In this document: one piece after another, positions 1-35,498 of the stretch
Position numbering within the stretch: the first letter of the stretch is position 1
Layout: every line of letters starts with the position of its first letter
DNA from: Microgenomates group bacterium GW2011_GWF2_47_9
GTDB lineage: Bacteria > Patescibacteriota > Microgenomatia > UBA1400 > UBA12108
Assembly: GCA_001003385.1 (NCBI GenBank)
Contig: LCPA01000002.1
Coordinates: 1 to 35,498, forward strand
DNA: 35,498 bases
Direction of reading: 5' to 3'
Program-made: the position numbers and the translations under genes
Notes under the pieces: model-generated
Told to the model about the DNA's origin: nothing
Seen by the model: only the letters and a program-made list of their open reading frames with translations
Databases searched by the model: none

Positions 1-56
1 TTTCTTGAGGAAGTTCAGCTTTTTATTGGATTTTTTGGCGGCTTTTCTTTTGGACA
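1..56 (-). CDS. 5' end of an unidentified gene running off the left edge (first 18 codons MSKRKAAKKSNKKLNFLK, lysine-rich)
   Basis: ATG at 54-56 (minus strand) preceded by a purine-rich GAGGGGAG stretch (65-72, minus strand). The frame stays open to position 1. It lies just downstream of the groEL terminator. Too short for any homology call. Confidence 0.3.
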
Positions 57-127
57 TACACCTAACTCCCCTCTTTTTATCATTATTTACTTAACAATAG
101 GTGAAATGGGCACCGCCTGTCAATAGC

Positions 128-152
128 AAAACCCCGCTTGCGGCGGGGTTTT
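128..152 (-). terminator. Rho-independent terminator downstream of groEL (symmetrical, potentially bidirectional)
   Basis: Perfect stem CCCCGC (132-137) / GCGGGG (143-148) with a 5-nt loop, flanked by AAAA (128-131) and TTTT (149-152). It sits 27 nt after the groEL stop at 179. Confidence 0.65.
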
Positions 153-178
153 GAAAAGACATTTAACAAAAAATAGGC

Positions 179-1807
179 TTACATCATGCCGCCCATGCCA
201 CCCATGCCGGGACTGGCGGGAGATTCGGATTTTTCCTCGGGGAGATCGGTGATCAAACATTCGGTGGTAAGGATCATGCTCGCGACACTCGCGGCATTTT
301 GGAGAGCGTTTCGTGTCACCTTGACTGGATCGAGTACCCCCATTTCGAGCATGTCGCCAAATTCGAGCGAGGCGGCGTTAAAGCCGTAGCTAGAACTTGT
401 GTTTTCGAGGACTTTGCGGACAACCCATCCCTCATCAGCTCCACTATTTTTGGCGAGCCAACGGACCGGTTGTTCGAGAGCAAAGCGGACAATCTTGACC
501 CCAACTGCTTCATCGTCAGACTCAGTTGCAAGTTTGTCTAGGACTGGGATGGTGCGCAAGAGAGCAATACCTCCACCTGCGACGATACCTTCCTCAATTG
601 CGGCCTTGGTCGCACCCACCGCGTCTTTGACGCGTTCTTTGACTTCTTTGAGTTCGACTTCGCTTGAGGCACCGACTTTGATGACCGCGACACCACCGAC
701 TAGTTTGGCTAGGCGTTCTTGGAGTTTTTCACGATCAAAGTCCGAATCGACTTTTTCGAGTTCTTTGCGAAGCTGAGAGACTCTCGCGTCGAGAGCCGCC
801 TTGTCGCCTTTACCACCGACAATTTTGGTTTCGTCTTTGGTTGAGACTACGCGATCTGCACGCCCCAAGTCCTCAAGAGTGACTGAGTCGAGCTTGCGCC
901 CCAGGTCAGACGAGATAACGGTGGCGCCTGTAAGAATAGCAATATCATCGAGCATGGCCTTGCGGCGGTCGCCAAATCCGGGAGCTTTGACACCTAGAAT
1001 ATTGAATGAACCGCGGAGCTTGTTGACGACTAGGGTAGCCAAGGCTTCGCCTTCGATATCGTCGGCAATAAGAACTAGGTTCTTGCTTACCTTGACAAAG
1101 CTTTCAAGGAAAGGCACCAGTTCTTGGATAGAGCTTACCTTTTGATCGGTAACTAGGATGTGGGGAGACTCCATATTTGCCTCCATCGAATCGGGGTCGG
1201 TGACAAAGTAGCTACTAATGTAGCCTTTGTCGAAGGCCATGCCTTCTGTATGTTCGATCTCGATTTCAAGGCCTTTACTTTCCTCGACTTCGACTACCCC
1301 ATCTTTGCCGACAAGAGTGAGAGCTTCGGCAATTTTTTGGCCAATCTCTTCGTTTTGGGCACTAATTGTGGCTACTTTGACCCAATCTTCTTTTTTGACC
1401 TCTTTCTTGACTTTCTTAAGCTCGGCGACTACTGCAGAAACTGCTTTGTCGATACCCTTTTTCATGAGCATGGGGTTGGTGCCGGTTGTGATGTTTTTCA
1501 TCCCAGCTGAGACGATTTGCTGGGCAAGGAGGGTGGCGGTGGTGGTACCATCCCCTGCCGCATCATTGGTGCGACTGGCCGCCTCTTTGACTAGCTGAGC
1601 TCCCATGTTCTCAAATTTGTCTTCTAGTTCAATCTCTTTGGCAACGGAGACTCCGTCGTGAACGATCGCTGGAGCGCCCCATTTTTTATCCATGGCAACA
1701 TTGCGGCCGCGAGGACCCAAAGTTGTGACCACGGCGGCGGCAAGTTTGTTAACACCGCTTAACAGTTTTTGACGAGCGTCGTCTGAATAGATTATTTTTT
1801 TAGGCAT
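179..1807 (-). CDS. groEL: Chaperonin GroEL (60 kDa), 542 aa
   Basis: Hallmark motifs [14 protein letters not shown] and [12 protein letters not shown], plus a C-terminal GMGGMGGMM tail. I trimmed the track ORF (start 1825, non-ATG) to the ATG at 1807, which has a perfect AAGGAGG Shine-Dalgarno at 1813-1819. It sits immediately downstream of groES. Confidence 0.97.
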
Positions 1808-1825
1808 TATGACCTCCTTATGCAA

Positions 1826-2128
1826 TTATTTGATAACGGCGAGAATGTCCTCGAACTTGAGGAACTGATATTCGATGTCAGCGATCTTAACGTCGTTGCC
1901 ACCCCATTTTTTGTAGACAACTTTGTCGCCAGACTTGACGGGACTTTTGACTGTGGCCCCTTGTTCACTAACCCAGTCGGCGCCAACAGCAAGTACGGTG
2001 CCAGCCTGGGGTTTTTCGTCATGATTGTCGGGGAGATAGATGCCTCCCTGGGTTTGTTTTTGTTTGGCGTCTGGTTCAACTAAGACATAACCTGGGGTGG
2101 GATTTAGTTTTTTGGGATCTAACTGCAT
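1826..2128 (-). CDS. groES: Co-chaperonin GroES (10 kDa), 100 aa
   Basis: Typical GroES length and sequence (GYVLVEP...GGIYLPD...GTVLAVG...GDKVVYKKWGG). AAGGAG Shine-Dalgarno at 2133-2138. It lies directly upstream of groEL. Confidence 0.95.
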   Translation of the reverse strand: MQLDPKKLNPTPGYVLVEPDAKQKQTQGGIYLPDNHDEKPQAGTVLAVGADWVSEQGATVKSPVKSGDKVVYKKWGGNDVKIADIEYQFLKFEDILAVIK

Positions 2129-2179
2129 AGAACTCCTTTTCTATAAAAAATACAAATAATTAAGCATTTATTGAAGTGT

Positions 2180-2206
2180 TTATCACTCTGTTCGTGCGAG
2201 TGCTAT
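2180..2206 (-). promoter_or_regulatory. CIRCE operator (HrcA binding site) in the groES leader
   Basis: TTATCACTC-N9-GAGTGCTAT against the CIRCE consensus TTAGCACTC-N9-GAGTGCTAA. The 9-nt spacer is exact and the inverted repeat is otherwise perfect. It overlaps the -10 box of the groES promoter. Confidence 0.8.
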
Positions 2207-2233
2207 ATTAGCAATGGCTTCCCGGAGTGTCAA
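2205..2233 (-). promoter_or_regulatory. Sigma-70 type promoter of groES-groEL
   Basis: On the minus strand: TTGACA (2228-2233), 17-nt spacer, TAATAT (2205-2210). This gives a leader of about 70 nt containing CIRCE and the Shine-Dalgarno sequence. Confidence 0.7.
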
Positions 2234-2243
2234 CTAGGTCAAA

Positions 2244-3065
2244 CTATACAAGAGGTGGGGAGGAGACTGTTAGAACTTCGTTTTCTGGTAGGCGAAAAAG
2301 AGGTTCGCCAAGACGTTTTTGATCTAGATAATGAGCAATAAAGCCAACACTTCGAGAAAGGACAAAAACAGCATTAAAGAATTCTGTTTCGAGTAGGCCT
2401 GAAATCTCGGCTGAGCCGAGATGCTCTTCTTCTGATAAAAGATCTAGAAGTACGGCGGCGATACAACCGTCGACATTGAGAATTAGATTGGGTTTTTTGG
2501 CGGTGGTTTGAGAGGAGACCTGACGAGCAAAGTCTAGGTAGGGATGGGCGATATCCTCGACAACTTTTGTGAGGATTTCTACGCGGGGGTCTGGCAAAGT
2601 AACGGAGTATTTGCGATGTCCAATACCGGGGATATAAGCTTTGCGTTTGGCGTAATCTTCAACAACATCAACCGGAGAAGTGCCAGCCTCGACAGAATGA
2701 AACCAAACTGAGGCCGCGCCGTTAATTGCTCCACCGAAGCGCGGGCCGATTGTTAGGAGTCCTGAAACCAGGGATGAGACCAAGTCTTTGCCGGCACGAG
2801 CAGTAATAATCGTGTTGACGGCGCCTGAAACGTAGGGGCCATGATCGACAAGAAGACGTAGGGTGAGGTCGAGAGCTTTTTCGAGGCGCGCTGACTTTAA
2901 TGGCCGACCTAACCAAAGCGAACCAGCGAGCCAAGCTAGACTTTGAGTGGAAGCTGTGGTTGTAAGGTCGGAGCCTAGAATCGTGGCGATGCCATTGACA
3001 TCACCACTAATTGTAGAGGTAAGTAGGGAGGGTTTGCGATCGTTAAGTTCACTTGCCTGTTTCAT
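2244..3065 (-). CDS. ccl: Citrate-synthase-like / citryl-CoA-lyase module of ATP-citrate lyase, as a stand-alone 273-aa protein
   Basis: Near-colinear with the C-terminal domain of eukaryotic ACLY/AclA as I recall it: LLVDHGPYVSGAVNTIITARAGKDLVSSLVSGLLTIGPRFGG, IPGIGHRKYS, KKPNLILNVDG, FVLSRSVGFIAHYLDQKRL. The ATG is at 3063-3065. Confidence 0.8.
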   Translation of the reverse strand: MKQASELNDRKPSLLTSTISGDVNGIATILGSDLTTTASTQSLAWLAGSLWLGRPLKSARLEKALDLTLRLLVDHGPYVSGAVNTIITARAGKDLVSSLVSGLLTIGPRFGGAINGAASVWFHSVEAGTSPVDVVEDYAKRKAYIPGIGHRKYSVTLPDPRVEILTKVVEDIAHPYLDFARQVSSQTTAKKPNLILNVDGCIAAVLLDLLSEEEHLGSAEISGLLETEFFNAVFVLSRSVGFIAHYLDQKRLGEPLFRLPENEVLTVSSPPLV

Positions 3066-3083
3066 AGACCAAGGATAGCATAT

Positions 3084-4031
3084 TTAAAGCTGACCAACTT
3101 CAGCAACAAACGCACTAAAAGAGTCGGTAACGGTAAAGCCAGCCTCGCGAAGTGCTTTTCTTTTGGACAAAGCTGAGTCTTTGACACTTGCGGCTTTGGC
3201 TTTGGCATGGCCAAATTGAGGAGATTCGGGGAAAAGGTCGGCGACGGTGCCTGCAATGTGAGCGATAACTTTTTTAGTAAATTTGCCCTCCTCTTTGAGC
3301 TTGACTAGTTCGTACTCGTCTAGCCCCCCGAGCTCGCCGTAGTAGAGTACTGCGGTTGTCGCCGGATCGGCTTCTGCAAGTAAAAAGGCTTGGGAAGGAG
3401 AGAGAATCGGAAAGCGATCTCCACCAAAGGAGAGAGCAAATGAAAGGTGGTGACCAGCAAGAGCGGCGACACTAATGAGCTCATTGGTCATCCCGCCTGA
3501 AGCAGATAAGACGGCAATGTGACCTGGCTTGATGATGCCTGATTCTTCGACTTGAAGGGGGGTGATTCCGCCAATTGGGCCTAACTTGAGAGCGGTGGGG
3601 ACAAGCAGACCAACAGAGGCCGGACCGAGGATTAGGGGAGAGTAGCGTGATCCCTCTACGGTGCGCAGGATTGAGTGGGCGTGAAGTTCGGGAACATTCT
3701 CAGCAAAAAGGACACCACCAGCGTAGTTAAAATCGAGAAGTTCGAGAGTAGAGGGCAAAGTACGACGACCAGAGCTAATGTTGAAGAACCAATTTGTAGA
3801 ATCGCTTGGAAGTGGTACGCTTTTTACAGAAATAAAGGTGGGAAACAAAACTTCCTCTTTACCAAAGAAGAATTTGGTATACCCTCTCTTGCCAGTCACA
3901 ACGGCAATAAGGCTAGGCTGGCTTTTCCCACTCAAATAATCAAAATCTAGTATTGATTGAATGAGAGCGGGGTGGTTACCAATGACGACAATTTTGTTCT
4001 TTCTGGCCCGGATTTGTTCGATGTTAATCAT
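3084..4031 (-). CDS. aclA: ATP-citrate lyase alpha-type CoA-binding/CoA-ligase module with phosphohistidine loop, 315 aa
   Basis: ILDFDY motif, GPASVG, SASGGMTNEL, GGDRFP, and the loop QFGHAKAKA followed by KALREAGFTV. This matches ACLY QFGHAGA...KNQALKEAGVFV from memory. The start ATG overlaps the aclB stop (ATGA at 4028-4031). Confidence 0.8.
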   Translation of the reverse strand: MINIEQIRARKNKIVVIGNHPALIQSILDFDYLSGKSQPSLIAVVTGKRGYTKFFFGKEEVLFPTFISVKSVPLPSDSTNWFFNISSGRRTLPSTLELLDFNYAGGVLFAENVPELHAHSILRTVEGSRYSPLILGPASVGLLVPTALKLGPIGGITPLQVEESGIIKPGHIAVLSASGGMTNELISVAALAGHHLSFALSFGGDRFPILSPSQAFLLAEADPATTAVLYYGELGGLDEYELVKLKEEGKFTKKVIAHIAGTVADLFPESPQFGHAKAKAASVKDSALSKRKALREAGFTVTDSFSAFVAEVGQL

Positions 4032-5215
4032 GATTCAATATATTTGATAGCTTGACTAATAACGTTGGTTAAAACAACATCTCGACCAGACACTTCCCCA
4101 AGTAGGGAAGATTTGGCAAGGTAGGCTTTGATCATTGTAAGTCCTTTTTGTTCGTTGGGACCACCACGGCGAACAAAGACTTTGACGCCCAAACGAACAA
4201 GTTCTTTCTCGTGCTCTTTGAGAGCCCGGATAATACCGGAGAAGGTTTTGGCAACGTCCGTGAAATTGGCAACGCCCCCGGCAATTATAAGAACTTTGCG
4301 GGGAGCTGTAGAGCGAATTAGTTCGGTAAGGACAAGAGAGGTATAGGCGTAAGTATCATCGTCACTCGGGGCGCCAGAATACTCACCGTAGTTGCCAAGC
4401 TCTTTGCCATAACCAAGATCAGTAGCCTCGTCAGCCAAGACGAGCGAGGCTCCTCCACCTGACAAGAGTAGCCAAATTGAGCCGTTTTGGTTTAGCGAGC
4501 GAAATTTGAGAGAGGCGGGGGTAGTGGCGTCAAGAAGGGCAATTTGCTGTTCGACTGGCTGATTTCTGCGTTCGGTAACGGGAGTGAGCGAAATGGGGAA
4601 GCCGGGGAGCGCGAGGCCTGCACTATCTATTTCGCCTGCCGCGTCGAGGAAAATGAGTTTATCTCCAATGATTAAGACTGGATTACATTCGAGAAAGACG
4701 AGATGATGCTCTATCAGCGCGTTAATTAGCTTGTCGAGGATAGGATGAAGCATAGGAGGGAGCCAAGAGGGAAAAATGTATTTCCCCTCACGACTTGTTA
4801 GGAGAGCCGATCTAACGCTATCCCAAGTTGATTCGACAGAGACACCACCCTTCTCACCCCAAGAAAGATGCCATCCCTCTCTCACTAATTCGAGGGCGAG
4901 GTATTTTTCATCTTGTTCTTGATGAGGAAGATATCCTTCGACAATGAAGTTGGACCAGCCAAGCTTGCGCCAAGCTTGGGCGGCCTCGTAAACAGAGGCG
5001 ACTGTAAGATTGAGCTTGACCAAGCCCACCACCCCACGCTTTTTGACTCCCTGGTCAACCTTGATGACGAGAGAGTCTAAGTTGTTGGAACGAGCGAAGG
5101 AGGTGAGTTCGAGAAGGGTGGAGTCGGTGGACAGACGAAAAACGCTTGCTTGGGAAGGAAAGATTTTCGCAAGGATTGCTTTAACGTCTGACTCTAAAAG
5201 TTTAACCCTAGCCAT
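4028..5215 (-). CDS. aclB: ATP-citrate lyase beta-type ATP-grasp/citrate-binding subunit, 395 aa
   Basis: Strong ACLY N-terminal-like blocks: KVDQGVKKRG..GLVKLNLT, FLECNPV, SGGGASLVLADEATDLGYGKELGNYGEYSGAPSDDDTYAY, IAGGVANFTDVAKTFSGIIRAL, VFVRRGGPNEQKGL. Confidence 0.85.
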   Translation of the reverse strand: MARVKLLESDVKAILAKIFPSQASVFRLSTDSTLLELTSFARSNNLDSLVIKVDQGVKKRGVVGLVKLNLTVASVYEAAQAWRKLGWSNFIVEGYLPHQEQDEKYLALELVREGWHLSWGEKGGVSVESTWDSVRSALLTSREGKYIFPSWLPPMLHPILDKLINALIEHHLVFLECNPVLIIGDKLIFLDAAGEIDSAGLALPGFPISLTPVTERRNQPVEQQIALLDATTPASLKFRSLNQNGSIWLLLSGGGASLVLADEATDLGYGKELGNYGEYSGAPSDDDTYAYTSLVLTELIRSTAPRKVLIIAGGVANFTDVAKTFSGIIRALKEHEKELVRLGVKVFVRRGGPNEQKGLTMIKAYLAKSSLLGEVSGRDVVLTNVISQAIKYIES

Positions 5216-5221
5216 AGATAG

Positions 5222-5797
5222 CTATTGAAGGACTGTAGCCCCGTTCTGGTGGATGGTGAGCTCGGAGAGCAAGACTCCCTCACAGATAAGTCCGCGGCTA
5301 ACAAATTCTTTGTTTAGTTCAATTTTAAGCTTTTCTTCGAGTTCGGGGCGGGCGGTTTTGATCTCGCCGCTTGAGACGGTTGCAATAATTGAGGAAATTT
5401 TGGAGCGAGAAAAGGGACGGACGACCTTGGAGACAACGTGTTCGCCAATGTTTTCCCATAGTTCGGGGGCGTTGGCTTTGTCGAGGCGGAAGAGAATCGA
5501 GCCTTCGACTGTGATACTGACTCCGTCTCTTGTTGCGGTGTGGATAGGCTCATCACCTAGACTCTCTTTGTTTGTGAGATCAAAACCCTTGTGGAGCGAG
5601 TATTCGAGAACTTGGGCATTGAAGAGTTTGGCTACCTGCCAGAAAGGAATTTTGAGGTGAAGGCCGGGGCCATAAACCTGCTTGAGGACTCCCCTGCCCC
5701 GATCGTAGATACATGCGATATGTCCGGGGGGAACAGAGATAAAAAAACCGCCAACTACTTCATCTACCAGGAAAGACACCACAAGATTGTCGAACAT
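5222..5797 (-). CDS. SPFH/band-7 (prohibitin-like) membrane protein, 191 aa
   Basis: N-terminal hydrophobic segment, then a typical SPFH core (PPGHIACIYDRGRGVLKQVYGPGLHLKIPFWQ...TRDGVSITVEGSILFRL). The stop is 6 nt before the aclB start. Confidence 0.7.
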   Translation of the reverse strand: MFDNLVVSFLVDEVVGGFFISVPPGHIACIYDRGRGVLKQVYGPGLHLKIPFWQVAKLFNAQVLEYSLHKGFDLTNKESLGDEPIHTATRDGVSITVEGSILFRLDKANAPELWENIGEHVVSKVVRPFSRSKISSIIATVSSGEIKTARPELEEKLKIELNKEFVSRGLICEGVLLSELTIHQNGATVLQ

Positions 5798-5803
5798 GAG
5801 TGA

Positions 5804-5812
5804 ATTTTAGCA
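5804..5812 (-). promoter_or_regulatory. Extended -10 promoter TGcTAAAAT, 6 nt upstream of the SPFH ATG (candidate leaderless start)
   Basis: The minus strand reads TGCTAAAAT-tcactc-ATG (ATG at 5795-5797). There is no Shine-Dalgarno sequence. Confidence 0.55.
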
Positions 5813-5833
5813 CACCTACCAGAAAAAATATGC

Positions 5834-6598
5834 TTAGTTTTCGGGGGGTAATGGTGATTCGGAGGGAGTAGCTTCAACTTTTTTAGTAAAACGCTCGGAG
5901 AGGCGGGCGATGAGCGACTGGATAATCCGAATAGAGTTGTAGATTGTGGAAAATACCAGGGAAGTAATAATAAAGACTTTCTTGCCGGCAGGCATGGCCA
6001 AAAAAACTAGATAAGAACCAACGGGTAAAACAAATTGGAGCATGGTAACGTCGCGACGAGAGACTGGGAAGGGAGAGCGAATGGCTAAGAGGAGTTCGAC
6101 GATAAAGATCATGGCAGACTGGATGAGGTTGAGGGTGGCGTTGGTATGGCTTAGGTCATATTTTCCTAGAAATAGGAGATTGACGCTATTAATCTGAGGC
6201 ATAAAGGGATAGAGCAAATGAAAATCCTCGCCTTCGAGGCCGGTTGTAAAAATGCGGTACAGCATGACAATGATAATGAGCTGAATGATGAGGTTGGCTG
6301 ATGTTGCAAGAACCGTCCTTTTGTTGGCGCGCATGACTTTGCGCACCTCTTGTTTGGCGAGAATGGGATCATGAGAGTAGCGAGCTTTAAGTTCTTCGAC
6401 GACTCCGGCGATTTTGCGCTTTTCTTCCTCTTTCCTTTCACTTGCGATGGTGAGGGGGAAGGTAAACAGTCGAACGACGAGGGAAAAGATGATTACTGCA
6501 ATACCCATATCCAGAAGTTCTGGAGAAAGGCGACCGAGAAGCCAATAGATTCCAACTAAAATATTGAAGAAGGGCTGATAGATGTAAGTTTCAAACAT
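5834..6598 (-). CDS. YidC/Oxa1-family membrane insertase, divergent second paralog, 254 aa
   Basis: The N-terminus IYQPFFNILVGIYWLL and the TM1 arginine (VVRLFTFPL) parallel the canonical YidC at 20927-21691 (VYQPILNTLIWLY, LVRGLLIPFTLP), and it has several TM helices. I trimmed the track start (6625, non-ATG) to the ATG at 6598, which removes the overlap with the upstream gene. Confidence 0.65.
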   Translation of the reverse strand: MFETYIYQPFFNILVGIYWLLGRLSPELLDMGIAVIIFSLVVRLFTFPLTIASERKEEEKRKIAGVVEELKARYSHDPILAKQEVRKVMRANKRTVLATSANLIIQLIIIVMLYRIFTTGLEGEDFHLLYPFMPQINSVNLLFLGKYDLSHTNATLNLIQSAMIFIVELLLAIRSPFPVSRRDVTMLQFVLPVGSYLVFLAMPAGKKVFIITSLVFSTIYNSIRIIQSLIARLSERFTKKVEATPSESPLPPEN

Positions 6599-6604
6599 AG
6601 AGGC

Positions 6605-6610
6605 ATTATA
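6605..6610 (-). promoter_or_regulatory. -10 box TATAAT, 6 nt upstream of the YidC-paralog ATG (candidate leaderless start)
   Basis: The minus strand reads TATAAT-gcctct-ATG. The TAA stop of the upstream gene (6606-6608) lies inside the hexamer. No Shine-Dalgarno sequence. Confidence 0.5.
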
Positions 6611-7073
6611 CCTTGCTAGACACAATTTGGGTGGTAGAGACTGAGGGATTCCAGGTATGAACGACCACTAGTTCACAGCCATATTTTTTGCAGAGAAGAC
6701 GTTTGTTGTCTAAAAATGAAGTGTGGCTGGAGACGGCGTAATAATGAGGGCGGACGGAGGAGAGGAGAGAGTTGTAGGCGGCCTGATTATCAAAGTCGTC
6801 GGGGAGAAGAATCACATATTGAGCATATTCCCTTACTTTTTGAGCGCGGACTACTTGGATCTCAATCGGCCTTCCCTCCCCCTTCTGCGCCTTTGCCCGA
6901 GCGTCGCTTTCTACGCCAACAATAAGAGTGTCGCCTGCGCGGGCGGCTTTTTTCAAAAAATTGATGTGCTCGATATGGAGGAGATCAAAAAAACCGGTGG
7001 CTAAGACCAACCTTCGAGAGCGAGAATGGAGAGAATGGCTAATGCTTTTGATGGTGTCGATTGTGTAGAACAT
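6606..7073 (-). CDS. Cytidylyltransferase-like (HxGH-type nucleotidyltransferase fold) protein, 155 aa
   Basis: LATGFFDLLHIEHINFLKKAA resembles the GxFDxxHxGH signature of the TagD/RfaE-II/FAD-synthetase-type nucleotidyltransferases. The size fits a single domain. Confidence 0.55.
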   Translation of the reverse strand: MFYTIDTIKSISHSLHSRSRRLVLATGFFDLLHIEHINFLKKAARAGDTLIVGVESDARAKAQKGEGRPIEIQVVRAQKVREYAQYVILLPDDFDNQAAYNSLLSSVRPHYYAVSSHTSFLDNKRLLCKKYGCELVVVHTWNPSVSTTQIVSSKV

Positions 7074-7079
7074 GAGAGT

Positions 7080-7085
7080 ATTATA
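7080..7085 (-). promoter_or_regulatory. -10 box TATAAT, 6 nt upstream of the cytidylyltransferase-like ATG (candidate leaderless start)
   Basis: The minus strand reads TTATAAT-actctc-ATG. The TAA stop of the upstream gene (7081-7083) lies inside the hexamer. No Shine-Dalgarno sequence. Confidence 0.5.
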
Positions 7086-7935
7086 AGTCAGATTTTTTGG
7101 ACAGCTTGCGTAAGACTGTGAGGCCTGGGTTGTGAGGATGAAAGTAGGCGGAGTGCAGGGTTATATATTCGCTAGTAAGCTTGTTTTGCATATATTGGAG
7201 CTGTAAGCGGTAGGAAAGTAAATTGATTAGGCGCACAATAAAATTGGTATTTCTAGGCTCTTTAATCCTTCTTAAGGATCGCGTTTGGTAGTTGGGGAGG
7301 TAGTGGAAAATCCAGTCGTTTTTGGCGATAAGCATAGCGCGAGTATTGTAAGGATCATAGAGCGAGCGAGCCTGGACAAGTTCGTAGGCTGTGTAGAGCG
7401 ATTGTTTGGGTCGGGGAACGGGAAAAGAGACGGGAGAAAGGTATAAGTTTAGACAGATTTTACCTCTTGTGTGAGAGGAACCGGGTCGGCGACGGCGACC
7501 GGTAATTTCTATTAGGAGAGTGATGAAAATTCTGGTCAGCCATAGGGTGTCATTTTTGCAGATAACAAGAAAGTCGAGATCATCTTCGGAATCGGCATTG
7601 AGGACGGCGAGAGAGCCGGTTAAGTAAATAGCAAGAACAGAAGGGAAAAGAGAGAGAAGGCGGGCGGTGCGTTTGGCAAGAGTTAAAAGGCTTTTAGAAG
7701 CACGCTCTCTCTGGCGACGGAGAGAGGGGAGAGCGACGCGAGCGGGAAGGTGGTAAAAAATACCTGATTTTGTGACTGAGCCGGCCTCCACAAGCTCGGC
7801 AAGGGCTGTTTTAACCTCGACAAGAGTGGCTTTTTTCTCGATAAGCCGAGTGTGAATTTCTTTGGCGGTAAGAGGGAAATCAAAATGATCCGAATAAAGA
7901 AGAGTCCTCTTTATACAAAGCGCGAGAGATGACAT
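7081..7935 (-). CDS. Pol-beta-superfamily nucleotidyltransferase-domain protein with a possible N-terminal winged helix, 284 aa
   Basis: The GS...DxD pattern (LTGSLAVLNADSEDDLDFLVI) is typical of minimal nucleotidyltransferases. The N-terminal segment (LTAKEIHTRL...LAELVEAGSV) looks like a winged helix-turn-helix. Confidence 0.45.
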   Translation of the reverse strand: MSSLALCIKRTLLYSDHFDFPLTAKEIHTRLIEKKATLVEVKTALAELVEAGSVTKSGIFYHLPARVALPSLRRQRERASKSLLTLAKRTARLLSLFPSVLAIYLTGSLAVLNADSEDDLDFLVICKNDTLWLTRIFITLLIEITGRRRRPGSSHTRGKICLNLYLSPVSFPVPRPKQSLYTAYELVQARSLYDPYNTRAMLIAKNDWIFHYLPNYQTRSLRRIKEPRNTNFIVRLINLLSYRLQLQYMQNKLTSEYITLHSAYFHPHNPGLTVLRKLSKKSDL

Positions 7936-7937
7936 AT

Positions 7938-9404
7938 TTAATTTGCGAGTGAGTACTTCGCCATTACCTGTTTAACACCCTCTTCGAGCGTTCGCTCGAC
8001 AGAGCCGAGTCCGGAGCCATCATTCATGGCGTTTATCGTGTCTTCGTAGTACTTGATAATTTCGTCGTTTACGCCTTCGTCGTATGTGCGGGAAGACAAG
8101 TACCAAGAGACGTAGGAAGATCCCTGGCTAACAAAAGGGGCCACCAGCGGATCTGACTCTAGGGAACTGGCTAAGGAGCGAAGCGGATATGGTTCACCAA
8201 TTGGCCTAATCTGGGCGGCGGTTGTATAAAGTTTTTGGAGGACTTCGGGACGGCTCAGATATTGCAAGAATTCCCAGGCGGCGGTTGGGTTTTTGCTCCC
8301 TGAAGGGACGGCTTCTGCCCAGTAAGTAGCCCAAGCTTTATTGACGTTGGGGAGCACGGGGGCAGGGGCGACCCCGTAGTTTAAGGAGGGGTTGATCGCG
8401 GTAATCTCGGGGATTACCCAGGAAGGAGCAATGATCATGGCTGTCGTACCAGTTGCAAAGGCATAAACGGAGCTTGGCTGAGTACTATCCCAAGATTTGT
8501 CGGATAGCGAAAAAATAGTGTAGTAGGTGAGAGCGTCTCTAACGGCAGTCTCGGAGGGGTTACCGGGATCGCCAGAGTTTTGCAGAATTAACAAACCAAG
8601 AATATCTGACCAGAAATCGACGTTATTAGCAGTTCCAAGAGCTACTCCTGCTCTTTCAATAATTTTGGTCTCTGGATTCCTCTTGGTTAGATCAAAGGCA
8701 AGTTTGCGGAGAGTGTCCCAATCCGAAGGAGGAGTGGCGCCAGCTTCATTTAGGATGTCTTTGTTGTAGTACAGGGCAAGGCCGTCGATTTCTAGGGGAG
8801 CGGCGTAAAGATTGCCACCCTCCACAAAATCTGCTTGAACGACGGGATAATAATCGGAAAGGTCTAAAGCGACCGAGGCTGGTTTAGGAGAAAGGTGTTT
8901 TTTGAGCATGGGGAGCCAGGTGTTGTGAATTCTGGCGATGTCTGGCCCTGTACCACTCTCGATTGACGAGACTAGTCTAGAGCGGTAGTTTTTGGGAGAT
9001 TGCTGGGAATAGTTGATTTTGACGTTGGGATGGTCCCTCTCATAGTCAGCGATGACAGTTTGCATAACGCTTGCCGGCTCCCATAAACCCCAATAGGTCA
9101 AGGTGATAAGTGAATCTGGTTTGGAGCGCAGGCGGGGGAGGAGCGTGAAGGCGAGAAAGCCCAAGACAATAAAGACGCCCACGCCAAGGATAATGGGGAG
9201 GAGATTCCTAAATGGAGAGGGAGAAATGGGGAGGGGAGTGGGAGTTGCGGGGGGTGGTGGGGGAGCGGCGACTGGTGGTTCGGCCGATACAGGAGGCTGT
9301 TCAATAGTCTCTGCGGGGGGATTAGGCTCCTGGCGGGAGGTGGAAATAGCAGAGCTTAGGGGAGTTGCGGTATATTGTTTGGTGGGATCGGGGAATTTGG
9401 CCAT
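7938..9404 (-). CDS. Membrane-anchored extracellular solute-binding protein (ABC family-1 type) with a proline-rich N-terminal linker
   Basis: Pro-rich stretch, one TM helix (LLPIILGVGVFIVLGFLAFTLL), then a typical SBP core (LTYWGLWEP...DYERDHPNVKINY...GTGPDIARIHNTW). The start is uncertain: ATG at 9404 (488 aa) or GTG at 9428 (track). No permease or ATPase genes are adjacent. Confidence 0.7.
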   Translation of the reverse strand: MAKFPDPTKQYTATPLSSAISTSRQEPNPPAETIEQPPVSAEPPVAAPPPPPATPTPLPISPSPFRNLLPIILGVGVFIVLGFLAFTLLPRLRSKPDSLITLTYWGLWEPASVMQTVIADYERDHPNVKINYSQQSPKNYRSRLVSSIESGTGPDIARIHNTWLPMLKKHLSPKPASVALDLSDYYPVVQADFVEGGNLYAAPLEIDGLALYYNKDILNEAGATPPSDWDTLRKLAFDLTKRNPETKIIERAGVALGTANNVDFWSDILGLLILQNSGDPGNPSETAVRDALTYYTIFSLSDKSWDSTQPSSVYAFATGTTAMIIAPSWVIPEITAINPSLNYGVAPAPVLPNVNKAWATYWAEAVPSGSKNPTAAWEFLQYLSRPEVLQKLYTTAAQIRPIGEPYPLRSLASSLESDPLVAPFVSQGSSYVSWYLSSRTYDEGVNDEIIKYYEDTINAMNDGSGLGSVERTLEEGVKQVMAKYSLAN

Positions 9405-9462
9405 AAGTATAAATATGATTTTATACACCCATCTTACAAGAAGTTCTATATGATGGATAGAG

Positions 9463-11217
9463 ATGAATAAAACAAAGCTGACAGTAAGGCGACAATTTCG
9501 CGAGGTGGGACATTTCTTGCTCGGGACGGGAGTGGGGATCTTGCTACTTATTGTCTGTTTTCGATGGGTGACAAGAAATGAGGCATTACCTGGGGTTTCC
9601 GTGGCAAGCTTTGACGTATCGCTTGAGGATAGTCAAGCGATTGAAAATAAGTTAAACGAGAAAACAAGAGAATTTTTGCTGACAGCAAGTTATGGGGAAA
9701 GTCAATTTACAATCCCCACCGAAATGTTTATTTGGAACACAAAAGCGGCCGCTTTAGAGGCGGTGGCGGTTGGAAAAAAAGTCGATTTAGATGTTTATCT
9801 AAACCTGATTGCGGGGCGAGTCAATCTTTTGATTCCAGTCGAAATTGAAGGGAGCCGATATCAGGATTTTGCGATGGAAGTTAATTCTTATATTACGATA
9901 GCGCCCCTGCCCGCCAAAGTTTTGCGAAAAAATGGAAAGAACGCGATTGTGAATGGTGATGACGGAGTTGTTTTTGATCAGGAAGGGTTAAGAGAAAAGT
10001 TAATTGAGCGGGCACAGGGACTGAGGGGCGAGGGCCTGGAAATTCCAACTTTGCAGGTGAAGGGTAGACTGAGCGCAAGTCAGGAGGCGGAATTACTGGC
10101 AATTGCAGATGGCTTTGAGGGTAAAACGTTAATCCTGAAGATTGATGAGGCGACCGTACGACTGAGCCAAGAAGAACTAATCAGCTTTTTGAGCGTAAAG
10201 CCTGAAATGGTGGGCCAGCTTGAAGAGGAAACTATTAATAACTATGTAACCGGGCTTTCGGAGAGGTTCAACCGAGTACCTCAAAACGCAAAGCTCGTGT
10301 TTAGAGATGGGAAAGTAGAGGAATTTGCGCCGGGCCGAGAGGGAATAGAGGTGCGTCAAGCAGAAACTAGTTTGAAGATCGGGGAGGCGATTTCCCAGCT
10401 TATGACAGGAGAAAGCCAAAAAGAGGTGACAATTGAGATAAATAGACGAGCACCAAAAATTGGAACTGGCGAAGTGAATGACCTAGGAATAAGAGAAAAA
10501 ATCGGCCACGGAGAGAGTTATTATGCTCACTCAATCGCAAACCGAATATACAACGTGGCTCTGGCGGCTGAGAGAGTAGACGGGGCACTCATTCCCCCGG
10601 GAGAAGAGTTTTCTTTTAACGAGACGGTTGGGGAGATCTCGGCTGAAACGGGATATAAGACGGCATATGTAATTTCGGGGGGACGGACAATCCTGGGAGA
10701 TGGGGGTGGGGTGTGTCAGGTGTCAACTACTCTCTTTAGAGCAGTTCTTGACGGGGGACTGCCTGTGACTGAGAGATGGGCACATGCTTACCGAGTTGGG
10801 TATTATGAGCAAAACGCAAAACCAGGACTGGACGCAACTGTGTATAGTCCCAGCAAAGATTTTAAATTTAAGAACGATACCCCGGGTCATATTTTGATCC
10901 AGGCAATAAATGATCCCAAGGCGCAGAAGTTGATTTTTGATTTTTATGGAACAAAGGACGCGAGAACAGTAAAAATATCAGACCCCCGATTGTGGGGGGT
11001 AACCCCTCCCCCACCAGATTTATACCAGGATGATCCTACTCTATCGGCTGGGACAGTTAAACAAGTGGACTGGGCGGCATGGGGAGGAAAGGCGGCATTT
11101 GAGTATATGGTCGAACGTGACGGGGAGACTTTGTTCACTAAGACTTTTACTTCAAATTATCAGCCTTGGCAGAATGTGTTTTTGAGGGGAGTCGAACAAG
11201 TAGAGCAAGCACTGTAG
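9463..11217 (+). CDS. VanW-family protein with N-terminal membrane anchor, 584 aa
   Basis: The C-terminal block GGGVCQVSTTLFRAVLDGGLPVTERWAHAYRVGYY is the characteristic VanW core. There is an N-terminal TM helix. Confidence 0.8.
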   Translation: MNKTKLTVRRQFREVGHFLLGTGVGILLLIVCFRWVTRNEALPGVSVASFDVSLEDSQAIENKLNEKTREFLLTASYGESQFTIPTEMFIWNTKAAALEAVAVGKKVDLDVYLNLIAGRVNLLIPVEIEGSRYQDFAMEVNSYITIAPLPAKVLRKNGKNAIVNGDDGVVFDQEGLREKLIERAQGLRGEGLEIPTLQVKGRLSASQEAELLAIADGFEGKTLILKIDEATVRLSQEELISFLSVKPEMVGQLEEETINNYVTGLSERFNRVPQNAKLVFRDGKVEEFAPGREGIEVRQAETSLKIGEAISQLMTGESQKEVTIEINRRAPKIGTGEVNDLGIREKIGHGESYYAHSIANRIYNVALAAERVDGALIPPGEEFSFNETVGEISAETGYKTAYVISGGRTILGDGGGVCQVSTTLFRAVLDGGLPVTERWAHAYRVGYYEQNAKPGLDATVYSPSKDFKFKNDTPGHILIQAINDPKAQKLIFDFYGTKDARTVKISDPRLWGVTPPPPDLYQDDPTLSAGTVKQVDWAAWGGKAAFEYMVERDGETLFTKTFTSNYQPWQNVFLRGVEQVEQAL

Positions 11218-11223
11218 TAAAAT
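11218..11223 (+). promoter_or_regulatory. -10-like box TAAAAT, 6 nt upstream of the valS ATG (candidate leaderless start)
   Basis: TAAAAT-gtcctc-ATG, abutting the VanW TAG stop (11215-11217). No Shine-Dalgarno sequence. Confidence 0.4.
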
Positions 11224-11229
11224 GTCCTC

Positions 11230-13467
11230 ATGATCGAGCCTAAATTTGACCACAAGAAAGTAGAAAAAGATATCTATCAAATGTGGGAGAAAGGGAAGTA
11301 TTTCTCCCCTACCCTAGACCCGAGTAAAAAGCCGTTCACGATCGTACTCCCTCCCCCAAACGCGAGCGGGAAGATGCATATCGGTAATGTGCTTATGATC
11401 GCGATTGAGGACCTGATGATTCGTCATGCGAGGATGCAGGGTCGCCCTGCCCTTTGGGTGCCGGGGACGGATCACGCGGGGTTCGAGACGCAGATTACAT
11501 ATGAACGAGAGCTGAAGAAACAAGGAAAATCGAGGTTTGATTTTGATAGACAAACTCTCTACAACAAAATTTGGGATTTCGTACAAGAAAATAAAGGTTT
11601 GATTGAGAACCAAATAAAGGCAATGGGAGCTGGGGTCGACTGGGAAAGATATACCTTTACCTTGGATAAAAAAGTGATCGAGACGGTTTATGACACATTT
11701 ACTAAAATGTATGAAGAAGGATTGATTTACCGCGATAACTACATGGTCAACTACTGTCCCAAGTGCGGAACCACTTTCGCAGACCTAGAAATCCTCCACG
11801 AGGATCGGATCGGAAAGTTATATTTTGTGAAATACCAGGGTAGAGTTGGAGCTGAAGACATAACAGTCGCAACGACGAGGCCGGAGACAATCATGCTCGA
11901 TACTCATATCGCCGTAAACCCAACGGACAAAAAGCGAGCCAGGTGGGTTGGCAAAAAAGTGATTAACCCCCTCACCGGCCAAGAAATGGAAATAATCGCT
12001 GACGATTTTGTCGATCCTAAGTTTGGGAGTGGATTTGTAAAGCTTACGCCGGCACATGATAAAAATGATTACGAGGTGGGGAAAAAGCACGACCTCCCCT
12101 TCGTGATTGGAATTGGAATGGACGGCAAGATGACTGGGGCGGCCGGGAAGTACGCCGGAAAAAGTGTTTTTACAGCAAGAAAAGAAGTGGTCGAGGAGTT
12201 GATGCAGAGCAACAAAATTGAGAAGGTAGACGAGAAATATGCCCAGGCGATTACAGTATGTTACAAGGGTAGCCATGAGATTGAGCCAATGATTTTGCCA
12301 AATTGGTTTGTCGCTGTTTCGAGCCTGAAAGAGCCGGCTTTAAGGGCAGTTACAGAGGGTAAGGTAAAAATTTACCCTAAGTGGAGAGAGAAAACCTATA
12401 CCAAATGGATGGAGGAAATGCGGGATTGGCCGATCAGCCGGCAAGTGGTGTGGGGGATCAGAATCCCGGTGTGGTACCAAGTTGACCAAAACCCCAGCTT
12501 GCAAATATCCTTCCTAAACAAGAAAAAAGTGACGGTTGCCGGGAAAGTTGGTGAACTATTGAGCGAGTATTCGTTTGAGGAAATAAGAGACGGCTTGCAG
12601 ACCCTGATCGCACCCAAAGGAACTAAGGCGATCGTGGGTCGAGAGGCACCCGACGCGCGGTACCTTCAGGAAACGGATACCTTTGATACATGGTTTTCTA
12701 GTGGACATTGGCCACTTGTGACCCTGGGATACCCCGATAGCAAAGACTTTTCGTATTTCTACCCTACTTCCGTACTCGAAACGGGTTGGGAAATTATTCG
12801 TTTTTGGGTTTCGCGAATGATTATGCTCGGGATCTACTTAACAGGAAAACCCCCTTTTGAGACGGTATATCTACATGGACTCGTGAGGGCGCTTGATGGA
12901 CGCAAGATGAGTAAGAGCTTGGGAAACGTGATAAACCCAGAGGAGTACATGGAGAAATATGGAGTTGATGCCCTAAGAATGGGGCTCATTTCAGGGACAG
13001 CGAATGGGAAGGATTTCGCCTTTCCACGTGACAAGATTATTGGGTATAGGAATTTCGGCAATAAGTTATGGAATATGGCGCGATTCTATTTGATGACTAG
13101 CGAGTCGTTGGGGATTGAGGAGGAGGCAGTAGTCGACCTTACCCTATTGCAAAAAGAAGATGAACAAATATTAAAAAGGTTGAAGGCAGTCAGAAAGAGC
13201 GTGGAAGAAGCGATTGGCAAGTTCAGGTTTGCCGAGGCAGGAGAGCTAATATACCACTTTATGTGGGACGAGCTTGGTAACGGGTATTTAGAAAACGAGA
13301 AAAAGCGCGAGGAGATGAGGGGGGGAATGGTGGTTTTTAGAGAGGTATTTCTAGCAGGAATTAAACTCCTACATCCTTTTATGCCCTACGTTACTGAGGC
13401 AATCTGGCAAAACATCCCAAAAACCGAGAAGGCCGCGCTTATCGCGAGCAAGTGGAGTGATCTGTGA
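11230..13467 (+). CDS. valS: Valyl-tRNA synthetase, short form (745 aa)
   Basis: Class I signatures PPPNASGKMHIGNV (HIGH) and KMSKSLGN (KMSKS). Editing-domain motif TTRPET and DTWFSSGHWP. The protein ends right after the anticodon-binding helix bundle (LHPFMPYVTEAIWQ). Confidence 0.9.
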   Translation: MIEPKFDHKKVEKDIYQMWEKGKYFSPTLDPSKKPFTIVLPPPNASGKMHIGNVLMIAIEDLMIRHARMQGRPALWVPGTDHAGFETQITYERELKKQGKSRFDFDRQTLYNKIWDFVQENKGLIENQIKAMGAGVDWERYTFTLDKKVIETVYDTFTKMYEEGLIYRDNYMVNYCPKCGTTFADLEILHEDRIGKLYFVKYQGRVGAEDITVATTRPETIMLDTHIAVNPTDKKRARWVGKKVINPLTGQEMEIIADDFVDPKFGSGFVKLTPAHDKNDYEVGKKHDLPFVIGIGMDGKMTGAAGKYAGKSVFTARKEVVEELMQSNKIEKVDEKYAQAITVCYKGSHEIEPMILPNWFVAVSSLKEPALRAVTEGKVKIYPKWREKTYTKWMEEMRDWPISRQVVWGIRIPVWYQVDQNPSLQISFLNKKKVTVAGKVGELLSEYSFEEIRDGLQTLIAPKGTKAIVGREAPDARYLQETDTFDTWFSSGHWPLVTLGYPDSKDFSYFYPTSVLETGWEIIRFWVSRMIMLGIYLTGKPPFETVYLHGLVRALDGRKMSKSLGNVINPEEYMEKYGVDALRMGLISGTANGKDFAFPRDKIIGYRNFGNKLWNMARFYLMTSESLGIEEEAVVDLTLLQKEDEQILKRLKAVRKSVEEAIGKFRFAEAGELIYHFMWDELGNGYLENEKKREEMRGGMVVFREVFLAGIKLLHPFMPYVTEAIWQNIPKTEKAALIASKWSDL

Positions 13468-13925
13468 ATGAGAAGTTTGGCCAGGATTTAGCCCGGTACT
13501 TAAACCTGAGAACTGCGAGGTTACGCCTAAGGACTTTTTTTTTAAGTAGTTTACTAGTCATGGGAGCGATATTAATATCGATTTGGCAAGGCTACTTCAA
13601 CTCCCCTACTCTTGCGGGACTAAGAAACGAAAAGATGATTGCGGGAGTGGCTGAGACTGGCGACTATGAGTTGGCCGCGAAGCTCTACGAAATGAGCTGG
13701 GGAGAAGAGCGCGTACTGGGGACTAACTCACGGCTTGAAGAGTTGGTTTATCCAAGTTTGAAGGTAGAACGGGCGATTGCCTTTCGTTTAGAATTTCTTA
13801 ACAAGTACCCAAATGACGTAGAAACAATTCTTGGGCTATCCAAACTATATGGGCAATTGGGGAATAGCGAGATGGCTTTGCAATACAAAGAAATAGGTCG
13901 ACAGCTCTCCCCTGACAAAAACTAA
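13464..13925 (+). CDS. Small membrane-anchored TPR-like protein, 153 aa
   Basis: One TM helix (FFLSSLLVMGAILISIW) followed by helical repeats (LGLSKLYGQLGNSEMALQYKEIG). The GTG start overlaps the valS TGA (GTGA). The start is uncertain. Confidence 0.45.
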   Translation: MNEKFGQDLARYLNLRTARLRLRTFFLSSLLVMGAILISIWQGYFNSPTLAGLRNEKMIAGVAETGDYELAAKLYEMSWGEERVLGTNSRLEELVYPSLKVERAIAFRLEFLNKYPNDVETILGLSKLYGQLGNSEMALQYKEIGRQLSPDKN

Positions 13926-13929
13926 GAAT

Positions 13930-14598
13930 CTATTTGTCTTCCCCGGCTGGCTCTCCTGCAGACTCTTTTTCGGGTGTGGCTTCTTCGGCCGGTTTGTCAG
14001 TATCTGGCGATTCCTCCTCTACGACTGGCTCTGGCTCTTCAGCGGGTTCCTGAACTGCGGCAATGGTTTCTTCTTCGCCGGTCAAAAGTTCGATCTTGGT
14101 GCGGTCAAACTTGAGATCTTTGGCAAGGAAGGAATTGCCGACTTCTTTGAGTAAAGTGGCGTCGAGTTCGATCGATTCCGGGAGGTCGGCGGGGAGGGCT
14201 TGGACTTCGACTTCGTTATGCATAACTACAAGGATTTTGCCAAGAGCGATAGCCGGGGACTCTCCGACTACTTTGATGGGAACGGAGGCGGTTGTCTTTT
14301 GTTTGAGATCGACTTCATGTAGATCTACGTGAAGTAGGATTCCAGTTACAGGATCAACGTGATAGCCGGCGATTAAGACTGGGTGAGCTTTGGTTTCGCC
14401 CTCGATACGAAGATTGACTAGAGAGGTCTCTCCAGCAGAATTTACTATTTTGGTCAGCTGTTTGGCGTCGAACTGAAGAGCTTGGCTTTTGGTCTTGGGT
14501 CCAAAGACGTTGCCAGGAATGATACCCGACCTTCGAAGTGCTTTAACTTTGCGACCAAAAATTTTGCGTGGATCTGCTTTCAGCTCGTATGTCGACAT
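13930..14598 (-). CDS. rplY: Ribosomal protein L25 / Ctc family, 222 aa, acidic C-terminal tail
   Basis: N-terminal KADPRKIFGRKVKALRRSGIIPGNVFG is typical of L25/Ctc. Strong Shine-Dalgarno GAGGAGGAG at 14602-14610. Confidence 0.85.
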   Translation of the reverse strand: MSTYELKADPRKIFGRKVKALRRSGIIPGNVFGPKTKSQALQFDAKQLTKIVNSAGETSLVNLRIEGETKAHPVLIAGYHVDPVTGILLHVDLHEVDLKQKTTASVPIKVVGESPAIALGKILVVMHNEVEVQALPADLPESIELDATLLKEVGNSFLAKDLKFDRTKIELLTGEEETIAAVQEPAEEPEPVVEEESPDTDKPAEEATPEKESAGEPAGEDK

Positions 14599-14631
14599 AA
14601 ACTCCTCCTCAATTTAAGTGTGACTAGCAAG

Positions 14632-14640
14632 ATTATACCA
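14632..14640 (-). promoter_or_regulatory. Extended -10 promoter TGgTATAAT of rplY (leadered, about 25-30 nt 5' UTR)
   Basis: The minus strand reads TGGTATAAT, then a leader containing GAGGAGGAG, then the ATG at 14598. It serves as an internal reference for the promoter consensus of this organism. Confidence 0.65.
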
Positions 14641-14653
14641 GACAGTATGTAAG

Positions 14654-17479
14654 TTAGCGAAATTTGATTGTAATGCGGCGGTCGGTGATGTTTGCGAGGT
14701 TGAATTTTAGTTGCTGAGGGCTAACTGATGCCTTGGGAGAGATTAACTCTGGCTCTAGGAAAAGCGGGATGTTGAGAGTTATGTCCAATGGGTCGGCAGA
14801 TGTCCCTGGCTGTTTCTGCCAATAGAGCGAGTAAGTTGGCGAGTTACTAGGCAAGGGGGAGGTCAGTTCGTAGTTAACTTCGGTTGTAACTGTAGAGTTG
14901 ATGGGAACCTCAACTAAAAAGCCTACTACAAGACGATCGTGCTCGGAGGTAAGAGCAATCTCTGTTTCGTCAACGGGATTGCCGTTAATTTTAAGACCGC
15001 GGAAGATAGTGCCTGGCGGGAGGTAGAGACGAGAGTAGTTTTTGTAGGCGCCGGCAGGCCAAGCGGCGGAGGTCGAGGTATTGAAGTAGGTCGTAAAGAG
15101 AGAGTGTTTGATCAACCTTTTGGCGTCGATGTCGATATTGAGAGAAATCTTTCGCTTGAGAAAAAAGTTGGATTTATTGATTCCTAAATTGGAGTCTACT
15201 AACATAGCATAATCAGAAAGACAGTCCCCCTGCCCAATTGCAGGGCATGGAAGTGTGCGAATTTCGCCATTCCAGCCGAGTGAGGAAAGGACACGGTCGG
15301 TTTTCGAGGTGTTTGAGGCTATTGTGAGATTTTTTTCATCAATTGACTTACTGAGAGCCTTGGCCAGATCGAGGGCAGAACGACCGCTAAGGGTGCGAAG
15401 ACTTTCAACTAAAGAATCGGCGATATTACCTAAAAATTCTTTTTTTTGAGTACTGCCGGGGAAAAAATTGATTTCGGCGTGATACTCGGCGCGCTCAAAA
15501 ATATTTTCTGCGCTCACTTCTTCGTTGTAATCAGCTAGTCGAACTGGCCCCATAGCTTTAAGAATATCTTTCAGGGTATCGAGATTGATCCCAATTGTTC
15601 CATGAACATCCTGAGAGAGAGATTTTTTGAGGAACCACTCGGCGCGACGAGCGGAGGTTGGGAAATCGGGATCCCAGTTGGAATCGCGAAGGTACCAGTT
15701 GGCTTCGCCAAGAACGTTTTTGATTACTCTAGGAGGTTCGACGTGACCTTTGAGCTGGCCATCGACATCATAAACATCATAAATTGGCATATCGTATAGC
15801 TTGCCATTTTCAAAGCTTAAGAGAGAGAGCGAGCCAATGAATCCGCCTGTCGGGCGAAGCTCCATGTTGTTTTGGAATAGGACGATATATTTTCTACGGG
15901 ACCCCAAACCAATGAGGTCTGGAAGAACGGTGAGGAGAGTTTTGGCGGTGAGAGAACCTCTTTTGACATCTGCGAGAGTCGATTTGAGCGAAAGGTAATC
16001 ATCTTCGTAGCTTGTGGGAATGATGGAGGGAGGAAGAGTGGGTAGAGAACCATCGAGCAGGGCAATGTCCTGATATAGTTTAGCGTTTTGCAGTTTAATG
16101 TCTTCGATCAAAGCGGCGATATCCCCTTCCCCGTCACTTAGAACATAGGAAACAACTTCTTTTCCGGATGAGGACAAAACAGAAAGCGTCGATAGCGAGT
16201 TTAGAGCAAGTTTGTAGGCGGAAAAGAGTGAGTCTAGCTCGACTAGCGACTGATTTTTGTTGAGACCAGGGAGAGAGGTAATCGCAGTCAAGTTCGCTTG
16301 CATGAAATCTGCGGCAAATTGGGTGATTTTTAGGGACTGGGGAGGAATTTCGCGGCCGGTATCAGCCGAGTTCACGAGATTTTTAGTCGAGAGAATGAGA
16401 ATTGTAGCGAAGGTTGCGAAAGAGAAAAGATAAAGCAGAAAAGCAATCCCGATGCCCCGACCAAAAATTCGCGCGAGAGGGTGAGAAAGTTTTTTTCGTA
16501 ATTTTGGAGCTAGCACGAGATGGGGACGAGCGAAGCGGAAGGGTTTTCGGGGGGATCTCTGAGGAACAAACTCGAGTTCGGGAGAGGAGATAGATTTGGC
16601 TATATCGGTAAGACTGCGAAGATGATGTCGGGGGCTTTTAGTTGATATCTCAGAAACAGTTTGAGGTTTAACGGTAGCTAGAGTTTCTGCCTCGGCAACA
16701 ACCTTGGGGCTAGCGGGGACTATGCGGGCTGACTCTAAGTGATTAGTAAGAATTAGCTCGAGGTTTTCTTGAGGCTCCCAACCGATCATGGACTGCGACT
16801 TGAGACCGTCAGAGTTTTGTGGCAAATAGTCGTTCCAGGCAAGACTTTCGTTAAAAACGATGTCTATCTTGAAGGGTAAATGCGAGCGGATTTTGTAGGC
16901 AAGACTCAAGAGTGAAATTGGGGAGGGGTTGTATAGATAAATCTCTTTGGGAGGGGGCGAGGTGTGGACAAGCTTGACAATTCCCTCGCAAAGATCGGCA
17001 AGAGCGAGAAGATGATACTCGCTAAGACCGTCGCCAGGAAGCTCGAGTTCTTGACGGGTTAAGGCGCTTTTAATAAATTTTTTTACTATGCCCTCCCCCA
17101 CCCCATTATCACCAAGGTAGTCGCCGTAGAGACAGAGCGAGTCGTAGGGCTCGTAGTTTTCCAGACGGGACTTGTTGCTAATGTGGGAGCAAAAAATTAT
17201 TTTGGCTTTCCCGACTAGGCCGGCTAGGGCGGATTGAAGCTCGGAAGGCTTGTGTTGCCCGCGCAAAAAATCATCGCTAAAAAATCCTAGAACATAATCG
17301 TAGTCCACACTAATGGACGGCCGGTTTGGAGCAAGAAAATCTGTGAGTAGGTGTTGCTCTACTTCAAGACCTAAAGCGGTCAACTTGGATGTAACGCAAT
17401 CCGTGAGTGGAGAGTCGGCGCTAAGAACAAGGACTCTCGATGGCAAAGTTTCGACTGAAACATAGGGCAGGGTTTGCAT
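14654..17479 (-). CDS. DUF4012-domain envelope protein with an N-terminal degenerate Rossmann/epimerase-like domain, 941 aa
   Basis: The central TM helix and the motif FQNNMELRPTGGFIGS are characteristic of DUF4012. The N-terminal ~250 aa resemble an NAD-dependent epimerase fold but lack a GxxGxxG motif (VLVLSADSPLT). Confidence 0.7.
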   Translation of the reverse strand: MQTLPYVSVETLPSRVLVLSADSPLTDCVTSKLTALGLEVEQHLLTDFLAPNRPSISVDYDYVLGFFSDDFLRGQHKPSELQSALAGLVGKAKIIFCSHISNKSRLENYEPYDSLCLYGDYLGDNGVGEGIVKKFIKSALTRQELELPGDGLSEYHLLALADLCEGIVKLVHTSPPPKEIYLYNPSPISLLSLAYKIRSHLPFKIDIVFNESLAWNDYLPQNSDGLKSQSMIGWEPQENLELILTNHLESARIVPASPKVVAEAETLATVKPQTVSEISTKSPRHHLRSLTDIAKSISSPELEFVPQRSPRKPFRFARPHLVLAPKLRKKLSHPLARIFGRGIGIAFLLYLFSFATFATILILSTKNLVNSADTGREIPPQSLKITQFAADFMQANLTAITSLPGLNKNQSLVELDSLFSAYKLALNSLSTLSVLSSSGKEVVSYVLSDGEGDIAALIEDIKLQNAKLYQDIALLDGSLPTLPPSIIPTSYEDDYLSLKSTLADVKRGSLTAKTLLTVLPDLIGLGSRRKYIVLFQNNMELRPTGGFIGSLSLLSFENGKLYDMPIYDVYDVDGQLKGHVEPPRVIKNVLGEANWYLRDSNWDPDFPTSARRAEWFLKKSLSQDVHGTIGINLDTLKDILKAMGPVRLADYNEEVSAENIFERAEYHAEINFFPGSTQKKEFLGNIADSLVESLRTLSGRSALDLAKALSKSIDEKNLTIASNTSKTDRVLSSLGWNGEIRTLPCPAIGQGDCLSDYAMLVDSNLGINKSNFFLKRKISLNIDIDAKRLIKHSLFTTYFNTSTSAAWPAGAYKNYSRLYLPPGTIFRGLKINGNPVDETEIALTSEHDRLVVGFLVEVPINSTVTTEVNYELTSPLPSNSPTYSLYWQKQPGTSADPLDITLNIPLFLEPELISPKASVSPQQLKFNLANITDRRITIKFR

Positions 17480-17736
17480 GTGTCTATTTAACCTTAGTCA
17501 ACCCAAGAGCGCAAATTGATTTAATTGTACATTTATTACCCTATAACGAAATGTGCCTATTTTATATTATTCGTTCTTACTTTATTTTTTCGTTCTTTGT
17601 CCTGGCTTTTTATGCTTCTTTATCCCCTATTCTTCGTTATTACTTTTTTTTCATATTCTCTTAGGTCTTAAAATAACCTTTTCCAACAAAAATTTTGCCT
17701 GAAAGTTTACTAACCTATAACAAGAAAAGAGTCTAG

Positions 17737-18153
17737 CTAACTGCGAGCGTCTAGAGCCTGATTTACAAGCTGATCCGCGATTGAGTTATATTCGCGGCGA
17801 ATGTGGGTTATTGAGGGTTTGTTCAGCGCGTAAAAAAGTTTGTGTGCCTCGCGGTATTTGGGAAGTAATTCGGGGTTTTTGACTTTGAAAATACCCTTCA
17901 ACTGGTTGACAATGAGGAGCGAGTCCATAAATACTTCTAAGTCAGATGTGGGGTGATTGGTGACTACCCATTTGAGACCGGCAATCAGACCCTCGTATTC
18001 GGCTTGGTTGTTGGTGGTGATGCCTAGATAATTACCGCATTTTTCCAGAATTATCTCCGCACCACCGCTTGTTTCGAGGATGATGTAGCCATAGGCCGCG
18101 GGACCGGGATTGCCACGAGATCCGCCATCTGTGAAGAGTTTTAGTTTAGACAT
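17737..18153 (-). CDS. rnhA: Ribonuclease HI, 138 aa
   Basis: FTDGGSRGNPGPAAYG...TNNQAEYEGLIAGL...DSLLIVNQ...REYNSIADQLVN carries the DEDD RNase H signature. ATG at 18153 chosen over the track GTG at 18159. Confidence 0.85.
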   Translation of the reverse strand: MSKLKLFTDGGSRGNPGPAAYGYIILETSGGAEIILEKCGNYLGITTNNQAEYEGLIAGLKWVVTNHPTSDLEVFMDSLLIVNQLKGIFKVKNPELLPKYREAHKLFYALNKPSITHIRREYNSIADQLVNQALDARS

Positions 18154-19375
18154 GAGCACGTTTTTTAATGGTTACTAACCCGGTGAGAATAATTGTTTCT
18201 GTTGCGATAGTCAAGACTGCGGAGGCCGGGGAACCAAAGAGGGGAACAAAAAGATAATTTGAGAGCCCATTAAAAATGGCGGCAAATGCGTATACGACAA
18301 GAATTTGGCGCTCGAGTTTTTGTTCAATGAGGCCCCACATGAGAGGGGAAGTAAGGTAAAAAATAGGGAGCGAGAGAGCAAGAATTTGGAGAGTTTTGAT
18401 AGAAAGCGACATTTCACCCCTGAGGTGCGAGAGAAAAGGAGCGGAGGAAATAAGGGCTAGCGCGGCAAAGAAGCCTAAGACCAGTAGGGTTGTACTAGAT
18501 TTGTTGATGAGGGCAGTTTTTCCTCTCTTGGTCAGCCCAATTAGAGAAGGGTAGACGGCGTTCATGACGAAGGTGGGAAGCGTGAGGGCAACATCGAAGA
18601 TGCGATAGGCGAAGCCGTACTGGCCGACTTCGTAGGAGGGGCGAAAAATACCAAGAATAACGGTGTCTATTTTTGAGCTTATTATGCTGGCGATGAGGAT
18701 TAGCCCTAGGGGAAGCGAGGACTTTAGAACGCGCATTAGTCGTGGGAAAGGAACCGAAGAGAGGGGGGAGAGAATGGGCCTGAGAAAGAAAAGTGAGAAA
18801 ATAGCCATGGTGATGTAACCCAAAGTTGAGGCAAGAAGTAAGTTTTGAAGTGAAGGAGAGCGAGTTATTACAAGGTAGGTCAATATAGTTCCAAGCCCAG
18901 TCCCAAGCACAGTAATGACCCCTGTTTTCCAGTATTCTAGTCGCCGCTGAAACCAGGCGTTTGAGGATGTATATAGGCCTTGGAATAGCACAGAGAGTGA
19001 GCTTACCCAATAAACAGCTTTGATTCCAGCGTATCCGCCTGGGAGAATTAGAACAAAGATATTGATAACGAGAATGACGACAATTGAAAGGAAGAGACGT
19101 GCAAAGATTGTCTCCAAAAGGATTTGTCTTTGTTGCGCGAGGGATCCTGCCATATAGCGAACGGAGTGGGCATTGAGCCCAAAATCAATGGCGGTAAAGC
19201 CGACGGCTGTTAAAGCAAAGGCTTTGGTCAGATCACCAAACACACTTGAGTCTAGGCGCGAGATAATGAGTAAGGAAGTAGCAAAAGTGAGAATTACCGA
19301 GACGGCTTTGGTTAGAAGCTGAACAAAAGTGTTTAGAACTATTTTCTGATTTTTTGTTGAGATGGTTCTAATCAT
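18146..19375 (-). CDS. Polysaccharide/lipid-linked-oligosaccharide flippase (MOP/Wzx-like), about 409 aa
   Basis: Polytopic protein with about 12 TM segments and a typical Wzx-like N-terminus (VLNTFVQLLTKAVSVILTF). I trimmed the track start (19429) to the ATG at 19375, just after the upstream stop at 19368. Confidence 0.6.
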   Translation of the reverse strand: MIRTISTKNQKIVLNTFVQLLTKAVSVILTFATSLLIISRLDSSVFGDLTKAFALTAVGFTAIDFGLNAHSVRYMAGSLAQQRQILLETIFARLFLSIVVILVINIFVLILPGGYAGIKAVYWVSSLSVLFQGLYTSSNAWFQRRLEYWKTGVITVLGTGLGTILTYLVITRSPSLQNLLLASTLGYITMAIFSLFFLRPILSPLSSVPFPRLMRVLKSSLPLGLILIASIISSKIDTVILGIFRPSYEVGQYGFAYRIFDVALTLPTFVMNAVYPSLIGLTKRGKTALINKSSTTLLVLGFFAALALISSAPFLSHLRGEMSLSIKTLQILALSLPIFYLTSPLMWGLIEQKLERQILVVYAFAAIFNGLSNYLFVPLFGSPASAVLTIATETIILTGLVTIKKRAHV

Positions 19376-20570
19376 AGGTGGTACCAACTGATTTAAAGAT
19401 GAGGAGGAGGATAAACAAACCCTGGACACTCGTTAGCAGGAAGTGGTCAAAGAGGAGAAGGGGAAGAAGGGGTAAGAATGGTCTTAAGTTATTGCGAGGA
19501 CGATTGGCAAAAAATATAAACAAACTGATGATGCCTGCTAGGCCAAACCAAGAGCCCATGAGGGTTAATGAGTTGTGGTCGGGCTGAAGGAGGCGAGATG
19601 GATTGTTGTTTGGAGTGTAGGCCGTGAGAGATGAAGAGGAGCCGACACCAAAGAGGGGAAAGGCGCGGACAATGGAAAGAGAGGTTTTTTCTAGCTTGAG
19701 TCTTTCGCCAAGTGAGGTTCTGAGAGAGCGGGAACGGGAGATGTAGGGGAAAAGAGGGAGAGCAATAAGCGTGAGGACTATAAAGTACTTAGGCAGGAGC
19801 GCGCGATTGAGGACACAAAGCGGAAGGGCGAGAACAAAAAAGGCAAAAGCGGAAGTGAGAGATTGGGTTAGAACGAGGCTAAAAAAAACGAGGAGCGCGA
19901 GGTAGACGATTAATTTTCTTTGAGCTTTAAGCACACAGGCGAAGATAAATACCCCCACAAGCCACCCTGATAGGGCGTTTGGGTGGCTAAAGCTCCCATA
20001 TGCACGCAGAGCCAGTTCTTTAAAAAAACTACTTTTGGCGATGTTTGGCGAGGAAAGCGTAAACATCCGCTCACCAAACCAATAGAAGATGCCTTGAAGC
20101 GATCTCCCCAGAATAACCTGGGCAAGAGCCAACAAGATTTCGATCGTCGCAACGACGGTGAGCGGGGTGAGGGAATTTTTAAGGTCGCGAGTGGATAGAG
20201 TATCCAGAAGGGACAGATATAGAAATAATCTGCCTGACCACACAAGAGAAATGATGGGATTCATTGAGTAGAGAAGATTGATGACGAGCAAGGGAAGGAA
20301 GAAAATTGCTGTAGGAAAGATGGGGCGCTTTTTTTTGAAGAAATGGGTAACAAGGTATAGGACAACTAAGAGATCTAAAAGATAAATGGTGGGGGCAAGA
20401 TAGTCGATCCGTAGTCCATACAAGAGGGCTGATTCCGGCCAAAAGTGGATACCTAGTTGGGAGGCGGAGAAGAAGAAAATGGTTAGTGCGAGGAGTGATC
20501 TAGTTTTTCTTGGAGATAAATAGTCTACGCTCGCCACCTTCTCCCTCAGAATAGGTAGTAAATGTTTCAT
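19368..20570 (-). CDS. O-antigen-ligase/polymerase-like (Wzy_C) polytopic membrane protein, 400 aa
   Basis: About 10-12 TM segments with a loop containing SFSHPNALSGWL, which resembles the Wzy_C/O-antigen-ligase H-containing loop. The start at 20570 overlaps jag by 71 nt, so the start is uncertain. Confidence 0.5.
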   Translation of the reverse strand: MKHLLPILREKVASVDYLSPRKTRSLLALTIFFFSASQLGIHFWPESALLYGLRIDYLAPTIYLLDLLVVLYLVTHFFKKKRPIFPTAIFFLPLLVINLLYSMNPIISLVWSGRLFLYLSLLDTLSTRDLKNSLTPLTVVATIEILLALAQVILGRSLQGIFYWFGERMFTLSSPNIAKSSFFKELALRAYGSFSHPNALSGWLVGVFIFACVLKAQRKLIVYLALLVFFSLVLTQSLTSAFAFFVLALPLCVLNRALLPKYFIVLTLIALPLFPYISRSRSLRTSLGERLKLEKTSLSIVRAFPLFGVGSSSSLTAYTPNNNPSRLLQPDHNSLTLMGSWFGLAGIISLFIFFANRPRNNLRPFLPLLPLLLFDHFLLTSVQGLFILLLIFKSVGTTYD

Positions 20571-20955
20571 CCTGGCTCAAGAGGACATGGACTTGACGAC
20601 GTTCGGTTGAGGAAAGAGGGGGCATGGCATGTGCTGACCCCGTCTCGAGGACTTTGGCGGAAATTCTGGCAACCATCTCTTGTAATGTTTTGAGGCGATT
20701 CTCGCGATAACCTCCTACATCAAAGAGGATGTGCCGAGAAAGATTGCTTTTATTAACCATGAGAGAGATGAGAAGTTGGATCGAGTCTAGGGTGGAGGCA
20801 TAGCGGCCAATGTAGATGCCAGCGTCCTCGGCCGGAAGTGCGACCGAGATCGTAAGTAGCTCACCATCATCTTCAAAAGTGATTAGCTCTGTATTGAGGT
20901 TAAGATAGTTTAGGAATTGGATGATATTATCTTGTAGCTGTTTTTCGATTGACAT
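20500..20955 (-). CDS. jag: Jag/KhpB-type RNA-binding protein (KH + R3H), 151 aa
   Basis: C-terminal R3H motif (STERRQVHVLL) and the conserved position downstream of yidC. ATG at 20955 with a GGGAGG Shine-Dalgarno sequence (20960-20965) chosen over the track start at 20991. Confidence 0.75.
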   Translation of the reverse strand: MSIEKQLQDNIIQFLNYLNLNTELITFEDDGELLTISVALPAEDAGIYIGRYASTLDSIQLLISLMVNKSNLSRHILFDVGGYRENRLKTLQEMVARISAKVLETGSAHAMPPLSSTERRQVHVLLSQDETFTTYSEGEGGERRLFISKKN

Positions 20956-21691
20956 GATTCCTCCCAATTTTGATACCAAGTTTGCGTGCATATTTTACTA
21001 GCCCCCCTGGGCCTGAAATGACTAGTTGTTGGACGAGAGAAAAGGCAGTAGTGATTACCCAGTACAAGGAAAGGCCTGACGGAAATTGCAGGGCGAATAC
21101 CACGGTCATAATGGGCATGAGGAAAACCATTTGTTGTTGCATAGAGGTGGCCATTTCGGCAACATCTTCTTTTTGGGCTTTAGTGCCTGGCCGCTTCTCT
21201 GGTTCGTTTTCAACAGCGGGAAGAATTGCCATTGAAGTAAAGAGCTGGAGAATGCCGGCGAGAACAGGGAGAATGTAGGTTCCGTCTTTTTCTTTGAGGT
21301 TCCAAAAGAGAAAGTTGGTGTTGGTTAATACTGATTCGGCGCCGTTTAGAGAATTCATAAAAACCTGATATAGCGCGATAAGCACAATAAATTGAGCGAT
21401 ATATGGGAGACAGCCACCGGCGGGGTTCAGTTTGTGGGTCTTATAAAACTCTAGCTGTTTGGTTTGAAAAACTTTGGGATCATGGTCGTATTTTTTTTTG
21501 AGGGCGTCAAGCTGGGGTTTGAGGGCACTCATTTTTTTGGCCGACTTTAGGCTCGGCAAAGTAAAGGGAATAAGAAGGCCTCTAACCAGAAGAGTAAGAA
21601 TGATTGTCGCGAAGCCGAGATTATTGCCGGTGATCTGATAAAGCCAGATTAGGGTATTTAGAATGGGTTGATAGACAAGTGTGTGATACAT
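20927..21691 (-). CDS. yidC: Membrane protein insertase YidC (short Gram-positive/CPR type), 254 aa
   Basis: VYQPILN, LLVRGLLIPFTLP, HKLNPAGGCLPYIAQFIVLIALY, LSLYWVITTAFSLVQQ. It occupies the canonical position in rpmH-rnpA-yidD-yidC-jag. Confidence 0.9.
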   Translation of the reverse strand: MYHTLVYQPILNTLIWLYQITGNNLGFATIILTLLVRGLLIPFTLPSLKSAKKMSALKPQLDALKKKYDHDPKVFQTKQLEFYKTHKLNPAGGCLPYIAQFIVLIALYQVFMNSLNGAESVLTNTNFLFWNLKEKDGTYILPVLAGILQLFTSMAILPAVENEPEKRPGTKAQKEDVAEMATSMQQQMVFLMPIMTVVFALQFPSGLSLYWVITTAFSLVQQLVISGPGGLVKYARKLGIKIGRNHVNRKTATR

Positions 21692-21701
21692 AAATTAATT
21701 G

Positions 21702-21908
21702 TTAATCGGGAACCGGATCGTAGCCTCCACCCCCCAACGGATGACATTTTAGCAGTCTTTTGAGGATCAGCCAACTACCATGAAGAATGCCATGTTTTGC
21801 GAGAGCTTGTTTACCATAGGCCGAACAGGTTGGGTAATAGCGGCATTTGCCAGTTGCAAGTCCTAGATTTTGGGCGATAAGTTTAAGGATTGATGATGAG
21901 CGAATCAT
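21702..21908 (-). CDS. yidD: Membrane protein insertion efficiency factor YidD, 68 aa
   Basis: [15 protein letters not shown]...[24 protein letters not shown] is the YidD signature. ATGA overlap with the rnpA stop. Confidence 0.9.
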
Positions 21909-22228
21909 ATTGAATTTAGACAGTTTAGTTCAGAGATTAAAAGAGCCTGTGTCGCAGGACCCTTTTGAAGTGGGATTGGCTTTAATAAAACTACGCACGA
22001 GAGATTTTTGGTCTTCACAAGCTCCCATGCGTGGTCATAGACTAGGCGTTTGAGCCAGTTGCGACTAGAGGCGAGCTTGAATGATTTCTTGGAGACAATA
22101 ACGGCAAGGGAAGAGATTTTGGAAGGAGAGAAGTAAATGCGAAAATGGGGGGTTTGGGCAAGACTTGCGTGACGGCGAAAAGAAAGAAACTCGGTCCTAA
22201 GAGGGAATTTTTGAAAAGAAGGAATCAT
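21905..22228 (-). CDS. rnpA: Ribonuclease P protein component, 107 aa
   Basis: Small basic protein between rpmH and yidD ([21 protein letters not shown]). ATG at 22228 (the track uses TTG at 22231). Confidence 0.8.
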
Positions 22229-22232
22229 CAAG

Positions 22233-22370
22233 TTAGACGGTGAGGCGTTTACGAGATTTGGCTCGTCGACGCTTGAGAACTAGCCGACCAGTATGAGTCG
22301 CCATGCGAGTCAAAAATCCGTGGACACGAGCTCGTTTGGTTTTTTTAGGCTGATAGGTTCTTTTTGGCAT
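22233..22370 (-). CDS. rpmH: Ribosomal protein L34, 45 aa (not in the ORF track because it is too short)
   Basis: Manual translation of the minus strand gives [45 protein letters not shown], a textbook L34 sequence. The TAA stop is at 22233-22235. Confidence 0.93.
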
Positions 22371-22376
22371 GGAGAG

Positions 22377-22385
22377 ATTTTACCA
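22377..22385 (-). promoter_or_regulatory. Extended -10 promoter TGgTAAAAT, 6 nt upstream of the rpmH ATG (candidate leaderless start)
   Basis: The minus strand reads GTGACA-18 nt-TGGTAAAAT-ctctcc-ATG. No Shine-Dalgarno sequence. Confidence 0.55.
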
Positions 22386-22425
22386 CGGGATGATAGATTT
22401 TGTCACTCATTGACACATTGCCCGA

Positions 22426-22445
22426 TGTGGAAAACTTGTGTATAT
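22426..22445 (+). promoter_or_regulatory. DnaA-box-like sites in the rpmH-dnaA divergent region (possible dnaA autoregulation)
   Basis: TGTGGAAAA (22426-22434) has one mismatch to TGTGGATAA. TGTGTATAT (22437-22445) is a weaker match and overlaps a possible dnaA -10 box TATATT (22441-22446). Confidence 0.35.
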
Positions 22446-22493
22446 TTATTCTGTTTCCTGCCTAAACTTAACTTTGTGTAGAGGGGAATATTA

Positions 22494-23849
22494 ATGGACA
22501 ACCAGGATTTATGGAAGGCGGTATTGAGCGAGTTGGAGCTGTCGATTTCGGGAGTAAATTACTCTACTTGGATCAAACCTTTAAATTTGATTGCGATTGA
22601 GGACAAGGGAGAGGGAAAAAGCTTAACCATAATCCAATGCCCCTCGCCATACCACAAACACATGGTGGAACAGAGATACCATGCTCAGATACAGAAAAGC
22701 TTGGAGAGAATTACGGAACAAAAAACTGAGGTGGTCTTTGAAGTGGGGAAAAGGAAGTCAAGCCCGGAAGCAGAGTTGTTTACTCCCCTTTTTTCCCAGA
22801 CCGGAGTAGGGAATACAAAAAGTGGCGCACATAATTTGAACCCAAGACTAACGTTTGAGACATATGTGGTTGGCTCTAGCAATAACTTTGCACATGCGGC
22901 GGCACAAGGGGTGGTGAAGAGTCCCGGCAAAAAATATAATCCTCTCTTTATATACGGAGGGGTGGGACTTGGGAAAACACACCTCATGCATGCTGTGGGA
23001 CACGAGTTATTTAAATTACATCCAGATTGGAATATTCTCTATATTTCTGCTGAGACTTTTGCTAATGATCTTATTTCTAGCTTGCAGAGCAAGAAGACAA
23101 CAACATTTAAAAAAAGGTATCGATCCTGCGATCTTTTAATGGTTGATGATATCCAGTTTATTTCGGGGAAAGAGTTTACTCAAGAGGAGTTTTTTCATAC
23201 TTTTAATGAGTTGCATATGAACGAAAGACAGATAATTTTATCCTCTGATCGACCACCACAGGAAATGGCGAAAATCGAAGAGCGGTTGTCCTCTAGGTTT
23301 ATGGGTGGACTTACCGTCGATATCCAACCTCCAGATTTTGAGATGCGAGTCGCAATCTTGACCCAAAAGGCCAAGGAAATGGGTCTTTCAATCCCACCGG
23401 AATCAATTTCCTTAGTCGCTGAGAAGACGGCGACCAATATAAGGGAGCTTGAGGGGGTGTTCCGAAAGGTTGTGGCTGTTGCTGATCAGAGAGGCGGGGA
23501 AATTAGTGGAGAGCTTGTGAGAGAGTTTTTCGGAGTAGAGCAGGAAAGAAGAACCCAACGGATAAGACCAAGTCTAGTCATCAATAAAACAGCACAGTAT
23601 TTTGAATACAAGACGGGAGACCTAACGGGAAAGAGCCGAAAAGCTCCCATCACGAATGCAAGGCATATAGCGATGTATTTGATAAAAACTGAGCTTGACA
23701 TACCATACGAGCAGATCGGAGAACTTTTCGGGGGGAGGGACCACACGACAGCCATGCACGGAGTTCTAAAAGTGACAGAAGGAATCAAAACGGAAGCAGA
23801 GGTTGCCAAACACATCGCAGACATTAAGCACATGGTTTTTAGTCAATAG
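22494..23849 (+). CDS. dnaA: Chromosomal replication initiator DnaA, 451 aa
   Basis: Walker A GGVGLGKTHLMHA, Walker B LLMVDDIQF, and the C-terminal DNA-binding helix (KSRKAPITNARHIAMYL...GGRDHTTAMHG). GAGGGG Shine-Dalgarno sequence upstream. Confidence 0.97.
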   Translation: MDNQDLWKAVLSELELSISGVNYSTWIKPLNLIAIEDKGEGKSLTIIQCPSPYHKHMVEQRYHAQIQKSLERITEQKTEVVFEVGKRKSSPEAELFTPLFSQTGVGNTKSGAHNLNPRLTFETYVVGSSNNFAHAAAQGVVKSPGKKYNPLFIYGGVGLGKTHLMHAVGHELFKLHPDWNILYISAETFANDLISSLQSKKTTTFKKRYRSCDLLMVDDIQFISGKEFTQEEFFHTFNELHMNERQIILSSDRPPQEMAKIEERLSSRFMGGLTVDIQPPDFEMRVAILTQKAKEMGLSIPPESISLVAEKTATNIRELEGVFRKVVAVADQRGGEISGELVREFFGVEQERRTQRIRPSLVINKTAQYFEYKTGDLTGKSRKAPITNARHIAMYLIKTELDIPYEQIGELFGGRDHTTAMHGVLKVTEGIKTEAEVAKHIADIKHMVFSQ

Positions 23850-24126
23850 GGGTTGCCTTTATCCACTACTAGTGTTGATAACTATGGGGAAAATAGACGG
23901 GGATCGAATAATTATTTGTGGATAACAAGACAAAAAATGGTTATACACATAAAGGGAAAAGTTATCCACCAAGTTATCAACTAAGAAACGTGGGTTATAT
24001 GCTAAGTTTTCTACCGGTCTACCCAGAGAATAATTCACTAATCCACCATATATACTAATACTGCTACTAAAGGAAACTTAAATAAATAATTATGTATAAT
24101 GTGCACAGTCAGAAAAAGGAGAAGAA
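23850..24126. other. Chromosomal replication origin (oriC) between dnaA and dnaN
   Basis: DnaA boxes: TTATCCACT (23859-23867), perfect TGTGGATAA (23917-23925), TTATACACA (23941-23949), TTATCCACC (23962-23970) and TAATCCACC (24039-24047). These are followed by a 3-nt periodic CTA/ATA run (24052-24069), an AT-rich stretch (24070-24100), and the dnaN -10 box TATAAT (24095-24100). Confidence 0.8.
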
Positions 24127-25224
24127 ATGAAAATCGAAGTATTGCAGGAAGAACTTATTAAGGGAATAGGGGTTGTGGGGAGGGTTGTCTCGAACCGAGC
24201 TCAACTGGCAGTACTTGGGAATATCTTGATTGAAGCACAAAAGACTGGACTTAGACTTTCGGGGACCGATCTTCAGATAGGGATGAGTATTGGTTTGCCA
24301 GCGAAAGTAAGTGAGACTGGAAGAATCACAGTTCCTGCAAAGGTTTTACAAGAATTTGTCGGGTCGTTAGCGCCGGGAAGGCTTACCTTGGAACTAAAGC
24401 AAGATACGCTAATTGTTGAGGGGGGGAGTTATCGAGGGAAGTTTCAGACGATATCTGCGGAAGAATTCCCAGCTATTCCAGTTTTGCCTGATAATAAGGC
24501 AAAAATCATAGTGAGACAGAGCGAGTTTGCCGAGATGTCGACAAAGGTGATATTTGCCGCCGCAAAGGATAGTTTGAGGCCAGTATTGACGGGAATTTTG
24601 CTTGAACTGTCTAAGACTAGTTTGAGGATGGTCGCTACAGATGGATTTCGATTGTCAGTTGGCAAAATTAAGGCACAGGGAGCGGACTCTTTGAGGAGTG
24701 TTTTGATACCGATGCAGGCAATTGCGGAAGTAGCCAGATTTGAAGGGGAAGAGGAGTTACAAATAGTGAGCGTAGAGGAATCTAATCAAGTGATTTTCCA
24801 GGCGGGGGAGAGCCTGTTGGTAAGTCAGGTAATTGACGGGAATTATCCGGATTATAATAAAATAATTCCAAAGGAGTCTAAGAGTGAGGTTGTGGTTAAC
24901 CGGGAGGAGCTTTTGCAGGCTGTAAGGGTGGCTCATATTTTTGCCAGGGAAAATTCGAACATGATGAAATGGGACGTTAATGAGAAGGAGATAGTAATTA
25001 TTGCAGAATCGCCAGAAAGAGGCGATTCGGAAGCGAGAGTCCCTGCCAAAATTGACGGAGAGGGAGGGAAGATTATTTTTAATGCGAAGTTTCTTCTTGA
25101 TTTTTTGAGTGTAGCAAAGGGGAGCGAGATAACATTTGGGATGGGGGAGCCACTTGACGCCGGGGTATTTCGTTCGACCGGCGACGAGGGACTTTTGTAT
25201 ATCGTAATGCCAATTAATGCCTAG
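24127..25224 (+). CDS. dnaN: DNA polymerase III beta sliding clamp, 365 aa
   Basis: Typical DnaN length, position after dnaA, and sequence (LRPVLTGILLE...LRMVATDGFRLS...VIDGNYPDYNKIIP). AAGGAG Shine-Dalgarno sequence upstream. Confidence 0.95.
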   Translation: MKIEVLQEELIKGIGVVGRVVSNRAQLAVLGNILIEAQKTGLRLSGTDLQIGMSIGLPAKVSETGRITVPAKVLQEFVGSLAPGRLTLELKQDTLIVEGGSYRGKFQTISAEEFPAIPVLPDNKAKIIVRQSEFAEMSTKVIFAAAKDSLRPVLTGILLELSKTSLRMVATDGFRLSVGKIKAQGADSLRSVLIPMQAIAEVARFEGEEELQIVSVEESNQVIFQAGESLLVSQVIDGNYPDYNKIIPKESKSEVVVNREELLQAVRVAHIFARENSNMMKWDVNEKEIVIIAESPERGDSEARVPAKIDGEGGKIIFNAKFLLDFLSVAKGSEITFGMGEPLDAGVFRSTGDEGLLYIVMPINA

Positions 25225-32589: not shown

Positions 32590-35498
32590 ATGGGAAACAC
32601 TGAACGTCAACCTAAGCCGGGTAGTGGAGAAGTGGGGGAGAATGCAGGGGCACAGAGAACGCCTACAATTGATAAGTCGGTGGGGGGAGTAATCGATTTT
32701 TTAAGACAGATGAAACTGTTGGTTTTGATGAGGAATCAAGATCCAAATTCGGGTAATTTTGAGAAACTTCGCGAAGTTGAAGAGGGGTTACAGGATAAAG
32801 ATCCTAAAGTTCGTACGAAGTCCCAGACGTTGGCGGATCAATTAATTCAGAATTTTGATTTAGTTTCGGGAGAGGCGGGGCGAGCGAGTTTACAAAGAGT
32901 GGTTGAGACGGCGTATCCTGATGCGGGGAAGAGGCCGGGACAAGCACTTGGTTTGGCAAGCGAGATAGATAAAAAGATGGCCGTGATAACCAGAAAATTT
33001 GAACAGGGGCAAGCAGTAGAGGCGAAGGAGAGCGAGGAGATATTTGAGAGGCTTAGCAAGTTTAGAGATGAGGTTGGGTTTAGAGGGATGACGCAAGAGG
33101 GGATGCAGATTTATGAGGATACGATACTGACGGTAGTCGCGGCAAGACAAGTAGGGAAGAATGTTGAGAATCCCTTGGTTTATGAATCTCCGCTTGAAGC
33201 GAAAAAAGAATTTTTTGCGGAGGGGTCGTCTCCTCAAGCTGATGATAAGAGACTGAAAATAAGGAGGGCTAAGCCAGAGCAAAAACCACAACTAGAAGAA
33301 AAGCTGGAGAGAATGAAAAAGAACGTAAGAGAAGTGGTAATTGAGAAAAAACGGAAAATGGGGGGGCAGGAGGCAATTGGAGCGCTTGAGGACATTTCTG
33401 ACCTTAAAGCAAGACTAAGGAGCCTTGTTGGCGATCAGCATAAGGAGACGCTTGAAACTTTGCAGACACTATCGGCGGCGGAGGCACACTTTAGAAGAAT
33501 ATTAAGCGATAATATTGAGGCGAAGCTTGGGGGTGGCGCGGGAGTAGAGCAGGGATCCATATATGCCGCACTTGGGGATGTTTTACACGAGGCAAGAGGA
33601 GGAAAGTATGCGGGAGGAAAGGCAAGATATCATTTCGAGGATAAGTTTGACAAGGTAGTAGAGACGGTTGAGCGGCGAGCTAAGAGTTATGAGGCACAGA
33701 TGTCTTCTCGCTTCGGGAGAGCGGCGACACTAGGTAGCGATGAGTATAAGGGGATGTCACAAGTAGAGCGGATGATTGCAACAGCGCAGGCTCAGCAGGA
33801 AGCCGCGTTTCATGAGAAGGTGAACGATATATATCCTGTACTAAGTGAGATGGGGATTGATCCAACATTTCCGGACGGGACTTTCTTTACCAAATTACAG
33901 AAACAGACAGTTGAGGAGAGGATACAGACGATTGACGAGGTGATAAGACAAGGGAGGGAGCGAGGAGTATCTGAGTCGAAGTTGACGATGGGGGCGAAGT
34001 TTTTACACTCGATTGCACGGGCAGAAAAAGACAAAAATGGGGTAATGGTGGATTTTCTCGATGTAAAAGAAAGGTTACGAGGGTATGTAAAGAAGCACCA
34101 GTACGGGCGATATATTCGGGAGATGAAGTCTTATGTAAGTAGAGTTGGATTGCGCGAATCGTCGGCTGACTTTCAGTTTGCAATTATGTTACGCGACGCG
34201 AAAGATGTGATATCGATTTTGGAGACCGATGTGGCGGAGGAGTTTGACGCCTGGCAAGGTTCGTTGTTTATTCCTTCGTTTAAGTCGGTGGATCCGGAGA
34301 CTTTCCGCTCGATGTTTGAGAGAGTGTGGAATGCAAGTAATCTTGACCATGTGTTAAACCCGGCTTACGCAAATGCGGCCGGGATGCTTGTGGAGATGCC
34401 TGACGGGACGAAGAAAATGATGTCGACTGCGGTGTTTTACCAACTGCTTCAACGAGGAGATAACGCAACCAGATTTTTGAATGCGGCGGTTGATACGGTT
34501 GACAGTACTTCATTCCGGATTTGGATTGATTACCTTTATGGTAAGGGAGCGACGTGGGAAGGAGACTTGGCGACGGGGAGAGTGGTTGACGCAAATGGGA
34601 GAGAACTCGCAAAAATGAATAGCTTGATTAAGGTGCAGGGTTTTGATGTAAAAAGTAAAAAGCTAGACGGGGATGACCAGGATACGTTTACGCTAGGAGA
34701 GCTTTTGGAACAAGGACAATGGATGCATCGATATGCAGAGAACTTTTTTATGTATTCGGGGGAGGCGGGTAAGCATATGCGTCACTATCCGAAGGAGATG
34801 ATGGAGAACGCGAACAAGTGGGTGTTTGCGCAAGACCAGATGTTTGAAGGCTACTCAGGACACTATGGCAAGTATGCTCAGCCATTTTGGCAGATCGCAA
34901 AACTGGGGCATTTACTTCGTGAAATTAGGGGTTACAAAGACACGGGTATATTTCAGGAGGCAATGGTTTTGGAGCTAAGAGGAGCGGGGATCGAGAGCGA
35001 CCGTGCCATAGCTTTTTCGAAAATGTGGACGGACAAATTGAAACAAAAAATCACGGTAGAGGGGAAGACGTTTGATGTGGGATTGTTGTCAATTGAGGAA
35101 ATAAGGTTGATCGGAAACGAGTGGGGGGGAGCGGAAGAGGCGTGGCTACATGCGAAAGATTATTTAACGGCACACAATATGCCAGAGGGAATGATTAAGG
35201 ACCAGGCATATATAAGGAGGGTGTTGGGGAAAAAGAACCGAGGAGAGAAGATGAGTGAGGAGGAGGAAAACTGGGCGAAACAGGCGGAGGAATTTTTTGC
35301 GTTATGCAAAAGCTTGAAGTGGTCAGATGTGAAGAAAAAGGATTATGGAGGATTGTCGGAGCGAGAGCTTGCCAGCTCGATGACGGAGAGAGAGCTAGCG
35401 GTTTTTGCAAAGCGGAAGAATACAATTTTTGGCGGGGAGTGGAAGCCGCGGAATATGACTGAGTTTGTGCAAGGATTTGAGTATGCGGCGGTAATGGA
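32590..35498 (+). CDS. Large uncharacterised protein, at least 969 aa, 3' end beyond the window (absent from the supplied ORF track)
   Basis: I translated this frame codon by codon from the ATG at 32590 to 35498 and found no in-frame stop. An in-frame TGA at 32569-32571 closes the frame upstream. No + strand ORF is listed in this 2.9 kb, and the six listed minus-strand ORFs there are low-complexity shadows. The product is charged, helical-looking and lacks a TM helix, and I recognise no domain. Confidence 0.8.
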   Translation, partial: MGNTERQPKPGSGEVGENAGAQRTPTIDKSVGGVIDFLRQMKLLVLMRNQDPNSGNFEKLREVEEGLQDKDPKVRTKSQTLADQLIQNFDLVSGEAGRASLQRVVETAYPDAGKRPGQALGLASEIDKKMAVITRKFEQGQAVEAKESEEIFERLSKFRDEVGFRGMTQEGMQIYEDTILTVVAARQVGKNVENPLVYESPLEAKKEFFAEGSSPQADDKRLKIRRAKPEQKPQLEEKLERMKKNVREVVIEKKRKMGGQEAIGALEDISDLKARLRSLVGDQHKETLETLQTLSAAEAHFRRILSDNIEAKLGGGAGVEQGSIYAALGDVLHEARGGKYAGGKARYHFEDKFDKVVETVERRAKSYEAQMSSRFGRAATLGSDEYKGMSQVERMIATAQAQQEAAFHEKVNDIYPVLSEMGIDPTFPDGTFFTKLQKQTVEERIQTIDEVIRQGRERGVSESKLTMGAKFLHSIARAEKDKNGVMVDFLDVKERLRGYVKKHQYGRYIREMKSYVSRVGLRESSADFQFAIMLRDAKDVISILETDVAEEFDAWQGSLFIPSFKSVDPETFRSMFERVWNASNLDHVLNPAYANAAGMLVEMPDGTKKMMSTAVFYQLLQRGDNATRFLNAAVDTVDSTSFRIWIDYLYGKGATWEGDLATGRVVDANGRELAKMNSLIKVQGFDVKSKKLDGDDQDTFTLGELLEQGQWMHRYAENFFMYSGEAGKHMRHYPKEMMENANKWVFAQDQMFEGYSGHYGKYAQPFWQIAKLGHLLREIRGYKDTGIFQEAMVLELRGAGIESDRAIAFSKMWTDKLKQKITVEGKTFDVGLLSIEEIRLIGNEWGGAEEAWLHAKDYLTAHNMPEGMIKDQAYIRRVLGKKNRGEKMSEEEENWAKQAEEFFALCKSLKWSDVKKKDYGGLSERELASSMTERELAVFAKRKNTIFGGEWKPRNMTEFVQGFEYAAVM

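Follow-up and report, generated by a model that had tools for sequence, protein, structure and literature searches.

The closest described relatives of the genes analysed here are the ATP-citrate lyases (ACLs) of Methanosaeta (Methanothrix) concilii/soehngenii (ACLY-A/B; PDB 6hxi, 6znw) and of human (ACLY; PDB 6hxh, 6o0h, 6poe), which gave the best matches for all three. In both, the alpha-ligase half of the enzyme is fused with the lyase, in Methanosaeta within ACLY-B (631 aa). The AclB/AclA enzyme of Chlorobium limicola (6hxj), an autotroph with a full reductive TCA cycle, belongs to the same reaction family, has the same domain set and consists of two subunits. In human ACLY, the role of E599 has been described and CoA has been located at the ASH-CSH interface (PMC10115795). 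Whether the CSH module of ACLY is catalytic or only allosteric/structural is an open question (PMC10115795).

Here we analyse a stretch of 35,498 nt (the window) of contig LCPA01000002.1 from Microgenomates group bacterium GW2011_GWF2_47_9 (GCA_001003385.1), in which three adjacent minus-strand genes, A, B and C, are colinear with the three parts of ACL. They apparently encode a functional ATP-citrate lyase made as three proteins instead of the usual two or one. This three-protein ACL is an architectural form for which we found no description in the literature; likewise, our searches returned neither an account of a three-gene CPR ACL nor any characterised member of the CPR ACL clade.

Gene organisation of the locus

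Gene A (4028..5215, minus strand) encodes an AclB-type beta subunit of 395 aa with an ATP-grasp and a citrate-binding domain. Gene B (3084..4031, minus strand) encodes a stand-alone N-terminal (CCS-alpha/SCS-alpha-like) half of AclA of 315 aa with CoA-binding and phosphohistidine domains, and gene C (2244..3065, minus strand) the citryl-CoA-lyase/citrate-synthase-homology module of AclA as a stand-alone protein of 273 aa. The ORFs thus agree in position and length with the preliminary description of this DNA, which had seen three consecutive genes colinear with the parts of ACLY/AclBA.

The operon is tightly packed: an upstream SPFH gene is followed after 6 nt by A, through an ATGA overlap by B and after 18 nt by C. 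The A/B overlap (4028..4031, minus strand), in which the start ATG of B (4031..4029) meets the stop TGA of A (4030..4028), recurs in many related loci. The B/C spacer (ATATGCTATCCTTGGTCT; 3066..3083, minus strand) lies downstream of the TAA stop of B (3084..3086). Both junctions can be read directly from the window sequence, as had been stated. B and C share a reading frame in the window, with this one TAA and six sense codons between them, and a hypothetical B-C readthrough product would measure 595 aa, which equals the median for fused AclA proteins of CPR.

Domain content and homology

In the Pfam scan, A matched Citrate_bind (7.2e-57, 192 bits against a cut-off of 26.8 bits) and Citrate_synth_N, the ATP-grasp of ATP-citrate synthase (6.4e-22, 78.5 bits, slightly under the 83-bit cut-off). 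B matched Ligase_CoA above its cut-off (2.9e-11), the scan reporting no CoA_binding domain in this protein, and C matched the C-terminal half of Citrate_synt (2.3e-21, profile positions 163-353 of 357). Citrate-binding and CoA-ligase domains, as proposed from the letters alone, were therefore recovered above threshold.

Alignments with structurally known proteins were far stronger for ACLY than for any other type. A aligned with human ACLY residues 54-419 (5e-57), its E-values against human and Methanosaeta ACLY ranging from 2e-52 to 5e-57. Residues 9-307 of B aligned with human ACLY 494-792 (2e-44), and B matched Methanosaeta ACLY-B 14-309 at 2e-43; C matched the CCL module of human ACLY (3e-54) and Methanosaeta ACLY-B 349-607 (4e-54). 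The segment RKPSLLTSTISG (C residues 10-21) aligns from human ACLY residue 835 and Methanosaeta ACLY-B residue 349, which substantiates the earlier remark that the lyase module starts after the ACLY linker. Hydrogenobacter CCS/CCL entries in PDB matched A at 7e-11, B at 2e-14 and C at 3e-15, E-values 30-45 orders of magnitude weaker than those for ACLY, and the NCBIfam citryl-CoA lyase models reached 34-66 bits against cut-offs of 193-409; on these grounds we rejected a Hydrogenobacter-type CCS/CCL identity. SucC/SucD identities for A and B were discarded on NCBIfam/TIGRFAM scores far under the cut-offs (SucC, 28.7 bits for A against 375; SucD, 81-86 bits for B against 336-353), and a citrate synthase identity for C because only half of the profile is covered and all NCBIfam citrate synthase models stayed far under their cut-offs. 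The assignment to the ACLY type rather than to the CCS/CCL, SCS or citrate-synthase types, made before any search, is borne out by these E-values and scores. All three domain parts of an ACL are present with their key residues, in an architecture other than the fused-lyase one of known ACLs.

Public records give the split B and C proteins the names 'succinyl-CoA synthetase alpha', 'citrate synthase' or 'hypothetical'. With such misnaming, pathway callers could miss ACL or report spurious TCA steps in CPR genomes.

Split and fused loci among relatives

We compared the state of B and C in 78 complete related loci. A-B-C order and adjacency were kept in all of them; B and C were separate genes in 17 (species-level genomes), and 61 CPR loci, L075 among them, carried a fused aclB/aclA pair. 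The split junctions vary, from 4-nt spacers with a +1 frame shift and ATGA overlaps to spacers of at least 100 nt, and in L006 a 309-aa ORF is inserted at the junction. Stand-alone B proteins (300-369 aa, typically ~315) also form more than 120 protein clusters in metagenomes. In the fused CPR AclA (~595 aa), an unconserved linker of 15-25 residues joins the B and C parts, and the break in the window falls at this linker. The occurrence of the split in 17 species-level genomes, the differing junction geometries and the position of the break in a variable linker confirm the earlier view that the split is natural and not a frameshift.

An independent fission in P0141 (locus L081) was considered and rejected, this being a fused gene whose reading frame is cut short by a stop within the ligase domain; P0137, another candidate, is represented only by a 1.6-kb fragment.

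ACL of this type occurs in up to 330 species-level genomes, and all the named ones are CPR/Patescibacteria. The enzyme had been called unexpected in a CPR genome, which holds only in part, given this number of CPR carriers. The literature hardly mentions ACL in CPR despite its frequency in this CPR group.

Phylogeny of the split clade

Neighbour-joining trees with corrected p-distances were built from C alone, from A+B+C and from B+C. The A+B+C tree recovered a CPR clade with 100% bootstrap and a split clade with 99%. In the B+C tree, the GHAK clade (named for its phosphohistidine loop, see below) includes the fused P0127 with 100%, and P0127 branches off before the split and fused CPR forms with 89%. 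The C-only tree was weak (CPR clade 68%, split clade 40%), with poorly supported deep nodes, and placed the CPR clade near the base when rooted with CCL-like sequences. The nearest relatives outside the CPR clade are fused and include a Saccharibacteria and a DPANN archaeal 'ATP citrate synthase'. The fused CPR forms may be the sister group of the split clade, or they may surround it as a paraphyletic group.

Compared with the GHAG of the other ACLs sampled and the GHAGA of SCS, the GHAK loop is derived, and a root between the split and fused CPR forms would consequently need a reversal. Since the split clade is nested, the fused P0127 is basal and the nearest outside relatives are fused, our trees suggest a single secondary fission of aclA at the linker. 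This topology points to one derived gene fission and away from an evolutionary missing link. The preliminary description had suggested an intermediate between CCS+CCL and fused ACL, which the trees do not support, as the split forms make up one clade within an otherwise fused CPR clade.

Conserved residues and motif deviations

Residue conservation was counted by alignment column. A keeps the citrate-binding residues G281, N317, F318, T319 and R350, equivalent to human G309, N346, F347, T348 and R379. Split and fused CPR forms alike retain these five positions, together with E599, H760, H975, D1026 and the R1065 region (human numbering). The E599 equivalent, E111 of B (codon 3699..3701, minus strand; FAENVPE/IAEGIPE alignment), is invariant across the B-family alignment, and H150 and D199 of C, equivalent to human H975 and D1026, are kept in all split and fused CPR forms.

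Two motif deviations that had been pointed out are indeed present in the window. The phosphohistidine loop of B reads QFGHAKAKA, with H275, A276 and K277 encoded at 3201..3209 (minus strand), so that GHAKA stands in place of GHAGA; H275 aligns with human H760. The SCS loop is GHAGA, and the single-chain outgroup ACLs mostly have GHAG, with a few GHSG. QFGHAKA was found in 120 of the 120 B homologues examined and in all split and fused CPR loci. C reads SGAVNT (V83) at the position of human SGAHNT (H900). At the H900 position, non-CPR ACLs, bona fide eukaryote-type ACLYs included, also carry different residues (Q, T, M, I), and the replacement of H900 is common to the split and fused CPR forms except the basal P0127. 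Both substitutions, GHAK and H900-to-hydrophobic, are essentially invariant across hundreds of CPR sequences. With its invariant G-to-K change beside the phosphohistidine and without the H900 equivalent, the enzyme could have an altered mechanism, regulation or substrate.

The deviations do not point to decay into a non-enzymatic relic, being invariant clade signatures, and all checked catalytic and citrate-binding positions are kept. Within the split clade, mean pairwise identity falls from 0.66 in C through 0.59 in B to 0.52 in A; C is thus the most conserved module, which also argues against a relic.

Genomic context and physiology

The window is chromosomal and, as first described, CPR-like. 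An inventory of its genes found none of the TCA cycle or of acetyl-CoA metabolism, and neither the tRNA nor the Rfam scan of this DNA gave a hit. In the window and in 80 related loci, no citrate transporter, TCA enzyme or acetyl-CoA consumer was linked to the operon. When the ORFs of the 80 loci were clustered and Pfam-scanned, the recurrent neighbours were MurB, EF-G, GreA, NUDIX, peptidase and similar genes, together with an aminotransferase in 10 of the 80; no transporter, TCA, Pta/Ack or PFOR gene recurred. The organisms that carry this ACL are not known to possess a TCA cycle. The role of the enzyme is likely the supply of acetyl-CoA and oxaloacetate from imported citrate in such a TCA-free organism. 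Citrate, the TCA cycle and acetyl-CoA are not mentioned in a CPR metabolic survey (PMC7304191).

Discussion

We consider it likely that A, B and C together make up a functional ATP-citrate lyase of the ACLY type whose AclA was fissioned once, as a derived event, at the linker. The gene anatomy, homology, conservation and tree topology are observed, and its activity, assembly and physiological direction are inferred. Our model suggests that an ordinary two-gene aclB-aclA operon, still found in Levybacteria and other CPR, was the ancestor, and that a single fission in one CPR Microgenomates lineage, with Woesebacteria and Roizmanbacteria as named members, would have cut AclA at the linker that joined its CoA-ligase half to the citryl-CoA-lyase (CSH) module. 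The predicted reaction is citrate + ATP + CoA -> acetyl-CoA + oxaloacetate + ADP + Pi. By homology, the ATP-grasp of A would phosphorylate H275 of B, citrate bound on A would be converted to citryl-phosphate and then, on A/B, to citryl-CoA, and C, in which the equivalents of H975 and D1026 are retained, would take part in the cleavage of citryl-CoA. As a separate protein, C probably continues to form a tetrameric core that docks A/B non-covalently, perhaps via its conserved N-terminal R-x-x-S-L-F-T-S-T-I-S segment, giving an A4B4C4 particle.

Two other accounts of the break were weighed. The TAA could stem from an error of sequencing or from a nonsense mutation of recent date, or readthrough could yield an ordinary fused AclA; the single in-frame stop makes readthrough possible for the source organism, the readthrough product would have the length of the fused form, and L081 is a true pseudo-split of this kind. 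However, B ends at the normal C-terminus of its family and C begins with its own ATG at the normal N-terminus, and the 12 closest relatives by B identity with a readable C are all split, most of them off-frame, overlapping or long-spaced in ways that preclude readthrough. In L081, moreover, the stop lies inside a conserved domain and the 'intergenic' DNA still codes conserved sequence, whereas here the spacer lies in the unconserved linker part. With such incompatible junctions and normal termini, we rejected a sequencing error or pseudogene, and regard this whole family of explanations as extremely improbable. That the three-gene form is a surviving stage predating fusion, between CCS+CCL and AclA, also seems very unlikely. 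Three polypeptides with a separate lyase do formally resemble CCS-beta, CCS-alpha and CCL, and the CPR clade lies near the base of the CCL-rooted C-only tree, whose deep nodes are weak, but the sequences are ACLY-type and far from Hydrogenobacter CCS/CCL. The split clade has the derived GHAK and H900-to-V in common with fused CPR forms, the GHAK clade has the fused P0127 at its base (100%, 89%), the nearest outside relatives are fused, and an independent re-fusion at the same linker would be needed in the fused CPR lineage.

Different functions could also follow from the same three genes. A and B might form a free citryl-CoA synthetase and C a citryl-CoA lyase in its own right, with diffusible citryl-CoA, no A4B4C4 complex and a functionally Hydrogenobacter-type system, for which the stand-alone Hydrogenobacter CCL (6hxp) is a precedent. 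Loose coupling is suggested by the loci in which spacers of at least 100 nt or an inserted gene set C apart (L006, L003, L033, L046, L061, L079), and C, the most conserved module, keeps the H975 and D1026 equivalents. We think this unlikely nonetheless: A, B and C are adjacent and in the same order in 78 of 78 complete loci, C retains the RxxSLFTSTIS segment common to fused ACLYs, which fits a contact with the ligase part that has persisted, and CoA at the human ASH-CSH interface (PMC10115795) would require a complex. A neofunctionalised enzyme, in which G-to-K and H900-to-hydrophobic mark a shift of substrate or a shift to operation in reverse with a gain of ATP (acetyl-CoA + oxaloacetate + ADP + Pi -> citrate + ATP), appears decidedly unlikely. 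Its attraction lies in the near invariance of both substitutions across hundreds of CPR sequences and in the absence of reductive TCA genes near the operon in the window and 80 related loci. These CPR organisms are fermentative and have few ATP sources, and in Desulfobacter the ACL-type reaction reportedly runs in the reverse, ATP-yielding direction. Yet the citrate-binding residues and the remaining catalytic ones are all conserved, bona fide eukaryote-type ACLYs vary at the H900 position too, and the direction of the reaction is unreadable from sequence. A broader version may deserve somewhat more credit, although we still doubt it: a formerly channelled ACL made dissociable by the fission, with the highly conserved CSH subunit acting in trans, either as a free lyase of citryl-CoA or as an allosteric/scaffold partner dosed separately, and with the Lys and the loss of H900 marking an ACL of distinct mechanism that these fermentative symbionts might run in the ATP-yielding direction. 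If true, nature would here have set up an experiment on whether the CSH module is catalytic or allosteric, a matter of dispute.

On the preferred reading, that of an assembled ACL with a fissioned AclA, the split CPR enzyme would likewise be a natural test case for the CSH role, with CSH as a separate and most conserved polypeptide in which the equivalents of D1026 and H975 are kept; A, B and C, all small, would be convenient for expression and mixing. The commonness of ACL in a CPR group thought to be TCA-free points to citrate as a possible symbiont-host currency, an idea hardly raised in CPR metabolic reconstructions. A three-piece, CCS/CCL-like layout can arise secondarily, and architecture alone therefore cannot polarise the CCS/CCL-to-ACL transition.

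Comparison with known systems

The window resembles Methanosaeta and human ACLY in domain order, in the citrate-binding residues, in E599, H760, H975 and D1026, and in the RKPxxFxxxIS segment with which the lyase module opens. It differs from them in having the alpha-ligase half and the lyase as separate polypeptides, GHAKA for GHAGA and Val for H900, and it is without the long animal-type regulatory linker. The two-gene aclB/aclA loci of other CPR (Levybacteria and others; L015-L080, P0122, P0127) fall in the same clade (100%) and have the same GHAK loop and gene order; there B and C form one ~595-aa protein, whereas in the window and 17 loci a stop, a spacer and a new start replace the linker. 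Chlorobium limicola AclB/AclA is more distant from the window (A 6e-34, B 5e-25, C 5e-33 to 7e-32). Hydrogenobacter thermophilus CcsA/CcsB and Ccl (6hxq, 6hxp) are, as in the window, three polypeptides with a separate lyase, but their sequence similarity is remote. We regard the Hydrogenobacter-like layout of the window as convergent, reached via fission of an ACL and not through shared ancestry of the split state.

Three adjacent genes encode the parts of an ATP-citrate lyase

Three consecutive minus-strand ORFs in the window encode the components of an ATP-citrate lyase (ACL): A, of the AclB type (4028..5215, 395 aa); B, corresponding to the N-terminal half of AclA (3084..4031, 315 aa); and C, the lyase or citrate-synthase-homology module (2244..3065, 273 aa). 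The junctions are tight: the start of A lies 6 nt past the stop of an SPFH/Band-7 gene, the A stop and the B start share an ATGA, and an 18-nt gap divides B from C. In Pfam, A carried the ACL-specific Citrate_bind domain (7e-57) and an ATP-citrate-synthase ATP-grasp (6e-22) that fell slightly short of its cut-off (78.5 vs 83 bits), while B matched Ligase_CoA and C the C-terminal half of the citrate-synthase fold. The NCBIfam models for succinyl-CoA synthetase (SCS), CCL and citrate synthase all scored far under their cut-offs against the three proteins. Among solved structures, each of the three aligned best with human ACLY and with the heteromeric Methanosaeta enzyme ACLY-A/B (5e-57 for A, 2e-44 for B and 3e-54 for C). 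Thus, the ORFs, domains and structural matches bear out the three-gene ACL reported in the preliminary description. Its alignment of RKPSLLTSTISG past the ACLY linker also held, and the two motif deviations it had listed, GHAKAKA and SGAVNT, are both present.

Separate B and C genes recur among relatives

We scanned one genome per species for relatives, found up to 330 genomes with one, and analyzed the best 80 loci. In 78 of these, the three genes were neighbors in constant order, the remaining two loci being truncated by contig ends. Sixty-one of the 78 carried a fused B-C protein of the AclA type (~595 aa), with Levybacteria as the most frequent name, and 17 carried B and C as separate genes. 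The proteins returned by an exhaustive search with C fall into three length classes: stand-alone ones of ~270 aa, AclA-type ones of ~590-600 aa and single-chain ones of the ACLY type, at ~1000-1160 aa. The expectation that an ACL would be surprising in a CPR genome was only half right, as the enzyme is not rare in the CPR group concerned, where up to 330 species-level genomes hold a relative.

In the window, B and C share a reading frame, with one TAA and six sense codons between them (3066-3086), and the read-through product would be an AclA-like protein of 595 aa, the median length of the fused relatives. We therefore considered a sequence error, or readthrough of the TAA; although some readthrough may occur in this organism, either is highly improbable as an account of the split in general. 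More than 120 clusters matching B at 59-68% identity in a protein search were all stand-alone proteins of 300-369 aa, and the 17 loci with separate genes had junctions of many kinds. Six have a 4-nt spacer that shifts the frame by +1 and one (L014) an ATGA overlap; four have spacers of at least 100 nt, and a further one (L003) has a spacer of ~300 nt. In L006, a 309-aa ORF of unknown function (6972-7901) lies between the two genes, overlapping the B stop at an ATGA. Since the junctions of relatives differ in this way, that of the window is one of many variants. Furthermore, the end of B and the start of C are the usual family termini, and the break falls where fused proteins have an unconserved linker of 15-25 residues. 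We conclude, in agreement with the preliminary description, that the split is natural.

An artefactual split was found outside the CPR clade, in locus L081 (1574-3355). There, an in-frame stop just past QFGHAGARANS breaks an aclA-type gene within its ligase domain. The 'intergenic' stretch of 123 nt still codes for the conserved continuation, which marks the locus as either a pseudogene or an assembly error. In the lyase part, LILKVDG replaces LILNVDG.

The split form as a probable product of aclA fission

Next to the split form's distribution, we considered its ancestry using neighbor-joining (distance) trees with bootstrap. With A, B and C combined (972 columns, 17 single-chain outgroups), the CPR clade was recovered at 100%, the split clade at 99% and the fused CPR forms as a single clade at 79%. 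In the B+C tree, which included fused non-CPR representatives, ACLs with GHAK in place of the GHAG phosphohistidine loop formed a clade (100%) that included the protein P0127, and the split and fused CPR forms grouped without P0127 at 89%. The split clade was nested within fused forms in the B-only tree, and deep nodes were weakly supported in the C-only tree.

P0127 is a fused protein of 591 aa with GHAKAKA, retains His at the position of human H900 and branches basally in the GHAK clade. Nearest outside this clade are fused proteins with the canonical GHAG loop, among them a Saccharibacteria protein and a DPANN (Ca. Norongarragalinales) 'ATP citrate synthase' (P0138, P0139). The SCS loop is also GHAG. 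Set against the GHAG of SCS and the other sampled ACLs, GHAK is the derived state; therefore, a root separating split from fused CPR forms would require a reversal. Together, the distance trees and the loop do not support the earlier proposal that the three-piece enzyme is an intermediate between CCS+CCL and fused ACL. Judged from the sequences, the split form is derived, within a CPR clade that otherwise has a normal two-gene enzyme. The parsimonious reading is that aclA split once, in the ancestor of a lineage with Woesebacteria and Roizmanbacteria as its named members.

Catalytic residues and predicted assembly

We then counted alignment columns across three sets of sequences (17 split, 54 fused from CPR and 17 from the outgroup). 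Conservation was seen for the citrate ligands (human G309, N346, F347, T348 and R379), E599, the phosphohistidine H760 (H275 of B), H975, D1026 and the R1065 region. The loss of catalytic residues that would mark a relic, a possibility raised in the preliminary description, was not seen at any of these positions. Clade-wide differences were confined to two positions, G762 to K and H900 to V/L/M/I, and QFGHAKA was present in 120/120 homologues. Many non-CPR ACLs have Q, T, M or I at the H900 position, and for human ACLY this residue is described as helping to hold a 'non-productive' CoA and not as a catalytic base (PMC10115795). Mean pairwise identity in the split clade was highest for C (0.66), followed by B (0.59) and A (0.52), which makes a decaying relic unlikely. 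The split form is a real, conserved and probably active ACLY-type ATP-citrate lyase.

By homology, the ATP-grasp of A would phosphorylate H275 of B, A-bound citrate would be converted via citryl-phosphate to citryl-CoA, and this would be cleaved to acetyl-CoA and oxaloacetate with C taking part. Our model suggests that C would remain assembled with A and B, possibly as A4B4C4, and not act as a free enzyme, because the gene trio stays together in every complete locus and C keeps the N-terminal R-x-x-S-L-F-T-S-T-I-S segment common to fused ACLYs. The long B/C spacers of some relatives, and the gene inserted between B and C in one, leave room for a dissociated mode resembling CCS plus CCL, against which the same adjacency and retained segment argue.

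Genomic context and possible role

The window is chromosomal DNA of CPR character. It holds groES/groEL immediately downstream of the ACL genes, as well as SPFH, two YidC genes, LeuRS, L25, DUF4012 and VanW. With dnaA/dnaN (22494-25224) ~17 kb from the ACL operon, it probably spans the replication origin region. The cumulative GC skew nevertheless climbs steadily from one end of the window to the other and does not switch at dnaA. The YidC/60KD_IMP paralogues (5834-6625 and 20927-21691) lie less than 15 kb apart, the ACL-adjacent copy being more divergent (64 vs 156 bits). A minus-strand cluster (25221-32551) resembles an apparatus for type-IV secretion or a conjugation-like process: it encodes a TraG/VirB4-like ATPase, a PrgI-family protein carrying a CarboxypepD_reg domain, a Big_5 protein and a protein of 996 aa with a CHAP domain. 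A single plus-strand reading frame, open for at least 983 aa (32548-35498), continues past the right end.

Between the lyase gene and groES lies a 115-nt spacer containing a CIRCE-like inverted repeat (2180-2206) with 2 mismatches to TTAGCACTC-N9-GAGTGCTAA (chance expectation 0.02), overlapped by a minus-strand promoter, TTGACA-17-TAATAT (2233..2205). Because of this repeat and promoter, groES-groEL appear to be under their own HrcA-type heat-shock control directly past the ACL operon.

TCA, transporter and acetyl-CoA genes are absent from the window, and recurrent ACL neighbors across the 80 loci are housekeeping genes (MurB in 27, EF-G in 25). The sole metabolic hint is a class I/II aminotransferase near the ACL genes in 10 of the 80 (for example L074:2735-3937), a possible sink for oxaloacetate towards aspartate. 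Most likely, the enzyme would provide acetyl-CoA and oxaloacetate by cleaving imported citrate, though it might, with lower probability, run in reverse and yield ATP.

Comparison with known systems

Full-text literature searches turned up no account of a CPR bacterium with a three-gene ACL, and the split architecture is undescribed in the literature searched. The closest reports are of aclAB enrichment in Saccharimonadia MAGs (PMC12577380) and of CPR and DPANN sequences, mis-annotated as SCS or CS, that group with CCS or CCL (2022 preprint, 10.1101/2022.10.25.513756). Public records name the homologues 'hypothetical', 'succinyl-CoA synthetase alpha subunit' or 'ATP citrate (pro-S)-lyase', so that recognizing the split ACL amounts to an annotation fix. 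Since the fused ACLs nearest the GHAK clade include Saccharibacteria and DPANN members, ACLY-type ACL may be common to small-genome symbionts of both domains. The split enzyme points to citrate use by CPR and DPANN symbionts and offers a natural split-enzyme experiment on what the citrate-synthase-homology module does. Among the structures compared, Chlorobium AclB/AclA matched A, B and C more weakly (6e-34, 5e-25 and 7e-32) than human and Methanosaeta ACLY, and Hydrogenobacter CCS/CCL gave the weakest matches (7e-11, 2e-14 and 3e-15).

Follow-up and report, generated by a model that had tools for sequence, protein, structure and literature searches.

The end of this 35,498-nucleotide stretch of contig LCPA01000002.1 from Microgenomates group bacterium GW2011_GWF2_47_9 (the window) raises the question of what is encoded by a very long open frame that lies back to back with a T4SS-like operon and runs off the window edge, and of whether its product belongs to the T4SS-like machine. 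We refer to this gene as BIG and to its divergent neighbor as Hyd. The features of the region are as follows:

22494 to 25224, plus strand: dnaA and dnaN
25221 to 27146, minus strand: VirB4-type ATPase (TraG P-loop, AAA_10, CagE_TrbE_VirB)
27178 to 27813, minus strand: TrsD-like protein resembling the N-terminal part of VirB4 (NF041427, 8e-6)
27830 to 28822, minus strand: PrgI (VirB3-like), with two TM helices and a CarboxypepD_reg-like domain
28908 to 29564, minus strand: bitopic protein with an Ig-like (Big_5) domain
29561 to 32545, minus strand: Hyd, 994 aa, no signal peptide, two TM helices (670-745), C-terminal CHAP
32546 to 32589, unstranded: divergent intergenic region between BIG and Hyd, 44 bp
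32555 to 32582, plus strand: promoter-like site of BIG (CTAACA, 16 nt, TGgTATAAT)
32574 to 32582, plus strand: extended -10 of BIG (TGgTATAAT), ending 7 nt 5' of the ATG
32590 to 35498, plus strand: BIG, first 969 of 1,211 codons by translation, the last 242 codons lying beyond the window

Translation of the plus strand from the ATG at 32590 gave 969 sense codons without a stop to the window edge. This confirmed the claim, made in a sequence-only reading, of an unterminated frame of at least 969 codons, and also its account of why the frame had been dropped from the ORF list, as running off the end was the only reason for its omission. The chance of such an open frame at the local base composition is about 4e-29. 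An in-frame TAA is present upstream (32545-32547), with no ATG, GTG or TTG in frame before the ATG at 32590, and the codon usage of the frame correlated with that of the other window genes at r = 0.50, versus 0.26 or less for the remaining five frames. The true 3' end, for which an extension of the contig had been proposed, was found on contig L001, which is 99.9% identical to the window over the 12.9-kb overlap (16 differences) and carries the complete gene of 1,211 codons (seven synonymous and four non-synonymous changes in BIG).

The ORF list also holds three minus-strand ORFs of 98-133 aa opposite BIG, and the long frame could in principle be no gene at all, with these short ORFs being the true genes. 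The number and position of the antisense ORFs were different in every BIG homologue, which indicated that they are shadows of BIG. The BIG frame itself, whose conservation in relatives the sequence-only reading had put at issue, was kept at equal length down to 22% identity. The dN/dS of BIG was 0.046 at a dS of 0.475 (L018 versus L020), with values of 0.14-0.19 for its neighbors, and its AlphaFold model was confident. Together with the improbability of the open frame, these data refuted the antisense-ORF explanation, to which we attach practically no weight. They showed BIG to be a real gene of expressed type, selectively constrained, with a predicted 1,211-aa soluble cytoplasmic protein as its product; the substitution pattern points to purifying selection that is strong in the short term.

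BIG had been described as an orphan, which was not borne out, as it has both a family and positional counterparts across the Microgenomates group. Searches of 1.84 billion sequences returned 29 matches (representatives), of which 15 had E<1e-30; the full-length proteins span 1,146-1,304 aa. BIG founds an unannotated protein family. Other searches were less productive. Word-indexed homology searches with the protein or the family alignment recovered the query alone, probably swamped by E/K-rich words, and tblastn of plasmids and phages gave no BIG match. A GTDB scan with the C-terminal motif [HLF]PLFDDPxW yielded no confirmed locus; the motif was judged too narrow because a second GTDB scan, via the neighboring membrane protein, recovered family members. 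An iterated HMM search of positional ORFs left the family at 18 loci. BIG was the fastest-diverging protein of the locus, being at most 21% identical or undetectable where VirB4 of the same loci was 81-88%, TrsD 71-78% and the VirB6-position protein (see below) 50-63% identical. Its rate of divergence was about that of the exported proteins (Hyd, an ~830-aa protein and the Big_5 protein).

The AlphaFold model of BIG (pLDDT 82.2, pTM 0.61) showed a predicted helical first half and a well-folded alpha/beta second half; single-sequence modeling of the 969 aa was useless (pLDDT 39.6). The protein was divided as follows:

BIG residues ~1 to 30: modeled with low confidence and weakly conserved; a conserved amphipathic helix follows
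BIG residues ~30 to 480: variable all-helical region
BIG residues ~500 onward: conserved alpha/beta region

The C-terminal end comprises a basic stretch, the motif hPLFDDPxW and an amphipathic helix. BIG has no signal peptide or TM segment; its top 19-residue hydropathy, 1.08, falls in the C-terminal helix beyond the window, and no segment reaches the threshold, in support of the earlier suggestion of a cytoplasmic product without a TM segment. It also has neither the polytopic core (at least five helices) of VirB6 and extended VirB6 nor an N-terminal hydrophobic segment of the coupling-protein anchor type. Eight polar residues (E523, D527, R535, K743, Y755, Y782, D979 and Y987) were invariant in 23 family sequences, across which there was no conserved His, Cys, HExxH, CxxC or Walker A; a Walker A-like string occurred in just two of the 23, at unrelated positions.

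The sequence-only reading had recognized no motif in the product, and library scans and motif checks were likewise empty. There was no match in Pfam, NCBIfam, PHROGs, PADLOC or PDB sequences, with the single protein or the family profile, and no Pfam match recurred in any of the 23 members. None of the T4SS profiles in Pfam/NCBIfam matched BIG, nor did a relaxase or P-loop family of Pfam, and the [AG]x4GK[ST] motif was not conserved. Foldseek, which had been recommended as a check, gave no match in either database, the best E values of 0.96 against the PDB and 0.026 (TM <0.1) against BFVD being noise. The top PDB matches were alpha-solenoids (importins, beta-catenin and LGN; E 1-4, TM <0.2), and self-BLAST found no internal sequence repeats in BIG. 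Paralogy with the N-terminal domain of Hyd was absent on comparison.

The VirB4-type ATPase matched PF19044 at 2e-28 and PF12846 at 9e-14, and PrgI matched PF12666 at the gathering score. Hyd consists of an N-terminal domain of ~670 aa without matches, followed by the TM helices and the CHAP domain, a peptidoglycan hydrolase domain. Downstream of BIG, outside the window, L001 carries seven PF18895 VirB2-like pilin genes, and the full order is pilin array >, ~830-980-aa exported protein >, VirB6-position gene >, < BIG, then hydrolase, Big_5, PrgI, TrsD and VirB4. BIG is always antisense, between the ~950-aa membrane hydrolase gene and the ~500-aa polytopic VirB6-position gene, with VirB4, TrsD and PrgI on one side and the pilin array on the other. 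The label "VirB6-position" denotes topology and position only, as this ~500-aa polytopic protein had no match in Pfam, NCBIfam or the PDB, including profile comparison with the PDB. No T4CP or relaxase family was matched among the locus genes scanned. The VirB4, TrsD/PrgI and VirB2-like pilin genes together point to a T4SS of the Patescibacterial (MPF-FATA-derived) type. The view that BIG is divergent from the T4SS-like operon held for the Hyd side only: on L001 BIG is also convergent with the pilin/VirB6-position operon, so that it is not merely divergent, but embedded with T4SS-type genes on both sides.

The tie to T4SS-like genes that had been proposed was supported by the context of the relatives, which was the same in 9/9 flanked family loci and in nine further GTDB loci; all 18 BIG-family members with a known context lie at the same place inside such a T4SS-like locus. 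Moreover, 65 of 69 related Microgenomates-group loci (~94%) had an ORF in this slot, defined as convergent, at least 700 aa and no more than 450 nt from the VirB6-position gene, with a median length of 1,204 aa. These slot ORFs are mostly too diverged for alignment, yet their length is uniform across the non-alignable groups, which fits a structural role. When the three nearest positional groups were merged and compared with the family, hhalign gave a collinear match with a probability of 82.5% (E 1e-5); when the family was compared directly, profile against profile, with seven other positional groups, none of the matches reached significance.

Analyses of the slot proteins also identified features of their C-termini. 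In 17 of 66 proteins (3.6 expected) the hydrophobic maximum was located no more than ~76 aa from the C-terminus, and several counterparts end in a TM-like helix with a hydropathy of up to 2.2. The extreme C-terminus was enriched in H (3.6x), K (2.2x) and G (1.8x). A His was present in the last six residues of 27/66 slot proteins (from 11 sequence groups) versus 57/434 other proteins of the same loci (Fisher p = 4e-7, without correction for relatedness). The tail of the window's own BIG is not positively charged. An acidic-aromatic C-terminal motif, considered as a feature common to the groups, was rejected as it proved specific to the BIG family.

The spacing of 44 bp between BIG and the divergent gene, as originally reported, is correct provided that translation of Hyd begins with the ATG at 32545, the start assigned to it on L001. 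Within this region a -10-like TAGAAT on the minus strand shares 2 bp with the TATAAT on the plus strand, and these back-to-back -10 boxes make the suggested co-regulation through the region plausible. A TGnTAnAAT box was present 6-7 nt before the ATG in 15/15 BIG-family loci, and a leaderless-type promoter was also found in 9/9 loci of the nearest positional groups. So short a distance between the -10 box and the ATG suggests that the BIG mRNA is leaderless. With a leaderless promoter of its own, BIG would be made independently of the two machine operons, and its transcription would meet one of them head-on across a very short 3' spacer.

The locus shares many features with the Patescibacterial T4SS surveyed by Quinonero-Coronel et al. 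2025 (PMC12102498), namely VirB4, a TrsD-like protein, PrgI/VirB3, peptidoglycan hydrolases and a VirB2-like pilin array (seven genes on L001). Such loci have been described in the dnaA region (PMC12102498), and this one adjoins dnaA/dnaN. They have also been described without T4CP or relaxase (PMC12102498, PMC10633639), with which the locus here agrees, and VirB6 has been found hard to detect in Microgenomatia (PMC12102498). Epibiotic growth depends on the T4SS in the sole cultivated Patescibacterium with genetics, where the system is essential (PMC10633639). In Southlakia epibionticum the locus is SEML1_0006-0019 (Wang et al. 2023, PMC10633639). There, genes 0005-0013 are all on one strand, whereas here BIG is antisense, and the large proteins of that locus, 0011 (998 aa) and 0013 (1,088 aa), lie in the membrane and carry helical extensions. 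A soluble antisense protein of ~1,200 aa inside the locus is not mentioned in PMC12102498, PMC10633639 or PMC12857230. From its fixed position in the locus, BIG is probably an undescribed part or dedicated cargo of the T4SS-like machine.

We infer that BIG functions as a membrane-proximal cytoplasmic accessory subunit of a coupling-protein-less T4SS, our best reading of the data, although one that we hold at somewhat below even confidence. BIG would stay cytoplasmic, with its C-terminal helix tethering it to the membrane; in several positional counterparts this helix would be a true hydrophobic tail anchor. BIG would provide the inner-membrane T4SS complex with a large accessory platform, which could recruit or gate the cargo of the relaxase-less, coupling-protein-less machine, or scaffold its assembly. 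Extended VirB6 proteins (Rickettsiales; SEML1_0011/0013, ARM-repeat-like) offer a parallel, as they too tie a large, mostly helical hydrophilic module to the VirB6 position (PMC12857230), and the weak top Foldseek matches of BIG are alpha-solenoids. In those proteins, however, the hydrophilic domains are appended to a polytopic VirB6 core, whereas BIG is encoded separately, on the other strand, and has no TM core; no sequence or significant structural similarity of BIG to ARM/HEAT was demonstrated, the SEML1 proteins being compared by description. By functional analogy alone, BIG would resemble VirD4/TcpA coupling proteins in being a cytoplasmic, membrane-tethered channel partner, but it differs from them in having no P-loop, FtsK/TraG-type Pfam match or N-terminal TM helices, and any anchor of BIG would be C-terminal. 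Several observations sit poorly with a subunit. The fast divergence of BIG is odd if it docks on such conserved partners, and the helix of the window's own family is amphipathic (~1.1) and no TM anchor. Stoichiometric subunits are usually co-transcribed with their machine, not antisense to it as BIG is. Mirror-tree comparisons picked no preferred partner (r = 0.41 with Hyd, 0.43 with the VirB6-position protein), and the annotation of the Saccharibacterial T4SS locus includes no soluble protein of this kind (PMC10633639, supplement). The K/H/G-rich extreme C-terminus found in unrelated slot proteins may just as well represent an export signal.

The main alternative, possible if doubtful, is that BIG is a dedicated T4SS substrate, made in the cytoplasm, recognized C-terminally rather than by a signal peptide, exported to the surface or host bacterium and acting at its destination as effector or translocon. 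Signals for T4SS export typically lie at the C-terminus and are charged, and known examples include the charged tails of Agrobacterium VirE2/VirF and the XVIPCD domain of Xanthomonas X-Tfe. BIG would resemble these substrates in being cytoplasmic without a Sec signal, and in combining a variable body with C-terminal features common across unrelated slot sequences, here a K/H/G-rich tail and helix, for which no signal model of this system exists. Its divergence, faster than that of all other locus proteins and about that of the exported ones, also favors a substrate, as do its own promoter and opposite orientation, and the Patescibacterial T4SS is probably a protein exporter (PMC10633639). Short-term selection on BIG is strongly purifying, not diversifying, and BIG had no similarity to XVIPCD or any effector domain. 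Repertoires of effectors tend to differ in gene number, protein size and location, whereas BIG is a single gene per locus at one fixed position and, across groups too diverged for alignment, of uniform length. The TM-like helix of several counterparts suits an anchor better than an export signal, and the lack of positive charge in the tail of the window's BIG also argues against export. Improbable in our view is an unconventional enzyme acting on the transported molecule (relaxase-like, or modifying nucleic acid or protein) in place of the relaxase/coupling module: the invariant polar residues and the lack of relaxase/T4CP matches in the locus are in its favor, but the family has no conserved catalytic-type motif of those sought, no recurring Pfam match and no PDB enzyme fold at E<0.9 by Foldseek. 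Scarcely more probable is a lineage-specific cytoplasmic protein (cytoskeletal or dnaA-region) unrelated to secretion and trapped in the cluster. The adjacent dnaA and dnaN, the orientation of BIG opposite to all T4SS genes and the absence of a sequence link to any T4SS component would fit this, but the slot stays filled even where the protein becomes unrecognizable, and no family member of known context lies outside such a locus. Together, these considerations shifted the odds modestly toward a machine-associated subunit over a substrate or effector.

We speculate, with considerable reservation, that the functional core missing so far from the Microgenomates-group T4SS is formed by BIG and its counterparts, either as the sole protein translocated to the host bacterium or as a non-ATPase replacement for the coupling protein. 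If so, a new fold would be present in almost every such locus and would explain what the relaxase-less, T4CP-less T4SS of ultra-small episymbionts handles. Published component lists for these systems, built on known T4SS profiles, overlook a conserved member. With a gene of ~1,200 codons present in ~94% of the related loci, a conserved promoter and a confidently predicted but unmatched structure, BIG offers a concrete candidate, open to testing, for the cytoplasmic partner or cargo that is missing. The aromatic block quoted in the sequence-only reading falls within one of the conserved regions of the BIG family.

Translation of 32590-35498 (+) gave 969 sense codons with no stop before the frame left the window, which was the sole reason for its absence from the ORF listing. 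The probability of such an open frame by chance was ~4e-29 given the local base composition. A TAA lies in frame at 32545-32547, and no ATG, GTG or TTG occurs in frame between it and the ATG at 32590. Codon usage correlated with that of the other window genes at r = 0.50 in this frame and at no more than 0.26 in the remaining frames. The complete gene, of 1,211 codons, was found on L001, a 65.7 kb metagenomic contig (ENA ERZ28564009 scaffold_1019) whose 12,909-base overlap with the window contained 16 differences; the gene for the large protein, here called BIG, had 7 synonymous and 4 non-synonymous ones. Ten of the 16 differences fell within 32799-33736 (940 bp; 6 synonymous, 4 non-synonymous), which codes for the variable N-terminal part of BIG, and differences were ~20 times as dense there as across the remaining 10 kb of the comparison.

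HMMER, run exhaustively over 1.84 billion representative proteins, identified 29 relatives of BIG, of which 15 had E<1e-30. Relatives of full length were 1,146-1,304 aa, with identity from 60% to about 23%, and the single named member in public data is a "hypothetical protein" (KKU89218.1, Microgenomates group bacterium). Three antisense ORFs of 98-133 aa are listed across the BIG region, and their number and position vary among the homologues. The unlisted frame proposed by the sequence-only reading was thus confirmed by translation, codon usage, its true 3' end on L001 and its conservation in relatives, while the alternative that the minus-strand ORFs are the real genes was not borne out. 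We consider a non-gene reading of the frame to have a negligible probability.

The genes on either side of BIG were as follows, with those of the window listed outwards from BIG.

29561-32545, minus strand, 994-aa protein with a C-terminal CHAP domain (the hydrolase)
minus strand, Big_5 bitopic protein
minus strand, PrgI (VirB3-like)
minus strand, TrsD-like protein
minus strand, VirB4
past VirB4, plus strand, dnaN and dnaA
L001 downstream of BIG, minus strand, 500-aa polytopic membrane protein at the VirB6 position, with a signal peptide and about six TM helices
L001 downstream of BIG, minus strand, 827-aa exported protein
L001 17678-20157, minus strand, seven tandem PF18895 VirB2-like pilin genes
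L001 20194-20950, plus strand, ECF-type sigma factor gene after the pilin array

The 500-aa protein had no profile match. The hydrolase had no signal peptide and consisted of a ~670-aa N-terminal domain without matches, two TM helices and CHAP; in its relatives the catalytic domain was M23 or undetectable, and architecture and length (934-997 aa) were kept. The seven pilin paralogues were mutually divergent in sequence. The sigma gene, whose end is overlapped by a small ORF, is transcribed divergently from the array. This arrangement recurred in loci L002 and L005, which makes the sigma factor a candidate for regulating the locus.

The defining components tested were found, and the locus is of the Patescibacterial T4SS kind, described as having VirB4, TrsD, PrgI and pilin arrays near dnaA, and no relaxase or coupling protein (Wang et al. 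2023, PMC10633639; Quinonero-Coronel et al. 2025, PMC12102498). There was no mention of BIG in PMC12102498, PMC10633639 or PMC12857230. As T4SS genes lie on both sides, BIG is embedded in the locus, where it is the only opposite-strand gene. The earlier description of BIG as divergent from a T4SS-like operon across 44 bp was therefore correct for the hydrolase side and incomplete as a picture of the locus, since BIG is also convergent with the pilin/VirB6-position operon.

Within the 44 bp, the -10 boxes of BIG and the hydrolase operon are back-to-back. The extended -10 box of BIG, TGGTATAAT at 32574-32582, ends 7 nt before the ATG. In all 15 family loci whose upstream sequence was available, TGnTAnAAT stood 6-7 nt ahead of an in-frame ATG, as it did in 9/9 loci of the three nearest positional groups; this spacing suggests that the BIG mRNA is leaderless. 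At the other end, 1 nt separates the BIG stop codon from that of the convergent membrane protein (L001 13634-13640), and the distance is 3-70 nt in most loci. With no room for a terminator, the transcripts should overlap, and antisense interference between them is possible.

Eight family members, with 60% to 22% identity to BIG by BLASTP, were traced to contigs. In every traced locus with flanks, BIG lay between a ~950-aa minus-strand gene and the gene for a ~500-530-aa polytopic protein, and the order of the remaining T4SS genes was the same. One of these loci, from the NCBI genome GCA_052034705.1, carried the full dnaA-to-sigma arrangement.

A GTDB scan with the VirB6-position protein identified 80 loci, most of them titled Microgenomates group, Woesebacteria, Gottesmanbacteria, Pacebacteria, Curtissbacteria or Patescibacteria group. 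Many MAG records with the locus (L013, L014, L017, L018 and others) were titled "uncultured Pseudomonadales" or "Gammaproteobacteria", and single records "TM6", "Bacteroidales" or "Limisphaerales"; mislabelling in the public records is the probable reason. The BIG family HMM matched 9 of the 80 loci, always at the convergent ORF directly after the VirB6-position gene. Among the 69 loci with at least 3.5 kb past that gene, 65 had a convergent ORF, 700 aa or longer, that started within 450 nt of it (median 1,204 aa, interquartile range 1,107-1,250 aa). Given these ORFs and the 29 relatives, the term orphan does not apply to BIG. BLAST split the proteins in this slot into ~30 groups, which iterated HMM searching did not join. 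Profile-profile comparison linked the three groups nearest to BIG (3, 5 and 6) to one another at 94-98.5% probability; merged into one profile, they matched the BIG family at 82.5% probability (E 1e-5) over 113 collinear columns. Based on these links, the slot is probably filled by one ancient, very divergent protein lineage, at least among the Woesebacteria-like branches.

BIG was tightly constrained within a lineage and was the most divergent locus protein between lineages. Between loci L018 and L020 (~91% identical DNA), BIG had a dS of 0.475, a dN of 0.022 and a dN/dS of 0.046, below the 0.14-0.19 of its neighbours. The VirB6-position gene of this pair, which is ~91% identical across BIG, was far more diverged (L018 9818-11398 vs L020 546-2120; dN 0.216 vs 0.022, dS above 1), suggesting that recombination inside the locus has replaced an allele. 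Compared with L001, identity in other lineages was 81-88% for VirB4, 71-78% for TrsD, 50-63% for the VirB6-position protein, 47-54% for PrgI, 22-32% for the hydrolase and 25-30% for the ~830-aa exported protein; for BIG it was 58% in L002, 20-28% in the rest of its family and undetectable outside it. DnaN was 46% identical between L001 and L005, indicating that these organisms are far apart and that their T4SS core is conserved to an unusual degree when set against a housekeeping protein. Between window 25221-27813 and L005 2529-5370, VirB4 was 82% and TrsD 77% identical, far above this DnaN value, which points to extreme constraint on, or lateral exchange of, the core genes.

Charged residues made up 31% of BIG and, as the sequence-only reading had stated, no TM segment was found, nor was a signal peptide. 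Conservation was low in residues 1-480 and higher from ~505 to the end, with E523, D527, R535, K743, Y755, Y782, D979, Y987, G651, G1081 and P1183 invariant in 23 sequences. The C-terminus comprised a basic stretch, hPLFDDPxW and an amphipathic helix, followed in some members by a Gly/His tail. Searches of Pfam, NCBIfam, PHROGs, PADLOC and PDB sequences with the protein, all 23 members or the profile gave no recurrent match. AlphaFold gave a poor model from the single sequence (pLDDT 39.6) and a confident one from a 29-sequence alignment (mean pLDDT 82.2, pTM 0.61; model residues 580-1080 mostly above 90), with a predicted helical N-terminal half and mixed alpha/beta C-terminal half. Foldseek found no match for it at E<0.9 (PDB) or E<0.02 (BFVD), with TM-scores below 0.2. 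Thus no domain or structure library that was searched yielded a match for BIG, in line with the earlier statement that it held no recognisable motif.

In 17 of 66 slot proteins the global hydrophobic maximum lay within ~76 aa of the C-terminus (3.6 expected), and several of these were unmistakable TM helices (e.g., L066, L035, L071). The last ten residues were enriched in His (3.6x), Lys (2.2x) and Gly (1.8x), and His occurred in the last six residues of 27/66 slot proteins (11 groups) vs 57/434 other proteins of the same loci (Fisher p = 4e-7, relatedness not corrected for). An FDDPxW-like acidic-aromatic motif was rejected as a common slot feature, being confined to the BIG family.

Together, these data showed BIG to be a real, conserved, cytoplasmic protein of ~1,200 aa and an obligate resident of the T4SS-like locus; an unrelated gene trapped in the cluster is accordingly a very unlikely explanation. 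An unconventional processing enzyme is marginally less likely still; the family showed no conserved Walker A, HExxH or CxxC motif, and none of its His or Cys residues was invariant. Unlike a coupling protein (T4CP), BIG has no P-loop or N-terminal TM; unlike VirB6 it has no TM core, and unlike a relaxase no relaxase domain or conserved His. Conceptually, the closest published parallel is the large, hydrophilic and unexplained domain of "extended VirB6" proteins, together with the helical, ARM-like domains of S. epibionticum SEML1_0011/0013.

We tentatively infer that BIG is a membrane-proximal cytoplasmic accessory subunit of the T4SS, although we hold this with less than even confidence. Its C-terminal helix would tether it at the membrane, and there it could work as a platform or an adaptor in a T4SS that lacks a coupling protein. 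Such a subunit is favoured by a copy that is single and fixed in place, a uniform length, purifying selection that is strong, and counterparts with TM-type anchors in their tails; its extreme divergence beside an 85%-identical ATPase and its separate antisense transcription count against it. The main rival, which we rate as less likely than the subunit, is a dedicated exported substrate recognised through its C-terminus. The divergence pattern, independent promoter and K/H/G tail common to slot proteins fit this explanation; the uniformity of the slot proteins, their hydrophobic anchors and the purifying selection agree with it less well. The interpretation offered from the sequence was supported in part. 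The finding gives a known T4SS type an undescribed giant locus component, nearly universal within one class, and with it a concrete handle on what these systems do.

Elsewhere in the window, GC skew was strongly positive (0.1-0.39) on both sides of dnaA (22494-23849) over 2000-35498, with no sign change at dnaA; third positions of codons favoured G in plus-strand genes and C in minus-strand ones. This leaves two explanations, a replication origin away from dnaA or a different cause of the strand bias. Three adjacent genes at 2244-5215 (-) resembled an ATP-citrate lyase or citryl-CoA set (citrate synthase C-terminal domain; CoA ligase; Citrate_bind + ATP-grasp), unexpected in a metabolically reduced lineage. 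Two YidC/60KD_IMP paralogues lay within 15 kb (5834-6625 and 20927-21691, both minus strand), one of them in an rnpA-yidC-jag group adjoining dnaA.
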